A DNA stretch of 64,000 nucleotides from Minisyncoccota bacterium (lineage in GTDB: Bacteria; Patescibacteriota; Minisyncoccia; Phycocordibacterales; CAIZLB01), in NCBI GenBank assembly GCA_021734945.1, contig JAIPIA010000003.1, forward strand, positions 156,895-220,894, read 5' to 3'. Position 1 is the stretch's first letter, and each line of letters opens with the position of its first letter. Below are positions 1 to 64,000 of this stretch, one piece after another. The notes under the pieces are model-generated. The model was given only the letters and a program-made list of their open reading frames with translations, ran no database searches and was not told the origin of the DNA. Both the position numbers and the translations under genes were made by a program.

Positions 1-462
1 TCCAGAAAAATCTGAGACTGTACCAGTAAAGATACTAGCTAAGTCACCTACTGAGACACTAGCGGGAATATCTGGGAAAAAAGTTTTTACAGTGTTATAT
101 GTTCCAGCATGAATAGGGCTTAGTATATCTATAGTCTTGATGTGTTTTGGTAGATTGTTGATAGCAGAAACTGTCTCAGTATATAGAGGTGGAATAACGA
201 AAGTAAAGGCGCCCGCAACAAAGGCGACTATAGAGATATACATAGACACAGCTGCCAAGACCCGAGGAAACCCTCTTTTTACAAACCAACGAGTTCCAGG
301 TTCAATGACAGAAGCAATCACAACTGAAGAGAGAATGATAAGGAGGAGCCCGCGAAGTTGATATGCAAAATAGACAGCTAAAGCAAAAACAAACACTTTA
401 AAAAGCGTACCCATACTGATGTGTAGGCTCAGCTTTTTTAGTTCTACTTCTTGCTCTTTCAT
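1..462 (-). CDS. AI-2E family (PerM/UPF0118-like) membrane transporter, N-terminal part; CDS continues past the window start
   Basis: Minus-strand ATG at 460-462. Translation MKEQEVELKKLSLHISMGTLFKVFVFALAVYFAYQLRGLLLIILSSVVIASVIEPGTRWFVKRGFPRV shows hydrophobic helices typical of the AI-2E N-terminus. It is absent from the ORF track because it runs off the window edge. Confidence 0.5.
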   Translation of the reverse strand, partial: MKEQEVELKKLSLHISMGTLFKVFVFALAVYFAYQLRGLLLIILSSVVIASVIEPGTRWFVKRGFPRVLAAVSMYISIVAFVAGAFTFVIPPLYTETVSAINNLPKHIKTIDILSPIHAGTYNTVKTFFPDIPASVSVGDLASIFTGTVSDFSG

Positions 463-619
463 GCGATTTTGATTTGCGAAATCGTATTGAGTTTTATCCT
501 TTCGGCCTCAATCTTCATGCGTCTTTTTTCTCTAACTTTACATATACAATACCACTACCCTTCATAGACGGAAAGGTTGGGTGTTGATTACGAAAAGAGA
601 CATACAAACACTAACTCTG

Positions 620-2083
620 TTAGATTTTTGAGATAATATGCAAAAAATCTTTTTTATCTTTTTCACCAAATGGTCCTGTGATGGCGAGATTTACACCAGA
701 AGCCACAAAAACTTCTTTGGCCACAGTATCTACCTCTTCCTTTTTCACTCCCTCTATATGTTCTGATACCTCTTCCTCAGTAGTGATCTTATCGCGAAGG
801 ATTTCTTCTTTTCCATAAAAGTCTGCAAAATCCTCAGTCGTCTCAAGATGTAGTACAAGCCCAGAAAGTCGGTATTCTTTAACTTTTTTCAATTCATCAA
901 GACTAATACCTCCCTCTTTAAATCGTCGAACCTCGCTCATTATTCCCTCCAATGCCTCCTTTACTCTGTCATTTGCAACTCCAGCCGAAATAACCACGTT
1001 GCCGGCGTCGGGTCGAAGTAATGCACTTGAACCAACGTAATAACAGATACCGAGCTCCTCACGCATTTTTTGAAATAGTCGTGAACTCATTCCGCCTCCG
1101 AGTGCTGTAGTAAGTGTTCGCAAAGCTGAAATCTTTTTCTGTATAGCCACTGGATCCAACTTACCACTTACCTTTAGATCGAGTTTCGACGATATACCAC
1201 CATTTTCATATCCATACGCACGAAATGTAAGTATCAAATGCGTCTGATCAGTCTTACGAGTATCAATAGCAATTTGCGGAGCACTTTGTTTTACAATTGT
1301 CTTCGCACGGGTATTCTTTTTTCCCTCTGGCATTTTTCCAAAAGCTTTTTTGATTTCTGATTCAATAGTTTTCTCATCAAAATTTCCAGCAATAACTACA
1401 AGTGTATTTTTTGCGTCGTACTGACTCTTTCGATATTTAACTAAATCAGCTCTACTGAAACTTGAAACAGTTTCCTTTGTACCGAGTATCTCCCACCCCG
1501 CTGGCTGATCACCATAAAGTAAATGTGTAGCAAGCTTAGCTACTCGTGAATGAGGATCGTCTGCATACATATTTATCTCTTGAATTACTACACCTTTTTC
1601 TTTTTCAATTTCTTCTTGTGGAAATGTAGAATTCAAATATACATCTGAAACAATATCAAAAATGTGTCCTGCGTGTTTTTTGTGTGCTCGCGCAAAATAT
1701 CCAGTCAAACCACGTGATGTGAATGCATTATAATCAGCGCCAATAGTATCGAACTCGAGAGCAATACTCTTTGCAGAAGGTCGCTTAGTTGTCCCCTTGA
1801 AACACATATGTTCCAAAAAATGGGAAAGACCGTTTTGCTTTTTTGATTCAAAGTCAGCGCCTGTAGCAACAAGCACCATAGCAAGTATTGTCTGTGTCTC
1901 TTTCATTGGGATAAAAAGATATCGCAAACCATTTTTGAGAGTTTTTTTATAAAATTTTGGAGAGGAGTGTGATAGTTGAGACATCGAGGCTGATTCAGAT
2001 TTTGATGTTGCACGTGCTTTTTTTGACATGATGTACAAAATATACGCCGATGTGACTAAAATGCAAACCAGCCGGGTCCTCAC
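620..2083 (-). CDS. M16 family zinc peptidase (insulinase-like); true start probably the internal MSKK near 2026
   Basis: HxxEH zinc motif (HFLEHMCFKG) and two-lobed M16 architecture; about 430 aa from the internal Met. Confidence 0.8.
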   Translation of the reverse strand: MRTRLVCILVTSAYILYIMSKKARATSKSESASMSQLSHSSPKFYKKTLKNGLRYLFIPMKETQTILAMVLVATGADFESKKQNGLSHFLEHMCFKGTTKRPSAKSIALEFDTIGADYNAFTSRGLTGYFARAHKKHAGHIFDIVSDVYLNSTFPQEEIEKEKGVVIQEINMYADDPHSRVAKLATHLLYGDQPAGWEILGTKETVSSFSRADLVKYRKSQYDAKNTLVVIAGNFDEKTIESEIKKAFGKMPEGKKNTRAKTIVKQSAPQIAIDTRKTDQTHLILTFRAYGYENGGISSKLDLKVSGKLDPVAIQKKISALRTLTTALGGGMSSRLFQKMREELGICYYVGSSALLRPDAGNVVISAGVANDRVKEALEGIMSEVRRFKEGGISLDELKKVKEYRLSGLVLHLETTEDFADFYGKEEILRDKITTEEEVSEHIEGVKKEEVDTVAKEVFVASGVNLAITGPFGEKDKKDFLHIISKI

Positions 2084-2179
2084 TGTTGAGGCCCGGCTGT
2101 GTAGCGCTTGGTTGTAATTCTACGCTTTTTTTGATCTTCGGCGAACTAGGTTGAATGTCGCTGAGCGGATTTTTAGGTC

Positions 2180-2515
2180 CTACTCGTCGTCATCACCCTC
2201 AGGATCCCATGGAGGACTATTGCCACATGGAGTTTTAACCTTCTTTTTGAGCTGCTTTTTAGGCTTCTTCGCTGACCTCTTTTTTGACAGACATTTTGAC
2301 CAAGGAGCGTCGCTTGGTAGATGAAGGCCTTTTCCACTCAAGGCATCCATAATGCCTATACTTTCTTTTTGTACCCACCGTGGATTTTTTGCTCCAGGTG
2401 GTTTTTTACCGCAGGCTCTTATTTTCTGTGGTGGTTTTTTTGCGGTTTTCTTCGCGACTTTTTTGATACTTTTCGCTGGCATGAGTTGACCTCCATCAGT
2501 TCCAACAACTGACAC
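2180..2515 (-). CDS. hypothetical lysine-rich basic protein with acidic C-terminal tail
   Basis: 111-aa ORF rich in K and P, ending PEGDDDE; no family recognised. Confidence 0.35.
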   Translation of the reverse strand: MSVVGTDGGQLMPAKSIKKVAKKTAKKPPQKIRACGKKPPGAKNPRWVQKESIGIMDALSGKGLHLPSDAPWSKCLSKKRSAKKPKKQLKKKVKTPCGNSPPWDPEGDDDE

Positions 2516-2618
2516 ATTGTTTGTGTGATTTGTACTTGCCCCTTAGTTGGAATAAGGTTCTAGGCAAAGTGTATATCACCCATTTAGTAAGTCAATTTAA
2601 AATATTAATAGTAGTCCC

Positions 2619-2696
2619 TTAGTACAAAATAAAATAATGAAAACAGCCTAGCGACAGAGCCCGCGCACAAATGAGGCGTGAGAGTTTCGCTAGGCT
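2619..2696 (-). terminator. intrinsic terminator on minus strand (11-bp GC stem CAGCCUAGCGA/UCGCUAGGCUG followed by a U-rich tract)
   Basis: Perfect inverted repeat at 2643-2653 and 2686-2696; the minus strand then reads UUUUCAUUAUUUUAUUUU. Confidence 0.5.
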
Positions 2697-2880
2697 GGGG
2701 TTTTCGTTGGTTTCGTTGGCTGAGATGGCGAATCTCATGACTGTGAACTTGGGGCTGTTTCTGGTAAAGCCGTACTGCTCCAGACTAGGCGGACCCTGTA
2801 AGGTGCTGCACACAAGAACAGATAAGAAACCAACGCCGACCCTTGAGGGCACTCACTGCATCCGAAGTTCTCAGATTTGA
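2640..2880 (-). ncRNA. GC-rich structured RNA candidate (class unresolved; SRP-, 6S- or tmRNA-like ideas could not be confirmed)
   Basis: A ~55% GC island in ~35% GC DNA with several local hairpins (GAGAU/AUCUC, GGCU/AGCC) and both-strand overlapping short ORFs of GC-artefact composition. It ends in the terminator above. Confidence 0.3.
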
Positions 2881-3043
2881 GCCACTCTCGAACTCTGGAG
2901 AAAAATTCCTTGCTTTTTGCCACCAAGATGACTTCATCAGCATCCTTGGAAGATGTGACTTCTGCAAGTATGTTTTTCCCTGTCTTATCCACAAGAAGGC
3001 TACCCTTCCCTGCAGATGCTAATTTCTCAGCAAGACTTTCCAT
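2735..3043 (-). CDS. hypothetical small protein; only the N-terminal ~57 aa look protein-like, with weak L7Ae-like resemblance. The ORF then reads through the GC-rich element, so its true extent is uncertain
   Basis: The N-terminal sequence MESLAEKLASAGKGSLLVDKTGKNILAEVTSSKDADEVILVAKSKEFFSRVREWLK has ordinary composition. The C-terminal third is Cys/Arg/Pro-rich, typical of translating GC-rich non-coding sequence. Confidence 0.25.
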   Translation of the reverse strand: MESLAEKLASAGKGSLLVDKTGKNILAEVTSSKDADEVILVAKSKEFFSRVREWLKSENFGCSECPQGSALVSYLFLCAAPYRVRLVWSSTALPETAPSSQS

Positions 3044-3284
3044 GATATTTATCCTCTGTCTGACTTCCGGGAATCAGACGGTTTAGTTTTTGTGCAGAAT
3101 GCCAAGCAGTGAAACACCACCAAGCAAGCTTCTCAGGTTCCGGACCAAGAGATTCTGAAGTTAGAATATACTTTGACTAAGATTATTGCAATACCAAAAA
3201 TGACACCCTTTCGAGCGTCATTTTAAGTTCTTTTTCCAAACTATTTTTATACCAACATCGAGATCTACCCAACACGTATTAACT

Positions 3285-4790
3285 CTACTCAACTGAAGCA
3301 ACAAGCATCTCCTTCAACTTATCAATAGTCACTCGCTCCTGTTCACCAGTATCTCGATGTCGTACTGTTACAGTATTCAAAAGTGCAATACCATTTGCAT
3401 CAAGCTTAGCAGCACCACTTTCATCTGTCGCCTCGACTGTATCGAAGTCAATAACTACACAGAACGGCGTACCAATCTCATCTTGTCGTCGATATCGTTT
3501 ACCGATATTTCCATTATCATCAAAGGCAACTCGTCCTGGGAACACTTTTCGTAATGTGTTAAAAATTTCACGCGCTTTTTCAACAAGCTGTGGCTTATTT
3601 TTCAAAAGTGGAGAAACAGCTACGAGGATAGGTGCAATCTTTGGAGAGAACTTCATGTATGCACGTGGTTCACCACCAAGAGTATCTTCTCGATATGCAT
3701 TTGCCATTACAGCGAGAAGAAGTCGTCCGAGGCCGAATGTGGGCTCGATACAATGTGGAATAAAACGCTTTTTTGTAGCGTCCTCTTCTGATTCATCAAA
3801 ATATGAAAGGTCTACTTTTGATGCAGTGGTATGAGCATTGAGGTCAAAGTCTGTTCGATATGCAAGCCCAAGAAGTTCTTTTTGTCCAAATGGAAAATCA
3901 AACTCATGGTCAACACTATGCTTTGAATAATGCGCACGGTCTGATTCTGGAATTTCTACTTGATGAATTTTTGATGCATCAAGTCCGAGAGTATTGATAA
4001 GGAAATCTTTCTGTTCATTTTGAAAATAATCAAAACTCTCTCGCCAATCATTTGGACGAACAAAGTATTCTATCTCCATTTGTTCAAGTTCACGTACACG
4101 GAATATAAAATCACGAGGTGCAATTTCATTTCTAAAAGCCTTTCCAACTTGAGCGAGACCGAAAGGGAGTTTTGGATGAAATGAATCAACAACATTTTTA
4201 AAGTTCACGAACATACCTTGTGCTGTCTCAGGTCGAAGGTAAGAAACAGAAGAATCATCTTGAATAGCACCAACACTTGTCTGAAGCATCATATTGAACT
4301 GTCGAACATCGCCGAGTGGATTTCCTTCTGGGCTTTTGATTCCCTTTTCTTTTATAAGTGCATCCATTTGCTGAAGTGTCAGACCTTTTGGATGAGCTTT
4401 TTCATCACCTGTCTTTTCTACATAATCCTCAAGAAGATGATCTGCTCGATATCGCTTTTTAGTTTTGAGGTCTTCTACCAATGGATCAGCAAAACCCGCA
4501 ACGTGGCCACTCGCCTTCCATACATCCTGATTCATAAGAATAGCAGCATCGATACCATACATATCCTCACGGTCGAGAACAAAACGCTTCCACCAGAGAT
4601 TTTGAATATTGTTTTTCAATGCCACACCTAAAGGTCCATAATCCCATGTACCAGCAAGACCTCCGTAGATTTCAGAGCCTTGATAAATAAAGCCCTTTCG
4701 CTTTGAAAGTGAAATGAGCTTTTCCATAGTACCTTCTGGGTATGCTACTAATTCTTGGTCGGCGTGATTACTCGCGTTTTGTTCATTCAT
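3285..4790 (-). CDS. glyQS: glycine--tRNA ligase, dimeric alpha2 (GlyQS) type
   Basis: 501 aa; N-terminus and class II motifs match alpha2-type GlyRS (FIYQGSEIYGGLAGTWDYGPLG, FRNEIAPRDFIFRVREL). ATG confirmed at 4788-4790. Confidence 0.9.
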   Translation of the reverse strand: MNEQNASNHADQELVAYPEGTMEKLISLSKRKGFIYQGSEIYGGLAGTWDYGPLGVALKNNIQNLWWKRFVLDREDMYGIDAAILMNQDVWKASGHVAGFADPLVEDLKTKKRYRADHLLEDYVEKTGDEKAHPKGLTLQQMDALIKEKGIKSPEGNPLGDVRQFNMMLQTSVGAIQDDSSVSYLRPETAQGMFVNFKNVVDSFHPKLPFGLAQVGKAFRNEIAPRDFIFRVRELEQMEIEYFVRPNDWRESFDYFQNEQKDFLINTLGLDASKIHQVEIPESDRAHYSKHSVDHEFDFPFGQKELLGLAYRTDFDLNAHTTASKVDLSYFDESEEDATKKRFIPHCIEPTFGLGRLLLAVMANAYREDTLGGEPRAYMKFSPKIAPILVAVSPLLKNKPQLVEKAREIFNTLRKVFPGRVAFDDNGNIGKRYRRQDEIGTPFCVVIDFDTVEATDESGAAKLDANGIALLNTVTVRHRDTGEQERVTIDKLKEMLVASVE

Positions 4791-4958
4791 AATGACACTA
4801 TACTATATGATTTAAAGGCTTTTTACAAAGACCCTTCAGCTGAATACTTCAATCTCTTCTGAGACTTGCGAGTGCACCTGGCACGAGCACGAGGCGAATT
4901 GTCTAAAAAGAATTAGCTAATTCGTCCGTGCTCCTCATGTGAGTGTTTTATTTACGAG

Positions 4959-6947
4959 CTAGTTACTATCCGCCCCACCCACCTTATCATCACCATATTT
5001 GAATTTTGGATCTGTCTCAATCTTAATATCCAATGGTTCAGCTTTAATCTCTGTAATTTGACCTGTAAAATTATCCTTACCAGCAATCCTCTGATCCGTA
5101 ACGATAACTGGAGTAGAATTAATCTGACCAATACTTGGTAAGAATGAGACCTGGAAAGCAAAATCCTTTGCAGACTGTGAGTAACCTATTCCTGATTGCA
5201 TATCACCTACTCTCCATGATATTTGTTTTTTATCAGCATTAAATGTTACAGGACTATTGTTTGGATATGTTTGCCCTAGCCACTCTACGTACTGCGGAAG
5301 CGTCGCGGTATACACAACATCCTTTACACTATTGTATGAATTTTTAAGACTTACAAGCACTGTATATGTAGACGCTTGTTCAGGCATTGTAGGTATAGGG
5401 CCTGTATTAACAAAAGGTCCAACATTACGTACCAATCTTGTTGTAAGGTTTAAGTCTGAAGCTATTTTTACAGTTCGAGAAACGTTTGAAGATAGTTCTT
5501 CGGGTACCTTATCCTCATTCAATCGTTTTGCTCGAATAGAAAGTTCAACCTTTAAAGTCTGATTTTTAAATGTAGCGTTGTTTTCTGTACTAGGTTTAAG
5601 GGCAGCAAAACTAAATTGTAGTCGTCCTGTAGAACCAGACTTAACTTCAGCAAGTTCTTTAATTGTTGAATTATCCCAGACTATAGTGTTATCAACAGAA
5701 CGATAAAAACCCTGATTACCTTGAATAGATGACTTATCAAGCATTGGACCTGTGATTCTCGCTTGAATAACAGCGTCGTTTATAGGTACATCCAAATTAT
5801 TTTGATATGTAATTTCACCCTGAATTCCATCACCTGAATGAGCTACATACACGGGATCATTTTTTCCATCAAGAGAAATGTCCGCACTGAGAAACGGTCG
5901 CTTAAGTGTGATTGTTGTTGAATTATTTACAAATACTGTACCTATAGCCAACTTATCTGTTACGTCTTCTGTTCCTGTATAAAATCTAAATACTCGTTGT
6001 TGCAATTCTCCACCAAGAATACGTCCTCTCAATACTATTTCTCTTTCTTCACCAGGTTTAATATCTCCAAGAACCCATGTTGAATTATCACCAGCTGTTG
6101 ATGGCACTGCAGAAATGAAATCAAAACCAAATGGGTACTCAGCTTTAAAGATAAGGCCTTTTATAATTGAAGAACTATTTGAACGAACAGTAATTCTAAA
6201 TTCATTTTCCTGCTCTGGTACGACTTCAGATGCAGAATCAACATTTACAGAAATAGGCGAAGAGCCAATAAAAATTGGATACTGTTTATCTTTCAAAAAA
6301 ATATTTGTTGAACCCTCAATACGGTATTCTAGCGAGACCTTAATATTTTTCTTTGAATTTTCCTCACCAAATAATACAGATTTTATATTTTCACGCACTG
6401 TTTGTCCTTTTCCAATTGTTCCGAGAGAAATACGATCTTGTGTCATTGAAGTTACTCTATCATCAGCATTCCTTGTCCCCTCTGGATATGTAATAACAAG
6501 ATCAGCCAACAACAAATCTGTAGTGTTTCTATTTGTTATATCTACATCAAGAGAAAGTGCTTCACCTGCAGGACTTGTTACAGGTCCAAGGAGTCTGATA
6601 TCAATATTATTACTCGAAACAAAATTTGAACCTGTGTAAAAAGTATATCCAGCAAATCCAAGAGCAAGAACAAAAAATACAGAAACTACAGCCAAGATTC
6701 TCTTGAATGGATTTCCTTTAGATTTTATACTTCTTACATCTAGACCTTTTGCGCCTCCATATGAACTGAATGTTACAGCTTCCTCATCTTTTGCTATTTT
6801 TCCATCATCTTCATCGTCCTTCCACGAACTATTAACTATAACGCTGTGACGTTGCAGTCTCACTCTCGGCTCTTCTGGCATCTCTTCGCCAGAGTTTGAA
6901 AACAATTTCCGTTTTAGACCTTCTATTTTACTATCATCAATAGACAT
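4959..6947 (-). CDS. large membrane-anchored surface protein with repetitive beta-rich ectodomain, function unknown
   Basis: 662 aa with a single TM helix (ILAVVSVFFVLALGFAGYTFY) after a charged N-terminal region; the Asn/Thr/Ser-rich remainder has no catalytic motif. Confidence 0.5.
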   Translation of the reverse strand: MSIDDSKIEGLKRKLFSNSGEEMPEEPRVRLQRHSVIVNSSWKDDEDDGKIAKDEEAVTFSSYGGAKGLDVRSIKSKGNPFKRILAVVSVFFVLALGFAGYTFYTGSNFVSSNNIDIRLLGPVTSPAGEALSLDVDITNRNTTDLLLADLVITYPEGTRNADDRVTSMTQDRISLGTIGKGQTVRENIKSVLFGEENSKKNIKVSLEYRIEGSTNIFLKDKQYPIFIGSSPISVNVDSASEVVPEQENEFRITVRSNSSSIIKGLIFKAEYPFGFDFISAVPSTAGDNSTWVLGDIKPGEEREIVLRGRILGGELQQRVFRFYTGTEDVTDKLAIGTVFVNNSTTITLKRPFLSADISLDGKNDPVYVAHSGDGIQGEITYQNNLDVPINDAVIQARITGPMLDKSSIQGNQGFYRSVDNTIVWDNSTIKELAEVKSGSTGRLQFSFAALKPSTENNATFKNQTLKVELSIRAKRLNEDKVPEELSSNVSRTVKIASDLNLTTRLVRNVGPFVNTGPIPTMPEQASTYTVLVSLKNSYNSVKDVVYTATLPQYVEWLGQTYPNNSPVTFNADKKQISWRVGDMQSGIGYSQSAKDFAFQVSFLPSIGQINSTPVIVTDQRIAGKDNFTGQITEIKAEPLDIKIETDPKFKYGDDKVGGADSN

Positions 6948-6985
6948 GCAGTAAATTATATCACAGAGTCTGATTGAGTATCATG

Positions 6986-7636
6986 CTACAAATGACTACT
7001 CTCAAGAGCTTTCTTAATATGCTTTTCAATTTTTATCCGAAACTCTAGTGATTCTTCTAAACTTAGTTTTTCAATTAACTCAATTTTCCAGACAAAAATA
7101 TCCCGTATCTCATCAAAATCCTTATCATCTGACCCATAGCCGAGAGATTCAAGAACTCTAAATTCAGTAATCAAAGTTAGCGATTTTAGTACATTCGATC
7201 TATGTGGAGAAGATGTAGGAGAGGTCTTAATAAGGTCTGAAAAATATTTTGAATTTTCAAAACAAAAGGTAAACAGTTTTGAGAGCATATCAAAAAGCTC
7301 TTCATGCTTTGCTTCGCCTGCTGTCAATCGTTTTACAAACTGTAATATTCCAGTCATAAACTTACGTACATATAAGGGAACTCTTTTGTCATACAAAGAA
7401 ATGAGTTTTTCCGCACTGGTTAGACGCCAATATTCTTTTCCACGAACGAGTGCAACTTTGGAAAATGACAAATCCTGTATAGAAGGACGCAACTTAGATT
7501 TCATTACCCTCACTCCCTGCGCAGCGACAAACAATAAACCAAGGTCAGCCGTAAAAAGCGTCAGCAATTTATTTGCCTCCCCTACATCCATACTATCTAT
7601 AATGAATGCCTTTGTTTGATAAATGTGATGAGACAT
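6986..7636 (-). CDS. recO: DNA repair protein RecO
   Basis: N-terminal OB-fold pattern KAFIIDSMDVGEANKLLTLFTADLGLLFVAAQGVR; length 216 aa. Confidence 0.55.
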   Translation of the reverse strand: MSHHIYQTKAFIIDSMDVGEANKLLTLFTADLGLLFVAAQGVRVMKSKLRPSIQDLSFSKVALVRGKEYWRLTSAEKLISLYDKRVPLYVRKFMTGILQFVKRLTAGEAKHEELFDMLSKLFTFCFENSKYFSDLIKTSPTSSPHRSNVLKSLTLITEFRVLESLGYGSDDKDFDEIRDIFVWKIELIEKLSLEESLEFRIKIEKHIKKALESSHL

Positions 7637-7688
7637 GTTTCTAGTTTGGAACCTATTTCAAAATTAGACTTTGCAAACCTGTATTTTC

Positions 7689-10600
7689 TTATATCTTTGT
7701 GACTTCGAGCAACGGTTCTTCTACCTCCACTTCAACATACTCCACTTTTTCAGCTTGAATTGGTTTCTTGAGCATTTCTTCATTTTTCTTCAAAATATCA
7801 AGAGTTGAGGATGAAGCGGAAACTGTAAGGACAATAAAATCACTTGGTATAAGGCCCGCATTCTTTCGAGCTTCCTGGACCCCACGAATAGCATCTCGCA
7901 CGATTCCCTCCTCTTTGAGTTCTACTGTAAGGTTCGTATCAAGAGCGAGTTCTGAGCCTTTTTTAACTTCTTTTACATTAAGTTCTTCTTTTATGATCTG
8001 TAGAAAATCTTCAGACAGTTCTATACCCGTTTCACTACTTGCCTCCTCATGAGTATACACAAATGAAGCGAGGGGTTGTCGAACTTTTATACCTGACTTT
8101 GCTCGTATGGCGAGACCAGTCTCTACAAGTTTTCGAGCAACTTTCATTGCATCAATCAAAGCATGATCAACAACTGGTAACGTTGGCCAGTCTGCCAAAT
8201 GAACACTCTCAGGCATAAGTACCGCTGAAGTAGAACTCACCCGAGCAATTTCATTTCGAATACTCTGGTACATATGCTCAGCCATAAATGGCACAAATGG
8301 AGCAATCAATTTTGATAAGGTGAGAAGTGCAAATCGAGTTGTCTGCATTGCTTGCTCTTTATCTTTTGCATCATCACCTTTGAATCTATCTCGTGAACGT
8401 CGAAGGTACCACGTAGATAAATCGTCTACAATATCTGCAATAGGTCGAGCAGCTTTATCAATCTGATATGTATCAAGACCTTTTTCTATATCGTTTTTAA
8501 GCGAAGAAAGACGAGCGACAATCCACTTATCAAGAACATTATCTGAGTGAGGTACCGAATCAGGAGTTAGTCCCTCTGATACTGGAACATGTTCCGCATA
8601 TAGCACATAAAATGAATATACATTTTCGAGTCTATTGAAAATCTTTTTATTGATTTCATCGAGAGTTTTTTCTGAAAAGAGAACTTCTTCTGAATGAGTC
8701 ACTGATGATGAAGCAATAAAATATCTAAGTGGGTCTACACCATATTTGTCAAAAGTTGGCTCCATCGGTGGATAGTTCTTAAGACTCTTAGACATCTTTC
8801 TGCCGTCTTCAGCCAACATCAAACCATTCACGATTACGTTTTTGTAAGGACTCTTACCGAACAAACCAACACCTAGCACCATAAGTGAATAAAACCATCC
8901 ACGAGTCTGATCTAACCCCTCTGCAATAAAGTCTGCGGGAAAAATAGGACTATTATTTTCTTCGAAAAGATCTTTATTCTCAAACGGATAATGAGCTTGT
9001 GCAAACGGCATCGCGCCAGAGTCATACCACACATCAAAAACCTCAGGCACTCGAACCATAGTTTCCTTTTCACCTGATTTTGCCTTTGTTCCATCAAGAA
9101 GTAGCAAACCCTCTTCAACCTCACTCTCCCATGTTACTCGATCTATATACGGACGATGCAAATCAAGCTCCATAGATTCATTATGTGGAAGTTGTTTAAA
9201 ATCCATTTCATGGAGTGAAGCGTTTGGGTCAGAATAATCTCTCCAACCAGACCGGAGGAGATCTCGACATGTTTGACCGTTAATCGTGTTAACCATAAGA
9301 CGTAGTGGTAATCCATGAGTAACAACAAGGATATTTTCGTCTTCATGTTTACTGTCTAGGTCATAGAGAAATTCTGCAGATCGCTTTTTAACATCTTCTA
9401 CAGACTCACCGTTTGTTCCTGGATTCTTCTTGTATACAGTATCGTGACGAGTTTTGAAGTATCCAGTTTCTGCTCTACCTGACCATTTACCACCTTCAAA
9501 ATCTCCACCTCCAACTTCTCGGAGACGAGTATCAAATACTATTTGAGTTTTATCTAGACCAAGAGCGTTAGCTACGTGTTCAGCAGTTTCTCGAGTTCGT
9601 CTGAAATCAGATGAATAGATTTTTGTAATCTTTTTTCCAGTTTCCTTTTGTCTAGCCAAAAGCTTTTGTGCTGCTTCTTCTACTTGTCCACGACCATGCA
9701 TTGTGAGACCATACTTTTCTCTTCCCGCTTCACTTGGATCTGAATTTATTACATCAAGCGTGTTTGACTCTGCTTCACCGTGACGCATAAGAGTAATATT
9801 GTTTCCTCTACTTTCAATTTTAGACTTGAGGTCTGAAACAGAACCAATAAATTCAACCTTACCCGTTTTTTGTCCTCGCCATATTGGAAGTGGAGCTCCC
9901 CAATATCTACTTCGTGAAATTGCCCAGTCACGAACATTTTCAATCCATTTACCAAATCGCCCTTCCCCTACTTCTTTTGGAATCCAATTTACTTTATTGT
10001 TTTCGGCAATCAATGTATCTTTCATATCTGTAACTCGAACAAACCATGACGATGTCGCATAGTTTAGAAGTGGAGTATCACATCGCCAGCAGTGTGGATA
10101 TGAGTGGACAAGTTTTTCTTTTGCAAAAAGAAGTGGTGAATTTGTTGAATTTTTTAACTGTGAAAGAAGCTTAATTACTTCAATATCTGTGAGTTGATGA
10201 TCACCTTTTGGTTTTGCATAAAGACCTGAAAGCGAGCCATTTCCTTCTTTTATTTTTCCATCTGGACCAACATGAATAATAACTGGCAAATTCATTTCTA
10301 CAGAAAGTTTGTAGTCATCGTCACCGAACGCAGGTGCAATATGTACGATACCTGTACCATCTTCTGCTGTTACAAAATCAGCACATTGAACCTTCCAAGC
10401 ATTAGCTCGCTTTGTTTCTTGGTTAGCAGAAAGTGTTCCTGTATTTGCATAAAAATCAAAAGGAGGCACATAGGAAATTCCTTCAAGCTCTGTCCCTGCT
10501 ACTTCTTTTAGAACAGTAGCTTCCTGAGGCAGAATATTTTTTTCTTTAAGTTTTGGAATTAAATCTGTAGCAACCCACAATTTAACAGAAATATCTTTTT

Positions 10601-11450
10601 GTGTAGTTTCAAGGAGTGAATATTTTAATTCTGGGTTTACAGCAAGCGCCGTATTACCTGGAAGTGTCCATGGCGTCGTTGTCCACGCTAAAAACGATTC
10701 ACCTTTTGGCGTACCCACAGCGCTGTCTGTCAGTGCCGTTCCTTCTGTGTCTCTTTTATTCAACAATTCAAATAGCACATACGCAGAAATATCTGGAATA
10801 TCTTTATACCCTTGTCCTACTTCAAAGTTCGAAAGTGTAGTTTGACATCGAGGACAAAATGGCATTACTTTGAAGGCTTCATACACAAAACCTTTATCCT
10901 GCAGGGTTTTGAATGACCACCAGACAGACTCTGTATAACTTGAATCCATAGTATGGTAATCATTTTCCATATCAACCCATCGTCCTGCCCTCCTTACAAG
11001 TCGCTTCCAATCTATGTCATAACGAAACACACTGTCTTTTGCCGCTTTATTAAATTTATCAATACCATATTCTTCAATGGCTTTTTTATCTGTAAGACCA
11101 AGCTCTTTCTCTATGAGATTCTCAATTGGAAGACCGTGACAATCCCAACCCCACTTTCGCGGAACATTATAGCCCTGCATTGTCTTATATCGAGGAATAA
11201 CATCCTTAATAGTTGAAGGAATCATGTGACCGAAATGTGGAAGACCAGTAGCGTACGGTGGCCCATCATAAAAGACGAAATTACCCTTAGGTGAGTCTTT
11301 CTCTAAACTTTTTTGAAATATATCGTGCTCCTGCCAAAAAGCCAAAACAGCTTCTTCTCGCAGGGCAGATTTTGTCTTGAGTGCATCGCCCGCATGTACC
11401 TCTGTCTGGGGCTTTGGATTGAATTCTGCCATGTGATTTTGCGAAATCAC
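7689..11450 (-). CDS. ileS: isoleucine--tRNA ligase, type 2, with a ~210-aa histidine phosphatase (PGAM/SixA-like) domain inserted in the catalytic core (nt ~9171-9809)
   Basis: Type-2 HIGH region GPPYATGLPHFGH and editing-domain motif WTTTPWTLPGN. Further IleRS anchors are WAISRSRYWGAPLPIW, HRPYID and KMSKS. Between IGS and HRPYID sits LMRHGEAESN ... SDFRRTRETAEHVA ... VVTHGLPLRL, where Thermus type-2 IleRS has only ~25 residues. Confidence 0.9.
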   Translation of the reverse strand: MISQNHMAEFNPKPQTEVHAGDALKTKSALREEAVLAFWQEHDIFQKSLEKDSPKGNFVFYDGPPYATGLPHFGHMIPSTIKDVIPRYKTMQGYNVPRKWGWDCHGLPIENLIEKELGLTDKKAIEEYGIDKFNKAAKDSVFRYDIDWKRLVRRAGRWVDMENDYHTMDSSYTESVWWSFKTLQDKGFVYEAFKVMPFCPRCQTTLSNFEVGQGYKDIPDISAYVLFELLNKRDTEGTALTDSAVGTPKGESFLAWTTTPWTLPGNTALAVNPELKYSLLETTQKDISVKLWVATDLIPKLKEKNILPQEATVLKEVAGTELEGISYVPPFDFYANTGTLSANQETKRANAWKVQCADFVTAEDGTGIVHIAPAFGDDDYKLSVEMNLPVIIHVGPDGKIKEGNGSLSGLYAKPKGDHQLTDIEVIKLLSQLKNSTNSPLLFAKEKLVHSYPHCWRCDTPLLNYATSSWFVRVTDMKDTLIAENNKVNWIPKEVGEGRFGKWIENVRDWAISRSRYWGAPLPIWRGQKTGKVEFIGSVSDLKSKIESRGNNITLMRHGEAESNTLDVINSDPSEAGREKYGLTMHGRGQVEEAAQKLLARQKETGKKITKIYSSDFRRTRETAEHVANALGLDKTQIVFDTRLREVGGGDFEGGKWSGRAETGYFKTRHDTVYKKNPGTNGESVEDVKKRSAEFLYDLDSKHEDENILVVTHGLPLRLMVNTINGQTCRDLLRSGWRDYSDPNASLHEMDFKQLPHNESMELDLHRPYIDRVTWESEVEEGLLLLDGTKAKSGEKETMVRVPEVFDVWYDSGAMPFAQAHYPFENKDLFEENNSPIFPADFIAEGLDQTRGWFYSLMVLGVGLFGKSPYKNVIVNGLMLAEDGRKMSKSLKNYPPMEPTFDKYGVDPLRYFIASSSVTHSEEVLFSEKTLDEINKKIFNRLENVYSFYVLYAEHVPVSEGLTPDSVPHSDNVLDKWIVARLSSLKNDIEKGLDTYQIDKAARPIADIVDDLSTWYLRRSRDRFKGDDAKDKEQAMQTTRFALLTLSKLIAPFVPFMAEHMYQSIRNEIARVSSTSAVLMPESVHLADWPTLPVVDHALIDAMKVARKLVETGLAIRAKSGIKVRQPLASFVYTHEEASSETGIELSEDFLQIIKEELNVKEVKKGSELALDTNLTVELKEEGIVRDAIRGVQEARKNAGLIPSDFIVLTVSASSSTLDILKKNEEMLKKPIQAEKVEYVEVEVEEPLLEVTKI

Positions 11451-11654
11451 ACCGAGCGGTCGTCATCTCGGCTCGGCGCTTTTTCTTTATTGTAATTATT
11501 ATGTGTAAATTTTGAACTATATTCGCACACCGTATAAAAAATGTTGCCATTTTTGATTCATTTTGATGCGTTTTTATAGTTTTTTAAATAGTAGCACTTT
11601 GGTCAAAAGTGGCAACTTAGTGAGACTTGTTTCCATTAATTTTCCTATCTATTC

Positions 11655-11698
11655 CAAAGAAAAAACCCCGTCAGTTTCTCAAGCTGACATTGGGGGGT
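11655..11698 (-). terminator. intrinsic terminator on minus strand (CCCC-GUCAG stem followed by U6)
   Basis: Minus strand reads CCCCCCAAUGUCAGCUUGAGAAACUGACGGGGUUUUUUCUUUGG. Confidence 0.6.
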
Positions 11699-11699
11699 T

Positions 11700-11940
11700 A
11701 AGGGTTTATGACACCAAATAAATGATTTTACCTTCGATTAGCCTCGCGAGTGCAGACGACGTCGTGTATTGAAACGATAATTGCAGGCAGTGAGAAGTAT
11801 TAAGCGTCGGACCTTTAAGGCTCCGCACCTGCAACCTCCACGACCTGATGGTTTCATGCAACGACGTTCTGTACCTGTTGAGCTAGTTTCGTTTGCCATA
11901 ATGGCTTTGTTGTTGGTTTCCTTGTTTCTGTGCAAATGAG
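11700..11940 (-). ncRNA. GC-rich long imperfect hairpin RNA candidate (6S- or SRP-like shape; class unresolved)
   Basis: A 5' segment GUACAGAACGUCGUUGCAUGAAAC pairs with a 3' segment GUUUCAAUACACGACGUCGUCUGCAC across ~110 nt; an inner 7-bp helix UUGCAGG/CCUGCAA is also present. The island is ~55% GC, lies directly 5' of the terminator above, and its only ORF (11738-11935) has GC-artefact composition. Confidence 0.3.
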
Positions 11941-12164
11941 CCTCTCACATCTCCCAGAGGAAAATGTGTGACTCATAGAAATCATGATGCCAACAAAGCT
12001 CATATTCGTCAATAGACTCCTACATTGTGTACATGATCTTATTTTACAAAATCACCATAACAACTCCAGATAGGATTACTAAGCAGGCCAGACTTCTCCG
12101 AACAAGTTCTTTCTCTTTAAAGAGATTCCCCCCTATGACAGTAGTGATTACAGCATTTATTTGC

Positions 12165-12920
12165 TTAACAGCATTTAGGAGCCCTGCCTCTACTAGATTT
12201 ACAGCAAACAATATGTGTGACACGATGCGAGATTATAAAAACTACGTTCGCCCAAAAGGACTTTTGCGTCAGTAAAGCCCCATCAATCAACTTCTTCTTC
12301 GCCACAGTAGGCTTTCTGAATGCATTTTTAATAATATCGAATGCAAACATATTTATACATATACCAACTTGAATCATGAGCAAGAAGAGTAATGGATCAA
12401 CACCTCTGTGATGAATAACATATCTATCGCCGACTGCACTGAGTCCGAAGAAGACTAAACCAATAATAAGTATCAGATAAAGATGTGATTTTCCATCACT
12501 TTGAACTACCTTGTGTTTATATTCCAATATAAAAAGTCCAAAAGATGATAGAACTATTCCAAATATCTGCGATTGCGTAAAAAATTCACCAATAAATATA
12601 CTCCCAAATAACGCAACAATAATAGGTGTTGTTGCAAAGAGTGTACTAGACTCACTTATATCTATTTTTTGAACGACATAAGCAATGGCTAATGCATCAA
12701 CCACAGAAATTAATGATAAGCCGTACACAATCCAAAAAGTCTCCCCTGTTATATTAAAATCTTTAACAAAATAAAGAAGTGGTATGGAACAGATTGCTAT
12801 TATAAAACTGATGCCAGATATATAATCTGAGGCATTCTCTTTCACTAACAATTCTTTTTCAGAAATAGTAGCTAGCGATTTAAAAAGTGCAGCAATGCAA
12901 GCAAGTGTAATCCACGTCAT
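12165..12920 (-). CDS. EamA/DMT-family membrane transporter (about 10 TM helices)
   Basis: Two repeated hydrophobic 5-helix halves; no catalytic motifs; the odd Cys-rich C-terminus may be read-through. Confidence 0.55.
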   Translation of the reverse strand: MTWITLACIAALFKSLATISEKELLVKENASDYISGISFIIAICSIPLLYFVKDFNITGETFWIVYGLSLISVVDALAIAYVVQKIDISESSTLFATTPIIVALFGSIFIGEFFTQSQIFGIVLSSFGLFILEYKHKVVQSDGKSHLYLILIIGLVFFGLSAVGDRYVIHHRGVDPLLFLLMIQVGICINMFAFDIIKNAFRKPTVAKKKLIDGALLTQKSFWANVVFIISHRVTHIVCCKSSRGRAPKCC

Positions 12921-12945
12921 ACAAAACTATTGTACACGAATTATA

Positions 12946-13830
12946 CTAAATACAATCGTTGATATACTTTGTCCAACCAGCCATGCATTTAGTCGAGGTC
13001 GCCCACAAATCTTTCATTGGAGCATAAGGTACTGTAAAAACACCGAACGTTGTTGTTGTATTTGTACCTCCATAGCAATAAGAACCAAAAGCTGTTCCAT
13101 CAGCACATCCTTTGTATGTATATGGAGTTGATATATTACAAGTTGTTATAGTAGTAGCAGACAGAGTTGAGTCATTTAATATTCCTACAACTGCTTTAGG
13201 ATCAGTACATTCTGATGCGTCTTTTGGATTGTAAGCAAGCTTTTCACAATAAAATTTAAGACCTGGACCACCGTTGTTACGTGGACCCTCCCATGATGTA
13301 CAGCCAAATTCAAATGGTGAAACGCCGTGGTTTCTTCCAATCCCTTTATCATAACAAGCAACCAAAGGATCATATGATTTTCCAAAAGCATCACAGTATC
13401 CACTAACTGTTTTCCAATATCCACAAAAAGTTTTTCCATTTAAGTTTATTCTACTTGAACCATTTGGACACTGCAGCCTTGTAGCATTTTTTCTTGCCTG
13501 AACATAATCTTGCCAACTTGCATTACCATCAGCATCAGATACAAGAACTTTCCCTGCTCCGGGATTTCCACCTGTTATTTGAACCTTATCTTGCAACGAT
13601 GTACTTCCTGTTACAAGGAGACCCCCTACACCAAGTGTTCCATTCTTAATCTGACTTACATTTGAGATATTTAGAGGTGCAGCTGAGTTATTATCTGGAG
13701 CAGTTCCAGTTGGCTCACTCCACGCATATACTACGACACCAGAAATAGTGAAAAATAGAAAAGCTGACACTAACGCTGTAATGAAAGTTTCCTTTTTCAC
13801 AACTTGATTATATTTTTTAAAAAATGACAT
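12946..13830 (-). CDS. secreted/membrane-anchored cysteine-rich protein, paralog A of a tandem pair
   Basis: N-terminal TM segment, then AAPLNISNVSQIKNGTLGVGGLLVTG...GKVLVSDADGNASWQ, then a C-terminal domain with ~12 Cys (CGYW...NHGVSPFEFGCTSWEGPRNNGGPG...YC). Confidence 0.6.
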   Translation of the reverse strand: MSFFKKYNQVVKKETFITALVSAFLFFTISGVVVYAWSEPTGTAPDNNSAAPLNISNVSQIKNGTLGVGGLLVTGSTSLQDKVQITGGNPGAGKVLVSDADGNASWQDYVQARKNATRLQCPNGSSRINLNGKTFCGYWKTVSGYCDAFGKSYDPLVACYDKGIGRNHGVSPFEFGCTSWEGPRNNGGPGLKFYCEKLAYNPKDASECTDPKAVVGILNDSTLSATTITTCNISTPYTYKGCADGTAFGSYCYGGTNTTTTFGVFTVPYAPMKDLWATSTKCMAGWTKYINDCI

Positions 13831-13861
13831 AGATTTTATTTATTTGACCCAACGCCATTTA

Positions 13862-14491
13862 TTAATTTGTTGGAGCAGGACCCGCCTTACAATACATCAT
13901 TCCTCCAGGACCACCACCATTTCCTGGTCCCTCCCATGCTGTGCAACCTGTAGCAGTAGGATTTACACCGTGATTTTTACCTACACCCATATCTTCGCAA
14001 TAAACTAAAGTATCTGTTCCATTACAATTATATGTTCCTCCACCAATAGATTTTGAGTACCCACAAAATGTCTGCCCGTTAATACTCATTTGTACTGAAG
14101 TTCCAGGACACTGTGCTTGTGCAGTTACATTACAAGTTGGTACAGGTGGTGGATACTGCCACGCTGCATTACCCTGAGCATCTGACATAAGTATCTTACC
14201 TACATCCTGGGTACCGTCTACGATTTTTACTGTTCCATTAAAGACTGACTGTCCAAAAACCCCAAGACCATTTACACCAAGAACTCCAGTCTTTTGCTGT
14301 GTTGCAGAACCTACGTTTATAGGAGCAGCGACGTTTCCAGCAGGAGGAGTCACTCCAGCACCAGGAGCAACCCATGCACTTGCAGCACTTGAAAAACCAA
14401 TTAAAACAACAGCAATCACGAGTGCGTATATAAATTGTGTAATTTGTTCTTTCATATTTTTTATATTATTGGATCTATTTAATATTTCCAC
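13862..14491 (-). CDS. secreted/membrane-anchored cysteine-rich protein, paralog B
   Basis: Same module order as 12946-13830: AAPINVGSATQQKTGVLGVNGLGVFG...GKILMSDAQGNAAWQ...CGYS...NHGVNPTATGCTAWEGPGNGGGPG...YC. Confidence 0.6.
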   Translation of the reverse strand: MEILNRSNNIKNMKEQITQFIYALVIAVVLIGFSSAASAWVAPGAGVTPPAGNVAAPINVGSATQQKTGVLGVNGLGVFGQSVFNGTVKIVDGTQDVGKILMSDAQGNAAWQYPPPVPTCNVTAQAQCPGTSVQMSINGQTFCGYSKSIGGGTYNCNGTDTLVYCEDMGVGKNHGVNPTATGCTAWEGPGNGGGPGGMMYCKAGPAPTN

Positions 14492-14813
14492 CTAGTTCTT
14501 TCATAATCTGCATTTTCTTAGCTTCTGAAATTTTTTGATTCGCTTTAATTATACTTAACATCTTATCCTTTTGCACATCTGAAATGCTACTTTGTGATTG
14601 TTGGAGCGCTGGCGAATCTATTGATTCAATAGGTTTTGGAGGGTTTCCTAAATTATCCAATGGATCAATATCCTGATTTTCTAGTTGGCTAGGTAATAAA
14701 AAATCTGTAATAACACCGTATGAATAATAAAGACTAAAAACAATTGCAAAAACAAGAACAACATACAATGATGTTTTCTTCGCGAACTTGTACGCGTCAA
14801 AATTATGTCTCAT
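14475..14813 (-). CDS. small single-pass membrane protein, hypothetical
   Basis: 112 aa, one TM helix (LYVVLVFAIVFSLYYSY); overlaps the start of the downstream paralog by 17 nt, suggesting co-translation. Confidence 0.4.
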   Translation of the reverse strand: MRHNFDAYKFAKKTSLYVVLVFAIVFSLYYSYGVITDFLLPSQLENQDIDPLDNLGNPPKPIESIDSPALQQSQSSISDVQKDKMLSIIKANQKISEAKKMQIMKELGGNIK

Positions 14814-14851
14814 ATAGAGACTAATAATATCACAAGACTATCAGTTTATAA

Positions 14852-15892
14852 CTAGTGCAGTACACAAGCATTCACACACTCACGACACTCAGGAGAACAA
14901 AATGTAAATCCATGAGCAACTTTCAAGATATTTCGAAGTCGTGCTTCGTCTGATGGATTCTCCTCAATCATATGTTGAGCTTCTTTAATAGAATTAGAAA
15001 GACATTCTGCACAACAAAGCATTTTTAGATGACATTCTATATTTGCGCAATTTGTGTAGTTTTCTGTTGTAGCCTGACAGAGATCACACTTACCTACTAC
15101 AGGTCGCTCTATACCCTTATCAGCAGCAAAGTCCATTGTTTCTCGATTATCAAATACATATAGTGAACCAAGAAAATCTTCTCCAGGAAATTTTTCCATG
15201 TACTTATGCATACCACCATGAAGCTGATATACATTTTTAAAACCCTTTTCGATAATGTAACCTGAGGCTTTTTCACATCGAATGCCTCCTGTGCACACAG
15301 TAATAACTTTTTTACCTTTTTCTGAGGAGTCCTTAATCTGCTGGAGTTTTTCAGATTCACTAAGAACCTTTGGTAAATCACGAAAATTATCCATTTCAGG
15401 ATTTATAGAATTCTTAAAATGACCTACTTTAAATTCATAGTCATTTCGCATATCTATGATTTCAAAATCTTCGCCTGATTCATACCATTTCTTCAATTCT
15501 TCTGGTTCGAGATACTTCCCTGTTACTTTATTTGGATCAATGTCCGCTTCACCGTATCGGTCGAGACCAAGTGAAACAACCTCTTTTCGCACTTTTACTT
15601 TCATTTTTGGGAACGCAGTTCCGTCAGCTGTACCTGGACTATTTTTAAAAGGCATATCACTGAAATCGCCAAAAGTTGTTGCACGCATGAGTTCAATATA
15701 CTTCGTAGTTTTTTCTTTTAGACCTTCAAGTGTTCCATTTATTCCTTCATGTGCAATGAGAATTCGTCCCTTAAAACCAAGTTGTTCGCAAACTTCTTTG
15801 TGCCATTTTACAAAACCCTCAGGATCAGCTACGTGAGTGTATTTGTAATATAGAAGAATTTCGTATGGATTTTTAGGGTCAGTTTTAATCAT
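14852..15892 (-). CDS. trhO: rhodanese-domain protein of the YceA/TrhO family (tRNA U34 hydroxylase-like) with C-terminal Cys-rich zinc-finger-like tail
   Basis: The ILLYYKYT start and rhodanese active-site region VCTGGIRCEKAS match this family; the C-terminus has multiple CxxC pairs. Confidence 0.65.
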   Translation of the reverse strand: MIKTDPKNPYEILLYYKYTHVADPEGFVKWHKEVCEQLGFKGRILIAHEGINGTLEGLKEKTTKYIELMRATTFGDFSDMPFKNSPGTADGTAFPKMKVKVRKEVVSLGLDRYGEADIDPNKVTGKYLEPEELKKWYESGEDFEIIDMRNDYEFKVGHFKNSINPEMDNFRDLPKVLSESEKLQQIKDSSEKGKKVITVCTGGIRCEKASGYIIEKGFKNVYQLHGGMHKYMEKFPGEDFLGSLYVFDNRETMDFAADKGIERPVVGKCDLCQATTENYTNCANIECHLKMLCCAECLSNSIKEAQHMIEENPSDEARLRNILKVAHGFTFCSPECRECVNACVLH

Positions 15893-16076
15893 TTGGTTTA
15901 AAGAGCGACCTATAGGAATAAATCCCTCAGCGCCGTGTATATAGTATATGTTTAATACTTATATAGTGCACAGGTTATTCGTCAGGAGGACGTAGATAAC
16001 CATATATAATTACGCATAATATAGTACAAACTAGGGCTCCGGCGCAACTCTTTAAATTTTATTCAACAAATCAAAC

Positions 16077-18002
16077 CTACATCTTCAGAGGAACACGTAT
16101 ACCGAGCACATCCAAACCATTTTTTATAACAATAGAAAACGCCTGAACTAGGGCGACTTTGTAAGGAGAGCTCGCGTCATCTACTTTTACAATCTGAGTG
16201 TTCGCATAAAAAGAGTTAAATGTTCCAGCGAGGTCAATGAGATAATTTGCCACATGATGTGGAGAAAGATCCTTCCATGATCGTTCAATAGTTTCTGGAT
16301 ATCGCGCGAGAGTTTTTTCAAGCTTGAGCATAGCGCCAAGATTTGAGCCATCAACACCGGCAGTATCTACCACATCAGCACTATTTCCATTCATATCAAC
16401 GTACTGAACAATTCCCTGTTCTTTAGCTTTGGCGAGAATAGATTTTGCTCGCACGTATGCATATTGTAAATATGGACCAGAATCACCTTCAAATGAAAGA
16501 GATTTTTCCGGATCAAAAATAATATCTCGTCCAAGTGATTGTCGAAGCACTGTGTATTTAATTGCCGCAACTGCAACATCTTTAGCAACTGCTTTTTTCT
16601 CATCTTCTGTCATGTCTCTGTCCTTCATCTTTTCGAGAGATTGTTCAATCATATCCATAAGTAGAGATTCACCTGTAATAACATCACCTGTTCGTGATGA
16701 CATTTTTCCAGTTGTAAGTTTGAGCATTCCATGAGAAACGTGTTTTGTCTTGGCTATTATTTCAGGAAAAATAAAAGAAGCTGACTTAAGTACAACCTTA
16801 AAATATTCATCTTGCTCGTTTGCCGTTACATACACACCGAGGTCGTACTTGTATATATCGTATTTTGTAGGTATAAGTCCGATTTCCTTTCCATCATATG
16901 TAGGTAAACCATCTTTATTGAGAAATACTCGTGTATGTAAGCCGTATTTTTCTCCTGGGAAAATAACAGCGCCATTACTCTCTTCAAAAATAGATGCGCC
17001 TTTTGGAGCCGTGTTTGCTTCCACAATTTCCTTGCCGATCTTTGTAACCTGACTTTCAAAAAAGTATCTATCAAATTTTGTTCCTAGTATTTCATACAAT
17101 TCCTCGAAGTGTTCGAGACTCCATTCCTTTCCTTTATCGTAGATTTCGTTAACTTGAACATCTGATCTCTCATAAATTTTTCGATTTAGTTCACGCACCT
17201 CATCCTCCATTTTTTTGAAATCAACTCCGTTTGCACGACCCTGTCCGTCTACCTCACCTGATTCTTTACATGCATCTTCAAGTTTTTTGAACTGCGTAGC
17301 ACCGAGCGCATAAGCTTTTCCAAAGTACGCAACCTTATCACTTATAGTTGCATCATCGTTTGGAATCCCAACATCCATAAGTCGAAGACCCCACATTGTG
17401 AGTGCAATATGTCGCCCAACATCACCTTGATAACAAAATCGCTTTACTTCCCCGCCATTCGCCTCAGCGAGACGCGCAAGTGATTCACCAGCAGTATTTG
17501 CCATGAGATGTCCAATATGAAAAACCTTGAAAGGATTCGGATCAGTATATTCAAATGCGATTTTCTTTCTTTCGCTATCTACACCTTGCTCAGACTGATT
17601 TGTTCCGTACATGTCACCATTACTTAAAATATCTGCAACTGACTTTCTATATACAGAATTTTTGAGTTGAAAATTTATAAACCCAGGACCAGCAATTTCT
17701 ATTTTCTCGATATCTGCAAATTCTTCAATATTTTCCTGACCAAATTTTAGTTTTTCAACAATTTCAATAGCCAAAGAAAGTGGACTCTTTTTAGCCTTTG
17801 GTGCATATACCATAGCAACGTTTGTAGCATAGTCACCATGTGACATATCAGCAGGCCGTTCTAGAACTATTTTTTTGATTTGTTCTGATGACTCCCCTTC
17901 AGTAAAAACACCCATTTCTGTGAGCACCTCGGCTATCTTCTTAATAATAGATTCTTTAATATTCATGTACTCATATATTACACAAAATAAGGGAAAATGC
18001 AC
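16077..18002 (-). CDS. argS: arginine--tRNA ligase; start likely the internal MNIKES
   Basis: ArgRS N-terminal add-1 pattern (ERPADMSHGDYATNVAM, GPGFINF), HIGH-like FHIGHL and C-terminal anticodon-binding domain. Confidence 0.85.
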   Translation of the reverse strand: MHFPLFCVIYEYMNIKESIIKKIAEVLTEMGVFTEGESSEQIKKIVLERPADMSHGDYATNVAMVYAPKAKKSPLSLAIEIVEKLKFGQENIEEFADIEKIEIAGPGFINFQLKNSVYRKSVADILSNGDMYGTNQSEQGVDSERKKIAFEYTDPNPFKVFHIGHLMANTAGESLARLAEANGGEVKRFCYQGDVGRHIALTMWGLRLMDVGIPNDDATISDKVAYFGKAYALGATQFKKLEDACKESGEVDGQGRANGVDFKKMEDEVRELNRKIYERSDVQVNEIYDKGKEWSLEHFEELYEILGTKFDRYFFESQVTKIGKEIVEANTAPKGASIFEESNGAVIFPGEKYGLHTRVFLNKDGLPTYDGKEIGLIPTKYDIYKYDLGVYVTANEQDEYFKVVLKSASFIFPEIIAKTKHVSHGMLKLTTGKMSSRTGDVITGESLLMDMIEQSLEKMKDRDMTEDEKKAVAKDVAVAAIKYTVLRQSLGRDIIFDPEKSLSFEGDSGPYLQYAYVRAKSILAKAKEQGIVQYVDMNGNSADVVDTAGVDGSNLGAMLKLEKTLARYPETIERSWKDLSPHHVANYLIDLAGTFNSFYANTQIVKVDDASSPYKVALVQAFSIVIKNGLDVLGIRVPLKM

Positions 18003-18065
18003 TTAATGTAAAAAGCATCCAAACCTTAAGTGTCTAGATGCTTTTACGCGCAATAATTCAAATCT

Positions 18066-18926
18066 CTAATTACCTAACACCTTCCCTACCTCCTTCCAAA
18101 CCATCTCGTGTATTTCATCTATTGAAAGTAATTTCCCTTCTGGATGTTCTGCTGTTTTAGGAGCACAGTCTATAACAGTCCAACCAAACTTTTTTGCCAC
18201 ATACAAAAATGCCTCACTTGCCTTTCTCATATGATCTTGATCTGCTTCGTGAATATCTGTCTTTTTACCCTTGAGATATTCTTTATCTGGACGACTAGCA
18301 ATGAGACGTTGATTGGTTTCAGGATCTACATACAAAACAATTGTTAGATCAGGTCGTGGAATTTTAAATATTTCAAATTCAAGATTATCGAGCCACTCAA
18401 GATATTTGTCTCGCTCTACAAGATTATCTATTTTTCCAGCTTGATGTCCCATACTTGCAGATACATATCTATCAGATACGAGAATAGTTCCCGCTTCCAA
18501 CTTTTTCTTCATATCAAATGAGTGATCATATCGATCAACTGCATAAAACATAGATGCAACATACGGACCAACATCGAGCGCTGTGCCGAAACCACCATGC
18601 AAATATTTTTCAACAAGATAACATGAGGGTGTACCGTACCGTGGAAAATCCATTGTTTGTATTAATGAGTCTCTTGCACCCAAAGTAGCAATGTCGTTTA
18701 CTTTTTCATCAGCATTTATTCCATTAGCAGTCGCATCATTTTCAGGGTCTGTATCCTCATCGACTTCAGCATCAGCTCCATGCGGAGCAAAAAGACTCTT
18801 CTCACCTGAGGCAAGACTAGCACCTTCCGAAATAAGTCGTTCAAGGAGTTTTGCAGTCTGAGTCTTTTTTCCAGAACCATCAGTACCTTCTATTACAATG
18901 AGTTTACCTTTTGAGGTTTGGTACAT
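18066..18926 (-). CDS. tmk: thymidylate (dTMP) kinase with an acidic ~45-aa insertion
   Basis: P-loop IVIEGTDGSGKKTQ, DRY motif and LID region. Confidence 0.8.
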   Translation of the reverse strand: MYQTSKGKLIVIEGTDGSGKKTQTAKLLERLISEGASLASGEKSLFAPHGADAEVDEDTDPENDATANGINADEKVNDIATLGARDSLIQTMDFPRYGTPSCYLVEKYLHGGFGTALDVGPYVASMFYAVDRYDHSFDMKKKLEAGTILVSDRYVSASMGHQAGKIDNLVERDKYLEWLDNLEFEIFKIPRPDLTIVLYVDPETNQRLIASRPDKEYLKGKKTDIHEADQDHMRKASEAFLYVAKKFGWTVIDCAPKTAEHPEGKLLSIDEIHEMVWKEVGKVLGN

Positions 18927-18935
18927 GTATGTCGT

Positions 18936-20219
18936 TTATATTTTTATTCCCTTCAAAACCTTATCAATTTTTTCTGCTATTTTTTTAAAATCTGCTTCTT
19001 TCTTTCCACGAGTAGTTTCCGCTGGAGTACCAAGTCGAATACCTGATGGATCAAACGGAGAACGTTTTTCGCCTGGCACTGTATTTTTATTACAAATGAT
19101 TCCAGCCTTTTCAAGCTCAAGCTCAGCTACTTTTCCTGGAATTCCTCCTGCGCCAAGGGCCATTTCGCCGTGTTTAATACTTCTTGCTGCAATTTCAGAT
19201 ACTTTCTCTCCATTCATCCATGTATCAACAAGTACCATATGACTATCAGTTCCATCGGCTACTACATGCCAACCTCTCTTCTGAAGTTCGCTTGCGAGCA
19301 CCTTTGCATTTTTTATAACCTGCTTTGCGTATGATTTAAACTTTGCATCGGTTGCCTCTTTGAGAGCAACTGCAATACCTGCAATCTGACTCTCGTGTGG
19401 ACCACCTTGAAGACCTGGAAATACTGCCTTATCAATTTTTTTGTACAACTCTCGTGAATCTATTCTCGAAAAAATCATTGCACCTCGTGGACCACGAAGA
19501 GTTTTGTGAGTAGTTGTAGTTACAACATCAGCATATGGAAATGGACTTGGATATGCTTTACCAGCAATGAGCCCTGCAAGGTGTGACATGTCTACCATGA
19601 GGAGAGCGCCAGCTTCGTCTGCTATTTTTCTAAAACGCTTCCAATCAACTTCTCGTGGATAAGCAGTGAACCCCGCAACTATAATGGCTGGCTTTTCACT
19701 CTTTGCGAGTTCTTCTACGTAATCATAATCGAGCACTTCTGTCTCCGGATCAACAATATATGTAACTGGTTCCCAAACTTTTCCAGTAATAGAAACTTTT
19801 TGTGCGTGTGAAAGATGTCCTCCTGATGTGAGAGCCATTCCCATAATCTTAGAACCAATAGGAGCAAGCCCTAGGTATACTGCTAAGTTTGCATTAGCAC
19901 CTGACCATGGTTGTACATTTACATGCCACTTACTTTTGTGTGGGTTTTTATCACTAAACTTTTCAACATGTTCACCTTTATCTAAACCAAAAAGTTTTAT
20001 AGCTCTCTCTTGTGCAAGCAATTCAAGCTGATCGACAACTTGGTTTCCACCGTAGTATCGTGCACCTGGATATCCTTCTGCATATTTATTATCAAAAACT
20101 GAACCGAGGGCTTCCAGTGAATCTGCTGAGCAATAGTTTTCTGAGGCAATAAGATTAATTACACTTTTTTGTCGTTTCTTTTCAGCATCTATAAGTTTCT
20201 TGATTTGGAGGTCTTTCAT
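18936..20219 (-). CDS. glyA: serine hydroxymethyltransferase
   Basis: NLIASENY..., PLP-lysine region TTTTHKTLRGPRGAMIF; 427 aa. Confidence 0.9.
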   Translation of the reverse strand: MKDLQIKKLIDAEKKRQKSVINLIASENYCSADSLEALGSVFDNKYAEGYPGARYYGGNQVVDQLELLAQERAIKLFGLDKGEHVEKFSDKNPHKSKWHVNVQPWSGANANLAVYLGLAPIGSKIMGMALTSGGHLSHAQKVSITGKVWEPVTYIVDPETEVLDYDYVEELAKSEKPAIIVAGFTAYPREVDWKRFRKIADEAGALLMVDMSHLAGLIAGKAYPSPFPYADVVTTTTHKTLRGPRGAMIFSRIDSRELYKKIDKAVFPGLQGGPHESQIAGIAVALKEATDAKFKSYAKQVIKNAKVLASELQKRGWHVVADGTDSHMVLVDTWMNGEKVSEIAARSIKHGEMALGAGGIPGKVAELELEKAGIICNKNTVPGEKRSPFDPSGIRLGTPAETTRGKKEADFKKIAEKIDKVLKGIKI

Positions 20220-20437
20220 TCGATTTGATGCAATTTTGCGAATTAATTTAATAAATATTTAAACAAAAAGTAATGTCTACTCGATTATTATCGCCTACCA
20301 TTATGTAACGTTTTAATTATACTTCGGAAGGATTAATTTGGTCTAGAAAAAGAGTAACTGCGACACCAAATCACCTTCCCTGCAAGGATAGAACAATAGA
20401 TTAGTTGGTGCTCATTATGATAAAATTGACTAAATAA

Positions 20438-20863
20438 ATGAAACTCAAAATCAAAAAACTCCACCCAAACGCAAAAATTCCAAGTTATGCATACCATGGC
20501 GATGCAGGTTTTGATTTGTATGTTCCAGAAGTTATTACCCTTCTACCAGGCGATCGTAAAACAATTCCACTCGGTATTGCAGTGGAGATACCTGACGGGT
20601 ATGTAGGTCTCATGTTTGATAAAAGTAGTCTTTCTCACAAACAGGGACTTAAGACTTTTGGAAATGTCATTGATTCAGGGTATCGGGGTGAAATACACGC
20701 CGGACTTATCAATCAATCAGGACAAGCACAGACATTAGAAGCCGGACAAAAAATTATACAGATGTTAATCATTCCTGTTATAACAGTAGATATTGAAGAA
20801 ACATATACACTAAGTGAATCTGGACGTGGAGGTGGAGGTTTTGGAAGTAGTGGAAAAAACTAA
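20438..20863 (+). CDS. dut: dUTP diphosphatase
   Basis: dUTPase motifs AGFDLY, GLMFDKSSL, IDSGYRGEI and Gly-rich C-terminus. Confidence 0.85.
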   Translation: MKLKIKKLHPNAKIPSYAYHGDAGFDLYVPEVITLLPGDRKTIPLGIAVEIPDGYVGLMFDKSSLSHKQGLKTFGNVIDSGYRGEIHAGLINQSGQAQTLEAGQKIIQMLIIPVITVDIEETYTLSESGRGGGGFGSSGKN

Positions 20864-20871
20864 TTTCATAA

Positions 20872-20913
20872 ATAAAAAGCTACCTGTCACAGTGACAGGT
20901 AGCTTTTTATTTT
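20872..20913. terminator. bidirectional intrinsic terminator between dut and rplK
   Basis: Perfect hairpin AGCUACCUGUCAC-AGU-GACAGGUAGCU flanked by A-rich and U-rich tracts. Confidence 0.7.
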
Positions 20914-20925
20914 GCGAGTTGCAGA

Positions 20926-21351
20926 CTATCCAATAACCTCTACTCCGAGTGATCGACATGTTCCTTCGATCATCTTCATAGCACCTTCAATGTCCTTTGC
21001 GTTCATATCTGGCATCTTTCGCTCTGCGATTTCTCGAACCTGAGCTCGAGTAATCTTTCCTACTTTCTTTGTGTTAGCAGTTCCAGAACCTGATTCGATA
21101 TTGATAGCCTTTTTAACGAGGTTAGCAGCAGGAGGAGTCTTGAGAATGAAGTCGTATGATCGGTCTTCATATACAGTGATCACTGTAGGGATAATGTCAC
21201 CCATCATAGACATAGTTGCATCATTGAACTTCTTTACGAAATCACCGATAGCGATACCTGCCTGACCGAGAGCTGGACCAATAGGTGGAGCTGGGTTAGC
21301 TTTTCCTGCAGGAATCTGCAGTTTGAGCTTTTTAGTTATTTTTTTAGCCAT
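20926..21351 (-). CDS. rplK: 50S ribosomal protein L11
   Basis: [33 protein letters not shown] is canonical L11. Confidence 0.9.
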
Positions 21352-21419
21352 ATTTTTGGTATAAGGACTCTTATTCCGAGCCTTGATATATTAATTGATT
21401 AATTGGGTCTTAGAGTACC

Positions 21420-21962
21420 TTATGTTCTCTTAACTTGCAAGAAGTCGAGTTCTACTGGAGTTTCTCGTCCAAACATTGAAACAAGAACCTTTACCTTTCC
21501 TCGGTCGTTGTCTACTTCTGACACCTTACCTTCCATATCCTTGAACGGACCATCTGTGATAGAGATAAGATCTCCAGCACTGAGGTCAATAGTGTGCTTA
21601 ACGTTCTCAGTATTCATTCGTTTAAAAAGAGTATCCACTTCTGATTTATCAAGTGGCACAGGTACAGTTCCAGAACCAACGAAACCAGTTACTCGAGGAG
21701 TGTTTCGTACTACGTACCAAGAGTCATCAGTTACAATCATGTCTACAAGCACATATCCAGGGTAGATTTTTTCTTCCTCTTCAACTCGCTTCCCTGCTTT
21801 GATTTTGATTTTCTTTTCAGTAGGAACAATTACATTAAAAATTTTGTCTTCCATAAGAAGAGACTCTATACGCTGCTTGAGATTTCGAAGTACAGCATTT
21901 TCATATCCAGCATATGTGTGGATTGCGTACCAATTTCGCTGACCTTCTGCTTGTTTTGCCAT
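21420..21962 (-). CDS. nusG: transcription termination/antitermination factor NusG
   Basis: NGN domain (WYAIHTYAGYENAV) plus C-terminal KOW; sits in the conserved secE-nusG-rplK context. Confidence 0.9.
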   Translation of the reverse strand: MAKQAEGQRNWYAIHTYAGYENAVLRNLKQRIESLLMEDKIFNVIVPTEKKIKIKAGKRVEEEEKIYPGYVLVDMIVTDDSWYVVRNTPRVTGFVGSGTVPVPLDKSEVDTLFKRMNTENVKHTIDLSAGDLISITDGPFKDMEGKVSEVDNDRGKVKVLVSMFGRETPVELDFLQVKRT

Positions 21963-22047
21963 AGTGTTTTGCGCCGAAGCGCTAGTTAGTTAAAGTTTAT
22001 TAAAATTGAACCGTCTCTCTTAATCTAAATATCTGTATTTAATCTAA

Positions 22048-22236
22048 TTAGCTCAGTGAAGGGATGAGAAGTTTGAGCCCAGCTGCAAAGACTGAATCAA
22101 GGAGACCCAAATATGCAGAGACAAAGAAAGAAACTGCAATAACGAGAATACCGTAAATAACAGTCTGACGTCGTGTAGGCCATGTTACATGTTTCATTTC
22201 AGCCATTGTTTCGTTTATGTATTGTTTTATAGCCAT
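22048..22236 (-). CDS. secE: preprotein translocase subunit SecE
   Basis: 62 aa with one TM helix, directly upstream of nusG. Confidence 0.7.
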   Translation of the reverse strand: MAIKQYINETMAEMKHVTWPTRRQTVIYGILVIAVSFFVSAYLGLLDSVFAAGLKLLIPSLS

Positions 22237-22261
22237 TTGATTTGTTTTAGATGATAAAACT

Positions 22262-22292
22262 TGTATTTAAAAACACCCTTGCGGGTGTCTTT
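22262..22292 (-). terminator. intrinsic terminator on minus strand after the SIMPL-domain gene
   Basis: Minus strand reads ACACCCGCAAGGGUGU followed by UUUUUAAAU. Confidence 0.5.
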
Positions 22293-22347
22293 ATGTATGG
22301 GCTTATTCTATGCTTTTGCTGGGTTTTGTCAACCAGGTGACCGGAGC

Positions 22348-23247
22348 CTACTTAATCTGATACGTAATATTTACCTCTGAACTTACCTTGTTTGTTCCTG
22401 TAGGTAGATCAGGTGTTACAGCGGCTTTTTCCATCATAGATGACCGTGATGACATCGCATCCATAGCGTATGGATAGTAACCTCCACCGTTTTCATTAAA
22501 CGAAGTTATTCGAACAAGCTTTACACCGAGAGATTTTGCCAAAACCTCTGCCTCCTGTCTTGCTTTGAGGATTGCCTCATCTCGTACTACTCGTTTGTAT
22601 GCATCCATATCATCAATAGTATTAACAGGAGTAGAAACTCTAACTCCTACTGTCGCAAGGCCAGCAACAAGCTCTCCCACTATTTTTTGGTTCTTGTTAA
22701 TATCTCGTACTTTTACTCGTACACTTTGAGACGTTGTATATCCTGAAATAACTGATTCCGTATTACATGGTGGCATTATTGTTGGAGAAGCTACAGTCAT
22801 GCCAGATACAGTCGTCTTGTTAGACATAGGACTTATACAGTTTTTGTATGATGTCTCATATTTTGGATATGTATTAAGACCTGTTGTCTTGATATCCGCT
22901 TCTTTGATACCTTTTTCTTTAACAAAAGCAATCGCTTTATTGTTAATTGTTGCAGATTTCGACTGTGACTCTTCACTTGTCTTTCCGTCAGCTTCAATGC
23001 TCCATTCAAAAGTAGTTATATCTGGAGTAACATCCATATCAGATTTACCTGTAACTGAAATTACATTTTGTACACTAAAAGATGCGTCATCGCCGATAGT
23101 TGAGTACGTTTTTATTTCGTTCATTGTTTTAACAACGAGAAAGAGAGTAAGAACACCTATAGCAGCAGCTCCTACAATTTTGAGGAAACTATTTAACTCT
23201 TCAGATGTGAAATTAAAATGGTGAGATGTATTCATTTGATTTTTCAA
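22348..23247 (-). CDS. membrane-anchored SIMPL-domain (DUF541/YggE-like) protein
   Basis: N-terminal TM helix followed by a two-lobed SIMPL-like periplasmic region. Confidence 0.45.
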   Translation of the reverse strand: MKNQMNTSHHFNFTSEELNSFLKIVGAAAIGVLTLFLVVKTMNEIKTYSTIGDDASFSVQNVISVTGKSDMDVTPDITTFEWSIEADGKTSEESQSKSATINNKAIAFVKEKGIKEADIKTTGLNTYPKYETSYKNCISPMSNKTTVSGMTVASPTIMPPCNTESVISGYTTSQSVRVKVRDINKNQKIVGELVAGLATVGVRVSTPVNTIDDMDAYKRVVRDEAILKARQEAEVLAKSLGVKLVRITSFNENGGGYYPYAMDAMSSRSSMMEKAAVTPDLPTGTNKVSSEVNITYQIK

Positions 23248-23287
23248 TATAAATTAATAATATTTGATTTGTTAAGTATAGCATAAA

Positions 23288-24190
23288 TTACTTACCTATC
23301 TTTTTCAAATATGCGTCATACACGTTCTGAAACAATGATGAAACTGTGAGTGGACCAACACCTCCTGGTACTGGAGAAATAGCCGCAACTATTTGTGACA
23401 CAGCATTATAATCAACATCTCCTGTTATTTTTTCAACTTCCTCATCTTTAATAAAAGTAGTCCCAACATCAATTATCACTTGATGAGGCCTAACACAATG
23501 TTCGTCTATAAGTCTTGGGAAACCAACCGCACTAATTATAATATCGGCTTCCAAAGTATGGTCAGCAAGCTTTACAGTACCGCTGTGACAAACTGTCACA
23601 GTTGCACCTTTATTTATAAGTGCCATAGCTGTCGGCTTACCTACAAGAGTTGATCTACCCACTACTACAACTTTTTTTCCACTAACCTGAATATCGTAAT
23701 AATCGAGCATAGTAAGAATAGCCCGAGCTGTAGCTGGTAATATATACCCCTTATCATTTGTCCAAAGTCCTCTTATATTCTCTGAAGTAAGCCCATCAAC
23801 GTCCTTAGATGAAATAACCGCTTCCACAAGTACATCCCTGTCTATATGTTTCGGTAGTGGAAGTTGAATTATTATTCCATGAACAGAATCATCAGTATTA
23901 AGCGATGAAATTTCCTTCAACACCTCAGAATCACTGACTGTATCAGGTAGATGGATGTGTAGAACTTCGGCACCAATAGTATGTCCAAATTTCTTTTTAT
24001 GCTCAATGTATTTTGTAGACTCCTTTGTATTACCAATCTGAATAATAGCAAGGCAAGGCTTAGCAAAACCATCGGCAAGATTAATAGCAATCCTAGTACT
24101 CAGGTCCTGTCTGATTTCACTGTTTATCTTTTTTCCATCAAGTATAAGTGGCATATGAGAATAGTGTATGTGAGGCTTAAATTCTAGCAA
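23288..24190 (-). CDS. folD: bifunctional methylenetetrahydrofolate dehydrogenase/cyclohydrolase; start likely MPLILDG
   Basis: FolD signature regions (PCLAIIQIGNTKES, DVDGL, VVVGRSTLVGKP, PVPGGVGP). Confidence 0.85.
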   Translation of the reverse strand: MLEFKPHIHYSHMPLILDGKKINSEIRQDLSTRIAINLADGFAKPCLAIIQIGNTKESTKYIEHKKKFGHTIGAEVLHIHLPDTVSDSEVLKEISSLNTDDSVHGIIIQLPLPKHIDRDVLVEAVISSKDVDGLTSENIRGLWTNDKGYILPATARAILTMLDYYDIQVSGKKVVVVGRSTLVGKPTAMALINKGATVTVCHSGTVKLADHTLEADIIISAVGFPRLIDEHCVRPHQVIIDVGTTFIKDEEVEKITGDVDYNAVSQIVAAISPVPGGVGPLTVSSLFQNVYDAYLKKIGK

Positions 24191-24193
24191 TAC

Positions 24194-24985
24194 TTACACA
24201 AAATATAGTACACCCAAAAATACAATTGCCAAGACGATTCTGTATACACCAAAAGCGGCAAATGAATGCTTTTGTATATAAGCAAGAAATGTCTTGATTG
24301 CGAGCAGTGCTACAAAGAATGCCGTTATAAAACCTATACTCAACATTTCTAACTGATTGCCGACAAATGAGTCATGATGTTTGTATACATCGAGAGCAGT
24401 AGCAGCCAACATAACAGGTATCGCAAGTAAGAATGAAAATTCAACAATCACCTTTCGAGAGAGACCCAACATTTGACCACCTATAATAGTAGCAGCAGAA
24501 CGGGACACCCCTGGAACAATAGCTATCGACTGAAAGAGACCTATATACAAAGCTTGTTTAACAGTGACTGAGGATTCAACTAAATCTGTATCTACCTGCG
24601 CAACCATACCTTTCATATTTTTTTTCTCAAATAACCAGATAATGATACCTCCGAAAAAAAGTGAAGCGATGACAACATACACATTTCCAAGCAGATATCT
24701 TTTTACTACTGAATACAGAGCGAGCCCGATAACAGCCGTTGGTAGAAAAGCTAAAAAAACTTTGTACATGAGTGCAAAATTACTAAAAATCTTTTTTCTA
24801 TATACAAAAACCACAGCAAGAATTGCACCGAGTTGTATGATTATCTCAAAACTTTTAGTAAATGAGTCTTCTCCAATCTGCAATAAACTACTAACAAGAA
24901 TCATGTGACCAGTTGATGAAACCGGCAAAAACTCTGTTATTCCTTCAACTATACCAAGTATCAAAGCATCTAAATAAGTCATCAT
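24194..24985 (-). CDS. uppP: undecaprenyl-diphosphate phosphatase
   Basis: BacA/UppP N-terminus ILGIVEGITEFLPVSSTGHMIL, 8 TM helices, and the second motif PGVSRSAATI. Confidence 0.85.
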   Translation of the reverse strand: MMTYLDALILGIVEGITEFLPVSSTGHMILVSSLLQIGEDSFTKSFEIIIQLGAILAVVFVYRKKIFSNFALMYKVFLAFLPTAVIGLALYSVVKRYLLGNVYVVIASLFFGGIIIWLFEKKNMKGMVAQVDTDLVESSVTVKQALYIGLFQSIAIVPGVSRSAATIIGGQMLGLSRKVIVEFSFLLAIPVMLAATALDVYKHHDSFVGNQLEMLSIGFITAFFVALLAIKTFLAYIQKHSFAAFGVYRIVLAIVFLGVLYFV

Positions 24986-25056
24986 AGTAGCTATAATAAC
25001 ATTTATTAATTATTTAGGAATTTCCGCCCAGCACCTTGTACATCACATACTTCTAC

Positions 25057-25608
25057 TTATCTTTGATGCTTCTCATACATAAGGATAGAAAATGAAGAGA
25101 TAATTAAACCTATAAATAAACCCCCGATAACATCTGTGGCGTAATGCACACCTAAATATATACGGCTCATTGAGACAACTAGAACAATACAGATACACAT
25201 AAAAATAAAAACACCTCTAGTTATCTTATTCCTAAAATGAGATTTATAAGAATATGCAATTAAAGTAAAAAATACTACAGCCATCATTGCGTGAGCACTT
25301 GCAAACCCATATCCGATCTCGGGGATCAAACCTCCAGTTGGTCTAGGTAATCTTACAAGCTCTTTTGTACCCACTGCCACTATCGCAGTTGTACCCATCG
25401 TCAATATAAACTGCGATAGGTGCGAATACTTTTTATGTAACCACATAAACATAACCAAGACGAGACAATATAAAGCTATACTTGAAGGACCGCCTATGTC
25501 TGTCAAAAAAATCATACTCTTGGTAAGAAATGGATTTTGAATAGACTCAAAAATATTTTTAAAGTAAATATTTATTACATTCAATTGATTTAAGTAGAAA
25601 AAGTCCAT
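25057..25608 (-). CDS. PAP2-family membrane phosphatase (PgpB-like)
   Basis: PAP2 motifs KELVRLPRP ... SAHA ... SRIYLGVHYATDV. Confidence 0.7.
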   Translation of the reverse strand: MDFFYLNQLNVINIYFKNIFESIQNPFLTKSMIFLTDIGGPSSIALYCLVLVMFMWLHKKYSHLSQFILTMGTTAIVAVGTKELVRLPRPTGGLIPEIGYGFASAHAMMAVVFFTLIAYSYKSHFRNKITRGVFIFMCICIVLVVSMSRIYLGVHYATDVIGGLFIGLIISSFSILMYEKHQR

Positions 25609-25653
25609 TTTATTTGTATTTAGATTATACTACGATTCTGTTATACTTTTGTT

Positions 25654-26841
25654 ATGTCTAAGCCCCTCTTAATCCTCATCATTCTAGTAAGTATATATGG
25701 AACTCCCTGCACTACTCAAGCTGAGGAAAATATAATTGAACCAAACAATACCGCTAGTACTAATCCTTTTAATCTCTCAATTCCTGAGACCTTTATTCTT
25801 CAAACCAATTTATCTACTAGTTCACCCCTTATCGATGTATTTAATGCTGCACAAATGACAGAAGCAATACTTAGTTCCTCTCTTGTAAGTTCAACCTCTA
25901 CAGAGTTTTTTGGCCCTACTTTTTTTGATGAATCCAATTCAAACCCTATAGAGCAAATTGAATCTTCTACTACAACGCTCTCAATTGAAGCACCTTTTAT
26001 AAAGCAATGGCAAACATTAGGTGGAATAACACGGACGTTATCACTCAATACTAAAAATGATCAGGTTCTACTCTTACAAGGCGCACTCAAAGGTCTTGTA
26101 CCCGAATTCAAACCTACATATATAACAAGCTATTTTGGAATAAAAACAAAAGAAGCAGTAATTCTCCTCCAAAAAAGATATGGAATAGAGCAAAATGGAG
26201 TAGTAGGACCTAAAACTAGAGCACTTCTCAATCAAAAATACTTAAATAACTTATGTCCTCAGAAAGCAAGCGTTGTAAGACTGTACGAAAATATAAACAG
26301 AACAAACTCGGTTCCTCTTGACTATACTCCACCCGAATTAAGAAAACTTCAATCACCTATTAAGACCACTGGGGTTATTTGCCTTTCTGATGAACCCGCT
26401 ACAGCGCTCGAATTACTTTTTAATGATGCAAAAAAAGAGGGACACCAGCTTATAGTTCTATCAGGGTACCGAAGACCTGAAATACAAAAACTCCTTCTTG
26501 CATGGTCAAGTAAAAACAATATAAAATCCACAGATGAAGAAGCACTTAGTCTAGCGGAAGCAGGACACTCTGAACATCAACTAGGTACAACAGTAGACCT
26601 TGGTGGCAGAAGTCAAAATTTTAATGGTCCTTATTCAAGTTTTGGGGAGACTCCGGAAGGAAAATGGTTAAGATTGAATAGTTACAAATATGGATTTAGC
26701 ATGAGTTATCCAAAAGGAAAAGAGGATGTAACAGGGTATATCTATGAACCTTGGCACTTCAGATATATAGGAACAACTACAGCAAAAGAAATTTATGATA
26801 ATGGTATTAGCATTCAAGAATATCTAAGCCGACAAAATTAA
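25654..26841 (+). CDS. secreted peptidoglycan-binding (PG_binding_1) protein with VanY/M15-type D,D-carboxypeptidase domain
   Basis: Signal peptide; PG-binding repeat GIEQNGVVGPKTRALL; M15 motifs SGYRRPEIQ, SEHQLGTTVDLG, EPWHFRYIG. Confidence 0.75.
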   Translation: MSKPLLILIILVSIYGTPCTTQAEENIIEPNNTASTNPFNLSIPETFILQTNLSTSSPLIDVFNAAQMTEAILSSSLVSSTSTEFFGPTFFDESNSNPIEQIESSTTTLSIEAPFIKQWQTLGGITRTLSLNTKNDQVLLLQGALKGLVPEFKPTYITSYFGIKTKEAVILLQKRYGIEQNGVVGPKTRALLNQKYLNNLCPQKASVVRLYENINRTNSVPLDYTPPELRKLQSPIKTTGVICLSDEPATALELLFNDAKKEGHQLIVLSGYRRPEIQKLLLAWSSKNNIKSTDEEALSLAEAGHSEHQLGTTVDLGGRSQNFNGPYSSFGETPEGKWLRLNSYKYGFSMSYPKGKEDVTGYIYEPWHFRYIGTTTAKEIYDNGISIQEYLSRQN

Positions 26842-26842
26842 A

Positions 26843-27565
26843 CTAGTGTAAGAAATCAGGCAAAGAAGATGAAGAAAAGGTACGAACAAATACTAACGGC
26901 CTGCCAGGTCCACCTTTAAAAACTAAGACAAACTTTTCTGTATCAAGTTGTTGAATCTGATACACATACTGTTCCCCTTTGTGACCTGATTCATACTGCT
27001 GTTTTTGGAAAAAAAACTTTGAATCATCTGTGGAAGTATTATCAAACTGACTTTTTGTATAAGCTGAGGGAGATAAAAGACTTACAGATGTAGAAGTATT
27101 ATTACTATTCACACTTGAAGCGTCTGCTGCCTCCTGTGGTTCATATATTCTCCCATTAATTTTTAGACTATCGGAAAGATTAACATCATTTTGTGAACCA
27201 GCAAAAACTCTCCAAACACCATAACCCTCTTTGTTGCTATCATAATATTCGATAAATTTATTATTCAAATCAATTTGGATTTTGTACCGCCCATCATGCT
27301 CGCTAACCCAAGTTCCCTCAATATAATCATGTATTTGAGATAAGGTATTAGCTTCCACTTGTGTTAAAACCTTCATTTGTGTTGTTTTATCAGTCTGAAT
27401 TTTTAGGACTGCATTCTCTTCACTTAAAATTCCTGTGGCTGTCTGTTGGTACTTATCGAGCTGTGTTACAAAAAAATATGGAACACCAATAAACAGCATA
27501 GTTAAAAATATAATTTTAACTATCAAAGTTAGTACAAGTGGATTTTTTTGTTTTTCACTACTCAT
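26843..27565 (-). CDS. membrane-anchored hypothetical protein
   Basis: Single N-terminal TM helix; no recognisable domain. Confidence 0.4.
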   Translation of the reverse strand: MSSEKQKNPLVLTLIVKIIFLTMLFIGVPYFFVTQLDKYQQTATGILSEENAVLKIQTDKTTQMKVLTQVEANTLSQIHDYIEGTWVSEHDGRYKIQIDLNNKFIEYYDSNKEGYGVWRVFAGSQNDVNLSDSLKINGRIYEPQEAADASSVNSNNTSTSVSLLSPSAYTKSQFDNTSTDDSKFFFQKQQYESGHKGEQYVYQIQQLDTEKFVLVFKGGPGRPLVFVRTFSSSSLPDFLH

Positions 27566-27594
27566 TTTACTAATATTGTAACACGCAAATATTT

Positions 27595-28581
27595 TTAAAT
27601 AGCACTTATGTTGTTAACAAAAGTGTCCAATATTTTTGTATATCCAGTTCCACTTATGTTTATAATAATAAAATCATCTATACTTAAAGCAATGATGAGA
27701 GTTTTTGATCTACTTGTACCGTCAAATATTGGTTTATTATTTTTTGTTGAACGAGTCGGAACAACTGTCTGAGGTATTATTTTATCGCCCAAAGAAGAAA
27801 TATCGCCAAAATATTCAAGGCGCATCCATGTTTTTTCATTAGTATTATAAAAATAAGTCGAATTTCCATTCACTTCATCATTTGTAGTGACTGAAGTTCC
27901 ATGAAATCTACTCACAAAAATAGTGTCTTTTGCTTCTGGGCCTACCTGTTTAAGAATCAAATTCTCCCCTGTAGTTGTCTGCGTCCAAAATGGATCTTTC
28001 AAAAAGGTTATTTTCAACTCTTTCGACGTTACTTTCTCGGATAAGTCTTGCACACGAAGTGTCGTAGTCCCAGTTCCATTTGAAGTAGAAGTGGCTTTAA
28101 TCACATATTCAGTAATGATATTAGTATTTGTAGTAGTAGAAGTACTCGTACCAGAATTGGGCTGTGTAAAAATGTCTTTGTCGAGAGATGAAGACCGTCT
28201 GATCGTACCGCTTGCATTCTCGTCTGTAGAAACTTTTAGCTGAGCTAGATTATCTTGCCTCGCCTGCTCATCACTCTTAGTTGTATCAATAAAAAGCTCT
28301 GAAATATTACTATTTTTTGAAGGTTGAACATATTTTTTTACATAAATACCAAAACCAGAAATGAGTGCTAATGCGCCGATTAAAGTAAAAGCAATTGAAA
28401 GTGTATAATCTTTCTTCTCTTCAGTATCTAATTCTTCATATTCTGACTCTAAACGAGACTCCAAAGTCGTTTCTACAACAGGTTCCTCTTCTTTAATAAA
28501 AGAGCCTATGTGAGGTTCCTCAGTTTCAGGCTGAACAGGTCTACGTATCTGAAATTTTGTTTGGTGCTTTAAAGGGTCCAT
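27595..28581 (-). CDS. membrane-anchored Ser/Thr-rich hypothetical protein
   Basis: TM helix (YTLSIAFTLIGALALISGFGIYV) and a T/S-rich low-complexity tract. Confidence 0.4.
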   Translation of the reverse strand: MDPLKHQTKFQIRRPVQPETEEPHIGSFIKEEEPVVETTLESRLESEYEELDTEEKKDYTLSIAFTLIGALALISGFGIYVKKYVQPSKNSNISELFIDTTKSDEQARQDNLAQLKVSTDENASGTIRRSSSLDKDIFTQPNSGTSTSTTTNTNIITEYVIKATSTSNGTGTTTLRVQDLSEKVTSKELKITFLKDPFWTQTTTGENLILKQVGPEAKDTIFVSRFHGTSVTTNDEVNGNSTYFYNTNEKTWMRLEYFGDISSLGDKIIPQTVVPTRSTKNNKPIFDGTSRSKTLIIALSIDDFIIINISGTGYTKILDTFVNNISAI

Positions 28582-28617
28582 AGTTTCTTAAGTATATCAA
28601 ACTTTAAATCTTTCTTT

Positions 28618-29253
28618 ATGCTCGAAGAATATCAAAATAGTGCTTACACGAGGTTTATGCATCGCCATTTCTTTACTTTTGCTATACTACAATCATACTC
28701 GCTAATAAAAGTTACAATGAACCTCGCAAGCTCTGTTAATACAATACTTTCAATCTTAACTATATTAGGTCAAATCTTTGCAGTCTATATTTTTATAGTG
28801 CTTATACTAGGCAAACGATCACATAAAATACTTGGTAAGCCATTTTTACTACTCGAAAGACACGGAATTCTTTTTGGGTTTTTAGTCGCACTAATATCTA
28901 TGCTTGGCAGTCTGACATATTCAGACATTCTCGGATATGAACCCTGCAAACTTTGTTGGTTTCAAAGAATATTTATGTACCCTCAAGTGTTCTTGCTCGG
29001 ACTTGCACTTTTTCGTAAAGAACGTTTTATAGTTCCCTACGCGCTCCTATTGGCTGTTATAGGTGAAATAGTCGCCTTATACCACTACATCGTGCAACTA
29101 GGTTTTTTTCCAGCCCCTTGTTCAGTAAGTGGTTACTCTATTACTTGTTCAAAAGTGTTCACTCTTCAGTATGGATATATAACTATTCCACTTATGGCCT
29201 TCACTGCTTTTATACTGATTATCTTTGGAATGTTATTTAGTAAAAAAGAGTAA
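28618..29253 (+). CDS. dsbB: disulfide bond formation protein (DsbB/BdbC family); start likely an internal Met
   Basis: Hallmark CKLCWFQR motif in the first periplasmic loop, 4 TM helices and a second Cys pair. Confidence 0.7.
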   Translation: MLEEYQNSAYTRFMHRHFFTFAILQSYSLIKVTMNLASSVNTILSILTILGQIFAVYIFIVLILGKRSHKILGKPFLLLERHGILFGFLVALISMLGSLTYSDILGYEPCKLCWFQRIFMYPQVFLLGLALFRKERFIVPYALLLAVIGEIVALYHYIVQLGFFPAPCSVSGYSITCSKVFTLQYGYITIPLMAFTAFILIIFGMLFSKKE

Positions 29254-29255
29254 CT

Positions 29256-29288
29256 AATAAACCCACACAAGTGTGGGTTTATTTTGAT
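29256..29288. terminator. bidirectional intrinsic terminator
   Basis: AAACCCACAC-AA-GUGUGGGUUU followed by AUUUUG. Confidence 0.6.
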
Positions 29289-29321
29289 TCATACATTGAT
29301 GAAAGCTATTCAACTGTAAAA

Positions 29322-29537
29322 TTAGAGACTCAGACTCGTTGTAGCTGTAACCTCAATTTTATTGTCTGAAGAGCAAGGTTCACCTGTTATAATATTGAAC
29401 TTATCCCCTTCAGCACACACTACAGGTGACGATATAGACGGCGCTGTATCTTTTTTATAATAGTAAAAAGCTGCCCCGATTAAAATCAAAACAACAATAC
29501 TAATAATCATCATTTTATTATTTTGGTATGTTTGCAT
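29322..29537 (-). CDS. small membrane protein, hypothetical
   Basis: 71 aa with one TM helix. Confidence 0.3.
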   Translation of the reverse strand: MQTYQNNKMMIISIVVLILIGAAFYYYKKDTAPSISSPVVCAEGDKFNIITGEPCSSDNKIEVTATTSLSL

Positions 29538-29631
29538 AGTGACTATAGTATACCACTCCCACTAAATAGGTTAAACCCTGACATATAAAAGAAAAACCCA
29601 ACCACCGTAGTGGTTGGGTTACTCAAAGAAC

Positions 29632-30024
29632 TTACAACTCCATCTGTGGAGCAAGAGTATAAGTTTCCATTAAAATTGACCTCGGAGTAACAACTACACC
29701 GTTACCCAAATGACGAGTGCAGTGAATTATTGTATCGTCTGAATATACAATTCCAACGTGACTCCATAGTCGAGGTGAGTTTTTTGCTTTCCTTTTAAAG
29801 AAAACACTGTGCCCGATTGGCATAGTCAAGAACTCCTTTTCAGACAAATGAAATTCTCTTGGAGGAAAACTATATCTTTCTATTACAGGGAGTAATATAT
29901 TTAGCTGAGCATACACTTCTATTACAAAATGCACGCAATTGAACGAGCTCCAGTCAAATTTTCTGTCAATATATTTCTCCGAAATACCAACAATACTGTC
30001 TGATAATTTTTTAGATAACAACAT
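29632..30024 (-). CDS. papain-fold (NlpC/P60- or LRAT-like) putative hydrolase
   Basis: Conserved Cys (SFNCVHFV) and His (HVGIVYSDDTIIHCTR) in the order typical of permuted NlpC/P60 enzymes. Confidence 0.35.
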   Translation of the reverse strand: MLLSKKLSDSIVGISEKYIDRKFDWSSFNCVHFVIEVYAQLNILLPVIERYSFPPREFHLSEKEFLTMPIGHSVFFKRKAKNSPRLWSHVGIVYSDDTIIHCTRHLGNGVVVTPRSILMETYTLAPQMEL

Positions 30025-30254
30025 AAGAACTTCCTTTCTATGTATAGGGTTGATTTTAAATTATTTGATTGCACTTCAATTTTACAATCTTTAAAATATT
30101 GAGATATCTACGCAGAGGCGCATTATATAAAACTAGACCAAGTTGTAATTCGTTTGTTTTGAATCATATCGAAGACAGGATACCCTATCTGAGCAATTTT
30201 GTATAATTGAGTTATTTGGGGGTCACTGTCCGTCTTTTGTTATACCGACCATTT

Positions 30255-30848
30255 CTAGCTAAAATACTTATCAGGAAAATCGGCAGTCTGTTCCATCATA
30301 AATGAGTGTTTAGATTCAAACGCCTTGCGGACTTCGGGAAGAACCACTTTTCTATTCCAGTCCTTTATAAGCTTGTTTCTGTTTGACTGAACAAGCTCTG
30401 GTACTGTCTTTCCGGGATTCTCCCAGAAATAAATCGAGTAGAAAGGTCCGACCAAGTGAGAAGCGGCATCAGAGGAAGAAGCTATTTTCACTTCAATTGG
30501 TGCGATATTTAAATCGACGGTCATCTTGCTTTCAAATATTTCGAGATACTCTAGAATCTTATTTATGAATTCGACAGGAAAGCCTATTTCCATCATGAGT
30601 TCCCTGCTCCTTTCGAGCATTTCGGCTTCATGTTCCCGCGACTTGTCCAAAATCTTGGCGTAGTCATGGATCCAAACCAACGCAAAGACAATATCCTTGT
30701 CTGCTTCTTTGTAAATGTCGCAAAGCTCCATCGCCAGCTTTTCAACGAAAAGAAGGTGAAAATCAACGAACCATGCGTGATGGATAAAATCTGGATTCTT
30801 GGATTTCTCGATCACTTTGGCTTTGAGGTTTTGTAGAAGCTTTTCCAT
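30255..30848 (-). CDS. HD-domain-like metal-dependent hydrolase, hypothetical; GC content (~43%) is above the local background
   Basis: His ... HD-type motif (HHAWFVDFHL ... WIHDYAK). Confidence 0.4.
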   Translation of the reverse strand: MEKLLQNLKAKVIEKSKNPDFIHHAWFVDFHLLFVEKLAMELCDIYKEADKDIVFALVWIHDYAKILDKSREHEAEMLERSRELMMEIGFPVEFINKILEYLEIFESKMTVDLNIAPIEVKIASSSDAASHLVGPFYSIYFWENPGKTVPELVQSNRNKLIKDWNRKVVLPEVRKAFESKHSFMMEQTADFPDKYFS

Positions 30849-30871
30849 GTAGATAAATTATACCAGTTCCA

Positions 30872-31321
30872 TTATCTTAAATCTCTAAAATCAAAAAACT
30901 CCTTACCTTTTATCAGACCTTCCTCTATGAGATATTTATGAGGCGCAAATAAGTTACTTGGAAGATCATCCATATCGAACCAGTCCCAACCTTCGCACCT
31001 TTCTGGTTCCATAAGTTTCACTTCGCCATCAAATGCTTTGACTAAGAAATTAATGTGAATATAATGACTTCCATCGACAGCAGACAATATCGTATTCGCA
31101 ATATTTACAAAATCCATCGTTTTTGCGACAAGTCCAGTTTCTTCCTTCAATTCTCTAATTGCACCCTCGTTTGCTAATTCCGCATATTCTAAGTGGCCAC
31201 CTGGTACGCAATAAGTTCCCGCACCCACAGTACCTTTTCTTTTTCCAAGGAGAATCTTATTGTCCTTTAATACAAAAGTGTTTACTGCAACTTTAATTAT
31301 TTTCTTATTTTCCATATGCAT
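30872..31321 (-). CDS. NUDIX hydrolase
   Basis: Nudix box GGHLEYAELANEGAIRELKEETGL. Confidence 0.8.
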   Translation of the reverse strand: MHMENKKIIKVAVNTFVLKDNKILLGKRKGTVGAGTYCVPGGHLEYAELANEGAIRELKEETGLVAKTMDFVNIANTILSAVDGSHYIHINFLVKAFDGEVKLMEPERCEGWDWFDMDDLPSNLFAPHKYLIEEGLIKGKEFFDFRDLR

Positions 31322-31359
31322 GAATTATACCAGTTCGATTCTCGTTAGTCCCAAACAAC

Positions 31360-31390
31360 AAAACCACCCTTTTTTTACGAGGGTGGTTTT
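31360..31390. terminator. intrinsic terminator (CCACCCU/GGGUGG stem)
   Basis: AAAACCACCCU-UUUUUUACGA-GGGUGGUUUUG. Confidence 0.55.
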
Positions 31391-31408
31391 GTATATGCGG
31401 AAATCTTG

Positions 31409-31481
31409 GGGCGACTAGAGAGAATCGGACTCTCGATACCGGTTCCACAAACCGGAGTTTTACCACTAAACTATAGTCGCC
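31409..31481 (-). tRNA. tRNA-His (anticodon GUG); CCA and G-1 not encoded
   Basis: Cloverleaf with acceptor GGCGACU/AGUCGCC, anticodon stem CCGGU/ACCGG with loop UUGUGGA, T-arm and discriminator C. The D-arm spacing is slightly non-canonical by eye. Confidence 0.6.
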
Positions 31482-31653
31482 ATATTTAGGTATAGATCAG
31501 CATATTAAATGCCAAACCAACAACCATTTAGTCCACCCTTAAATACTTCCATAAGTATCTACGTAATAGCAGACGTGAACAAAGTTATATCAGATTTATA
31601 TGTATAAATCCAGCCTTCGTAGGAGAAAAGCATACACCTCGGAACCTCCTCAC

Positions 31654-32511
31654 TTACTTCAAATAAGATCGTGGTGCGAGATATGATTCCAATTCATTCA
31701 TTGGTACAGAAATCTTAATTTCACCAAACACATATGGTGCAACTTGATATTGGCCAAAAACCCATTCTATTCGATCCTCGTGAACATAAAAAACTCCATA
31801 ATTCTCTAATTTAGGGTCAGCACCTGATGGTTCAAAAATCTTCGAGACATCTGGACTAGTTCCATCTGTAGTCTTAGACATCTTTTTCAGTTGTTCCATA
31901 ATCTTAGGCTTTACTAAGTTTGAGATACCAGTGAGAGATGTTTTAAAATCCTTGTCTGTGGCTACTGCGCTTGTGTCACTAGACCCCTCGCCACTTTCTC
32001 TTTTAAGAATATCTTCTAATCGAATAAGCTGTCCTGTTTCTTTTACAAAATTGTATACAGATCTCTGTGAAAGTGGGTGTGCTGAGCCTGAAATATATGA
32101 ATTAATCTCAGTGTCTACATAAAAGACTTTTTTACTTGCTGACAATGGAGTTCCCCCATTCACCGTAAGCTGATGTTTCATATCTTTTGAGAAAATATCT
32201 ACACCAGCAGTATCTGCTATAAATAATTTCTTTATGTCGCCAAAAGCAGTATCTAACTGTGAATTAACGATATTGTTAATTAAATTGGATGGAAGCCCGG
32301 TAACAACAGGCTGTGTTATGTGAATTGAAGTTGTATCCGTCTCTACATCATCTTTTTTAAAACTGTATCCAACGGTCTCATACCCATTTGTTACTGGTTC
32401 AACATTTGAGATAATTGGGGCCTCTACTTTCCCAGATCGAGTAATTAAAAAAATTATTACGGCGCAGAGGATAACTATTATGAGACCCAGCACTTTTGTT
32501 TTATTTTTCAT
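31654..32511 (-). CDS. membrane-anchored protein, DUF3298/DUF4163 (RsiV-like) candidate
   Basis: N-terminal TM helix with a 260-aa extracytoplasmic domain; no catalytic motif. Confidence 0.35.
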   Translation of the reverse strand: MKNKTKVLGLIIVILCAVIIFLITRSGKVEAPIISNVEPVTNGYETVGYSFKKDDVETDTTSIHITQPVVTGLPSNLINNIVNSQLDTAFGDIKKLFIADTAGVDIFSKDMKHQLTVNGGTPLSASKKVFYVDTEINSYISGSAHPLSQRSVYNFVKETGQLIRLEDILKRESGEGSSDTSAVATDKDFKTSLTGISNLVKPKIMEQLKKMSKTTDGTSPDVSKIFEPSGADPKLENYGVFYVHEDRIEWVFGQYQVAPYVFGEIKISVPMNELESYLAPRSYLK

Positions 32512-32638
32512 ATGATTTATTTTGATTTGGCAGACTATAATTAGTGTTTAACTAAGAACGTAGACGTACCACGCAGACTTATATGACTATTATACTCTTA
32601 TAAAAATTAAATGGAGAACTTGGTCACAGGTTATTCAT

Positions 32639-32732
32639 GTGGTCACAGGTTTCCTCACTGCAGTTCGGAACCCACTACCCCGACTCGCGTGTCTCGTCTA
32701 TTAACTCGACATCGCTCCGTCTCGCCCATGCA
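32639..32732 (-). repeat. GC-rich ~95-nt element, copy B of a duplicated tRNA-adjacent module (GUGCAUGGGCGAGACGGAGC.AUGUCGAGU ... GUGACCAC)
   Basis: The first ~45 nt are near-identical to 50395-50440 on the plus strand, and both copies end in GUGACCAC. It lies just 3' of tRNA-Leu and its terminator. Confidence 0.45.
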
Positions 32733-32766
32733 CAAAAAAAGACCAGAGCAGTCCGGTCTTTTTTGT
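32732..32766 (-). terminator. intrinsic terminator after tRNA-Leu (GACUGCUCUG-containing hairpin between A7 and U6-7)
   Basis: Minus strand reads AAAAAAGACCGGACUGCUCUGGUCUUUUUUUG; its loop motif is shared with the tRNA-Lys terminator. Confidence 0.5.
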
Positions 32767-32770
32767 CATG

Positions 32771-32854
32771 TGCGCGGGAGAGGACTTGAACCTCCATGCC
32801 CTTGCGGGCGCTACCACCTCAAGGTAGTACGTCTACCAGTTTCGCCACCCGCGC
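32771..32854 (-). tRNA. tRNA-Leu (anticodon GAG), long variable arm; CCA not encoded
   Basis: Acceptor GCGCGGG/CCCGCGC, anticodon stem CUACC/GGUAG with loop UUGAGGU, variable arm CGCCCGCAAGGGCAUG, T-arm GAGGUUCAAGUCCUC. It overlaps the spurious plus-strand ORF 32611-32907. Confidence 0.85.
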
Positions 32855-33027
32855 ATTCACTTAGAAACCGAAGTTTCTTAGTGGGGCTATCATACCCAAA
32901 AAACTGATAAGTTTCAACCTTTTAGTCAATTTTAAAAAGTTTTCTATTTTAGATACTGTAGGCAAAAAGAAAACTCCCTTTCGGGAGCTCCTTTTGACAT
33001 ATCATGTCGAGATTTTGTTTAGCTAGA

Positions 33028-33480
33028 TTATTCTGCTTTTGCTTCTTCTGCTGGAGTTTCTTCTACTTCTTCTTTTACTCCTTTTGAAGAGTCAGTTCGC
33101 ATCATTTCCATTTTCATACGTTTACTGATTTCTTTTGCTGCTTTGTCTCGGATGTAGTAAAGCTTAGCTCGTCGAACCTTAGCTCGTCGTACAACTTCAA
33201 CTTTGTCAATAAGTGGTGAGAATAGAGGGAAAATTCTTTCTACTCCGTATCCGAGAGAGTTTTTTCGTACTGTAAATGTAGCACCTTTTTCAGTACCGTG
33301 GTTTCGAGTAAGAATCATACCTTCGAAGATCTGAATTCGAGTTTTTCCTTTTTCTTGGATTTTCAAGTGAACCTTTACAGTATCACCAACTCGCATATCA
33401 AAATCCTTAATAGACTTATTAGCAGTCTTTACGAGTTTAATTTCCTTTGTCTTTTTTGTGGCTGTTTTAGCTGCTGTCAT
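33028..33480 (-). CDS. rplS: 50S ribosomal protein L19 with Lys-rich N-terminal and acidic C-terminal extensions
   Basis: Core [28 protein letters not shown]...[41 protein letters not shown]. Confidence 0.85.
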
Positions 33481-33566
33481 GGGACATCAATATAGCAGAC
33501 CTCATATAAATAGTAAAGTACCCCGTCGCCTACAAAATTGCTTCAAACTTAACCTCCAACTAATCT

Positions 33567-34559
33567 TTAGAAATTTTTGAGGGCTTTTTTAAAATCTTCG
33601 GGGAGAGGCGCTTCCACTGTAACTCTCTTACCATTCAAACTTGTGAATGAAATAGTTCTAGAATGTAGCGCTAGACGCTTAAAACCGAGCATTTGGGGGT
33701 GGTTTGGGGCATACAGAGCATCTCCTACCACAGGGTGGTTAATAGCCTTAAAATGAACACGTATCTGATGTGTACGACCAGTTTTTGGATAAGCTTCTAC
33801 AAAAGAGAAGTTTAATGGGATTTTAGAGTTTTTAGATTCCTTTGAACTTAATTTTACACTTTCTTCAGCTCCCCATGAGTCTTCACCTTCCCCAATAGTC
33901 TTTCTACTCAGTACTTTGTAATCCGTTACAGCAGGACGAAGATCTCCACGAGCAAATCGCTCAGCTGACCATTTTCTAAAATCAGTTTTACTTCTACCAA
34001 TTGGACGATCTATTGTCCCCTCATCTTCTTTTACAAGCCCCCATACAAATGTATTGTATGTTTTTTGGACATCTCTAGTTTGGAATGAATTCTTAAGAAA
34101 TTCGAACGACTCCTGAGTTTTTGCAATAACAAGCACGCCTGATGTCTCTCTATCAAGTCGATGAACAATACCAGGACGATCAAGCAGAGTACCGTCTGGT
34201 GCCTTTGAAGGCTCGCCTACTCCCACTATTTTCGGATACTTCTGAGTAATCCAGTCACAAAGCGTCGGTTCTACAGTCTTCCCATCCGGGTGTACAACGA
34301 GCCCTGCTGGTTTATTTATTATTAGAAAATATTTATCTTCTTGTAAAATTTGAGGAACGAGTTCTTTAGGGAATTTTGGAGTTGATACCTTTGTGATTTT
34401 TAAGGATTTCGGAGATTTTGGTTTCACTTTTGGAGAAACATTAACAATCTCCTTACTAAGAGTTTTCTTCTTAAAACTATCTTTAAGCTCTTTTTTCAAC
34501 TCTGCTCGAGTTTTACGCTCAGGTAGATTTTGTTTTGGAAATGAAGTTGACGGATTCAT
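33567..34559 (-). CDS. RluA-family pseudouridine synthase with Lys-rich N-terminal extension
   Basis: Catalytic motif HRLDRETSGVLVIAKT and the C-terminal RluA fold. Confidence 0.8.
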   Translation of the reverse strand: MNPSTSFPKQNLPERKTRAELKKELKDSFKKKTLSKEIVNVSPKVKPKSPKSLKITKVSTPKFPKELVPQILQEDKYFLIINKPAGLVVHPDGKTVEPTLCDWITQKYPKIVGVGEPSKAPDGTLLDRPGIVHRLDRETSGVLVIAKTQESFEFLKNSFQTRDVQKTYNTFVWGLVKEDEGTIDRPIGRSKTDFRKWSAERFARGDLRPAVTDYKVLSRKTIGEGEDSWGAEESVKLSSKESKNSKIPLNFSFVEAYPKTGRTHQIRVHFKAINHPVVGDALYAPNHPQMLGFKRLALHSRTISFTSLNGKRVTVEAPLPEDFKKALKNF

Positions 34560-34611
34560 AATTTTGTTTCAATGTACCACAAGGGTGCAAAAAGGGCAAA
34601 GAATATGGTTT

Positions 34612-35286
34612 TTAAAAGATTCCAGCAATAAGTAATTTAAGTATTTTATTAGTCCACCCCTTAATTCTTAGAAACAATCTCGTGTCACACACATAAATAT
34701 CGAATGTACCAAATGGTAAATTATTTTTTAACCCCTTACTCGAGGTACTTGGTTTTACATAAGTTTTAAAAAAATTAGTTTTGGCAATACCTGTCACATT
34801 TGACCAGTATTTTTCAGCTTCGAAAACTTGAACCTGAGAATGAGTATGTATATGGCCTTTAAATTTACCTTTTGGAACGTCACATACGTCTTGTAAAAAT
34901 TTCATCATCAATTTGATTACCTGAGGATTACTATTTGAGAATCGAACAAGACCTCGTTGAGTCTTTCCCCCTTCAGCAAGATAAAGCATTACACCAGCAA
35001 CTCTTAAATCTTTCTTATCCAAATTTTGAATTTCTTTTTCTGCTGCGTCTATTATATTTTGTCTTTTCAAATCCTCATTCTTTAATCTTGATTGCCTCCG
35101 CCTTTCAATAACCTCAAAATCAGTATTTTTTAACTTTAAAGTATATTTTTGATCTTTATTCAAAACAACACTCCTTACCCAAAGACTCACACTTGCCTTA
35201 GAAACACCTAATATATTGGCTATTTCAAGTATAGACATACCTTCCTCTCTATATTTAATAGCTTGTTGCTTTTCTTTATATTTCAT
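34612..35286 (-). CDS. HTH-containing protein with possible LAGLIDADG-like nuclease core, hypothetical
   Basis: N-terminal HTH (MSILEIANILGVSKASVSLWVR); downstream LYLAEGGKT resembles a degenerate LAGLIDADG motif; adjacent to tRNA-Val. Confidence 0.3.
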   Translation of the reverse strand: MKYKEKQQAIKYREEGMSILEIANILGVSKASVSLWVRSVVLNKDQKYTLKLKNTDFEVIERRRQSRLKNEDLKRQNIIDAAEKEIQNLDKKDLRVAGVMLYLAEGGKTQRGLVRFSNSNPQVIKLMMKFLQDVCDVPKGKFKGHIHTHSQVQVFEAEKYWSNVTGIAKTNFFKTYVKPSTSSKGLKNNLPFGTFDIYVCDTRLFLRIKGWTNKILKLLIAGIF

Positions 35287-35365
35287 AAATTAGTACCCAG
35301 TAAGTATAACTTAGATGTTCATATATTTGAAATATATTAAGAAATAGTTTATAGTCTTAGTCATC

Positions 35366-35441
35366 GGGGGATTAGCTCAGTTGGTAGAGCAACACATTTA
35401 CACTGTGAAGGTCATAGGTTCGAGTCCTATATCCCCCACCA
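35366..35441 (+). tRNA. tRNA-Val (anticodon UAC), CCA encoded
   Basis: GGGGGAUUAGCUCAGUUGGUAGAGCAACACAUUUACACUGUGAAGGUCAUAGGUUCGAGUCCUAUAUCCCCCACCA. Confidence 0.9.
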
Positions 35442-35449
35442 AATTAAAG

Positions 35450-35485
35450 TACCCAGTCCGAAAGGATTTGGGTATTTTAATTTTC
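35450..35485 (+). terminator. intrinsic terminator after tRNA-Val
   Basis: UACCCAGUCCGAAAGGAUUUGGGUA followed by UUUUAAUUUU. Confidence 0.6.
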
Positions 35486-35523
35486 TGTTTGGATATAGAA
35501 CGAGATGGAATAACGTTAAAATA

Positions 35524-36783
35524 CTACTTATTCAAAGCAGCTCTTGTGGCTGGGCCTACGATTCCTAGTTTTGAAATTTTATGCAGGGCTTGATATTTTA
35601 TAACAGCAGCCTTAGTCAGAGGACCAAAACTTCCATTTGTTGGGCCACTATATACACCTTCCGTTTTCAACTTTTTTTGTAATTCAATTACTTCAGCTCC
35701 CTTTGAGCCAAAAGACAATGCTTTCTTGAATACATAATTACCTGCACTACTAGTTTGAGGTTTTGTCGAAACTGTCGAACTAGGTTCAGATGGAGTGACT
35801 GTAGGTACTACAGCAGATGAATTTGTTCTAGCTACCACATCTACAACCAGCTGAGTCTTTGCAACATTTACATCTTCCACTGCAGTAATAGTTATAGTAT
35901 GTCTGCCAATATCTTGAGATTGGGGTTTCCATCCAAAGCTATTTACGTTAATAGCAACGGAATCCAAAGTGCTATTTCCAAAACTATCGCTTAGTGAATA
36001 TGTAGGATAATTAAAACCATACAGGTTTGTAGCAAAATTAAATGCTGTATCAGTGTATGCTGTAGAAATTGAGCCTGCGTATATGTCTCTCATCGAAATA
36101 CCATTTACTACTATTGTTTGATACACAGTGTCTTGTCTACCATTCGATGCAGAAACTCGAATTGAAATATTATGTATTCCCACATCGCTTTCTTTTGGAG
36201 TCCAATTCACATTTCCAAATGAGTCTATATTTCTACTTGAAATCGTGGTTGCACCATTCCCACCAACAAACGAATCAAAGAGACTAAACGTTGGGTTTAT
36301 ATATCCTGGTGCAGAAACACCAAATGAAACACCTTTATTTGGAAAGACACTTGAACCTGGAGACAATGAAACAATTTTTACAGGAGAAGCCTCTGTAATA
36401 GTAAGGGTCTGATAGTACGTGTTTCTACTTCCTAAGGGATCTGTAGTTGTAATAGTTAAACTATGCACGCCTATATCAGTCTCAATTGGTGTCCAAGAAA
36501 AAACACCTGCTGTATTTATACTTGAATTTGAAATTGTACTTCCAGAAAGTGAATCACTTATTGTATAGTTCAATCGTACATAATCATCTGTCTTCACTGT
36601 AAAAGAAACACCTGTTCCAACAGCTACTGTTGTGTTTGGACTCACAGTACTTATAGTTACAGTACGGGCTTCTACCTGAGATAGAGGTAAAACTGTACAT
36701 ACAAACAAGACAACTGACGCTAATAATGTCTTTGATTTTTTGAATGAGATTTGTTTTATCATAACTTTATATATTATACACAA
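35524..36783 (-). CDS. secreted protein with repeated Ig-like beta domains and C-terminal PG_binding_1 domain
   Basis: Signal/TM segment, three to four ~90-aa repeats, C-terminal GSKGAEVIELQKKL...GPATRAALNK. Confidence 0.5.
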   Translation of the reverse strand: MCIIYKVMIKQISFKKSKTLLASVVLFVCTVLPLSQVEARTVTISTVSPNTTVAVGTGVSFTVKTDDYVRLNYTISDSLSGSTISNSSINTAGVFSWTPIETDIGVHSLTITTTDPLGSRNTYYQTLTITEASPVKIVSLSPGSSVFPNKGVSFGVSAPGYINPTFSLFDSFVGGNGATTISSRNIDSFGNVNWTPKESDVGIHNISIRVSASNGRQDTVYQTIVVNGISMRDIYAGSISTAYTDTAFNFATNLYGFNYPTYSLSDSFGNSTLDSVAINVNSFGWKPQSQDIGRHTITITAVEDVNVAKTQLVVDVVARTNSSAVVPTVTPSEPSSTVSTKPQTSSAGNYVFKKALSFGSKGAEVIELQKKLKTEGVYSGPTNGSFGPLTKAAVIKYQALHKISKLGIVGPATRAALNK

Positions 36784-36815
36784 AACAACTACCTTGGTTT
36801 ATTTATTTAGGATAA

Positions 36816-37316
36816 TTAAACTTCAAACTTCTCAAGTATATCTTTACACTTTCCAACTATAACCATTGCGTACTCATCCTTCTCGATTCCAATTTTCTCA
36901 TACCAAGACATAGGAAATTCTTTTCCAGCAAAGGTTATCCCTTCAAAAGTTTCTGCATTATATTTATGCAAAGCTCTCTCAATTACTTTTTTAAACAAAT
37001 CCTTACCTATTCCTCTGCTCTGAGACGAAGGATCAACAAAAAGCATTCCATCATTACATCGAATATCTGTCCGCCAAGGTTTTATATTTACTACCATGCC
37101 ACCGAGTGGTGTACCATCTTCACCAATCGCCACATAAAACAAATCTGGCTGTTTTTTGATCCAATATTTCAAATTTTCGTAAGAATGACCTTCATCCCAG
37201 GGTTTTTCTGGGTCAGCTTGAGTAAATGATTTAGACAAAGCTTTTGATAAAGAAGGCAAATCTTTTTCCTCAATCAATCTAAGTGTATACATAATTTGCA
37301 GTAAATAATACCACAC
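36816..37316 (-). CDS. GNAT-family N-acetyltransferase; start likely MYTLRLIEE
   Basis: Acetyl-CoA-binding motif QSRGIGKDLFKKVIE. Confidence 0.7.
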   Translation of the reverse strand: MWYYLLQIMYTLRLIEEKDLPSLSKALSKSFTQADPEKPWDEGHSYENLKYWIKKQPDLFYVAIGEDGTPLGGMVVNIKPWRTDIRCNDGMLFVDPSSQSRGIGKDLFKKVIERALHKYNAETFEGITFAGKEFPMSWYEKIGIEKDEYAMVIVGKCKDILEKFEV

Positions 37317-37332
37317 TCCATCAAAATTCTTT

Positions 37333-37407
37333 TGGTGCCCTCGGTAGGAATCGAACCTACAATAACGGCTTAGAAGTCCGCAGTTATATCCATTTAACTA
37401 CAAGGGC
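37333..37407 (-). tRNA. tRNA-Arg (anticodon UCU), CCA encoded
   Basis: GCCCUUGUAGUUAAAUGGAUAUAACUGCGGACUUCUAAGCCGUUAUUGUAGGUUCGAUUCCUACCGAGGGCACCA; the 31-39 pair is A-G. Confidence 0.7.
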
Positions 37408-37492
37408 ATAATGTATTACGACCAACTTCGTTAGCATAGCTTAAAATCACCTAAAAACGCAAGAAAATAACAAAAACCTACTTTAATCCATA

Positions 37493-37819
37493 TTACCTTG
37501 AAGGGTCACCTAGCTCTAAAACAGAGGAATCTCTCACACCACTCACTACGGCGTCATTCTCCATTTTCTTTGCTTCAAATTTCATAATTAAATTTCGAAG
37601 CTCATCTTCTCTTTCTCCAGCTACACTATTTAAAGAACTGCCTCTTAAAGATTCAGAATCAGCAATTTCTTGCTTCGTCCGTATGTAGAAAAAAACACTC
37701 CAAGTGAAAGAAATTAGTATTAGACTTACAAAACTCAAAAACATCCTTCTCCAGTCTTTATCTGGGTCCGTTGTAAATATTGACAGTTTTTCCAAAATTT
37801 CCTTGAGCTTATTTTTCAT
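37493..37819 (-). CDS. small membrane protein downstream of pilMNO, hypothetical
   Basis: 108 aa with one TM helix. Confidence 0.35.
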   Translation of the reverse strand: MKNKLKEILEKLSIFTTDPDKDWRRMFLSFVSLILISFTWSVFFYIRTKQEIADSESLRGSSLNSVAGEREDELRNLIMKFEAKKMENDAVVSGVRDSSVLELGDPSR

Positions 37820-37897
37820 ACGATTTTACTTATTCTATTATATATCAGATTATCCACATTCATTCTTTCAATACATATTACCTACTAAAAACTATCC

Positions 37898-38500
37898 TTA
37901 TTTCTTTTCCTTAATTTTTACAACCGAAAAGATTATAGAAAGTTTCCACGATATTTCTGTAGGTACAGCTTTTAAACTCGCTTTACCTGATGAGTCTACT
38001 GTAGACGTTTCAGTATTTTCAACCGCTACCCCAGAAGACATCTCTACTTTGTCTACACGCACAGCATAAGGTAGAGATTCAATATATGTTAAGAATTTTA
38101 GGATGTTTTTCCAACCTCCTGACAGAGACATACTGATCTTAAGAATTTGCTTCCCTTGAGAAGACAGTTCTTCATATTCCACATTTTCAATTGAATTTGT
38201 ATTATATTTTAATGAAAAATCAGCAGCTGCAGATTCTACAGAGGAAATAAAATCTATTGAACCATCAGGCTTAATAAAATGCTCCATGATTTTAACAGCA
38301 TCACCAGAAGTCTTTTCAGCTGACTTATTTACATTTTGGATATGATTTATCTTTATCTGTTTACTTTCAATTTCGCCTTTTAGGTCTGCTGATTTTTGAG
38401 ACAAGCTACTTACATATGTAACAACATAGTAAAAACACCCTACTACACATAAAGTGATAATACTTATCAGAATGAGAGATGTATTAGTTTTGTTTTTCAT
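37898..38500 (-). CDS. pilO: PilO-like type IV pilus assembly protein
   Basis: N-terminal TM helix, coiled coil, position after pilN. Confidence 0.5.
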   Translation of the reverse strand: MKNKTNTSLILISIITLCVVGCFYYVVTYVSSLSQKSADLKGEIESKQIKINHIQNVNKSAEKTSGDAVKIMEHFIKPDGSIDFISSVESAAADFSLKYNTNSIENVEYEELSSQGKQILKISMSLSGGWKNILKFLTYIESLPYAVRVDKVEMSSGVAVENTETSTVDSSGKASLKAVPTEISWKLSIIFSVVKIKEKK

Positions 38501-39110
38501 TTTTTGTTGATGAAGAATTTATAACTGTATCAATAGTTGAAGTGCTCACAATAATCTTCAGAGAAAAGTTGATATTTTTTTCTTTTGCAAAATCGCTCAG
38601 CGGAATAATGACATCATCAAAAGCAGAATTATCATTTAATCCTTGTTTAAATTGGACAAGACTTTTTCGAACATCTGCTGTGCCAGACAAATCCACAGTC
38701 ATTGCAGCATCCTCTCCAGGAGTAAATATGAAATTTCGAATCTTTATACCGTTCGGTTTTGCACTAACAATACCATTCAAGATAGCGCTCGGATTCTTTG
38801 AGTCTTCAAAAATTTTCAACGCCTCAATAGATAATGTTACATTTTTAATATTTTCAGACGAACCACTCTCTTCTTTTACCGCAAGTTCATAGTCGAGAGC
38901 CTTACTCTTCTCTAGAACAACCGCATATTTACCATAAGAAATAAAGAAAGTTGGAAGTATAAAAACAGAACCTATTATACAAACACAAAGCACACCAAAA
39001 AGAAAAGTAATAACTACTCTCTTTCGATATTCCACAACCACCTTTTTCCTTTGTTCGTCTGTTAGTAAATGTAACATATTAATATTTTGATTTTGGTAAT
39101 GCCAGGCCAA
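38484..39110 (-). CDS. pilN: PilN-like type IV pilus assembly protein
   Basis: Short cytoplasmic N-terminus, TM helix, periplasmic domain; overlaps both pilM and pilO. Confidence 0.55.
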   Translation of the reverse strand: MAWHYQNQNINMLHLLTDEQRKKVVVEYRKRVVITFLFGVLCVCIIGSVFILPTFFISYGKYAVVLEKSKALDYELAVKEESGSSENIKNVTLSIEALKIFEDSKNPSAILNGIVSAKPNGIKIRNFIFTPGEDAAMTVDLSGTADVRKSLVQFKQGLNDNSAFDDVIIPLSDFAKEKNINFSLKIIVSTSTIDTVINSSSTKNEKQN

Positions 39111-40167
39111 TTACCGTTGCGTAGTTCAGAGATTCGAGATGCTCTATAGGTGGAATTTCTTGATCAAATGAGAATACATTAACCCAAACATTTGCGAGGT
39201 CCACAGGAACTTTTAATGAAAGTGCCATATATTCTCTAAAACCAATTATAGATGAATCACGACCAGTTAGCAGAACTTTAAAAGGTGCCGTTGGGTCTTT
39301 ACCGTTTTTATCAATGTGAGACAACCAATACATATATACTCGTTGAATTTCATCTCGAAGTGCTGAAACAACATTGATGAGAGACAAGAAGAAATCATTA
39401 TTATTTTCTGTCCTTACAAAACCCTTTTCTTTAATCATCCTCTCGGCAGCTTCTTTTGAAATAGAATTTTCTTTTGCAATTGCTGAAGCAAAATTATCAC
39501 CTCCAATATTAACAGTCGAAGTAAACTGCACCGTCTGTTCATTCACAATAGAAAGTACTGTTTTTGTTTTACCTATATTTACAACTAGATACGTTTGCAT
39601 ATCGTCGAGTGCAATAATAGATCGAGTAATCGCTTGATTTTCAATCAAAAAAGAAACCGGGGTCATTCCACATTTTTCAAACAAAGAAATATAATCTTCT
39701 ATTACACCCCTAGGGACCACAGACACTGACGCAAAATCAGTTCCCTTCTTACTATTTTCTTTAATAATATGATAATCAAAAACAGTATCAGCAAGAGCGA
39801 CTGGCACATTCTCTTCTAAATGAAATTCTATATGACTCCTGATTGCCTCATCATTACCAGTAGGTATCTCCGTAGTAAAAAGATAAGCCTTTTCTTCAGG
39901 TATAGAAATTTCAACAAAGTTAAATTTATTAACCTTTTGAATTTTTTTTAAAGCTAACATAAGATCTTGGTTTGATGATAAATGTTCGTCAAATACAACA
40001 GGATTTGGGAGTTCCTGTATACCAAATCTACCCAGAGTCAGACCCTTAGGGGATTTTACTATCTCAATATATCTGATAGCGTTTGAAGATATTTCAAAAC
40101 CAACATGAGACATACCCATATATTTTGGTGTAGGAAAGTATTTAAAAAAAGAAGAATAGCCTTTCAT
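39079..40167 (-). CDS. pilM: PilM-like actin-fold type IV pilus assembly ATPase
   Basis: 362 aa with actin/FtsA-like fold signature, first gene of the pilMNO arrangement. Confidence 0.7.
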   Translation of the reverse strand: MKGYSSFFKYFPTPKYMGMSHVGFEISSNAIRYIEIVKSPKGLTLGRFGIQELPNPVVFDEHLSSNQDLMLALKKIQKVNKFNFVEISIPEEKAYLFTTEIPTGNDEAIRSHIEFHLEENVPVALADTVFDYHIIKENSKKGTDFASVSVVPRGVIEDYISLFEKCGMTPVSFLIENQAITRSIIALDDMQTYLVVNIGKTKTVLSIVNEQTVQFTSTVNIGGDNFASAIAKENSISKEAAERMIKEKGFVRTENNNDFFLSLINVVSALRDEIQRVYMYWLSHIDKNGKDPTAPFKVLLTGRDSSIIGFREYMALSLKVPVDLANVWVNVFSFDQEIPPIEHLESLNYATVIGLALPKSKY

Positions 40168-40277
40168 AGAACACCCAATGAGTTGAGTGTTTTTATTTTA
40201 ACACATTTAGCAAAGTTTACAGCAGTTCAGAATAATTTTATTTAAAATAAACTTGAATAACAGTACCCTATTGCAAA

Positions 40278-40700
40278 TTATCCTAATGTTGTACCAGATT
40301 GAATTTCTCTTGTAGGTGAAAATAGTACTAACCCTTGTTCATCACTACCTGCGAGAATCATTGCCCGACTCTCCATTCCCATAATACTTCTAGGTTCAAG
40401 GTTTATAACAAATACAAAACTTTTTTCTATCAAATCTTCAGGTAAAAATGTCTTGGCAATACCTGAAAGAACCTGCCTAGGTTTGTTATTCATTACAGTT
40501 TCTCCTGCTTCATTCTTTTCCTCCTCTTTTTCATTAAAATCGACAGATAACTTGAGAAGTTTCGGTGATCCTTCAACTTTTTCAGCAGACAATACCTTAC
40601 CTACTGCCATTTTAACCTTCAAAAAATCATCAAAGCCTATGTTTACATTTTTAACGACTTCTTCACCTACTTCTTGATTTGTGTGTATGATTTCGCTCAT
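40278..40700 (-). CDS. tRNA-binding domain protein (CsaA/Myf-like, homologous to the MetRS C-terminal domain)
   Basis: KMAVGKVLSAEKVEGSPKLLKLSVDF ... RQVLSGIAKTFLPEDLIEKSFVFVINLEP matches the OB-fold tRNA-binding consensus. Confidence 0.7.
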   Translation of the reverse strand: MSEIIHTNQEVGEEVVKNVNIGFDDFLKVKMAVGKVLSAEKVEGSPKLLKLSVDFNEKEEEKNEAGETVMNNKPRQVLSGIAKTFLPEDLIEKSFVFVINLEPRSIMGMESRAMILAGSDEQGLVLFSPTREIQSGTTLG

Positions 40701-40748
40701 TTTATATTTATATTTAATTTATGAAATTTTATCTATTAATTATGTAAA

Positions 40749-41231
40749 TTATTCATCTTTCTGGATGTACTTAGTATCTTCTATTTCTTCTAGCGACCTC
40801 TGTGGGGATTTTTGATGTTTTATTCTATCAAGATAACTTTGCAAAATAACAGCTGCTGCCGAAGCATCTATATCTGACCTCTGCCCTTGGAGGCGTTCTG
40901 CTTGCATTGTTGAAAATATCTCTGGTTCAAAAATTACATCCAAACCTCTCGCCTCAAGGTGATTAATAAATTCATAGACTTCCTTCATTACCACATTGTC
41001 CTCTCCTTTAAAGTTTTTAGATTCCCCTAGCACAACCTCTCGTGCTCCAACCTCATTACATACTCGTGACACCTCGTCTGCAACGTTCTCAAGACCTGTG
41101 TTTTGTATAATACCCTTCGGAAAAGCCATTGATCCCTGATCATCAGAAACAGCCAAACCTATACGCTTGGTACCATAATCAATACCCACATACTTCTTAT
41201 ACACATTTGTCTCAGAAACGTCAGTACTCAT
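40749..41231 (-). CDS. ruvX: YqgF/RuvX-family putative pre-16S rRNA nuclease / Holliday junction resolvase-like
   Basis: VGIDYGTKRIGLAVSD is the RNase H-like YqgF N-terminus. Confidence 0.8.
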   Translation of the reverse strand: MSTDVSETNVYKKYVGIDYGTKRIGLAVSDDQGSMAFPKGIIQNTGLENVADEVSRVCNEVGAREVVLGESKNFKGEDNVVMKEVYEFINHLEARGLDVIFEPEIFSTMQAERLQGQRSDIDASAAAVILQSYLDRIKHQKSPQRSLEEIEDTKYIQKDE

Positions 41232-41310
41232 ATATTGGGCAATATACCATAATATTGCCTTCTAAAGCAGGATAGTTGAAAAAACATTTATTTTAATATA
41301 TAGTCTTACG

Positions 41311-41398
41311 CGGAGGAGTGGCAGAGTGGTCTATCGCGCTTGTCTTGAAAACAAGAGTCCCTTCACGGGGACCGTGAGTTCGAATCTCACCTCCTCCG
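41311..41398 (+). tRNA. tRNA-Ser (anticodon UGA), long variable arm, discriminator G; CCA not encoded
   Basis: Acceptor GGAGGAG/CUCCUCC, anticodon stem CUUGU/ACAAG with loop CUUGAAA, variable arm AGUCCCUUCACGGGGACC, T-arm GUGAGUUCGAAUCUCAC. Confidence 0.85.
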
Positions 41399-41408
41399 CA
41401 AAAACAAA

Positions 41409-41441
41409 GGAGTCCAGCTTTATGCTGGGCTTTTTTGTTTT
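41409..41441 (+). terminator. intrinsic terminator after tRNA-Ser
   Basis: AGUCCAGC-UUUAU-GCUGGGCU followed by UUUUUUGUUUU. Confidence 0.6.
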
Positions 41442-41639
41442 AAACAGATGGTAGCGTGGTGAGATTCGAAAGTGATGTTAAAAGCAAACTGCTTTGTCTT
41501 TTTTACGAGCCGACTATGAAGGGAGTGTTTCCAATCTGAGTGAGAATACAGTTTACAGTTCGGGCGAAACAGGAAACACTCACGAAGTGGAATCTCACCT
41601 TATTTAAAATGTTACAAGAAATATTAGCAAAAATATAAA

Positions 41640-42055
41640 ACTTATCCTTCCTACTTCTGCCAACGCTTACCCCAACCAATATAAAGATTATTTAAAAATG
41701 TATTCCACTTTTTAACAGAAAGATACTTTGGATATATACAAGGGTCCAACGGCTCATCAGATTCCCAAACAACTTCAAACTGTCCATCAATTTCAATTCT
41801 ACCTATTCTGGCAGTTCTTTTTAAATGCTGTGTTTCTTTATCAAATCTGACTATCCCCTCAGGTGACTGGAATGAAATCTCACCTAAAGACTCACGTACA
41901 CTTCTTGAATCATCCGCACCAGCTTTTTCTACTGCTTTTGCAAAAAGATATACACTTGTATATGCAGTTGCAATTGGATCATTAACGACCCTATGGCTCC
42001 CATATTTCTTTTTAAAATTTTCAACAAATATTTTATTTGTCTTTGAGTTGATATT
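41640..42055 (-). pseudogene. C-terminal remnant (~138 aa) of a LivJ-type (PBP type 1) substrate-binding protein; no start, with upstream frameshift/stop
   Basis: A 138-codon open frame translates to FVENFKKKYGSHRVVNDPIATAYTSVYLFAKAVEKAGADDSRSVRESLGEISFQSPEGIVRFDKETQHLKRTARIGRIEIDGQFEVVW. It is bounded 5' by TAG at ~42055; a neighbouring frame reads YQKYKNKD*. It is homologous to the intact SBP at 54523-55605. Confidence 0.55.
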
Positions 42056-42177
42056 CTAATCTTTATTCTTGTACTTTTGGTAGATAGCTGCACTCTCAAC
42101 ATATAGCCACACTCATCGGGTAATAGAGATTTATTTCAATTAAATAAAAATTAAAGTAAAATGGATTATATACATAA

Positions 42178-43314
42178 ATGAAAAAAGCTCTATTTCTCAT
42201 GTTAAACAGGTCACATGACCAAAATTCTATAAAAGATGGAGGGCCTGCTTTGACTAGTGAATTAACAAAAGCTCTTAAACGTAAAAATTATTCCATTGAT
42301 TATATAAGTGGAAATGATATGGCTAAAACAAAACAACACTCAGACTTATCCCCCCTTCTACAACGTATACAAAAAGCAAATGAATTCGGAAAATTTGTTG
42401 ATAAAAATATTTTTAAAGATTATGATTTAATTTTTCTTTCGCACCCAAGCACCGCAATGGGTTTCGAGGCTACAGATTTTCCTATTGAAAAGACCGTTTT
42501 ATTTCCTACCCTACTCGGGAGAGAGTATGCACATTTTATGGAAGTACCAAAAGAATATATAGATTTAGAAAAGAAAATACTTAGTTTCGGATACAAAATT
42601 CAAACACCCTCTAATCAGCAATTTAAAATATTAAACGAAGAATACAATGTTCCAAAAGAGAATATTTTAATTAAACAAAGAGGTTTTTCACCATCTATTT
42701 TTCCAATCAAAGTAAGACACCTACGTAATGATGTTTCTAAAGAAAAACCATTGCGACTAATGAGCGCTAACGCTGTAAGACCCCAAAAAGGCTACATGGA
42801 ATTAATAGACATTGTCGATTTTTGTATAAAAAAAGAATTACCAGTTCAAATAGTTATATATGGTGACACTATTCAATCAAGCAATGAAACATATCTTAAA
42901 TATGCACAGAATTTTGTTGATAAGGTCCAAGAGAAGAATCTTCAAGAATATTTTGAATTTCATCCTTCTGTTGAACAAGAATTATTAAGTAAAGAGATGG
43001 AAAAAGTTGACCTTGCAATAATACCTTCAATCTATGAAAGTTTTGGTAAATCAGCCTTGGAAGCATCAGCAAGTGGTTTACCTACCATTGTCTTTGATGA
43101 CATTTCTGTATATAGAGAATTTTTAAATGATCAGACTGCTATTTTTACTAAAAGAAATCCTAAAGATTTTTACAAATCTATTATCGAATTGATTTCTGCG
43201 CCTGAAAAATATAACAACATCAGTATAAGTGGCATAGAAAATGGAAAAAAATATGTTTCTGAGAATATATATGACGAATTAATTCAGGAGATAGAAGACA
43301 TCTCTAGTAATTAA
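42178..43314 (+). CDS. family 4 (GT4) glycosyltransferase
   Basis: GT4 C-terminal signature IPSIYESFGKSALEASASGLPTIVFDD. Confidence 0.7.
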   Translation: MKKALFLMLNRSHDQNSIKDGGPALTSELTKALKRKNYSIDYISGNDMAKTKQHSDLSPLLQRIQKANEFGKFVDKNIFKDYDLIFLSHPSTAMGFEATDFPIEKTVLFPTLLGREYAHFMEVPKEYIDLEKKILSFGYKIQTPSNQQFKILNEEYNVPKENILIKQRGFSPSIFPIKVRHLRNDVSKEKPLRLMSANAVRPQKGYMELIDIVDFCIKKELPVQIVIYGDTIQSSNETYLKYAQNFVDKVQEKNLQEYFEFHPSVEQELLSKEMEKVDLAIIPSIYESFGKSALEASASGLPTIVFDDISVYREFLNDQTAIFTKRNPKDFYKSIIELISAPEKYNNISISGIENGKKYVSENIYDELIQEIEDISSN

Positions 43315-43913
43315 TCTTTCAAAATAGATATCAAGAATTTAATCTTTTCAATATCGTCCAAATTTTTTTGTCTTACCTTAAGACCAACTTGATTATGCCA
43401 ACCAATCTTTTCTTCAAGTAGATATTCTAACTTTAAAAATCTAGCTTTTACTCCTAAGAAAGATATTTCAACACTAGCATCGCGAGCATTAGTACTAAAT
43501 TTTAATAATTTTCCATGACTTGGCATAGTTGCACGACCAAATTCATCTTCCCAATATCTATGTATATCAGCATGGCAGTACATTGGTTTATCTTCTCTTG
43601 CTTGATCTACTTTGTAACACTCTCCTCTCACTTCTTCAGGCTCATACACAACATGACCCTTACTTTCCAAAAAAACTTTTATTCTTTCTACCGTCAAACT
43701 ATCAGCCATAAGATCAATATCACCATGCTGTCTTGTAAAATACCCACAATGAGCATCAATTGCAAAACCCGCCAAAAAATAGACTACCCACCCTTCTGTT
43801 AATGCCTCACTAGCAATTTCTTTATATAAAATTAAAGATCTCTTACTTCTTTCATCCAAAGCATCTAGTGGCATTGGTGGGTATTTTTCCTCTAGATTAG
43901 GAGAACACATCAT
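43311..43913 (-). CDS. ANT(2'')/Lnu-family nucleotidyltransferase (aminoglycoside/lincosamide nucleotidyltransferase-like)
   Basis: GWVVYFLAGFAIDAHCGYFTRQHGDIDLM aligns with the AadB catalytic region LWIGGGWAIDARLGRVTRKHDDIDL; length 200 aa. Confidence 0.55.
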   Translation of the reverse strand: MMCSPNLEEKYPPMPLDALDERSKRSLILYKEIASEALTEGWVVYFLAGFAIDAHCGYFTRQHGDIDLMADSLTVERIKVFLESKGHVVYEPEEVRGECYKVDQAREDKPMYCHADIHRYWEDEFGRATMPSHGKLLKFSTNARDASVEISFLGVKARFLKLEYLLEEKIGWHNQVGLKVRQKNLDDIEKIKFLISILKD

Positions 43914-43999
43914 AAGTAAACAATATCATGTGTTTAGGAAGTATAAAAAAAGAAACACCCTTCACACCCAATTAAATATATTGTATTATCGAGCCACCC

Positions 44000-44308
44000 T
44001 TGAATGTTCAAGGTTTCAAACCGTTAAAAGTTAGTTCATCAGACAGACAATCATATATCCACCCTGAAACACAGTCCCTCCACTCACCCATGAAAACGCT
44101 CGTTCACCTTCTCTCCGTCTTGGCTTTTGCCACCCTCGCAGCACCCAGCTGCACAATGCAAAAAACCGTCCCTATTTCCTCAGACCGCAGTAATGGCCTG
44201 CTGGACAATGTTCACATCGTCGACAACGACAACATTCGCGAGCAGCAACGAATTGTGACGGGGAGCGACACAAAAGTCCTCCCAATCCTGACCTTCACAG
44301 GCCAATAG
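44000..44308 (+). CDS. small secreted/lipoprotein-like protein in a GC-rich (~55%) segment; likely start MKTLVHLL at ~44090
   Basis: Signal-peptide-like MKTLVHLLSVLAFATLAAPSC; composition differs sharply from the background; strong terminator follows. Confidence 0.35.
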   Translation: MNVQGFKPLKVSSSDRQSYIHPETQSLHSPMKTLVHLLSVLAFATLAAPSCTMQKTVPISSDRSNGLLDNVHIVDNDNIREQQRIVTGSDTKVLPILTFTGQ

Positions 44309-44351
44309 TCAATTCTCTGACTCACAAGCGTCGATCAGCTCGACAAAATCA

Positions 44352-44395
44352 CAGGCCGGAGGCCCAACCCTCACTCCGGCCTGTTTTTTATTTTC
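44352..44395 (+). terminator. strong intrinsic terminator
   Basis: GGCCGGAG-GCCCAACCCUCA-CUCCGGCC followed by UGUUUUUUAUUUU. Confidence 0.7.
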
Positions 44396-44504
44396 AAAAT
44401 TATATTTATAAGAGTTTTATTTTAGACCAACGCTTTATTTATTTCACTAACAACCATATTAATAAATACAACACAAATCTTTTTTCATATGCTAAAATAT
44501 ATTT

Positions 44505-44975
44505 ATGGGAAAAGATCCATTTATTTGGAATGCACATGAATACTATTTTCAGACAAAAACAGCTGATTGGTATTGGGCTGTTGGTATTATTGGTGTATCG
44601 CTCGCAACTATCTCTATTATCTATGGAAATGTATTATTCGCTCTACTTGTACTTGTTAGTACAATTGCACTATCTGTGTTTGCTTCAAAAGAACCAGCTT
44701 TTGTACGTTTTGAAATAAACAAAAGTGGAATAATTATTGGAAAAACATTATTTCCATTTGGAACACTCGACTCTTTTTGGGTAGAAGACAACAAACACCT
44801 CGGTCATGCTTCGCAGCTTTTTATAAAATCTAAAAAAGTTATGGTTCCTATAATAGCCATTCCCCTCGAAGGAATGAACCCTGAGGACATTCGAGATTTC
44901 TTACTTGACCATTTATTTGAAACTCCACACTCTGAGCCACTTGGACAAAAAATTCTTGAGTACTTTGGTTTCTAA
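44505..44975 (+). CDS. membrane protein with bacterial PH-like (YdbS/bPH_2-like) domain, hypothetical
   Basis: Two TM helices followed by a ~80-aa beta-rich domain. Confidence 0.35.
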   Translation: MGKDPFIWNAHEYYFQTKTADWYWAVGIIGVSLATISIIYGNVLFALLVLVSTIALSVFASKEPAFVRFEINKSGIIIGKTLFPFGTLDSFWVEDNKHLGHASQLFIKSKKVMVPIIAIPLEGMNPEDIRDFLLDHLFETPHSEPLGQKILEYFGF

Positions 44976-45032
44976 ACTTTTTGTGATATTTTGCTGCTAT
45001 TGTTGATGGTGTTTTACATACACCCTTTTACA

Positions 45033-45104
45033 GCTCTCGTCGTTCAATGGATAGGACGTAACTTTGCGGAAGTTATGATGCAGGTTCGATTCCTGCCGAG
45101 AGCA
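45033..45104 (+). tRNA. tRNA-Arg (anticodon GCG as read by eye); CCA not encoded
   Basis: Acceptor GCUCUCG/CGAGAGC, anticodon stem UAACU/AGUUA with loop UUGCGGA, T-arm GCAGGUUCGAUUCCUGC. Confidence 0.7.
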
Positions 45105-45351
45105 CACTAAAAATAAAATAACCTGCCATAAGGTATTTTTTTACATTCTATTCGACAAAACAAAAAGGATAGATTGAATCTTTACTTATGTTATTCTTTA
45201 GACATATGACCTATGAAGATTTTGAACAATATCAAAGAGATGAGGAAGAAAGAAGGCGTCGAGAAGGAAAACATCTTGATGATCAGAAAATTGATGCAAC
45301 TATAGATGAGGATAATAAATAAAAATAATATTTTACTCAAATATAAATTCA

Positions 45352-45873
45352 ATGAATACTGTTACTGCAAAACATCTACTAATCATTAACGGTGTACAAT
45401 TTAAAAAGAACCTCTCTCCTGATCGAGAGTTTATAGCAAGACTTGAAAAGGCCGCAGATTTTATAAAACACAACCCAATAGACAGCGTTGTAATTAGTGG
45501 TGGTTTCACTAGAAAGGGGTGTCCATCAGAAGCATCATTTGGGAAACAATATCTTAAAAAGCATACCAACATACCCATTTATAAAGAAGAAGGATCTTAT
45601 ACAACCATTGAGAATATAAAATTTACAAAGAAGATTTTTGTTGAATTCGATAAAATAACCGTTATAACAACGACAGGTAGGCTAACTAGGCTCAAATATC
45701 TCTACCAGACGATCTGGAAAGAAACTGCAGGTAAAATAGAATTTATAATAACTCCCCACTCCCAACATATTTTTCTACCTCTCCTAGAAACCTTCTACTT
45801 ACTCTACTCTTGGTTTGATATTCACGAAAAAATTTTACCTCGCGTTGCTAAGAGAATTCTAAGGAACAAATAG
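45352..45873 (+). CDS. DUF218 (YdcF/ElyC-like) domain protein
   Basis: SVVISGGFTRKGCPSEASFG ... YTTIENIKF matches the DUF218 core. Confidence 0.55.
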   Translation: MNTVTAKHLLIINGVQFKKNLSPDREFIARLEKAADFIKHNPIDSVVISGGFTRKGCPSEASFGKQYLKKHTNIPIYKEEGSYTTIENIKFTKKIFVEFDKITVITTTGRLTRLKYLYQTIWKETAGKIEFIITPHSQHIFLPLLETFYLLYSWFDIHEKILPRVAKRILRNK

Positions 45874-45915
45874 ATAAAAATTTCTCTCCTACAGTCGTTA
45901 TGCTAAAATAAAGGT

Positions 45916-46131
45916 ATGCCTGCACTTACAGATATTAAAACATACGCTACCTTTATATATGCGTTTCTTATGCTCGTATACTGGAGTGGTACATTTGTGA
46001 TTTTATACCACCTTATTCGTTTCGGTATTGGCAATCAACCAAAAAAAATTGCTGTTGTGTTTCTCAGTGGATCACTCATTCTTTCTATAATCACTACACT
46101 GTTTTTTGCTCAAGTAATTTTTACACAATAA
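45916..46131 (+). CDS. small two-TM membrane protein, hypothetical (YdbS-like position)
   Basis: 71 aa, immediately upstream of the bPH_2 gene. Confidence 0.3.
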   Translation: MPALTDIKTYATFIYAFLMLVYWSGTFVILYHLIRFGIGNQPKKIAVVFLSGSLILSIITTLFFAQVIFTQ

Positions 46132-46132
46132 T

Positions 46133-46981
46133 ATGTTTAATTTTTTAAAAAATACATCTTATACTTTCGAAGGTAAAAAAGATGAAGAAAGCGTGGTTCT
46201 ATTCCTCCATAGACATTGGTATGTTCTAACAGGAAAAATTACTACTATCCTTATAATGAGTCTTGTACCTATTCTCCTTCTTATTGTATTTGGACAACTT
46301 ATACTCTCTAATAATCTAATTCCTCTTTTTACGTTTCTTTGGGCTTCATACATTATGGCTCTTTGGTACTATCTCTTTTATGTACTAACAATGTACACTC
46401 TAGACTATTGGATAGTTACAAATGAACGTATAGTAAATAATATTCAACGAGGTTTTTTTAATCGAAGCATAGCTGAGCTTAGTATTCACATGATTCAAGA
46501 TGTTTCAGTAAAGTTAGTTGGAATGATACCGACCATGCTCAATTTTGGTTCTGTTGAAGTTCAAACAGCAGCAGAAGAGGGTCATTTTAAACTCCAAGAT
46601 GTTCCAAAACCTCAATCTGTAAAAGATAAAGTTATGGAAATAATAGAAGAAACGGAAAGCGAGTTAGGGCCACGAATGCATGGTATGACACAACGTCATC
46701 ATTTTCATCCAGACAAATATGTTATTCAAAGAATTAGTGAGGAAACAAAAAACAAACTTCCTGAGACAGATACAACTAGTGATGTTGAGATGGGTGAAAA
46801 TAATAATGAAGGTTTCTTTGATAATAAAAGCATAGACACAGTCAGTGATGAGGGATTAGATAAAGAGACCCAACTTAAGAGGCAAATTGAATGGCAGGAG
46901 CAAAACCGCATCAATGAAGATAATACTGGTAACAACGCTCCATCTAAAAGCAACTTTGTCCCACCAAACCTACCCCTATAA
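46133..46981 (+). CDS. membrane-flanked bacterial PH (bPH_2/DUF304, YdbT-like) domain protein with acidic C-terminal tail
   Basis: HRHWYVL motif, two TM helices, and a PH-like domain. Confidence 0.45.
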   Translation: MFNFLKNTSYTFEGKKDEESVVLFLHRHWYVLTGKITTILIMSLVPILLLIVFGQLILSNNLIPLFTFLWASYIMALWYYLFYVLTMYTLDYWIVTNERIVNNIQRGFFNRSIAELSIHMIQDVSVKLVGMIPTMLNFGSVEVQTAAEEGHFKLQDVPKPQSVKDKVMEIIEETESELGPRMHGMTQRHHFHPDKYVIQRISEETKNKLPETDTTSDVEMGENNNEGFFDNKSIDTVSDEGLDKETQLKRQIEWQEQNRINEDNTGNNAPSKSNFVPPNLPL

Positions 46982-47049
46982 AGCGCGGTCCGTATGGGTT
47001 TCCGAGAATTTTCTGGAAAGGATAACATTGCAAATAAAGGTCAATCTAA

Positions 47050-47085
47050 TAAAAATACCCTCCATCTCTGGTGGGTATTTTTACA
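47050..47085. terminator. bidirectional intrinsic terminator after rpsT
   Basis: AUACCCUCCA-UCUC-UGGUGGGUAU flanked by A and U tracts. Confidence 0.55.
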
Positions 47086-47111
47086 ACTAATCTATCTAGT
47101 CTAGCTTGAAA

Positions 47112-47375
47112 CTATGCGTTTCGCTTAATAAAAGCAGAGAGTCGTGATTTCTTTCGGTCAGCTGCACCTTTTTTGATTGTGCCAGCCTTTGCAGCCTTAT
47201 CTAGAGCACTGTAAGCCTCTGATATTGCTTTTGTAGCTTCTTTGATTTTCTTGTCTGCTACGAGCTTTTTAATGTCTTTGATAGCTACTTCTACCTTCTT
47301 CTGTCGTCGAATATTGTATACTCGCTTCTTTTCAGAACCTCGAAGTGCTTTTTTTGCTGATTTGATAATTGGCAT
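47112..47375 (-). CDS. rpsT: 30S ribosomal protein S20
   Basis: MPIIKSAKKALRGSEKKRVYNIRRQKK is canonical S20. Confidence 0.85.
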   Translation of the reverse strand: MPIIKSAKKALRGSEKKRVYNIRRQKKVEVAIKDIKKLVADKKIKEATKAISEAYSALDKAAKAGTIKKGAADRKKSRLSAFIKRNA

Positions 47376-47478
47376 ATGTAGTCAAGAATGTACCAAATAA
47401 AGACAGATTTGGCAAACTTTGTAAGAACGAGGACTCCAGCAAGCAAAACTTAGCCGAGTTTGATAGAATGAGTCCAAG

Positions 47479-48060
47479 ATGATTTCATACCTCAAAGGGA
47501 CTATTCAACACAAAGATATCAAATACGTAGTGATTATGACTAACGGCGGAGTTGGCTACAAAGTCTATACCACCCTTGAAACTCTTGGACAAAGCAGTAC
47601 AGGAGAACAGGTTGAATTATGGATTCACACAGTAGTAAGAGAGGACGCACTCGATCTATATGGGTTTAGCAACAAACGAAGTTTAGATTTTTTTGAACTT
47701 CTTTTGACTATATCTGGTATAGGTCCAAAATCTGCATTAGGAATTCTCAGTGCCACAACCGTTGACTCAATTATAGAAGCAATTACAACTGGAGAAAGTG
47801 CCTACCTCACAAAGATTGCTGGTATTGGAAAAAAAGTCGTAGAGAAAATTATTCTCGAACTCAAAGGTAAAATTGGTGATAACTTCGGAGCGAGTACAGA
47901 CTCATATGGAGTTGGTAATCATGATGTGGATACAATCGAGGCTCTTAAATCACTTGGGTATACACACAAAGAAGCTAAAGATGCTCTCGATGAAATTCCA
48001 AAAGATGTTAAGACCACAAGTGACAAGATTAAAGCTGCTTTAAAACTTCTCGGTCGGTAA
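47479..48060 (+). CDS. ruvA: Holliday junction DNA helicase RuvA
   Basis: OB domain, tandem HhH (ISGIGPKSALGIL, IAGIGKKVVEKI), C-terminal domain III. Confidence 0.85.
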   Translation: MISYLKGTIQHKDIKYVVIMTNGGVGYKVYTTLETLGQSSTGEQVELWIHTVVREDALDLYGFSNKRSLDFFELLLTISGIGPKSALGILSATTVDSIIEAITTGESAYLTKIAGIGKKVVEKIILELKGKIGDNFGASTDSYGVGNHDVDTIEALKSLGYTHKEAKDALDEIPKDVKTTSDKIKAALKLLGR

Positions 48061-48154
48061 GTTTTAAACATGTTATACACAGGTTTAAAACCTATTGGAC
48101 ACGGATTTAAAACACTTGTAAATCTGTACATCGTATAGAAATAAATTAAACACT

Positions 48155-49123
48155 ATGCCAGAACTACCTGAAGTTCAAACAACTGTTGATGGAATAAATA
48201 AGACTGTAAAAAACTTACAGATTATTGATGTGTGGACAAACTATAATAGTTCACACTATGCAGATAAAGATGAAATAAAGAACCCTACTTTTTTTAAAAA
48301 GTTTAAAGAAATAGCAATAGGATCGACGATAAAAAAAGCATCAAGAAAAGCTAAAAATATTCTGATTGAATTATCAAATGGATATACAATTCTGATTCAC
48401 ATGAAAATGACAGGCCATGTTATGTATGGAAAATATATATTCGACCCTGAAGGTAAAAATACAAACACAAGTGTAAACGGTGCTAGCGAAAATGTTGGAA
48501 CAGAGAAAGACCCTTGGAAAAGTACAGACGAGGGTCCCCTCAAAGATCCTTTTAATAGACACATCCGTTTGGTTTTCACCCTTAATAATGGGAAACATCT
48601 CGTTCTTTCTGATATGCGACGCTTCGCAAAAGTGACGGTACAGAAGACCACAACCATTGATGAGAGTTCTCATCTTAAATCAATTGGTCCAGAGCCTCTG
48701 GATCAAAACTTTACATATCAACTATTCGAATCAAGATTACTCACCAAGAAGAATGGAAAAATCAAAACCGTACTAATGGATCAATCTGTTTTTGCTGGGG
48801 TTGGAAATATTTATTCTGATGAAGCACTTTGGAGGGCTTCTATTAATCCAGAAGAAAAAGTTTCTAATATTCCTAAAGGTAACCTCAAAAAATTACACAT
48901 TTCAGTGATTGAGGTTCTTAGACAAGGTATTGATTTTGGAGGAGATTCAATGTCTGACTACAGAAACATATATGGAGAACGTGGACAGTTTCAATTGAAA
49001 CATCATGCGTATAGAAAAACCAACAAAGATTGTGACAAAAAAGGGTGCCAAGGAATAATCCAAAGAAAAGTAGTTGGTGGACGCAGCGCACATTTTTGTA
49101 GTGAACATCAAAAACTAAATTAA
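48155..49123 (+). CDS. mutM: formamidopyrimidine-DNA glycosylase (Fpg/Nei family)
   Basis: N-terminal MPELPEV, H2TH region, C-terminal zinc finger CDKKGCQGIIQRKVVGGRSAHFCSEHQ. Confidence 0.8.
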   Translation: MPELPEVQTTVDGINKTVKNLQIIDVWTNYNSSHYADKDEIKNPTFFKKFKEIAIGSTIKKASRKAKNILIELSNGYTILIHMKMTGHVMYGKYIFDPEGKNTNTSVNGASENVGTEKDPWKSTDEGPLKDPFNRHIRLVFTLNNGKHLVLSDMRRFAKVTVQKTTTIDESSHLKSIGPEPLDQNFTYQLFESRLLTKKNGKIKTVLMDQSVFAGVGNIYSDEALWRASINPEEKVSNIPKGNLKKLHISVIEVLRQGIDFGGDSMSDYRNIYGERGQFQLKHHAYRKTNKDCDKKGCQGIIQRKVVGGRSAHFCSEHQKLN

Positions 49124-49816
49124 TTCATATAGAATTATTCCAGCCGAAACGGAAACATTTAATGATTCTTTATTCCCTTTCATAGGAATATCAATACAAT
49201 CATCGCATAGTTTGAGTAACCCTTTTGGTATTCCAGTCACCTCAGTACCAAAAACAATTGCTAATTTTATTTCCTGCATCAGGTTATTACTTTTCGTCTT
49301 TTTGCCTTTCTTATTTTTATTTCTCTTAAATAAGTCTTTGAAAAAAACTTTATAGTCAATTGATCTTTCAGTTTGTTCAACAGCAATAATCCTAAATCCT
49401 TCATTTTTTAAATCACGCAATGCTTTCAAAGAAGAGTCTTTATATACCCAAGGAACGTCTTTTTCAGCACCAAGTGCTGTCTTAGCAATTTCCTTTTGTG
49501 GTCTATTAAACTTGTCTACAGGTCGAGGAGAATAACCAGCTAGTACGATTTCAGAAACACCAACAGCATCACACGTCCGAAAAATTGAGCCCACATTATA
49601 AGAACTCCTAATATCTGGAAGAACCACAACAACTTTCATACTATTATTAGATTTCATATATATTTCGGTTATACCATAAAGATATAAAGAATGATAATAT
49701 AGAACAATCATGACAAATCCATTCCCAGAGCTTTTAACTTTCTCTTTACTCGCCCCAACATTACTTAGACTAACTTTAGGTATTTTTGTAATACTACTTG
49801 GATACAACAAACTCAA
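49115..49816 (-). CDS. SpoU/TrmH-family RNA 2'-O-methyltransferase; start likely MKSNNSMKVVVVL
   Basis: SPOUT motifs VGSIFRTCDAVGV, LAIVFGTEVTGIP, NVSVSAGIILYEL. Confidence 0.75.
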   Translation of the reverse strand: MSLLYPSSITKIPKVSLSNVGASKEKVKSSGNGFVMIVLYYHSLYLYGITEIYMKSNNSMKVVVVLPDIRSSYNVGSIFRTCDAVGVSEIVLAGYSPRPVDKFNRPQKEIAKTALGAEKDVPWVYKDSSLKALRDLKNEGFRIIAVEQTERSIDYKVFFKDLFKRNKNKKGKKTKSNNLMQEIKLAIVFGTEVTGIPKGLLKLCDDCIDIPMKGNKESLNVSVSAGIILYELI

Positions 49817-50114
49817 AAACCCACAAAAAGGAATAGTTGATTTTTTTGAAGCACTAAGCTTTAAACCGAGTTCATACTATATAAAGACCCTTTCTATTGC
49901 AGAAATTGTTATGGGTATCGCTCTCTTTTTCGGCTTTCTTACTCAAATAGCAGCATTAGTAGTAGCGATAATTACTTTTGTTTCACTTCTAGTTACAATA
50001 AGGCACCCGGAAGCAGGACTTCAAAAAGCTTCTCTGTACACTCTATTTTTTGTAATATCTATCTCTCTCGTCCTCACAGGAGCTGGGCTTATAGCTATCG
50101 ACTTACCTCTCTAG
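49710..50114 (+). CDS. DoxX-family membrane protein
   Basis: 134 aa with 4 TM helices and a DoxX-like N-terminus. Confidence 0.45.
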   Translation: MTNPFPELLTFSLLAPTLLRLTLGIFVILLGYNKLKNPQKGIVDFFEALSFKPSSYYIKTLSIAEIVMGIALFFGFLTQIAALVVAIITFVSLLVTIRHPEAGLQKASLYTLFFVISISLVLTGAGLIAIDLPL

Positions 50115-50278
50115 TCCAAGGAAACACATAACCAATAACTGAGTAAAATTTAGTAAAGAAGACTTAGTTAGGGTTGCTACTTTAGTATTTTCTGATATAT
50201 TTCTTGGTATTCTGTTTGTTTTTTGAGGCCTGTATTTTATAGGTCAAAATATGAACAATATAGATACAGATTAGACAT

Positions 50279-50351
50279 GCGCTCGTAGCTCAGTCGGTAG
50301 AGCAGCTCCCTTTTAAGGAGATGGTCGTAGGTTCGATTCCTACCGAGCGCA
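50279..50351 (+). tRNA. tRNA-Lys (anticodon UUU); CCA not encoded
   Basis: GCGCUCGUAGCUCAGUCGGUAGAGCAGCUCCCUUUUAAGGAGAUGGUCGUAGGUUCGAUUCCUACCGAGCGCA. Confidence 0.9.
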
Positions 50352-50361
50352 CAAAGATTCA

Positions 50362-50394
50362 AAAACCCAGACTGCTCTGCTGCAGTCTTTTTTC
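50362..50394 (+). terminator. intrinsic terminator after tRNA-Lys
   Basis: AGACUGC-UCUGCU-GCAGUCU followed by UUUUUU. Confidence 0.6.
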
Positions 50395-50496
50395 GTACAT
50401 GGGCGAGACGGAGCTATGTCGAGTCAGCAGATGAGACAAGCGAGGCGGGGTCGAGGAAATCTGCGAGCGACCGGCGAGTAGATTATCCGTGACCAC
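50395..50496 (+). repeat. GC-rich ~100-nt element, copy A of the duplicated tRNA-adjacent module; followed by a second weak hairpin and U-tract
   Basis: GUACAUGGGCGAGACGGAGCUAUGUCGAGUCAGCAGAUGAGACAAGCGAG ... GUGACCAC; the 5' ~45 nt are near-identical to the minus-strand copy at 32639-32732. Confidence 0.45.
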
Positions 50497-50529
50497 TAAC
50501 TTTCGTGGTTTTGGTATACTTATATTTAA

Positions 50530-51333
50530 ATGAAAACTCTCCTTATCGACAAAGATCGCTACATGATAAAAACTGCGAATCTGGACAAAATCACCGGCAA
50601 ATGGAAAGACGCTGTCGATGCTGCAATTGATGTATATAAAAAAGTATTCGGTGAAAGCTTGGTGTCCGTATATGTTGGAGGAAGTGTTGCCTGCGGTGAA
50701 GCGATAGAAAGTAAGTCTGACATTGACACATATGCTGTTTTAAATATTCCACAAGAGAAAGTTGAAGAGATTGTTAAGACAACGCTCGACGGAGAAAGAT
50801 TAAGGCTTGATAGTGAATTTCCATTTCTCACAAAATTTGAAATGCATGCGTATTCACTTGATATTTTAGGTATTCGAAAACAATTTCAGTTGAGAATTTT
50901 AGCGGTTTGCGTGTACGGTAAAAATTTTGACGCAGATTTCCCAAATTACCCCTTAACAAGAGAAACGTTCCAAAAAGTGCGAATAAGCATGTCCGGCGAT
51001 ATTGAAAAAGCTCGATTGCAACTACAGAAAGCTGATTTGAGTCAGCCTGAATATTCTAAGTATGTTGCAACTGGTGCTCGATGGGTCGCAAAGAGATTGA
51101 TTCGAAACGCAGGAACATTAGCACTTTGGAAGGAAAATTTTTACACAATGAACGTACCAATGATGGCTGAAATATTCGCAGAAGCATATCCAGATAAAAA
51201 GGCAGAGATTGGGGTTCTGCTGAGTTGGGTTGAAAATCCACCAAGTGACGCAAATGTAGTCTTGAATGTTTTAGACACATTTGGTAAATGGCTCATTGAG
51301 GAAGATGAGAGGGTGTTTGGAAAAATGGAGTGA
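50530..51333 (+). CDS. AadA-like ANT(3'')/ANT(9)-family nucleotidyltransferase (aminoglycoside adenylyltransferase-like)
   Basis: NTase motif VSVYVGGSVACGEAIESKSDIDTYAVL and a C-terminal helical (DUF4111-like) domain; 267 aa matches the family size. Confidence 0.55.
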   Translation: MKTLLIDKDRYMIKTANLDKITGKWKDAVDAAIDVYKKVFGESLVSVYVGGSVACGEAIESKSDIDTYAVLNIPQEKVEEIVKTTLDGERLRLDSEFPFLTKFEMHAYSLDILGIRKQFQLRILAVCVYGKNFDADFPNYPLTRETFQKVRISMSGDIEKARLQLQKADLSQPEYSKYVATGARWVAKRLIRNAGTLALWKENFYTMNVPMMAEIFAEAYPDKKAEIGVLLSWVENPPSDANVVLNVLDTFGKWLIEEDERVFGKME

Positions 51334-51464
51334 TATATAAAAATTTGCTCAATTAATTCCCTTAAGGTTTAAGCAGCCTCCTCCCTTTGCAAAGCTCTAA
51401 TAAACAACAACTTATTATAAAGACCATCCATATACTCCCTGTTGGACAGGATAGTTATAATATC

Positions 51465-51545
51465 GTTACGTCTGCCGCACAGTAAAATAAAATGGTCTGC
51501 CATAAGGTATGGCTATTTTATTTACACCCGTTCGATAGGATGAGA
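51465..51545 (+). repeat. partial duplicate of tRNA-Arg 3' end plus ~60 nt of its downstream flank (copy of ~45090-45175)
   Basis: cgtctgccgcacag-taaaataaaatggtctgccataaggtat ... acacccgttcgatagg parallels tRNA-Arg 3' cctgccgagagcacac-taaaaataaaataacctgccataaggtat ... acattctattcgacaaaac ... ggatag. Confidence 0.45.
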
Positions 51546-51646
51546 AAGCCGGACTGAAGCTTCGATGTGAACTAATACGATTTAGTTAGTGAACCAGAAG
51601 CAAAAGAGGAGGGGTCAACAGGACTTTTGTATAACAAAAAGAAAGG

Positions 51647-51671
51647 GTGACCGATTCCTACCAAGCGCACA
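51647..51671 (+). repeat. direct repeat of the tRNA-Lys 3' end (att-like), ~1.3 kb downstream of the tRNA
   Basis: GUGACCGAUUCCUACCAAGCGCACA versus tRNA-Lys 3' GGUUCGAUUCCUACCGAGCGCACA (20 of 21 matches from CGAUUCC); followed by an AGACUGC-containing U-rich tract like the tRNA-Lys terminator. Confidence 0.5.
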
Positions 51672-51746
51672 TGACAAAAAAGACTGCACTACTTCATTCT
51701 TTTTTTTACACATCCACGATATCAATACTTTGCTATACTTGTTTTC

Positions 51747-52775
51747 ATGAATAGACCTGAAAAACATCTATCCTTCGAAACTCCAACAGGAAAAAGTCGC
51801 CAAGAACTCACAAACGACGCAGTTATCTTTCTAGAAAAGACTGGCGCGTTCGAACTTTTTAATGACCCAGTCAGAAAATCTGAATGGATTCAAACAACAA
51901 CAGCAGAAGAAGCTGAACAATATATTGAGAGATTAAATGGGATTTTAATAGGAAACCCGATTTATAAAAGAGAGATATATGAAAATCCAGGTATCCTTGT
52001 TGATCCAGATGATAATTTAGTCGACAAACCTACAAACCCAGAAATATCAAGACACCTTTTCAGAGATCTTATTTTTCCAGCGTGTCAAAGAATACCTATT
52101 AATGATGCCTCTGAACTTATGGCAACGTCGATAAATTTACTTCACATGTTTCCGGACGGTAATGGCAGGACGTCTCGATCGACTTATTCCCTCTTTTTTG
52201 AACCTACTCGTGCAAAAATTAAACCACAAGAAAGGAAAGAATTTTTAGAGTGGCAGACAGGAGAACAAAAAGGTGTATTAAATTGGAATCCTCGTTTAAT
52301 TAGATCTAATATTAATTCAATTATTAGAAATAGAATTGATTCAACCAAACCAAGCTTTTTAGAAGCACAAGAATCTTCTGCATTTCCTGAAGAGATATTG
52401 AATTACAAAGGAGAAAACCTTGCTATACAATCTTTAAGAGAAACTTGTCTTTCGAGAGACCCTGATGTCGCTATGGCACTTATTATGCACGCAGGTCGAA
52501 ATGAACTTAACCCAGACGAATTCATTGTAAAAGGAAACAAACTTCTCAATAACCAAAAGATTCTTGAGAGTGTGGATGAATCAACTGCAGTAAGTGTTCT
52601 GGAGTGTCTCGAAACAATTAAGATGCTAAGGGTGGTCACACTTGTTGATGTTTTTGAACACCCAAATGAATATAAAAGCCCGATTGATACCTATAACCTA
52701 AAAGAATATTTTGAATTACTTGTAAAAACAAAAGCTCTTCAAGAACAAAATCCTGATTTAGATATTTCATCCTAA
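51747..52775 (+). CDS. Fic/Doc-family protein (putative AMPylase/toxin-like)
   Basis: Canonical Fic motif HMFPDGNGRTSR (HxFx[DE]GNGRxxR); no (S/T)xxxE(G/N) inhibitory motif found by eye. Confidence 0.7.
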   Translation: MNRPEKHLSFETPTGKSRQELTNDAVIFLEKTGAFELFNDPVRKSEWIQTTTAEEAEQYIERLNGILIGNPIYKREIYENPGILVDPDDNLVDKPTNPEISRHLFRDLIFPACQRIPINDASELMATSINLLHMFPDGNGRTSRSTYSLFFEPTRAKIKPQERKEFLEWQTGEQKGVLNWNPRLIRSNINSIIRNRIDSTKPSFLEAQESSAFPEEILNYKGENLAIQSLRETCLSRDPDVAMALIMHAGRNELNPDEFIVKGNKLLNNQKILESVDESTAVSVLECLETIKMLRVVTLVDVFEHPNEYKSPIDTYNLKEYFELLVKTKALQEQNPDLDISS

Positions 52776-52823
52776 ATTATTTTACCTACAACTATGGATT
52801 CTCTTACCACATTCCTCTCTTCA

Positions 52824-53558
52824 CTAAGAGAAACACAACCTCTCCAACTCAATCATAAAATCAACTTCTCCTCTATGTGCCTTGTGATACATATCCAACA
52901 GACTATCCAAAAAAATCGCTAACTCCTCTTTTTTCCAATTCTTTTTGAAACTTTGGCATTTTGAAAACGTATAAGGTTTCATATCAACATCATGAGCAGA
53001 CTGAGCATCATAAGCCATATATAAAGACTTAAATTGCCACCATACTACTCCGTGAATTTCCTCAGCCGCCAAACTATCCAAAGAAAGTTCCTGAAATAGT
53101 TTCCATGAATTCACTTTATTCCGCGAAGCAAGGGCATCAGCAAATGCAAATGTTTGTGGTGCTTTTTTACCACCACCAATAGTGCCTTCGCCACCAATTA
53201 CTTTTAGATTATGTTCCTCTATTTTTTCAGCCTTCTTTTCAAGTTTTGTAAGTAAAGCTTTATTAATTTTTGAATCCAATATTATACAAACATGCTCCGA
53301 CCCACTCAATTCTCCTATCCTCTCTTCAATATAATCAACTGATTCTTTATTAGAAATAAGTGAGTCCAAAATAATAATATTTTTGGGAGTAAAAAGATTC
53401 ACCCCAGAGAGCACTTCATCCAAAAAACCTTGATTCCAATTTTCAGGAGACAGACGAAAGAGAGTAGCGTCAGGACGCTTTGACTGCAAAACACCTACCA
53501 AGGATTGGAGTTTACTTCTGCCTTTTTGAGTATCTGTTCCATGTATTACGTAAAGCAT
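52824..53558 (-). CDS. holA: DNA polymerase III delta subunit-like (HolA), reduced form
   Basis: N-terminal YVIHGTD ... LFRL pattern resembles the delta-subunit start. Confidence 0.45.
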   Translation of the reverse strand: MLYVIHGTDTQKGRSKLQSLVGVLQSKRPDATLFRLSPENWNQGFLDEVLSGVNLFTPKNIIILDSLISNKESVDYIEERIGELSGSEHVCIILDSKINKALLTKLEKKAEKIEEHNLKVIGGEGTIGGGKKAPQTFAFADALASRNKVNSWKLFQELSLDSLAAEEIHGVVWWQFKSLYMAYDAQSAHDVDMKPYTFSKCQSFKKNWKKEELAIFLDSLLDMYHKAHRGEVDFMIELERLCFS

Positions 53559-53634
53559 TTTTTAACATTGTACCTGTATCTAGGATGGTTCGCCACTATT
53601 TCATTTTGCCTAAAATATGATTTTACTCCTCTGA

Positions 53635-54399
53635 CTACCTCTCCTTCAAATTTGACCAAGAAGCATCAAATATAGACTTAAATGTATTAGATATTGAAAC
53701 ATCCTCAATACGTATCGCAAAGACATTTTTTTCTTGCAGCCTAAATATTGCTACACAATTATCAAAAATAATCGTGTCATTTTCAATGTCTTTTGAAGGA
53801 GAGGTTTTAAACTTATATGTAGAACCAGAAATCTGACGCACATGCTTTGCATACCTTATTGAAGACTTATTATCAGCAATAATTTCTTTTGTATTAATTT
53901 GTCTTTCGTTTATCATTTCTGCCAACTGTATATATGTATCCTCAAAAATATGATATACACCGCCTATATTTGACCAAACTCTCAAACTTTTAGATGAACC
54001 TATCTCTTTATACAACTCTCTTACGTGCGTGATTCCCTCAAGAACCCTAACTTGGGGTTTACCTAGGTGGCTCAAATTTTTTTGATACGTATCACTCAGA
54101 GATTCAATAGTTATTTGATCAAGAGCTACTTGTTCTAAAAGAATTTTTGGGTCGCACGCCTTAAAATATGTTTTTTTATTTATTTGAATCTTTTCAACGA
54201 GACCTCTAGTAATTAATTCTTGCAATTGTATATACGCAGTAGGTCTTTTAATGTTTGTAATCTGGGATAAGTGAGCAACGGTCGTCACTCCACTTCCAAT
54301 AGCTGCCTTATACAGATTTAGAGATTTTTCACTTAAACCAAATGAATTCATATATCTACACAATATCAACTTAATCAATTTTGTCAATATAACTGACAA
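53635..54399 (-). CDS. TrmB-family transcriptional regulator; start likely MNSFGLSEK
   Basis: N-terminal wHTH FGLSEKSLNLYKAAIGSGVTTVAHLSQITNIKRPTAYIQLQELITRGLVEK plus C-terminal TrmB-like domain. Confidence 0.6.
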   Translation of the reverse strand: MSVILTKLIKLILCRYMNSFGLSEKSLNLYKAAIGSGVTTVAHLSQITNIKRPTAYIQLQELITRGLVEKIQINKKTYFKACDPKILLEQVALDQITIESLSDTYQKNLSHLGKPQVRVLEGITHVRELYKEIGSSKSLRVWSNIGGVYHIFEDTYIQLAEMINERQINTKEIIADNKSSIRYAKHVRQISGSTYKFKTSPSKDIENDTIIFDNCVAIFRLQEKNVFAIRIEDVSISNTFKSIFDASWSNLKER

Positions 54400-54522
54400 A
54401 TTATGAATATATCGTACCTAAAAATAAGCTTTATTTAAAATAAATATAAGTTTTTGCCATTATTATTAACATAATTCCCTTCTTTACGTATGATTTTCGA
54501 AATTATTAATATTTAAACTATT

Positions 54523-55605
54523 ATGAACAAGACGAAACATATTTTTGCTATTATTTTTCTTCTACTAATTGTTGGGCTAATATACTATTTTAAAGGGGGT
54601 TACACTGCGGTGAAAGAAAACAGATCGGCAAATACAGGATTAAAAGTAGGGGTAATATTACCCTTAAGTGGTGATTTGGCTCAACTAGGCGAAGAAGTCC
54701 AGAAAGGGATTGAATTAGGTGTAGAGGAAGCTAGAAAAAATGGATATAAAATTGATGTCATATACGGCGATGATAAAAGTAACTTTGGTGCAGATTCTGT
54801 CAGCGAGGCCAATAAACTTATACATATAAATAAAGTTGATGTTGTATTGACTCTTTTTGCAGAAGAAGCAAAACCAATCATACCAATAGTATCAAAGAGC
54901 AGGGTTCCTCTTCTCGTCTTATGGGATAGCAATAGATTTATAACTGAAGCTGGACCGTATGTGTTTAGTAATGGTTTTTCAACTGAAAAAGCCGCTATTA
55001 AAATGGCAGATTATGCTTTTAATGAATTAGAAAAAAGAAAAATCGCTATTGTGGGACATATAGATCCTTGGGTAGAAATCGCCGTCGAGTCTTTTAAAAA
55101 GCAATTTATTGGCCATGGTGGTCAAATTACATTTGAAGAAATTGTTCCTGTTACTACTGATGACTATCGAACAACAATTACAAAACTAAAACAGACCGAC
55201 TTTGATGCAGTTTATTTTCCTCTTATTCCCCCTTCTACTGCTCAATTTCTTATTCAAGCAAAACAACTCGGAATTAATACCACTTTATTGACTGGAGATC
55301 TAATACCAAGTGTTGTAGATGAAGCAAAGACTTCTGCTGAAAATGTATATACAACAAATATCTTTACTGACGAAGACGACGCTTTAAACCAAAAATATAA
55401 AGACTTTTTTGGCACTGAGATTGGAGACAGCACTCTCGTATCTTTTGGATATGATGGTATTGATTCAATCATTAAGGCAAAAAACAAAGACTCTGAAAGT
55501 CTTGCGACTGGATTTTTATTACTTTACGGTAAAAAACATTCTGCAGATAAAGAGGAGAGGCTCTACCAAGTTCAAAAAGGCGAACAAGTTCTAATTGAAA
55601 AATAA
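54523..55605 (+). CDS. ABC transporter substrate-binding protein, LivJ/branched-chain amino-acid type (PBP type 1)
   Basis: Signal anchor, two Rossmann-like lobes (KVGVILPLSGDLAQLGEE...) and a C-terminus homologous to the pseudogene at 41640-42055. Confidence 0.75.
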   Translation: MNKTKHIFAIIFLLLIVGLIYYFKGGYTAVKENRSANTGLKVGVILPLSGDLAQLGEEVQKGIELGVEEARKNGYKIDVIYGDDKSNFGADSVSEANKLIHINKVDVVLTLFAEEAKPIIPIVSKSRVPLLVLWDSNRFITEAGPYVFSNGFSTEKAAIKMADYAFNELEKRKIAIVGHIDPWVEIAVESFKKQFIGHGGQITFEEIVPVTTDDYRTTITKLKQTDFDAVYFPLIPPSTAQFLIQAKQLGINTTLLTGDLIPSVVDEAKTSAENVYTTNIFTDEDDALNQKYKDFFGTEIGDSTLVSFGYDGIDSIIKAKNKDSESLATGFLLLYGKKHSADKEERLYQVQKGEQVLIEK

Positions 55606-55633
55606 AGATATCTTTATTTAAAAAGACAATTCA

Positions 55634-58219
55634 CTACAGCTCCAAAGCCTCCAACTTATTCCAATTCTTCCCCGCGTTTGCAGATGTCACAATAGGTACA
55701 CCCTTAGACTGTTCGGGAGTCAGAACACTTTCCATGGTCTGTTTAATCATTATTGCTGCTTTTTTAACCTCTGGTGTACGTATTTCAAAGACAAGCTCAT
55801 CATGTACCTGCAAGAGTAGACGAACATCATTTAGCATTCCGAGTGCGGTAAGTTTTGCATTAATCATATTCATACTTATCTTCACCATATCTGCCGTTGC
55901 TGTTCCTTGTATTGGTGCATTTATTGCCATTCGCTCAGCCGCAGCTCTTATGAATGGTAGTTTAGAATTAATTCCTTCAAAATATCGCCGACGTCCAAAA
56001 AGTGTTTCAGTATAGCCATTTTTAGCAGTCTCAAATTTAACTTTATTTAAATACTCAGCAATTCCCTTAAAATTCTTAAAGTATTCATCATAAAACGCTC
56101 GAGCTTCTGCTTGTGTGCTTCCGAGATTCGCTTTTAATGCATTCACACCCATTCCATACAGAATTCCGAAGTTAATAACCTTTGCTTGTCTTCTCATCTC
56201 TTTTGTCACATCTTTTTCTTCAACTCCAAAAACCTGTGCAGCAACCCCTGTGTGAACATCAATTCCCTTCTTGAAGATATCTATAAGTTTTTCATCTCCC
56301 GAAAGTATTGCAGCAACACGAAGCTCAACTTGAGAATAATCAAAAGACACAAGAGTGTAACCATCTTCTGAAATAAATGCTTCACGTATCGCTCGACCGA
56401 GCTCTGTCTTTATAGGAATATTTTGAACACTTGGATTTGTTGTAGCCATTCGTCCAGTACTCGCTCCCATTTGTATAAAATCTGGATGAATTCTATTTTT
56501 AGAATCTACAAGCCCAGGTAATACATCAATATATGTTCCAAGAAGTTTCGCTAATTCTCGATATTCAAGAATCATATCGATAATAGGGTGTGTTCCCTTC
56601 ATTTTTTCCAATTCTGATTCTTTTGTGGACTTAGCACCACCAGCAGTTTTTTTAATATTTTTTCCACCAAGACCCATTTTATCGAAAAGAATTTCACCCA
56701 TTTGTTTTGGTGAATTTATATTAAACTCTTGGTCAGACTCCTTCCAGATTTTTGTTTCCAACTCTCGAAGTTTTTTATGATACTCTCTGCCTAAATTTTT
56801 AAGAAAATCGACATCCAATTTTACACCCACCTCTTTCATTTTTTCAAGCACCGGTATTAAAGGCCATTCTATTTCATAGAGTATTTTATCCATATTCTTA
56901 GCCTTTATTGCACTTTCTAATTTTTCTAAAGCCACATTAGGATCATACGTTTTAGTAATAGCAAAAACATCATCAAGTGTTGGGTCTGTAATAGTAGAAT
57001 TCAAAACAGATACGGCAATTTTAAGTTTCTTTTCTAAAACAGGATCTACTGTAGCAAAAAGTTGTTCTGGTTCAGATTGATTATTTAAAATATTTTCTTC
57101 TTCAGAATCTGTTTGATTTTCGGATTTTAGAGAGTCACTACCAATATTTTTACTAGATGAATTTTGAGTGCCACCTTGAGCTCCTCTCTGTATTACATTT
57201 TCTAAGTCTTTTTTTGCTTCGCCGTTTACACTTCCAGTGAGAACCTGTCGAACTCGTGGAATAAGTGAACGAAATTCTAGTTCTCTAAATAATTCCTCAA
57301 TTGTAGAAACTGAAACCGTACTTTTCCACTCTTCTTTAGGAAGTTGAAAATCAATAGGAGCATCCCTACGAATAGTAGCAAGCATTTTACTAAACAAGGC
57401 CTCTTCTTTTCCTTTATCAAGAAGCTCTATCATTCGGTCTGATATACCTGCTTTTTTCAGTAGGTTTGGATCTTTTTCTAATGCTTCATAAATACCCTCT
57501 ATTGTTCCAAAACTTGTAATAAGGGTTGTGGCAGTTTTTTCACCTACACCTGCAATACCAATAATATTATCCGAAGGGTCACCTCGCAAACCTTTATAGT
57601 CGGTTAATTGTAGTGGACCAAACTGATATCTTTCTCTAACAGCATCTTCATTATAAATAATTGTATCTTTAATTCCCTTTTTTAAAGTAAAAACACGAAC
57701 ACGATCACCTGTAACAAGCTGAAGAGTATCCATATCTCCTGAAGCTATCACTATATTTATATTATCCATTTCTTTTCTATCTAAAACCTCGTGTACTATT
57801 GTTCCCAACATATCATCAGCCTCAAAACCGACCTTATCCACCATTGGAATATTAAAAGCTTCAAAAATCTTTCGTGAAGACTTAAGTTGTTCAACTAGTG
57901 CATCGTCCGTTTTTTTTCTACCTCCTTTGTAGTCTTTGTACGCCTCGTGTCTATAAGTTGGTTGAGGAAGATCGTAACAAGCAACAATATAATTTGGTTT
58001 AAATTTTTCTAAAATCCCCATCAACATTGTTGAAAGCCCATACAAAGCGCCCGTAGGAGAACCTGTACTTGAGGCAAAATCTGGTAGTGCATGGTATGCA
58101 CGATGAATAATCGCATGAGAATCAAGTAAAACAAGGGTTTTTTTGTCGCCTTTTTTACTTGTTTTATCCACAGACTTATTCACAGTCTCTTTTTTAGGGG
58201 TTTCTCGAGAATCTTTCAT
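55634..58219 (-). CDS. polA: DNA polymerase I
   Basis: 5'-3' exonuclease N-terminal domain (LVLLDSHAIIHRAYHAL) and C-terminal family A polymerase motifs A/B/C (DYSQVELR, KVINFGILYGM, VHDELVFE). Confidence 0.9.
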   Translation of the reverse strand: MKDSRETPKKETVNKSVDKTSKKGDKKTLVLLDSHAIIHRAYHALPDFASSTGSPTGALYGLSTMLMGILEKFKPNYIVACYDLPQPTYRHEAYKDYKGGRKKTDDALVEQLKSSRKIFEAFNIPMVDKVGFEADDMLGTIVHEVLDRKEMDNINIVIASGDMDTLQLVTGDRVRVFTLKKGIKDTIIYNEDAVRERYQFGPLQLTDYKGLRGDPSDNIIGIAGVGEKTATTLITSFGTIEGIYEALEKDPNLLKKAGISDRMIELLDKGKEEALFSKMLATIRRDAPIDFQLPKEEWKSTVSVSTIEELFRELEFRSLIPRVRQVLTGSVNGEAKKDLENVIQRGAQGGTQNSSSKNIGSDSLKSENQTDSEEENILNNQSEPEQLFATVDPVLEKKLKIAVSVLNSTITDPTLDDVFAITKTYDPNVALEKLESAIKAKNMDKILYEIEWPLIPVLEKMKEVGVKLDVDFLKNLGREYHKKLRELETKIWKESDQEFNINSPKQMGEILFDKMGLGGKNIKKTAGGAKSTKESELEKMKGTHPIIDMILEYRELAKLLGTYIDVLPGLVDSKNRIHPDFIQMGASTGRMATTNPSVQNIPIKTELGRAIREAFISEDGYTLVSFDYSQVELRVAAILSGDEKLIDIFKKGIDVHTGVAAQVFGVEEKDVTKEMRRQAKVINFGILYGMGVNALKANLGSTQAEARAFYDEYFKNFKGIAEYLNKVKFETAKNGYTETLFGRRRYFEGINSKLPFIRAAAERMAINAPIQGTATADMVKISMNMINAKLTALGMLNDVRLLLQVHDELVFEIRTPEVKKAAIMIKQTMESVLTPEQSKGVPIVTSANAGKNWNKLEALEL

Positions 58220-58237
58220 ACACCACTATATTACACC

Positions 58238-58807
58238 TTAATACGATATTTTTCTCGTATTTTCATCTATAGATTCAAAAGACAACATTATAGTGTCTCT
58301 TGGCAACACCTCAGCTATTTTCTCTGGCCACTCTATAAAAATAAGAGTATTTGGTTTTTCAAATAATTCTACAAAACGTAAGGTTTCTACTTCTTTTATA
58401 TCTTCAATTCTATACGCATCTATGTGTACAAATTCAGTAAAAATACGTGTTGCTTTTTCGAGCACTAAACTATCAGACGAATTATGAAGATTTGTTTTAT
58501 ATTGCTTTTGAATACCAAAAGTTGGGCTTGTCACCACTTCTTCGACCCCAAGTAAACTTGCTACACATTTTGAAAAAGTTGTCTTACCAGCACCAAGATC
58601 ACCAGAGAGACCTATCACAGTCGCCTGAATTTCTTGTTTTTGAGGTAGGTTAGCTATTTTTTTAAGAAAGACTCTAGCAAAAGAATTGAGTTCTTCGAGA
58701 TTCTTTACAATCACATTTTCTTTAAATATATTTTTTGACTCATTCACAGTAACTGAACTATATATAAACAGGGAACTCCCTGCAACTACCCCGAGTAACC
58801 AAAGCAT
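58238..58807 (-). CDS. tsaE: tRNA threonylcarbamoyladenosine biosynthesis protein TsaE (YjeE) with N-terminal membrane-anchor extension
   Basis: Walker A GLSGDLGAGKTTFSK and the downstream SPTF motif. Confidence 0.7.
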   Translation of the reverse strand: MLWLLGVVAGSSLFIYSSVTVNESKNIFKENVIVKNLEELNSFARVFLKKIANLPQKQEIQATVIGLSGDLGAGKTTFSKCVASLLGVEEVVTSPTFGIQKQYKTNLHNSSDSLVLEKATRIFTEFVHIDAYRIEDIKEVETLRFVELFEKPNTLIFIEWPEKIAEVLPRDTIMLSFESIDENTRKISY

Positions 58808-58997
58808 ATACTTTGGTTACTCAATACAAACAGACAAAAAAACTCCAGTTTTATTTTTATACAGTATTCAATATAATTTTTCGTGCAATAGATTCAAAAA
58901 AAGTATAAAATAGTATAAAGATATCAAAGTCGCGCTAAGAGGACGATCGGCATATGCCGGGCACGAACTAGAGGTTCTCACAATTTAACTAAATCAA

Positions 58998-60839
58998 ATG
59001 CCAATACACTTTGACGAAGATAAACAGAATCAACGAATAAAAACACTCCTTAGTGATGAGGAAGAAAAAGCAATCCAAATGCTTTCTGAAAAGTATGGCA
59101 TCTCATATATTGATCTAACGCGAGTGCCTATCAACACAGACGGCTTGCGTCTTATTATTGAAGAAGAAGCTCGAAAAAACAAACTAGCAGTATTTGATAT
59201 TGTAGGAAAAAGAATTTCTATAGCAATACATACACCTCAAGATCCAAACACGATCGCTTCTATTCGAGCACTCCAAGCAAAAGGCTACGAAACTGTTATT
59301 TATATGGCTTCTATGCATAGTATTGAAAAAGCTTGGGATAGATACAAAGACCTTTCTTTTGCGTTTGAAACAGAAGCCGGTTCACTTGATATTTCAAATG
59401 AAGAGATTGAAACTCTCATAGATAAAGCAAAAAAACTTCCAGATATTTCAATACTTATAAATGAAGCACTCTCTATTAAGAAAAGTCACAAAGTTTCTCG
59501 TTTGATGGCTATCATTATGGCTGGTGGACTTGCCACAAAGTCTTCTGATATTCACATAGAACCAGAAGCTGACTACGCACGACTTCGATACCGACTTGAT
59601 GGTGTACTTGTAGAGGTTGTTAAATTTGATATTGAAACGTTCAGACTTATGCTTTCACGACTCAAGCTTTTGTCTGGACTTAAACTCAACATGAAAGAGT
59701 CTGCTCAAGACGGACGATTCACAGTAAAGATTTACATGAATGATATCGAAATTCGTACATCAACAGTACCAGGCTCATATGGTGAAGCTGTAGTAATGCG
59801 TATCTTGAATCCAAAAAGTATTTCTGTTCCAATAGAAGACCTTGGTTTTCCCCCAAGACTTTTCAAAATACTCATGGCTGAAATCGCTCGACCGAACGGA
59901 CTCATCCTTACTACTGGACCAACAGGTTCTGGTAAAACAACAACACTCTACTCATTTCTTAGAAAGTCTCAGAGTCCAGAGATGAAGATTATTACTATCG
60001 AAGATCCTATCGAATACCACCTTGAAGGAGTTGTTCAAACTCAAGTAGAAGAAAAGAAAGGTTATACCTTTGAAGCAGGTCTTCGAGCAGCGCTTCGACA
60101 AGATCCTGACATTATTATGGTGGGAGAAATCCGAGATGGAGAAACAGCTTCCACAGCTATTCAAGCTGCCCTTACTGGTCACTTAGTATTTTCAACACTC
60201 CACACCAACAACGCAGCGGGTACATTTACTCGACTTGTTGACCTTGGTGTTGATCCAAAAGTACTCACCTCTTCTATTCGAGTTGCTATGGCTCAACGAC
60301 TTATCCGAACACTCTGTAAAGAATGTAAAAAGAAAGTTCCAATTTCAAAAGAAAGACAAGTGTATGTAGACGAATTATTCGCCTCTATCATTGGATATGA
60401 AGAAATGGCTGATTTTCCAACTATTCCTACTGAAGTGTATGAGGCGGTAGGTTGTGAACTTTGTAACAAAACTGGGTACAAAGGGAGAATTGGAGTATAC
60501 GAAGCAATTCTTGCTGACAGAAGTATTGAAAATATAGTAAGAGAGAATCCATCTGAACGAGAAATTAAAATGGCTGCTTTACCTCAAAAAATTCTCAACA
60601 TGAAACAAGATGGTTTAATTAAAATTCTTAAAGGGGTAACTTCTTTTGATGAACTTGAACGAGTAGTTGATATGGCTGAAGAACTTATTGCTGTTAAAGA
60701 TATTAAAACAAATGATTCTCCTGACTCTTCGCTTTCTGAAGCAGAACTATCAACTCCTCTTGAAGATTTAAGTGTAGACCTAGGGGTTGATAGTTTAAAA
60801 CTAGAAACTGATACAAAGCCAACAACAGAAACGGTGTAA
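58998..60839 (+). CDS. pilB: type IV pilus assembly / type II secretion ATPase (PilB/GspE family)
   Basis: N-terminal GSPII-like domain, Walker A GPTGSGKTTTL, Asp and His boxes, and the tetracysteine motif CKECKK...CELCNKTGYKGRIGVYE. Confidence 0.9.
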   Translation: MPIHFDEDKQNQRIKTLLSDEEEKAIQMLSEKYGISYIDLTRVPINTDGLRLIIEEEARKNKLAVFDIVGKRISIAIHTPQDPNTIASIRALQAKGYETVIYMASMHSIEKAWDRYKDLSFAFETEAGSLDISNEEIETLIDKAKKLPDISILINEALSIKKSHKVSRLMAIIMAGGLATKSSDIHIEPEADYARLRYRLDGVLVEVVKFDIETFRLMLSRLKLLSGLKLNMKESAQDGRFTVKIYMNDIEIRTSTVPGSYGEAVVMRILNPKSISVPIEDLGFPPRLFKILMAEIARPNGLILTTGPTGSGKTTTLYSFLRKSQSPEMKIITIEDPIEYHLEGVVQTQVEEKKGYTFEAGLRAALRQDPDIIMVGEIRDGETASTAIQAALTGHLVFSTLHTNNAAGTFTRLVDLGVDPKVLTSSIRVAMAQRLIRTLCKECKKKVPISKERQVYVDELFASIIGYEEMADFPTIPTEVYEAVGCELCNKTGYKGRIGVYEAILADRSIENIVRENPSEREIKMAALPQKILNMKQDGLIKILKGVTSFDELERVVDMAEELIAVKDIKTNDSPDSSLSEAELSTPLEDLSVDLGVDSLKLETDTKPTTETV

Positions 60840-60930
60840 AACTAGATTGACTTTATACCTGTGGAATATATCCTTATAAGTAAGGAGTTTAGTGTTGATT
60901 TTGAAAATTTCATATTATTTAGAAATAAAA

Positions 60931-61108
60931 AAAAACAGCTGTTTAAATCTCTAAGCAATGCTTTCAATCCGGAGATCAGAAGCCCGATAGTCCTTTGAGG
61001 ATAGATCCAGGAACTCGCCCGCGAAGACTTGCACCAGATCGTCCTGTAAGGAAAACCGATTGAAACTACGAGGTTTCTATTGCTTAGAGATTTAAGAAGC
61101 TGTTTTTC
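60931..61108. ncRNA. 178-nt element closed by a ~28-bp near-perfect inverted repeat around a GC-rich core; candidate 6S-like RNA or MITE
   Basis: Left arm aaaaacagctgtttaaatctctaagcaat (60931-60959), right arm attgcttagagatttaagaagctgtttttc (61079-61108). Inside are a further 8-bp pairing (tttcaatc/gattgaaa) and two small hairpins GUCCUUUGAGGA and GUCCUGUAAGGA. Confidence 0.35.
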
Positions 61109-61373
61109 ACTACCTTAGGTTTTACCCTTTTTAGCAGCATCTCTTTCTTATAAAGAGATAATCGCGACCCTTTCGGGTCAGCGACTCTAGTAACATCATA
61201 GCATGTTTTGAAATGTTGTCAAGCTTTTATGCCATACTCTCTTTTAGCCGTCTAGTATTACCTATTTAGCCTTTAGCTTGATATACTGTTTACATACTGA
61301 ACAAATAGATTAAATTCTATAAAATCGTTATTTTTAGCCATTTTATAAATTATTTTGAAGTATCAATAAACCA

Positions 61374-62408
61374 ATGACCGATTCACTTGTCGAAAATTCA
61401 CAAATAGAGGAATCTACTACTATTGAAGATGGTGTTCTAGACCAAACACTTAGACCAAGTCGTTTCGATGATTATATTGGTCAGCAAAACATCAAAGACA
61501 ACCTCAAAATTCTCCTCGAAGCTGCAAAACAACGAAATCACCCTCCTGAGCACCTACTCTTTTATGGACCACCTGGGCTCGGTAAAACAACCCTTGCACA
61601 CCTTATAGCTAAAGAGATGGGTGTACAGATGAAAATCACGTCTGGGCCTGCTATAGAGCGTGTAGGAGACCTTGCTTCAGTACTTACAAACCTTTCACCT
61701 GGAGATATTCTTTTTATTGATGAAATTCACAGGCTCAACAAAGCTGTTGAGGAGGTTTTATATCCAGCAATGGAATCTGGACAAATAGATATTATTATAG
61801 GAAAAGGACCTTCAGCACGTAGTATTCAACTCGACCTTCCACCATTTACCCTTATCTCTGCTACAACACGCATTGCAATGGTTTCATCCCCTCTTCGATC
61901 CCGTTTTTCTGGTGGTGTTTTTCGACTTGAATTTTATACACACGAAGAGATTGAAAAAATCGTTCATCGGTCAGCAAAAATTCTTTCAATAGAGACCGAG
62001 GATTCAGCTATTAAAGAAATTGCACTACGGAGTAGAAGTACACCCCGAACAGCAAACTATCTTTTAAAGAGATGCCGCGATTTTGCACAGGTTAAAAATA
62101 CAAACCTTTCAAAGAAGACAGTCGACGATGCTTTAAAAATGATTGGTATCGATCACAAAGGACTTACTCATTCTGATAGAACAATCCTTGAAACTATTAC
62201 TCATAAATATAATGGGGGGCCTGTTGGTCTAAACACTATTGCAGCTTCTCTTTCTGAAGACCAGGCTACTATCGAAGAATTTAATGAACCCTACCTTATT
62301 CAACTCGGCTTTATAGAAAGAACACCAAGAGGAAGGACTGTTACAGAGTTAGGATATAAGCACCTTGGGTTAGATTATCCTGAAGAGAAAAAGATGTTGT
62401 TTAATTAA
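61374..62408 (+). CDS. ruvB: Holliday junction DNA helicase RuvB
   Basis: AAA+ Walker A GPPGLGKTTLA, sensor motifs and C-terminal winged helix. Confidence 0.9.
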   Translation: MTDSLVENSQIEESTTIEDGVLDQTLRPSRFDDYIGQQNIKDNLKILLEAAKQRNHPPEHLLFYGPPGLGKTTLAHLIAKEMGVQMKITSGPAIERVGDLASVLTNLSPGDILFIDEIHRLNKAVEEVLYPAMESGQIDIIIGKGPSARSIQLDLPPFTLISATTRIAMVSSPLRSRFSGGVFRLEFYTHEEIEKIVHRSAKILSIETEDSAIKEIALRSRSTPRTANYLLKRCRDFAQVKNTNLSKKTVDDALKMIGIDHKGLTHSDRTILETITHKYNGGPVGLNTIAASLSEDQATIEEFNEPYLIQLGFIERTPRGRTVTELGYKHLGLDYPEEKKMLFN

Positions 62409-62452
62409 GTTTAAATTCCATAATATTTACCAAAAGATTTTATATTTATTTT

Positions 62453-62929
62453 ATGAGAATTTTATCTATAGACCCTGGATATGAAAGACTTGGAGTAGCA
62501 ATAATAGATAAAACAAAAGGACAAAAAGAATTTTTAGTATTTTCTGATTGTTTTAAAACTGATGCAAAGGAATTATTTGAAGATAGACTTACTTCGATTG
62601 GATTACGGGTTGAAAAATTAATTGAAGAATATAAACCTGAAGCTCTTTCTATTGAAAATTTATTTATTTCAAATAACCAAAAGACCGCAATGCGTGTGGC
62701 TGAGGTTAGAGGAACCCTTATTTATATATGTAGAAAAAATAACCTCACCATCAAAGAATTTACACCCTTACAAGTAAAACTTGCTGTTACTGGTGATGGT
62801 AAGAGTTCAAAAGATCAAGTAATTAAGATGGTTAAATTGCTAATTAAAAATACAAAAGAAAAAGCTCTTGATGATGAATTTGATGCAATTGCTGTAGGTT
62901 TGGCATATTTCGCATATTCTCGTTTTTAG
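62453..62929 (+). CDS. ruvC: crossover junction endodeoxyribonuclease RuvC
   Basis: MRILSIDPGYERLGVAIID start and catalytic acidic residues. Confidence 0.85.
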   Translation: MRILSIDPGYERLGVAIIDKTKGQKEFLVFSDCFKTDAKELFEDRLTSIGLRVEKLIEEYKPEALSIENLFISNNQKTAMRVAEVRGTLIYICRKNNLTIKEFTPLQVKLAVTGDGKSSKDQVIKMVKLLIKNTKEKALDDEFDAIAVGLAYFAYSRF

Positions 62930-63074
62930 TACATTTGAACAAAAAAACAGTCTAATCTAGTAATTTTATATACTTATCAACATGTTCAATTTTTTAAGGA
63001 GGTTGCATATTTTTTTATGTATGTTACATATATGTTCATAGATAATTTAGTTATTAATTGAATATAAACAATAC

Positions 63075-63356
63075 ATGTCAGACACTCTAAAAGATGATGA
63101 TATAAAAGATAAGGATGAAGAAATCGAGGATGCTGAAGTCGATTTAGAAGCAGCCAGTGAAGAACCCGATTTCGCACCTACTGCAGCTGCACCAGTTGTA
63201 GATGATGAGGACGATCTAGAAGCAGATCCTCACTCTGCCTTTGATACACCTGTTGAATCAGAAGACCCACATATGGACATTTATGGTGACGGAGGTGTTC
63301 CTGGTGAAGAAGATGAGGAGGAAGACGATTATGACGGAGATTCAGATTCATACTAA
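63075..63356 (+). CDS. highly acidic small protein, hypothetical
   Basis: 93 aa with >40% Asp/Glu; terminator follows. Confidence 0.35.
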   Translation: MSDTLKDDDIKDKDEEIEDAEVDLEAASEEPDFAPTAAAPVVDDEDDLEADPHSAFDTPVESEDPHMDIYGDGGVPGEEDEEEDDYDGDSDSY

Positions 63357-63370
63357 AATTAAAATCCCAT

Positions 63371-63416
63371 ATAAAAAACCTGCAAAGTTATTCAAACTCG
63401 CAGGTTTTTTATTTTA
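63371..63416. terminator. bidirectional intrinsic terminator between the acidic-protein gene and tyrS
   Basis: ACCUGC-AAAGUUAUUCAAACUC-GCAGGU followed by UUUUUUAUUUU. Confidence 0.65.
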
Positions 63417-63427
63417 TAAACATATCG

Positions 63428-64000
63428 TTACATCAACACCTTTATGTCTAAAAATCTTCTCTTGCCAACTTTAACCACAATCGGTTTTGAAACTAAATAA
63501 TTAAAATCTTTTATTTCTTCACCTTCTGTTGTATTAACCGCCCCTTCTCTAACAAGTCTCTTAAACTCTCCCGCTGAAGCGACTATCTTTTCATTCTGTA
63601 AAATAATACCAAGTGGAGTACCTGCAGGCACACCAATTTCTTGAATATTTTCTGGAATTTCTCCTTTAGAAAAAGTATTTATAAAATTTTCTTCAGCTAA
63701 TCGTGCTTTTTCTTCTCCATAATAAATTTTTACAATCTCTTTTGCGAGCATCAGCTTAAAATCTCTAGGGTTTGAAACACCTTCATTAAATTGTTTTTTA
63801 ATTTCAGATAGATTTTCATTACTTACATTTGTACATAATTCAAAACCATTTAAAATCATATCATCTGTCCAACTCATTATTTTTCCAAACATTTCTATAT
63901 TTGAATCAAGTAATGAAACCATATTACCCTCTGTTTTACCCATTTTTTTACCCGTGGTATCAGCAAGAAGCTTCATAGTGATACTGGTTTTTTCCTTATT
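63428..64000 (-). CDS. tyrS: tyrosine--tRNA ligase, C-terminal part (KMSKS region plus S4-like domain); continues beyond the window end
   Basis: KMGKTEGN (KMSKS variant) followed by an S4-like C-terminal domain. Confidence 0.85.
   Translation of the reverse strand, partial: NKEKTSITMKLLADTTGKKMGKTEGNMVSLLDSNIEMFGKIMSWTDDMILNGFELCTNVSNENLSEIKKQFNEGVSNPRDFKLMLAKEIVKIYYGEEKARLAEENFINTFSKGEIPENIQEIGVPAGTPLGIILQNEKIVASAGEFKRLVREGAVNTTEGEEIKDFNYLVSKPIVVKVGKRRFLDIKVLM

Follow-up and report, generated by a model that had tools for sequence, protein, structure and literature searches.

Integrase-driven islands linked to tRNA genes carry variable cargo immediately 3' of an intact tRNA gene, with a direct repeat of the tRNA 3' end (attL/attR) bounding this cargo, and are absent from the same site in relatives. 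Integron attC sites are short imperfect palindromes which conserve structure more than sequence, display a strand preference and are linked to single promoterless or small gene cassettes in tandem. REP- and MITE-type intergenic repeats are multi-copy, small and non-coding, harbour terminal inverted repeats and often overlap terminators. Bacterial Y RNAs (YrlA/Yrn1), which are tRNA-mimicking non-coding RNAs (PMC4201824), measure about 100-200 nt and combine tRNA-like helices with a second conserved module; they are found beside rsr in one or two copies, show internal D/T-arm mimicry and are covered by Rfam models.

The locus described here follows tRNA-Ser(UGA) in a window of 64,000 nucleotides (the whole stretch of DNA analysed) from a Minisyncoccota bacterium (Table 1). 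Its 3.1-kb stretch is a lineage-specific insertion slot which contains decayed and newly acquired genes, and we consider it rather probable that 41.4-44.47 kb represents the filling of a gene-turnover hot spot 3' of tRNA-Ser(UGA) in Paceibacteria (CPR), being neither an ancestral block nor a recognisable integrase island. The comparison comprises 103 sequences, i.e. the window and 102 loci taken as stretches around RuvX, 70 of which contain tRNA-Ser(UGA). The order of tRNA-Ser(UGA), the gene of a 156-aa membrane protein and tRNA-Arg(GCG) is preserved in 17 related Patescibacteria loci, where between 57 and 5,091 nt separate tRNA-Ser from the 156-aa gene (3,106 nt in the window). The cargo in between differs from locus to locus (VKOR-like, Ig-repeat, DUF3800-like, aminopeptidase and others) and is mutually unrelated. 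In the closest relative, L002, the sequence of tRNA-Ser(UGA) is identical to that of the window, and a 311-aa repeat protein occupies the place of the 3.1-kb filling. Both blastn and tblastx of 41400-44500 against the loci of 21 relatives yielded no match, while genes of the window find matches in a Candidatus Pacebacteria MAG (NCBI). With its anchors kept, its length variable and its filling unmatched, the block is accessory, as the sequence-only reading had proposed. The features listed in that reading are all present, with small corrections of coordinates.

Table 1. Features of the slot after tRNA-Ser(UGA) and further copies of the repeat family, in window coordinates
Feature	Position	Strand	Remarks
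tRNA-Ser(UGA)	41312-41399	+	Left anchor of variable slot; ARAGORN; Rfam tRNA 55.9 bits
Bidirectional terminator-like hairpin of tRNA-Ser	41401-41418 / 41424-41441, then T-run	+	Inverted repeat and terminator scan match 41414-41428
Left arm with element-specific junction GCGTG / GTGAGATTCGAA / AG	41454-41473	+	13-mer = inverted T-loop and 3' T-stem strand
Inverted tRNA copy GGTGAGATTCGAA	41458-41470	+	Exact reverse complement of tRNA positions 41379-41391
Interior: A-tract, hairpin with ACUGC loop, T-tract, ACGAGCCGACTATG	41480-41520	+	Like start of 'armless' unit, decayed
Inner 10-bp inverted repeat GAGTGTTTCC (41523-41532) / GGAAACACTC (41572-41581)	41523-41581	+	39-nt loop
Right arm GAATCTCACCT	41590-41600	+	Exact direct copy of tRNA 41382-41392: 3' T-stem strand and first acceptor base
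UrtA/amide-type periplasmic binding protein pseudogene	41651-42055	-	C-terminal ~110 residues; 134 codons
GT4 glycosyltransferase, 378 aa	42178-43314	+	PF00534 (Glycos_transf_1) E 1.7e-21
Pol-beta-fold nucleotidyltransferase, 200 aa	43311-43913	-	PF10706 25.2 bits, cut-off 21
Compositionally foreign cassette	43961-44389	+	Promoter-like site, ORFan, strong hairpin terminator
Promoter-like site of cassette	43961-43989	+	
72-aa secreted-type ORFan	44090-44308	+	N-terminus plausible as signal peptide
Cassette terminator hairpin	44346-44361 / 44374-44389, then T-run	+	
Conserved 156-aa membrane-protein gene	44505-44975	+	Right anchor of slot; tblastn homologue between both tRNAs in 17 loci
tRNA-Arg(GCG)	45033-45105		3' of 156-aa gene
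Intact type-B domain after tRNA-Leu(GAG)	32638-32730	-	40 nt away; R1 67.3 bits; in seed alignment
Intact type-B domain after tRNA-Lys	50398-50497	+	46 nt away; R1 76.1 bits, E 7e-17; in seed alignment
Third, weaker type-B copy	51539-51670 (R1 match 51539-51655)	+	R1 23.9 bits, E 4e-4; outside seed alignment

Structured elements located 3' of many Patescibacteria tRNA genes constitute an apparently undescribed family; no paper on it was found in the literature, and in a search of the window and 11 element-bearing loci against Rfam 15 only tRNA passes, with nothing relevant at E up to 1-10. The elements lie on the tRNA strand directly 3' of the tRNA terminator, an intrinsic terminator which leaves no room for a promoter between tRNA and element. 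Each armed element contains one inverted and one direct copy of the adjacent tRNA from the T-loop to the 3' end (at about +45-80 and +155-190 nt, with GCGTG / AAAG junctions). These copies pair to form an acceptor/T-stem look-alike with a hairpin (hp1) at its junction and a conserved domain at its tip, while 'armless' copies retain the domain alone. In armed elements the inverted acceptor-strand copy and hp1 are located 5' of the inverted T-arm copy. Downstream copies of the tRNA tail of at least 10 nt occur in direct orientation at 11 of 64 loci and in inverted orientation likewise at 11 of 64, compared to 2 and 0 in upstream controls. The same architecture is observed after Arg-GCG (8/30), Arg-UCU (5/43), Leu (3/14), Val, Lys, His and Ser-GCU tRNAs, and the arms follow the sequence variants of the neighbouring tRNA. 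The type-B domain forms a three-way junction in which 89% of cells are paired (34-45% with slid partners) and 20 of 27 pairs exhibit compensatory changes, an extent of covariation reached by none of 500 shuffles; after the model search 90.8% are paired, with compensatory changes in 24 of 26 pairs. In hp1 such changes affect all nine pairs (9/9). Since the type-B domain, which also possesses a GGA/GA internal loop, carries a conserved G.U pair and since the tRNA strand folds better than the opposite one in 10 of 10 elements, the tRNA strand is probably the structured strand. A same-strand tRNA is located upstream of 32 of the 35 matches of the domain model (R1), in 24 of the 32 at a distance of at most 90 nt. 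Type-A and type-B domains, together with their invariant junction nucleotides, are retained across lineages whose RuvX proteins are merely 40-50% identical. Several copies per genome, near-identical domains within a genome, tandem copies (L065, L033) and a 58-nt flanking repeat are traits nearer to mobile or recombining DNA than to an RNA gene. By eye and unscored, the arm remnants of the 'armless' copies after tRNA-Lys seem nearer to those of another tRNA.

Judged from its sequence, the T-arm-like hairpin which follows tRNA-Ser at 41454-41600 appears to be a degenerate copy of this family. The two fragments resembling the tRNA-Ser T-arm and the nested 10-bp inverted repeats noted earlier are indeed present, with starts at 41458 and 41590, the outer repeat joining 41458-41467 to 41590-41599. 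By chance, a 13-mer inverted match such as that at 41458-41470 is expected 0.06 times per window. The 13-nt and the 11-nt arm are positioned at +58 and +190 from the tRNA, respectively, and the left-arm junction (19 nt) is common to L005, L048, L061 and L068. The terminator hairpin at 41401-41441 has A- and T-tracts on its flanks. The copy is truncated: no inverted acceptor copy was found in it, hp1 is reduced to its 3' 'GCG', and the remainder of the acceptor copy is gone from the right arm. As model R1 scores at best 0.5 bits on 41458-41600, where a type-B domain is thus not recognised, and as the stability of the fold is unremarkable (z = -1.3 for the plus and -2.4 for the minus strand), the copy is assigned to the family by its arms and the spacing between them, by the 19-nt junction and by short similarities of the interior, the last judged for 41480-41520 by sequence comparison with the tRNA-Lys copy, the tRNA-Leu copy and L002. 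The decay and unremarkable stability of the window copy would suit a neutral by-product of mutation, arisen through template switching or fold-back at the terminator hairpin and at the T-loop palindrome TTCGAA and tolerated without function in intergenic DNA. Long perfect palindromes of tRNA 3' end, trailer, terminator and inverted acceptor copy, as seen in L059, L068, L051 and L037, are what quasi-palindrome correction is expected to produce, and gene conversion would account for arms which track the tRNA sequence. We nevertheless regard this origin as very unlikely, as it explains neither the retention across lineages of type-A and type-B domains, in which 20-24 pairs are compensated and the junction nucleotides invariant, nor the conservation of hp1, nor the constant order of the parts and the constant distances between them. 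The view of the repeats as isolated tRNA fragments or as a one-off attachment-site scar was rejected, as they form the arms of a structured family which is widespread and present after many different tRNA genes.

Beyond the tRNA-Ser slot, the window contains a second islet after tRNA-Lys. The right arm of the third type-B copy, GATTCCTACCAAGCGCAC (51653-51670), differs from the tRNA-Lys 3' end by a single mismatch and overlaps the last three bases of the R1 match. Repeated at the far side, 18 nt of the tRNA-Lys 3' end bracket the islet, which encloses a nucleotidyltransferase-like gene (50530-51333) that, with 20.5 bits against NTP_transf_2, stays just under the cut-off of 21. Of the claim that two tRNA-linked islets each carry a nucleotidyltransferase, the second islet is thus real, while its nucleotidyltransferase falls below the profile threshold. 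Cargo flanked by elements and a tRNA-end repeat is found in this islet as well as at tRNA-Arg(UCU) and tRNA-Lys of L002. The distal repeat of the tRNA-Lys islet is without counterpart in the tRNA-Ser islet: even with up to 3 mismatches allowed, the tRNA-Ser 18-mer occurs only once in the window, and further copies of the tRNA-Ser 3' end amount to only 10-11 nt (41590-41600 and 41874-41885).

These repeats bear on the question of whether the slot is a classical integrase island in the 3' end of tRNA-Ser, with the T-arm pieces as decayed attL/attR scars and the genes as remains of the element. Such islands share with the window block the variable cargo 3' of an intact tRNA and the absence at the same site in relatives, and with the tRNA-Lys islet the bounding direct repeat. 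Direct copies of the tRNA 3' end downstream, the 18-nt repeat of the tRNA-Lys islet with its single mismatch and a perfect 58-nt repeat around the L068 tRNA-Val element, which includes trailer and terminator, would fit. The independent Logan contig L001 covers, according to offset arithmetic, about 41412-45062, so that its ends adjoin both tRNAs, and would likewise be compatible. An integrase island is nonetheless unlikely. No tyrosine or serine recombinase gene was detected in the Pfam/ORF survey of 41.3-44.5 kb and no integrase or recombinase in 11 further occupied tRNA-Ser slots, for which the largest ORFs were covered, nor does any of these slots, whose cargo comprises one to four genes, reveal an excisionase or a phage/ICE gene. 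In addition, the far boundary lacks a second copy of the tRNA-Ser 3' end, and a search of viral contigs gave no convincing match. A scar leaves unexplained the inverted copy, the covarying hp1 and the conserved, compensated domain which the family adds, and the architecture recurs after at least six tRNA species with cognate arms every time. That no clean pair of empty and occupied sites, no circular junction and no recombinase partner was found also speaks against the turnover hot spot which we favour.

It is possible, if doubtful, that the elements are non-autonomous mobile DNA (MITE- or attC-like) which folds as single strand, is served by a recombinase in trans and transports or picks up cassettes of one gene each at the 3' ends of tRNAs. 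A 20-kb stretch of L002 contains five type-B copies, and domains are near-identical within one genome (L003 Arg vs Leu) and divergent between genomes. L033 harbours a partial copy with the arms of a non-cognate tRNA-Ser variant, to which the apparent foreign arm remnants of the tRNA-Lys 'armless' copies may be added, and elements together with the tRNA-end repeat flank cargo. As in attC sites, structure is kept more than sequence and a strand bias exists; the elements are likewise short imperfect palindromes and accompany tandem cassettes which are single and promoterless or small. However, no recombinase or transposase was found beside any copy, and target-site duplications of constant length were not observed; the conserved G.U pairs as well as the GGA/GA internal loop would be more typical for an RNA, and the strict orientation and distance to tRNA genes are equally consistent with co-transcription. 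IntI, attI or R'/R'' core sites were not seen with the elements which, unlike attC, are anchored to tRNA genes, copy the neighbouring tRNA in their arms and possess a three-way junction with conserved G.U pairs and GGA/GA loop. With REP/MITE-type repeats they share the presence in multiple copies, small size, non-coding nature, terminal inverted repeats and terminator overlap, but their inverted repeats match the adjacent tRNA instead of being intrinsic to the element, and they show strict position and orientation to tRNA genes and extensive compensatory base changes. Size and modular build are reminiscent of Y RNAs, and the element helix GGUCGCGA.../...UUGUGACC bears a loose resemblance to the Ro-binding GGUCCGA motif. 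In contrast to Y RNAs, however, the elements are multi-copy, follow tRNA genes and exactly copy the acceptor and T-stem of the neighbour; none matched Rfam, and their neighbours are tRNAs and unrelated cargo.

Among the genes of the slot, the binding-protein remnant is truncated as described before, with 41651 instead of 41640 as its lower coordinate, but it is UrtA/amide-type and not LivJ proper because it matches Peripla_BP_5 (profile positions 251-361 of 363, E 2e-32) and TIGR03407 UrtA (254-360 of 361, E 8e-31). The start codon is missing, a stop codon lies directly upstream and the full two-lobe domain of about 360 residues is not present. Its best outside matches stem from Actinobacteria (40-50% identity), and alignment with 54523-55605 reveals that it is unrelated to, and not a copy of, that stretch (BLASTP E 0.083). 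The GT4 assignment of the next gene is borne out by its profile match; PF20706 (GT4-conflict) reaches 25.3 bits at a cut-off of 26. LnuA, ANT(2'')-Ia and the tRNA-modifying toxin MenT1 share the Pol-beta fold with the nucleotidyltransferase encoded further downstream, which is only 12-19% identical to them. Its G...D-x-D motif and third carboxylate are in place: the motif G-x-A-I-D...H-x-D-I-D, DxD included, aligns with ANT(2'')-Ia, and the catalytic residues D65, D67, D103 and D116 are retained and invariant in 7 homologues. Foldseek with the AlphaFold model (pLDDT 94.7) retrieves LnuA (E 8e-9, TM 0.62-0.76), ANT(2'')-Ia (TM about 0.6), MenT1 (TM about 0.5) and also TM1012. The label "antibiotic-type, AadB/Lnu-like" is hence apt for fold and motif and fails at family level, identity to LnuA and ANT(2'') being 17-19%. 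An orthologue of the LnuA or ANT(2'') resistance genes was rejected, as NF000061 and NF000064 score 19.1 and 17.0 bits against NCBIfam cut-offs of 300 and 350. Known homologues number just six, each of them from a variable CPR-like context. By sequence and predicted structure, the protein is a rare small nucleotidyltransferase of the LnuA/ANT(2'')/MenT fold neighbourhood and probably active.

The composition shift anticipated across the region is confined to the ORFan. Since GT4 (GC 0.31, GC3 0.21) and nucleotidyltransferase are host-like in GC and GC3, they could be old residents. The ORFan cassette is compositionally foreign and its gene the sole such gene in the block: GC amounts to 0.50 over 43995-44395 at a window average of 0.365, and GC1/2/3 of the ORFan to 0.55/0.38/0.64, with GC3 of about 0.22 in host genes. 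The gene, predicted earlier to be GC-rich and lipoprotein-like with a strong terminator, is GC-rich, of secreted type and followed by a terminator hairpin; its lipobox-like stretch reads ...TLAAPSC, where A at -3 and P at -2 (A-P-S-C) deviate from the canonical lipobox [LVI][ASTVI][GAS]C. No credible homologue and no Shine-Dalgarno-like sequence were found for it. Both findings, the raised GC, which is reminiscent of GC-rich repeat elements, and fold z-scores of -3.7 and -3.4 could indicate that 43995-44395 specifies a structured non-coding RNA instead of a protein. We judge this improbable, as the GC values of the codon positions follow the pattern of a coding gene which stems from a donor richer in GC, the N-terminus is plausible as signal peptide, much of the fold stability is supplied by the terminator hairpin, and Rfam gave no match and the loci of 21 relatives no related sequence for covariation.

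Because the block is accessory and unmatched in relatives and its nucleotidyltransferase keeps the catalytic residues, the sequence-only reading escapes the refutation which it had set itself, and it is supported in part. In the turnover hot spot which we favour, the slot would hold, in this order, a degenerate element, a truncated UrtA-type gene, GT4, nucleotidyltransferase and the foreign cassette, whose small secreted protein, judging from its foreign codon usage, may be a recent import. The elements would act single-stranded on the tRNA strand, and the simplest case would be RNA originating from read-through of the tRNA promoter. Together with the tRNA they may provide duplicated tRNA-3'-end sequence and multi-copy homology, and recombination at element and tRNA sites would insert, displace and lose cargo genes, the outcome being the order tRNA, cargo, tRNA-3'-end repeat and element.

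The stretch 3′ of tRNA-Ser(UGA) is a variable slot which ends at the gene of a 156-aa membrane protein followed by tRNA-Arg(GCG), in an AT-rich window (GC 0.365) containing seven tRNA genes. Three window proteins match entries of a Candidatus Pacebacteria MAG contig, which marks the genome as CPR/Patescibacteria. A RuvX-based scan of species-representative genomes and metagenomes yielded 102 loci, and tRNA-Ser(UGA) lies within the stretch fetched around RuvX in 70 of 103 sequences (window included). The order tRNA-Ser(UGA), 156-aa homologue, tRNA-Arg(GCG) is conserved in 17 loci, the 156-aa gene always being located between both tRNAs. Its distance from tRNA-Ser extends from 57, 63 and 109 nt up to 3,106 (window), 3,328 and 5,091 nt, and the fillings are mutually unrelated, comprising, among others, VKOR-like membrane proteins, an 867-aa Ig-repeat protein, a DUF3800-like protein and an aminopeptidase. 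No integrase is present in the slot fillings of the compared loci, and a classical integrase island is the explanation least consistent with the data. Window positions 41400-44500 gave zero blastn or tblastx matches among 21 relatives; the closest of the relatives, L002 (RuvX 74% identical, tRNA-Ser identical), harbours a 311-aa acidic repeat protein instead of the window cargo, and its global alignment with the window contained nothing informative past the tRNA. The spread of distances, the unrelated fillings and the lack of the block in relatives therefore indicate an ancestral gap of about 60-100 nt and a recurrent insertion site. The sequence-only reading had proposed an accessory islet, which synteny bears out, and all items it listed are present in the window; taken alone, the islet is ordinary. 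An independent Logan contig of 3,651 bp encodes the same nucleotidyltransferase, GT4 and 156-aa genes and is identical to the window across the aligned 41412-42000 stretch; by offset arithmetic it covers ~41412-45062, its ends adjoining tRNA-Ser and falling inside tRNA-Arg. In L062, L072, L037 and L065 the slot after tRNA-Ser holds a membrane protein of ~150 aa that has CxxC-type motifs and by eye looks VKOR-like; recurring in this position, ahead of the 156-aa gene, across several lineages, it may be a semi-conserved slot occupant.

Features of the window and type-B copies of the closest relative
Feature	Position	Strand	Remarks
inverted stub after tRNA-His	31333-31352	-	GGGACTAACGAGAATCGAAC, partial inverted copy of tRNA-His 3′ end
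type-B copy	32638-32730	-	40 nt 3′ of tRNA-Leu; 67 bits
tRNA-Ser(UGA)	41312-41399		followed by bidirectional terminator-like hairpin 41401-41441
tRNA-Ser copy of element family	41454-41600		T-arm arms at usual offsets +58, +190
binding-protein remnant	41651-42055	-	C-terminal third of UrtA/amide-type binding protein
GT4 gene	42178-43314		clear Glycos_transf_1 protein
nucleotidyltransferase gene	43311-43913		four-base tail-to-tail overlap with GT4 gene
72-aa ORFan	44090-44308
156-aa membrane-protein gene	44505-44975
type-B copy	50398-50497	+	46 nt 3′ of tRNA-Lys; 76 bits
type-B copy	51539-51655	+	24 bits; outside seed alignment
type-B copies of L002	455-552, 2489-2587, 7585-7683, 14580-14677, 20361-20458		five within 20 kb

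The binding-protein remnant lacks a start codon, is directly preceded by a stop codon and finds its best outside matches in actinobacteria (40-50% identity); it is unrelated to 54523-55605, and paralogy of the two was rejected. The GT4 and nucleotidyltransferase genes look native by composition (GC 0.31-0.34, GC3 0.21), and codon-position GC separates them from the ORFan (GC1/2/3 = 0.55/0.38/0.64), a pattern which favours a real, recently imported gene rather than a non-coding RNA. The N-terminus of the ORFan is signal-peptide-like; the non-canonical lipobox does not bear out its earlier designation as lipoprotein-like. A word-indexed search for homologues returned the ORFan itself only, and the sole match from exhaustive phmmer was rejected as spurious, involving a 21-aa motif with 20 repeats in an Ig-repeat protein, so that no credible homologue is left. 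PADLOC holds no defence-system model for GT4, nucleotidyltransferase or ORFan. A 26-nt AT-rich sequence occurs just 3′ of the ORFan terminator (44384-44409) and, with 81% identity, directly 5′ of the start codon of the 156-aa gene (44481-44506); it may be a junction duplication that arose when the GC-rich cassette was inserted, or a chance similarity of low-complexity sequence.

A search of 5.8 billion clusters found only six homologues of the nucleotidyltransferase (44-54% identity). Their contexts vary: the neighbours are a LexA-like gene together with genes of a TIR protein and a large serine recombinase, a Panacea-domain antitoxin, or a run of small unknown genes. Invariant in the family are G49, D53, H63, D65, D67, D103, D116 and H118, so that the catalytic residues (D65, D67, D103, D116) are present, and the G-x-A-I-D...H-x-D-I-D segment aligns with the catalytic motif of ANT(2'')-Ia. 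The predicted model (pLDDT 94.7, confident) is nearest to LnuA (E 8e-9), then to ANT(2'')-Ia, TM1012 and MenT1, a toxin that modifies tRNA, with only 12-19% identity to the window protein in every case. Likeness to MenT1, which modifies the tRNA acceptor end, is at TM ~0.5. The protein is probably an active small enzyme of the Pol-beta fold. Since identity is low and its scores with NCBIfam resistance models are 17-19 bits where the cut-offs are 300-350, it is not to be called a resistance gene; the label of an antibiotic-type enzyme is not supported, which removes a likely mis-annotation as an aminoglycoside or lincosamide resistance gene. The tRNA-Lys islet contains a weak NTP_transf_2 / PADLOC PDC-S09 protein (50530-51333) paired with a weak Fic-like protein (51747-52775). 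Nucleotidyltransferases are thus present in two islets adjoining tRNA-mimicking elements. A link of the tRNA-Ser islet enzyme to the elements themselves was dropped, given zero matches of the element covariance model R1 in three loci encoding homologues.

The T-arm-like repeats and nested 10-bp inverted repeats described earlier downstream of tRNA-Ser are present. GGTGAGATTCGAA (41458-41470) is the exact reverse complement of the T-loop and 3′ T-stem strand of tRNA-Ser (41379-41391), for which 0.06 matches per window are expected by chance, and GAATCTCACCT (41590-41600) is an exact direct copy of tRNA positions 41382-41392. Both pieces form an outer 10-bp stem, enclosing an inner stem of GAGTGTTTCC (41523-41532) and GGAAACACTC (41572-41581). 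A third copy of the 3′ T-stem strand plus first acceptor base, AATCTCACCT, is located within the binding-protein remnant (41874-41885), where it encodes G-E-I-S on the minus strand; an estimated ~0.006 such matches are expected in 3.3 kb, and the copy could be either accidental or a further old junction.

Reading the 350 nt 3′ of tRNA-Ser(UGA) in all loci revealed a recurrent architecture. Beyond tRNA and terminator follow, in this order, an inverted copy of the acceptor 3′ strand, a hairpin (hp1), an inverted copy of the 3′ T-stem strand with the T-loop (...GAGATTCGAA), an internal domain, and a direct copy of the 3′ T-stem and acceptor 3′ strands. Inverted and direct copies pair, rebuilding the acceptor and T stems of the tRNA as a single long helix in which hp1 takes the position of the variable-arm exit point and the domain that of the T-loop. 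Stretches of 10 nt or more copied from the tRNA tail occur downstream in 11 of 64 loci in direct and in 11 of 64 in inverted orientation, compared with 2 and 0 in upstream controls. The arms track the variants of their own tRNA (CCTATCC in L061, CTTCCTCC in L035, CTCTC in L003 and L024, GAAGG/CGCCTCC in L033). The arrangement is not specific to tRNA-Ser, as cognate arms are also found after Arg-GCG (8/30), Arg-UCU (5/43) and Leu-GAG (3/14) as well as Val, Lys, His and Ser-GCU genes. Armed copies, with cognate arms of 10-21 nt, lie 57-90 nt from the tRNA, armless ones 34-46 nt from it, directly 3′ of the terminator; the place of a real tRNA end can also be taken by the right arm of an upstream element, with the armless unit behind it in exactly the same arrangement (Arg-GCG of L002). 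By eye, the loop of the terminator or of hp1 often reads ACUGC. L033 contains, after its tRNA-Ser (2206-2293), a second, partial element at ~2430-2540 (+) whose arms (GCGGAGGAA...GGTGAGA) correspond to the common tRNA-Ser variant, unlike its own tRNA-Ser (GAAGG / CGCCTCC), which hints at element transfer between genomes.

The internal domains are of two types, both containing an NNC-GGA-GC...GC-GA-GNN motif. Type A has it at the tip of a long hairpin, 3′ of which come GUACUG and a small hairpin whose loop reads UGUAA/GUA; in type B it forms one branch of a three-way junction beside a long helix beginning GGUCG.../...UGACC. An alignment of 20 type-B sequences has 89% paired cells versus 34-45% with slid partners, compensatory changes in 20 of 27 pairs, one nearly invariant G.U pair and a covariation score of 0.48 versus 0.18 in shuffles, none of 500 shuffles scoring as high. 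Across 764 kb of loci R1, modelled on the type-B domain, found 32 matches, of which roughly a dozen were new relative to the seed alignment, and the alignment made thereafter has 90.8% paired cells and compensatory changes in 24 of 26 pairs. That the paired arms are palindromes of purely mutational origin we consider improbable; hp1, at the arm junction, shows compensatory changes in 9/9 pairs (25 elements, six tRNA species). In all ten elements folded, the tRNA strand folds better than its complement, and 32 of 35 R1 matches (32 in the loci, three in the window) have a tRNA gene upstream on the same strand, 24/32 within 90 nt. The elements thus constitute a structured, multi-copy family on the tRNA strand, coupled to tRNA genes and copying the neighbouring tRNA in their arms. 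Rfam 15, at gathering and permissive thresholds, gave tRNA matches only in the window and 11 element-carrying loci, and we found no description of the family in the literature; the family behind the tRNA-Ser hairpin appears to be undescribed and the notable result.

Several known RNAs were considered by eye and dropped: tmRNA (ARAGORN silent, length insufficient, acceptor stem Ser-type), SRP, 6S and RNase P RNAs (neither motif nor Rfam match), hammerhead and other self-cleaving ribozymes (core motifs absent), T-box (specifier and T-box sequence both absent) and group II intron remnants, for which the 5′ GUGC is explained as the inverted tRNA ...GCAC end, while domain 5 and an Rfam match are lacking. 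A pattern scan of viral contigs gave at least 120 matches, at chance level, and R1, run on the 80 viral-contig loci listed, gave a single marginal match (23.5 bits), consistent with chance.

The window copy after tRNA-Ser shares its junction GCGTG|GTGAGATTCGAA|AG, which is element-specific, with L005, L048, L061 and L068. Its interior comprises an A-tract, an ACUGC-loop hairpin, a T-tract and ACGAGCCGACTATG. No inverted acceptor copy is present, hp1 is largely missing and the right arm lacks its acceptor part. As R1 scores ~0 bits on 41400-41660, no real match, there is no basis for calling the interior a type-B domain; the window also lacks the type-A apical motif. We read this copy as a truncated, decayed family member, which agrees with its unremarkable folding energy (z = -1.3 on the plus, -2.4 on the minus strand). 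A global MAFFT/RNAalifold alignment of five tRNA-Ser elements was discarded because it misaligned the window copy.

Further traces of the family's modules are scattered over window and L002. The tRNA-His stub, a remnant of the 5′ module of the family, is directly followed by a promoter-like TGGTATAAT and a gene start. Of the five type-B copies of L002, four are preceded by a tRNA gene on the same strand: in two cases it is the immediate neighbour (39-40 nt), in one it is 219 nt distant with a type-A element in between, and in one 715 nt distant with an intervening ORF. The fifth copy is ~2 kb from tRNA-Lys, past cargo genes. This density suggests dozens of copies per genome. A conserved ~45-mer, CC..TT.GACA.GATAGTTATAATATCGTTACGTCTGC.GCACA, is found 5′ of a type-B unit at 51436-51480 and in L002 at ~606-655 (- strand); it resembles a tRNA-type promoter and leader whose tRNA is almost wholly deleted (5′ start joined to ...GCAC), suggesting that a former tRNA promoter directly drives some units. 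The tRNA-Arg(GCG) terminator (45106-45145) and the hairpin 5′ of the third type-B copy (51481-51528) have TAAAA(A)TAAAAT..CTGCCATAAGGTAT in common, and trailer and terminator modules appear shuffled among tRNA loci. In the window tRNA-Arg(GCG) is followed by a 44-aa ORF and a DUF218 gene without an element, in L002 by a type-A and a type-B unit. The ~760-nt gap 2520-3280, without any ORF >102 aa, has a GC-rich core (2640-2900), the 200-nt stretch from 2651 (GC 0.55) being among the four highest GC peaks of the window. The gap contains GTACTGCTCC...CCCTGTAAGG, recalling the type-A GUACUG and UGUAA-loop hairpin; Rfam at E up to 5 gave noise only, R1 no match.

In at least three places cargo has a tRNA on one side and, on the other, a displaced tRNA-end repeat together with an element. 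The third window copy ends with GATTCCTACCAAGCGCAC (51653-51670), identical to the tRNA-Lys 3′ end (50335-50352) except for one mismatch, and hence the NTase-like gene 50530-51333 lies between tRNA-Lys plus an element and a further element plus a tRNA-end repeat. The tRNA-Lys of L002 likewise precedes an element, two different genes and an element, and behind its tRNA-Arg(UCU) come an ORF of 181 aa, part of a tRNA-end repeat (...AGGGGCAC) and finally a type-B unit. At tRNA-Val of L068 a perfect 58-nt repeat, from T-loop through trailer and terminator, flanks the element on both sides, which points to recent conversion or insertion. A mobile, attC-like single-stranded-DNA element is in our judgement rather unlikely.

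Tentatively, we consider it possible that these elements of Patescibacteria, rebuilding the acceptor/T-arm "top half" of the cognate tRNA joined to a three-way-junction domain, are either co-transcribed tRNA-mimic RNAs or folded single-stranded recombination sites, that tRNA 3′ ends are integrase-free docking points for single-gene cassettes, and that the tRNA-Ser and tRNA-Lys islets are their products. The elements would act as single strands of the tRNA strand, in the simplest case as RNA arising by read-through from strong tRNA promoters. Duplicated tRNA 3′ ends and multi-copy domains could serve as recombination substrates via site-specific recombination, gene conversion or homology-anchored uptake, the host bacteria being competence-dependent, and any such route would turn tRNA 3′ flanks into cassette hot spots. 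Our confidence in the mechanism is moderate because a terminator intervenes and no recombinase partner was found.

CPR bacteria possess tiny genomes whose gene gain and loss are poorly understood. The position after the tRNA is a recurrent insertion slot in many lineages, with no visible integrase, and is marked by a structured, covarying, multi-copy element which copies the 3′ half of the neighbouring tRNA. As an RNA, this element would be a novel tRNA mimic produced from tRNA operons; as a DNA site, it would represent a new kind of cassette-docking signal. Either reading offers a testable handle in the form of a covariance model, defined boundaries and defined strands.

Follow-up and report, generated by a model that had tools for sequence, protein, structure and literature searches.

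The question raised by this locus is whether the 3' end of a tRNA-Lys gene, which recurs downstream of that gene, marks the two ends of an element that integrated there. The sequence-only reading of the window (the whole stretch of DNA analysed here, 64,000 nucleotides long) had taken the repeat for an attL/attR signature around an islet of about 1.3 kb carrying an AadA-like nucleotidyltransferase (NTase) gene and no integrase. Our results suggested that the interval between tRNA-Lys and a downstream holA-like gene is probably a recombination-prone hotspot for accessory genes, a mosaic of structured element units, an orphan NTase gene and a Fic-domain gene.

The repeat itself was confirmed. 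The tRNA-Lys(UUU) gene lies at 50279-50352 on the plus strand (ARAGORN; Rfam RF00005 at 74 bits), and the pattern search placed the upstream copy of the repeat at its last 20 nt, from T-loop position C56 on (CGATTCCTACCGAGCGCACA, 50334-50353, plus strand). The downstream copy (CGATTCCTACCAAGCGCACA, 51652-51671, plus strand) differs from it by one mismatch, with 19 of 20 nt the same. In 100 dinucleotide-preserving shuffles no match with three or fewer mismatches was obtained, and the only other matches in the pattern search were the genuine tRNA-Arg genes at 37334 and 45087. The recurrence of the tRNA 3' end was thus borne out, and the chance match that the sequence-only reading had asked about was checked, with none expected. 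When 50354-50400 was aligned with 51672-51719, the likeness ran on, in diverged form, into the trailer hairpin.

The features between the two copies, all on the plus strand, were then placed. Directly after the tRNA, a trailer at 50354-50394 (terminator scan and alignments) consists of an A-tract, a hairpin with its stem at 50369-50388 and a T-tract. It is terminator-like on both strands, in agreement with the tRNA-Lys terminator assigned earlier to the bracketed DNA, and related trailers also follow tRNA-Leu in the window and tRNA-Lys in locus L009 of the closest relative. The GC-rich element of about 100 nt had also been recognised correctly. This unit, copy A (50393-50496; nhmmer and covariance model R1), has a GC content of 0.53 against a background of about 0.35, contains two covarying hairpins, hp1 and hp2, and ends in GTGACCAC at 50489-50496. 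R1 matched it at 92.5 bits (50402-50496, E 8e-20), 50 nt after tRNA-Lys. A TATACT -10-like box at 50515-50520 lies just 5' of the NTase gene at 50530-51333 (267 aa; ORF list, Pfam, AF2 and Foldseek). The GC content of this gene is 0.33-0.42 and that of the flanks about 0.30-0.40, and the GC-rich part is the 100-nt element only. The NTase is the sole ORF of at least 100 aa between the repeats (ORF list, Pfam), which is consistent with the reported absence of an integrase there.

Downstream of the NTase gene, a decayed tRNA-Arg(gcg)-like 3' end and an Arg-type trailer hairpin occupy 51472-51527 (plus strand). The tRNA-Arg fragment described earlier is therefore present but small (CTGCCGCACA, 51472-51481); the hairpin behind it has its stem at 51499-51513 (terminator scan and fold), and 51484-51510 is 89% identical to the tRNA-Arg(gcg) trailer at 45110-45136 (blastn). 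Next comes a decayed element, copy B (51534-51652, plus strand), which was read by eye against the family consensus and with RNAfold, and which is too degenerate for R1 and stays below its detection. Copy B contains an anti-T-arm remnant (GATAGGATGAGAAAG, 51534-51548) that agrees with the consensus GTAGGAATCGAAAG at about 10 of 15 positions, followed by an hp1-like hairpin and hp2 (GGGGTCAAC...GGGTGACC, 51611-51652), both recovered by RNAfold. The downstream copy of the tRNA-Lys 3' end abuts its GTGAC(C) end. Copy B thus has the GTGAC(C) junction and the tRNA-Lys copy, whereas copy A is a variant without closing helix that has neither anti-segment nor tRNA copy.

Beyond the repeat, a decayed trailer on the plus strand (TGACAAAAAAGACTGCAC...TTTTTTTT, 51672-51719; alignments and the L009 sequence) has the same beginning as the trailers of tRNA-Lys in L009 and of tRNA-Leu in the window, and 51665-51684 matches 32775-32756 at 100%. 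It is followed by ACACATCCACGA, the decayed start of a further element of the copy A type. The Fic-domain gene (51747-52775, plus strand; ORF list) lies outside the repeat; it scored 19.1 bits with Pfam Fic, for which the gathering cutoff is 24, and its HxFx(D/E)GNGRxxR motif is seen as HMFPDGNGRTSR. The holA-like gene for DNA polymerase III delta (Pfam DNA_pol3_delta_C) is at 52824-53558 on the minus strand. The window holds a second instance of this arrangement at 32610-32854 on the minus strand, where tRNA-Leu(gag) (32770-32854) is followed by a trailer hairpin and an element at 32639-32726 (R1, 74 bits; 44 nt after tRNA-Leu), and these by GTGACC and AAGTTCTCC, in which the tRNA-Leu 3' end recurs in decayed form. 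Between copy A and 32743-32677 of this instance the identity is 87%. A tmRNA, a permuted tmRNA or another known RNA in 51334-51671 was rejected, with no match by ARAGORN or Rfam.

Comparison with related Paceibacteria showed that the tRNA-Lys/holA interval is a hypervariable hotspot, with holA as its conserved right flank (synteny in more than 30 loci). The gap is 27-46 nt in L010, L017, L030 and L059, so that the empty tRNA-Lys site proposed for relatives was indeed found, in distant relatives only. Elsewhere the interval spans 0.9-5.6 kb and holds mutually unrelated ORFs, including a serine recombinase with a Phage_CRI Rep protein in L023 and PemK toxins, NUDIX, RDD and aminotransferase cargo in other relatives. 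In L009, the closest relative (Fpg 75% identical), the order is tRNA-Lys, GC-rich element, NTase (89% identical) and holA, with 3 nt separating the NTase and holA stop codons; neither the downstream repeat nor the Fic gene is there, and tblastn gave no match to the Fic gene in L009 or any other related locus. The downstream repeat falls inside the extra segment specific to the window, 51334-52823, and not at its edge. With the element and the NTase present in L009 but the repeat and the Fic gene missing, the 1.3 kb is not a single unit between an attL and an attR, nor does the repeat mark the limit of NTase presence or absence, a history of the window that is read against this single close relative.

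These results changed how the attL/attR signature is to be read. It stood in so far as the repeat is non-random and begins in the T-loop as tRNA att sites do; it fell as the boundary of an islet, because L009 shows the same gene order with the NTase and without the repeat, an outcome that the sequence-only reading had itself set against its proposal, and because a decayed structured-element copy lies directly 5' of the downstream repeat.

The repeat and the GC-rich element are members of one family of structured elements of about 100-170 nt each. The parts of an element are a trailer hairpin, an anti-segment, a GAAAG junction, two hairpins and a direct copy of the tRNA 3' end. The anti-segment is the reverse complement of the adjacent tRNA from U54 on (T-loop, T-stem and sometimes acceptor strand), and the tRNA copy always begins at T-loop C56, directly after GTTC. 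A search of 921 kb of related genomes with R1 gave 22 copies, each of which lies 42-263 nt 3' of a same-strand tRNA. A metagenome scan, whose search pattern required GGAATCGAAAG and therefore gave a biased sample, yielded at least 120 loci at tRNAs of at least 16 specificities; in 93 of the 121 matches listed, a tRNA on the same strand ends 9-82 nt before the match (one at 191 nt). When the 131 tRNAs of the related loci were searched for a copy of their own 3' end, it was found downstream of 14 and upstream of none, which makes such copies a trait of the family throughout the lineage. The junction GTGACC/GATTCC is common to L020, L030, L040 and L043 and occurs in 52 of the 85 distinct metagenome elements among the matches listed. 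Of the same 85 elements, again among the matches listed, 82 have an anti-segment that complements the tRNA perfectly for 9 nt or more, counted from U54, and the downstream tRNA copy decays, with 18 nt or more kept in only 28.

The fold of the element was supported by covariation. RNAalifold showed compensatory changes in 16 of 23 pairs, and among 109 distinct sequences double changes were seen in 21 of 23 pairs, with the G.U pair kept in 99. Across these sequences 95% of cells were paired, as compared with 71% in shuffles and at most 50% with the partner slid, percentages that are inflated by an alignment fitted to the model. RNAfold predicted a closing helix and a three-way junction in every intact copy, and this helix tracks the identity of the tRNA (Arg, Ser, Lys, Trp, Gly, Pro, Ala, His and others). 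Tandem arrays of elements were found in L063, L036, L016 and L285, and near-identical copies at Arg-tct and Arg-gcg in L040. Chimeras also occur: copy B is of Arg type on its left and of Lys type on its right, and L333 combines a Trp-type anti-segment with a Tyr-type copy. In L304 the direct repeat reaches about 40 nt into the trailer; its right end is not fixed, which makes a target duplication of fixed stagger unlikely, and a target-site duplication of fixed length was rejected on the varying 3' limit of the repeat in L304, L063 and the window trailer. A repeat at 1034 nt in L333, considered as a sign of a cargo-bearing element, proved to be a second tRNA-Trp-like gene.

The element is apparently undescribed and widespread in Patescibacteria, just 3' of tRNA genes. 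In Rfam 15 cmscan searches of window positions 50100-51800, L040 4900-6200 and L276 9480-9960, tRNA alone was above threshold and no other credible match appeared at E values up to 5-10; the open-access full texts searched contained no description of it. No mobilising enzyme was found next to the elements or in a partial check of the ORFs of the window, where no recombinase was seen among the ORFs of at least 150 aa inspected (17 with Pfam, the others judged by their first 60 residues). No excised form was seen, nor any empty/filled pair among near-identical genomes. An origin from a phage attP was rejected, as scans of viral_contigs with short element patterns gave chance matches only and R1 detected no element in 100 of the 163 viral loci retrieved. 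A known self-cleaving ribozyme or the 5' end of a group II intron behind the terminator was also rejected, there being no Rfam match and, by eye, neither CUGAUGA at the junctions nor a domain V; one study reports that Patescibacteria have no group II introns (PMC13011429). The element was likewise rejected as a leader or riboswitch of the NTase, since copies stand in front of unrelated genes or, in L027, of another tRNA, and homologues of the NTase at other places are without it.

The NTase is a separate accessory gene beside the element. It carries the Pol-beta NTase motif (20.5 bits with Pfam NTP_transf_2, whose gathering cutoff is 21), and G51-S52, D64xD66 and E104 are invariant in its alignment with 11 homologues, showing that the catalytic triad is intact, including the active-site Asp pair, which had been singled out for checking. 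The AF2 model (pLDDT 91.5) has a two-domain ANT-like fold, with 5lpa, 5g4a and 6xz0 as top Foldseek matches (TM 0.45-0.55). AadA, AAD(9) and ANT(4') were matched at E 8e-6 and TM 0.53-0.55, and the whole set of ANT(3'')(9)/AadA, ANT(9), ANT(4')/KNTase and Lnu at E 8e-6 to 6e-4 and TM 0.33-0.55. Like ANT enzymes, the protein combines an N-terminal Pol-beta NTase domain with a C-terminal helical domain in about 260 aa and has the G-S...DxD...E set, but identity to them is just 12-16%, and a PDB sequence search with it returned nothing at E up to 1. The NCBIfam scores were 14.9 bits against a cutoff of 340 for ANT_9, 14.2 against 505 for ANT_9_Ic and 10.8 against 550 for AadA37. The likeness to AadA and ANT(9) therefore holds for the fold and fails for family membership, and the label of an antibiotic-type NTase was not sustained: the gene missed the AadA and ANT(9) thresholds and is not a known resistance gene. 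It belongs to a family of its own, with about 1,258 clusters at 50% identity and no annotation. By analogy with ANT enzymes, it most likely transfers a nucleotide to a hydroxyl of a small molecule or protein. Its homologues P0002, P0003, P0008 and P0010 stand in differing contexts without a tRNA, and the idea that the element or tRNA sites regularly carry the NTase as cargo was rejected on these grounds.

A single islet of about 1.3 kb, inserted into tRNA-Lys by an integrase since lost or acting in trans and leaving attL and attR behind, would account for a non-random direct repeat that begins in the T-loop, and for a downstream copy that keeps the ancestral trailer of the L009 type, as a displaced original 3' end would; some relatives also have an empty site, and in L023 it is occupied by a bona fide element with a recombinase. 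This explanation is nevertheless improbable, given the L009 locus (element and NTase at this site, attR missing, holA 3 nt away), the position of the repeat inside the extra segment, the second, decayed element copy that it abuts with an Arg-type fragment in front, the NTase homologues elsewhere without tRNA linkage, and an NTase GC content near background. Still less probable is an ordinary tandem duplication of the tRNA-Lys gene that left the repeat behind as a pseudo-tRNA without its 5' part, independent of any element and with the NTase simply lying in the spacer. Likeness that extends past the tRNA end into the trailer is what a segmental duplication gives, and tRNA 3' fragments are described as frequent by-products of rearrangements in PMC9897764, but the identity sets in precisely at C56, with the family's hp2 and GTGAC(C) end before it, and this junction is found again at numerous tRNAs of numerous genomes, a pattern that duplications arising independently and at random would not produce.

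Under the mosaic hotspot that we consider probable, the locus would comprise tandem units of the tRNA-linked element, one well preserved (50393-50496) and at least one decayed (51534-51652), both with a tRNA 3' end and a trailer hairpin in front, and an orphan NTase gene that would be transcribed independently. The presumed attR at 51652-51671 would be the copy of the tRNA 3' end that as a rule adjoins an element at its GTGAC(C) end, and it would not delimit the NTase. As to the element, we lean tentatively towards a small non-autonomous selfish element. Its single-stranded fold, as RNA or ssDNA, might be recognised by an enzyme acting in trans, with insertion at the T-loop of a tRNA gene and with a replacement 3' end and trailer supplied by the element, so that repeated insertion and unequal crossing-over could build arrays; recombination between dispersed copies could then shuffle the NTase, Fic and other genes to tRNA-proximal sites. 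It is just as conceivable, and to be held with the same reserve, that the family represents an undescribed class of nucleic acid, either an RNA that mimics the 'top half' of a tRNA, with one such RNA for each cognate tRNA, or a miniature mobile element that recognises tRNA genes through base-pairing. In the mobile version, the anti-T-arm segment may act as the guide, insertion would occur after the T-loop GTTC, and the tRNA 3' end would be rebuilt.

Rather unlikely, though well ahead of the islet, is that the element is the gene of a tRNA-like non-coding RNA, co-transcribed with the tRNA, and not mobile DNA. The anti-segment, equivalent to the 5' strands of the acceptor and T-stem of a tRNA, would pair with the downstream tRNA 3' copy, and this 'top-half tRNA' helix would close the three-way junction; tRNA-style processing (RNase P, 3' trimming, CCA addition) might give a partner, a decoy or a processing signal, and the window repeat would be the 3' strand of a pseudogenised copy. 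In its favour, the covariation is strong, specific to the strand and includes a conserved G.U pair; the orientation is always the same at tens of nt from the tRNA, every intact copy has the predicted closing helix and junction in a form that tracks tRNA identity, and at tRNA genes with an encoded CCA the copy, too, has CCA behind it. A terminator often stands behind the copy and not behind the tRNA; several loci lack one between tRNA and element but have a good one past the copy, which fits co-transcription as an RNA gene. Against such an RNA stand the patchy distribution at orthologous tRNAs among relatives, the tandem arrays, the large number of truncated copies, an acceptor part that is often absent or bulged in the helix, the pairing of the discriminator and C74, unlike a chargeable tRNA end, and the copy A type of variant, including the best-preserved copy of the window, which lacks the closing helix. 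Most copies retain GATTCC after GTGACC, at the helix base, even where the rest of the tRNA copy has decayed, which indicates that a short closing helix is constrained; this fits a functional RNA and a mobile element equally.

Comparison with known systems gave partial likenesses. As in tRNA-targeting integrative elements and islands, whose tyrosine-integrase att sites reach from the T-loop to the 3' end, the repeat has its start within the T-loop and leaves the tRNA intact, a variable hotspot with tandem arrays is formed, and the displaced downstream copy decays. Unlike them, the units are only about 100-170 nt long with no integrase inside or adjacent, one conserved core serves tRNAs of at least 16 specificities, the element carries an inverted T-arm copy and a covarying two-hairpin core, and the repeat varies in length on its 3' side. 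Repeats that act through a folded strand include REP/REPIN with RAYT, palindromic elements derived from IS200/IS605, integron attC and folded att sites of the CTX-phage type. All these repeats are, like the present family, short, multi-copy and strand-specific, with compensatory hairpins and arrays, and the element would share with them the dependence on an enzyme encoded elsewhere. The element differs from them in being strictly tied to the 3' end of tRNA genes in the orientation of the tRNA, in having one helix tailored to the adjacent tRNA, in showing no recognisable family consensus (GTAG head, R/L boxes), and in having no demonstrated association with an HUH transposase, IntI or Xer. In tRNA-like RNAs (the tRNA-like domain of tmRNA, mascRNA, YrlA), the 5' and 3' ends form a helix equivalent to acceptor and T-stem, as in the element, whose place beside tRNA genes in the same orientation suggests processing by tRNA enzymes. 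In the element, however, a paired AAUCG/CGAUU segment and a three-way junction take the place of the T-loop, the D-arm and anticodon arm have no counterpart, the acceptor part is often imperfect, and the Rfam models of these RNAs gave no match.

For annotation, these results mean that in these genomes a repeat of a tRNA 3' end alone is no evidence of an integrase-borne island, and that 'AadA-like' is not to be taken as a resistance gene. A strongly covarying, tRNA-tailored element found at tRNAs of at least 16 specificities and at least 120 metagenome loci has no Rfam model. If it is an RNA, it would be a new class of tRNA-associated RNA, and this in organisms whose RNA-processing machinery is minimal. 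As a mobile element it would represent a new route of targeting tRNA genes and a plausible driver of tRNA-proximal hotspots with their NTase, Fic, PemK, NUDIX and recombinase elements; should the guide-type mobile element prove true, the shuffling of accessory genes at the tRNA loci of reduced genomes would also be driven by it.

The tRNA-Lys(UUU) gene of this Candidatus Pacebacteria MAG was called at 50279-50352 by ARAGORN and Rfam, and its last 20 nt were found again at 51652-51671 with one mismatch. This tail had zero matches in shuffles, and the other near-matches were only two genuine tRNA-Arg genes with the T-arm in common; at the repeat, diverged similarity ran beyond the tRNA end into the trailer. 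The sequence-only reading had described a 1.3-kb islet bounded by this repeat as attL/attR, and the features it named were all present: besides the repeat, these are an ORF (50530-51333), the GC-rich sequence after tRNA-Lys (50393-50496; 0.53 GC) and, at 51472-51527, a short fragment resembling tRNA-Arg together with a trailer of Arg type. As it had also stated, the ORFs between the repeats included no recombinase; nor was one seen among the inspected window ORFs of at least 150 aa, 17 window ORFs being scanned with Pfam and the others read over their first 60 residues.

The GC-rich element was 87% identical to the sequence immediately after the window's tRNA-Leu gene, and weaker copies followed other tRNAs in relatives. 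In two other loci, L020 and L040, the element ends in GTGACC and is directly followed by a copy of the adjacent tRNA's own 3' end, and the same junction was found in the window at 51645-51671. The unit consists of a trailer hairpin, an inverted copy (anti-segment) of the tRNA T-loop and T-stem (e.g. GTAGGAATCGAA) reaching the acceptor strand in some cases, a GAAAG junction, two hairpins (hp1 and hp2), and a tRNA copy starting at C56, and RNAfold predicted that the anti-segment pairs with the tRNA copy and so closes a three-way junction. Among 131 tRNAs of the window and loci, 14 had a downstream copy of their own 3' end at 43-158 nt, L033 (678 nt) and the window (1300 nt) being outliers, and none had a comparable upstream copy. 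The segment 51334-51746 can be read on this plan: first come a 3' fragment and trailer of Arg type, next a degraded anti-segment with hp1 and hp2 (ending GGGTGACC), and then the tRNA-Lys copy, followed by a degraded trailer of the type seen in the closest relative (L009) and by the start, also degraded, of one more element. The supposed attR at 51652-51671 therefore belongs to a decayed array of element units.

Variants of the unit were also observed. A third core type (L060, L024, L023 tRNA-Arg, L053 at about 2300-2440, L063) differs in its hairpins (ACTTTTCG...CGAAAAGT), and what it shares with the element is limited to the anti-T-arm, GGAATCGAA(A)G, and the 3' copy of the tRNA; a further subtype (L236, L343, L310, L281, L063) carries an extra conserved hairpin, AGC...GCGT, between acceptor-like and T-stem-like strands. 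In L036 (5685-5820) and L033 (2656-3400), tRNA-Lys is followed by tandem repeats of another unit, 61 nt long and made up of a tRNA-Lys 3' copy and AGTTATTGTAAGCATCTCCCTTGCATGGTGTGGGTCGTTATTC; the first such unit of L033 has grown to 678 nt and encodes a 125-aa membrane-like ORF.

RNAalifold on eight copies gave two hairpins with compensatory changes in 16/23 pairs. The covariance model of the core (R1) had 22 matches at E <1e-3 in 921 kb, its E-values being rough; each of these matches had a tRNA on the same strand 42-263 nt upstream, the larger distances belonging to second or third tandem copies. A metagenome scan yielded at least 120 loci, a sample skewed by the pattern used to search, in which 25 bases were specified. 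Among the matches listed, a same-strand tRNA was upstream in 93 of 121, ending 9-82 nt before the match with one exception at 191 nt; the tRNAs were specific for Trp, Pro, Gly, Arg, Ala, Leu, Glu, Tyr, Met, Asp, His, Val, Cys, Thr and Lys, and some 100-190 nt downstream of about 45 of these listed matches the tRNA 3' end recurred exactly or nearly so. For 109 distinct model-aligned sequences, 95% of cells were paired versus 71% in shuffles and at most 50% with partners slid, and double changes occurred in 21/23 pairs, counts that lean toward the model to which the alignment was fitted. One G.U pair was retained in 99/109, which assigns the structure to the tRNA-sense strand. Of 85 distinct elements, 82 had an anti-segment perfectly complementary to their tRNA from U54 onward for 9 nt or more, 52 retained the junction CGATTCC, and 28 had a complete downstream tRNA copy (at least 18 nt), the copy being truncated in the rest. 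Three representative regions gave no Rfam match, and searches of open-access literature turned up no published description. Anatomy, strict tRNA linkage, fold and the tailoring of one helix to the adjacent tRNA were demonstrated for the element.

Also demonstrated were multi-copy and tandem arrangement, decay of distal copies, concerted trailer evolution between loci, and chimeric units, the latter being the decayed window copy (51534-51652) and L333. On the reverse strand of L333 (230-450), the element behind tRNA-Trp combines an anti-segment of Trp type with a downstream copy of tRNA-Tyr type, which suggests that copies of the element have recombined; ~1 kb further downstream (about 1240-1353) is another tRNA-Trp-like gene, which contains an insert. 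In L040, the tRNA-Arg(tct) and tRNA-Arg(gcg) loci (20-270, minus strand; 5784-6040, plus strand) match at 100% identity from the T-arm onward, trailer and anti-segment included, and differ, with compensatory changes, in the apical parts of hp1 and hp2, giving identical flanks around a variable core.

The tRNA-Lys site was compared in 59 related Paceibacteria loci, obtained from a genome-contig scan with the upstream Fpg protein as query. The order Fpg, SpoU, DoxX, tRNA-Lys, variable interval and convergent holA was widely conserved. In L010, L017, L030 and L059 the gap is 27-46 nt with a terminator alone inside, which is the empty site that had been predicted; in other loci it spans 0.9-5.6 kb, with ORFs mostly unrelated from genome to genome (NUDIX, RDD and aminotransferase among them). 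This variation in size and cargo makes the interval a genuine hotspot. L009 has tRNA-Lys, trailer, GC-rich element, nucleotidyltransferase (NTase, 89% identical) and holA, the convergent stop codons of the last two 3 nt apart; the downstream repeat and the Fic gene (51747-52775 in the window) are both absent at this locus. Compared with this one close relative, the window has an extra segment, 51334-52823, containing the repeat, and the arrangement tells against a single islet.

Other contents of the interval were noted. The 5.6-kb insert of L023 (12189-17785), probably an inovirus-like or plasmid-like element that has integrated, lies directly against tRNA-Lys. It encodes a large serine recombinase (Resolvase, Recombinase and Zn_ribbon_recom matches), whose ORF abuts the tRNA, together with a Phage_CRI protein for rolling-circle replication. 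Homologous PemK/MazF-type toxin ORFs occur in L013 (12580-12969), L020 (15536-15922) and L049 (12405-12797). At the syntenic position of tRNA-Lys in five related genomes, ARAGORN called a tRNA with anticodon tta ('tRNA-Stop', which would read UAA; L029 12234-12307, L031 12437-12510, L047 12607-12680, L053 7654-7727, L057 11736-11809), which could be a suppressor/recoding tRNA or a mis-called anticodon.

The 267-aa NTase (NCBI locus K9M11_04720, contig of 230,953 bp) scored 20.5 bits against Pfam NTP_transf_2, below the threshold of 21, and 11-15 bits against the NCBIfam ANT(9) and AadA models, far under their cutoffs of 340-550. Across 11 close homologues alignable end to end, G51-S52, D64-x-D66 and E104 were invariant, indicating that the Pol-beta catalytic set, with its Asp pair D64 and D66, is intact. 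The structures nearest to its AlphaFold model (pLDDT 91.5) were AadA, AAD(9), ANT(4'), LinB and HalB, at TM 0.33-0.55 and 12-16% identity, and a profile search found no sequence-level PDB relative. Profile search of 1.84 billion representatives gave a family of ~1,258 clusters, mostly of 260-280 aa, a few being fusions with a protein kinase, GNAT or HxlR domain; homologues on other contigs had unrelated neighbourhoods without a tRNA. The protein is therefore an ANT-fold nucleotidyltransferase of an unannotated family outside AadA/ANT(9), its likeness to AadA being one of fold. The observation behind the sequence-only reading was sound and its islet interpretation only partly so: the NTase 'islet' is nothing unusual, being an accessory gene at a tRNA-proximal hotspot and no member of a resistance family.

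Accessory-looking genes are grouped beside tRNAs throughout the window. On the minus strand, a 200-aa ORF (43311-43913) matching Pfam Aminoglyc_resit (ANT(2'')-type NTase; 25.2 bits, gathering cutoff 21) is a second NTase-type accessory gene, between tRNA-Ser (41312) and tRNA-Arg (45033), and a GNAT acetyltransferase ORF (36816-37316) and an HTH_23 ORF (34612-35286) adjoin tRNA-Arg(tct) and tRNA-Val, respectively. The NTase and Fic genes each have a TATACT box (50515-50520 and 51734-51739) 7-10 nt before their ATG, as do genes that follow elements in L009 (about 6291-6296) and L049; this common position suggests very short or leaderless transcripts and a shared promoter context.

As to how the element may work, the reading we prefer, tentatively and at a little under even chances, is that of a non-autonomous mobile mini-element. 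Its single-stranded fold would be the recognition structure, and it would enter at the T-loop after GTTC and supply a replacement 3' end, which would account for the fixed left junction, the arrays and the patchy distribution at orthologous tRNAs, as well as for decaying distal copies and hotspots. A tRNA-like 'top-half' RNA co-transcribed with its tRNA, the less likely of the two readings, would account for why the short closing helix is conserved, why tRNA identity is tracked and why terminators stand after the tRNA copy; the two are compatible with each other.

Whether the element is mobile or a co-transcribed RNA, near-identical repeats dispersed at tRNA 3' ends would be substrates for homologous recombination, and recombination between them would be the simplest route by which NTase and Fic reached the tRNA-Lys site. 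The object of interest is the element family itself, for which the earlier terms were just 'GC-rich 100-nt element' and 'att repeat'.
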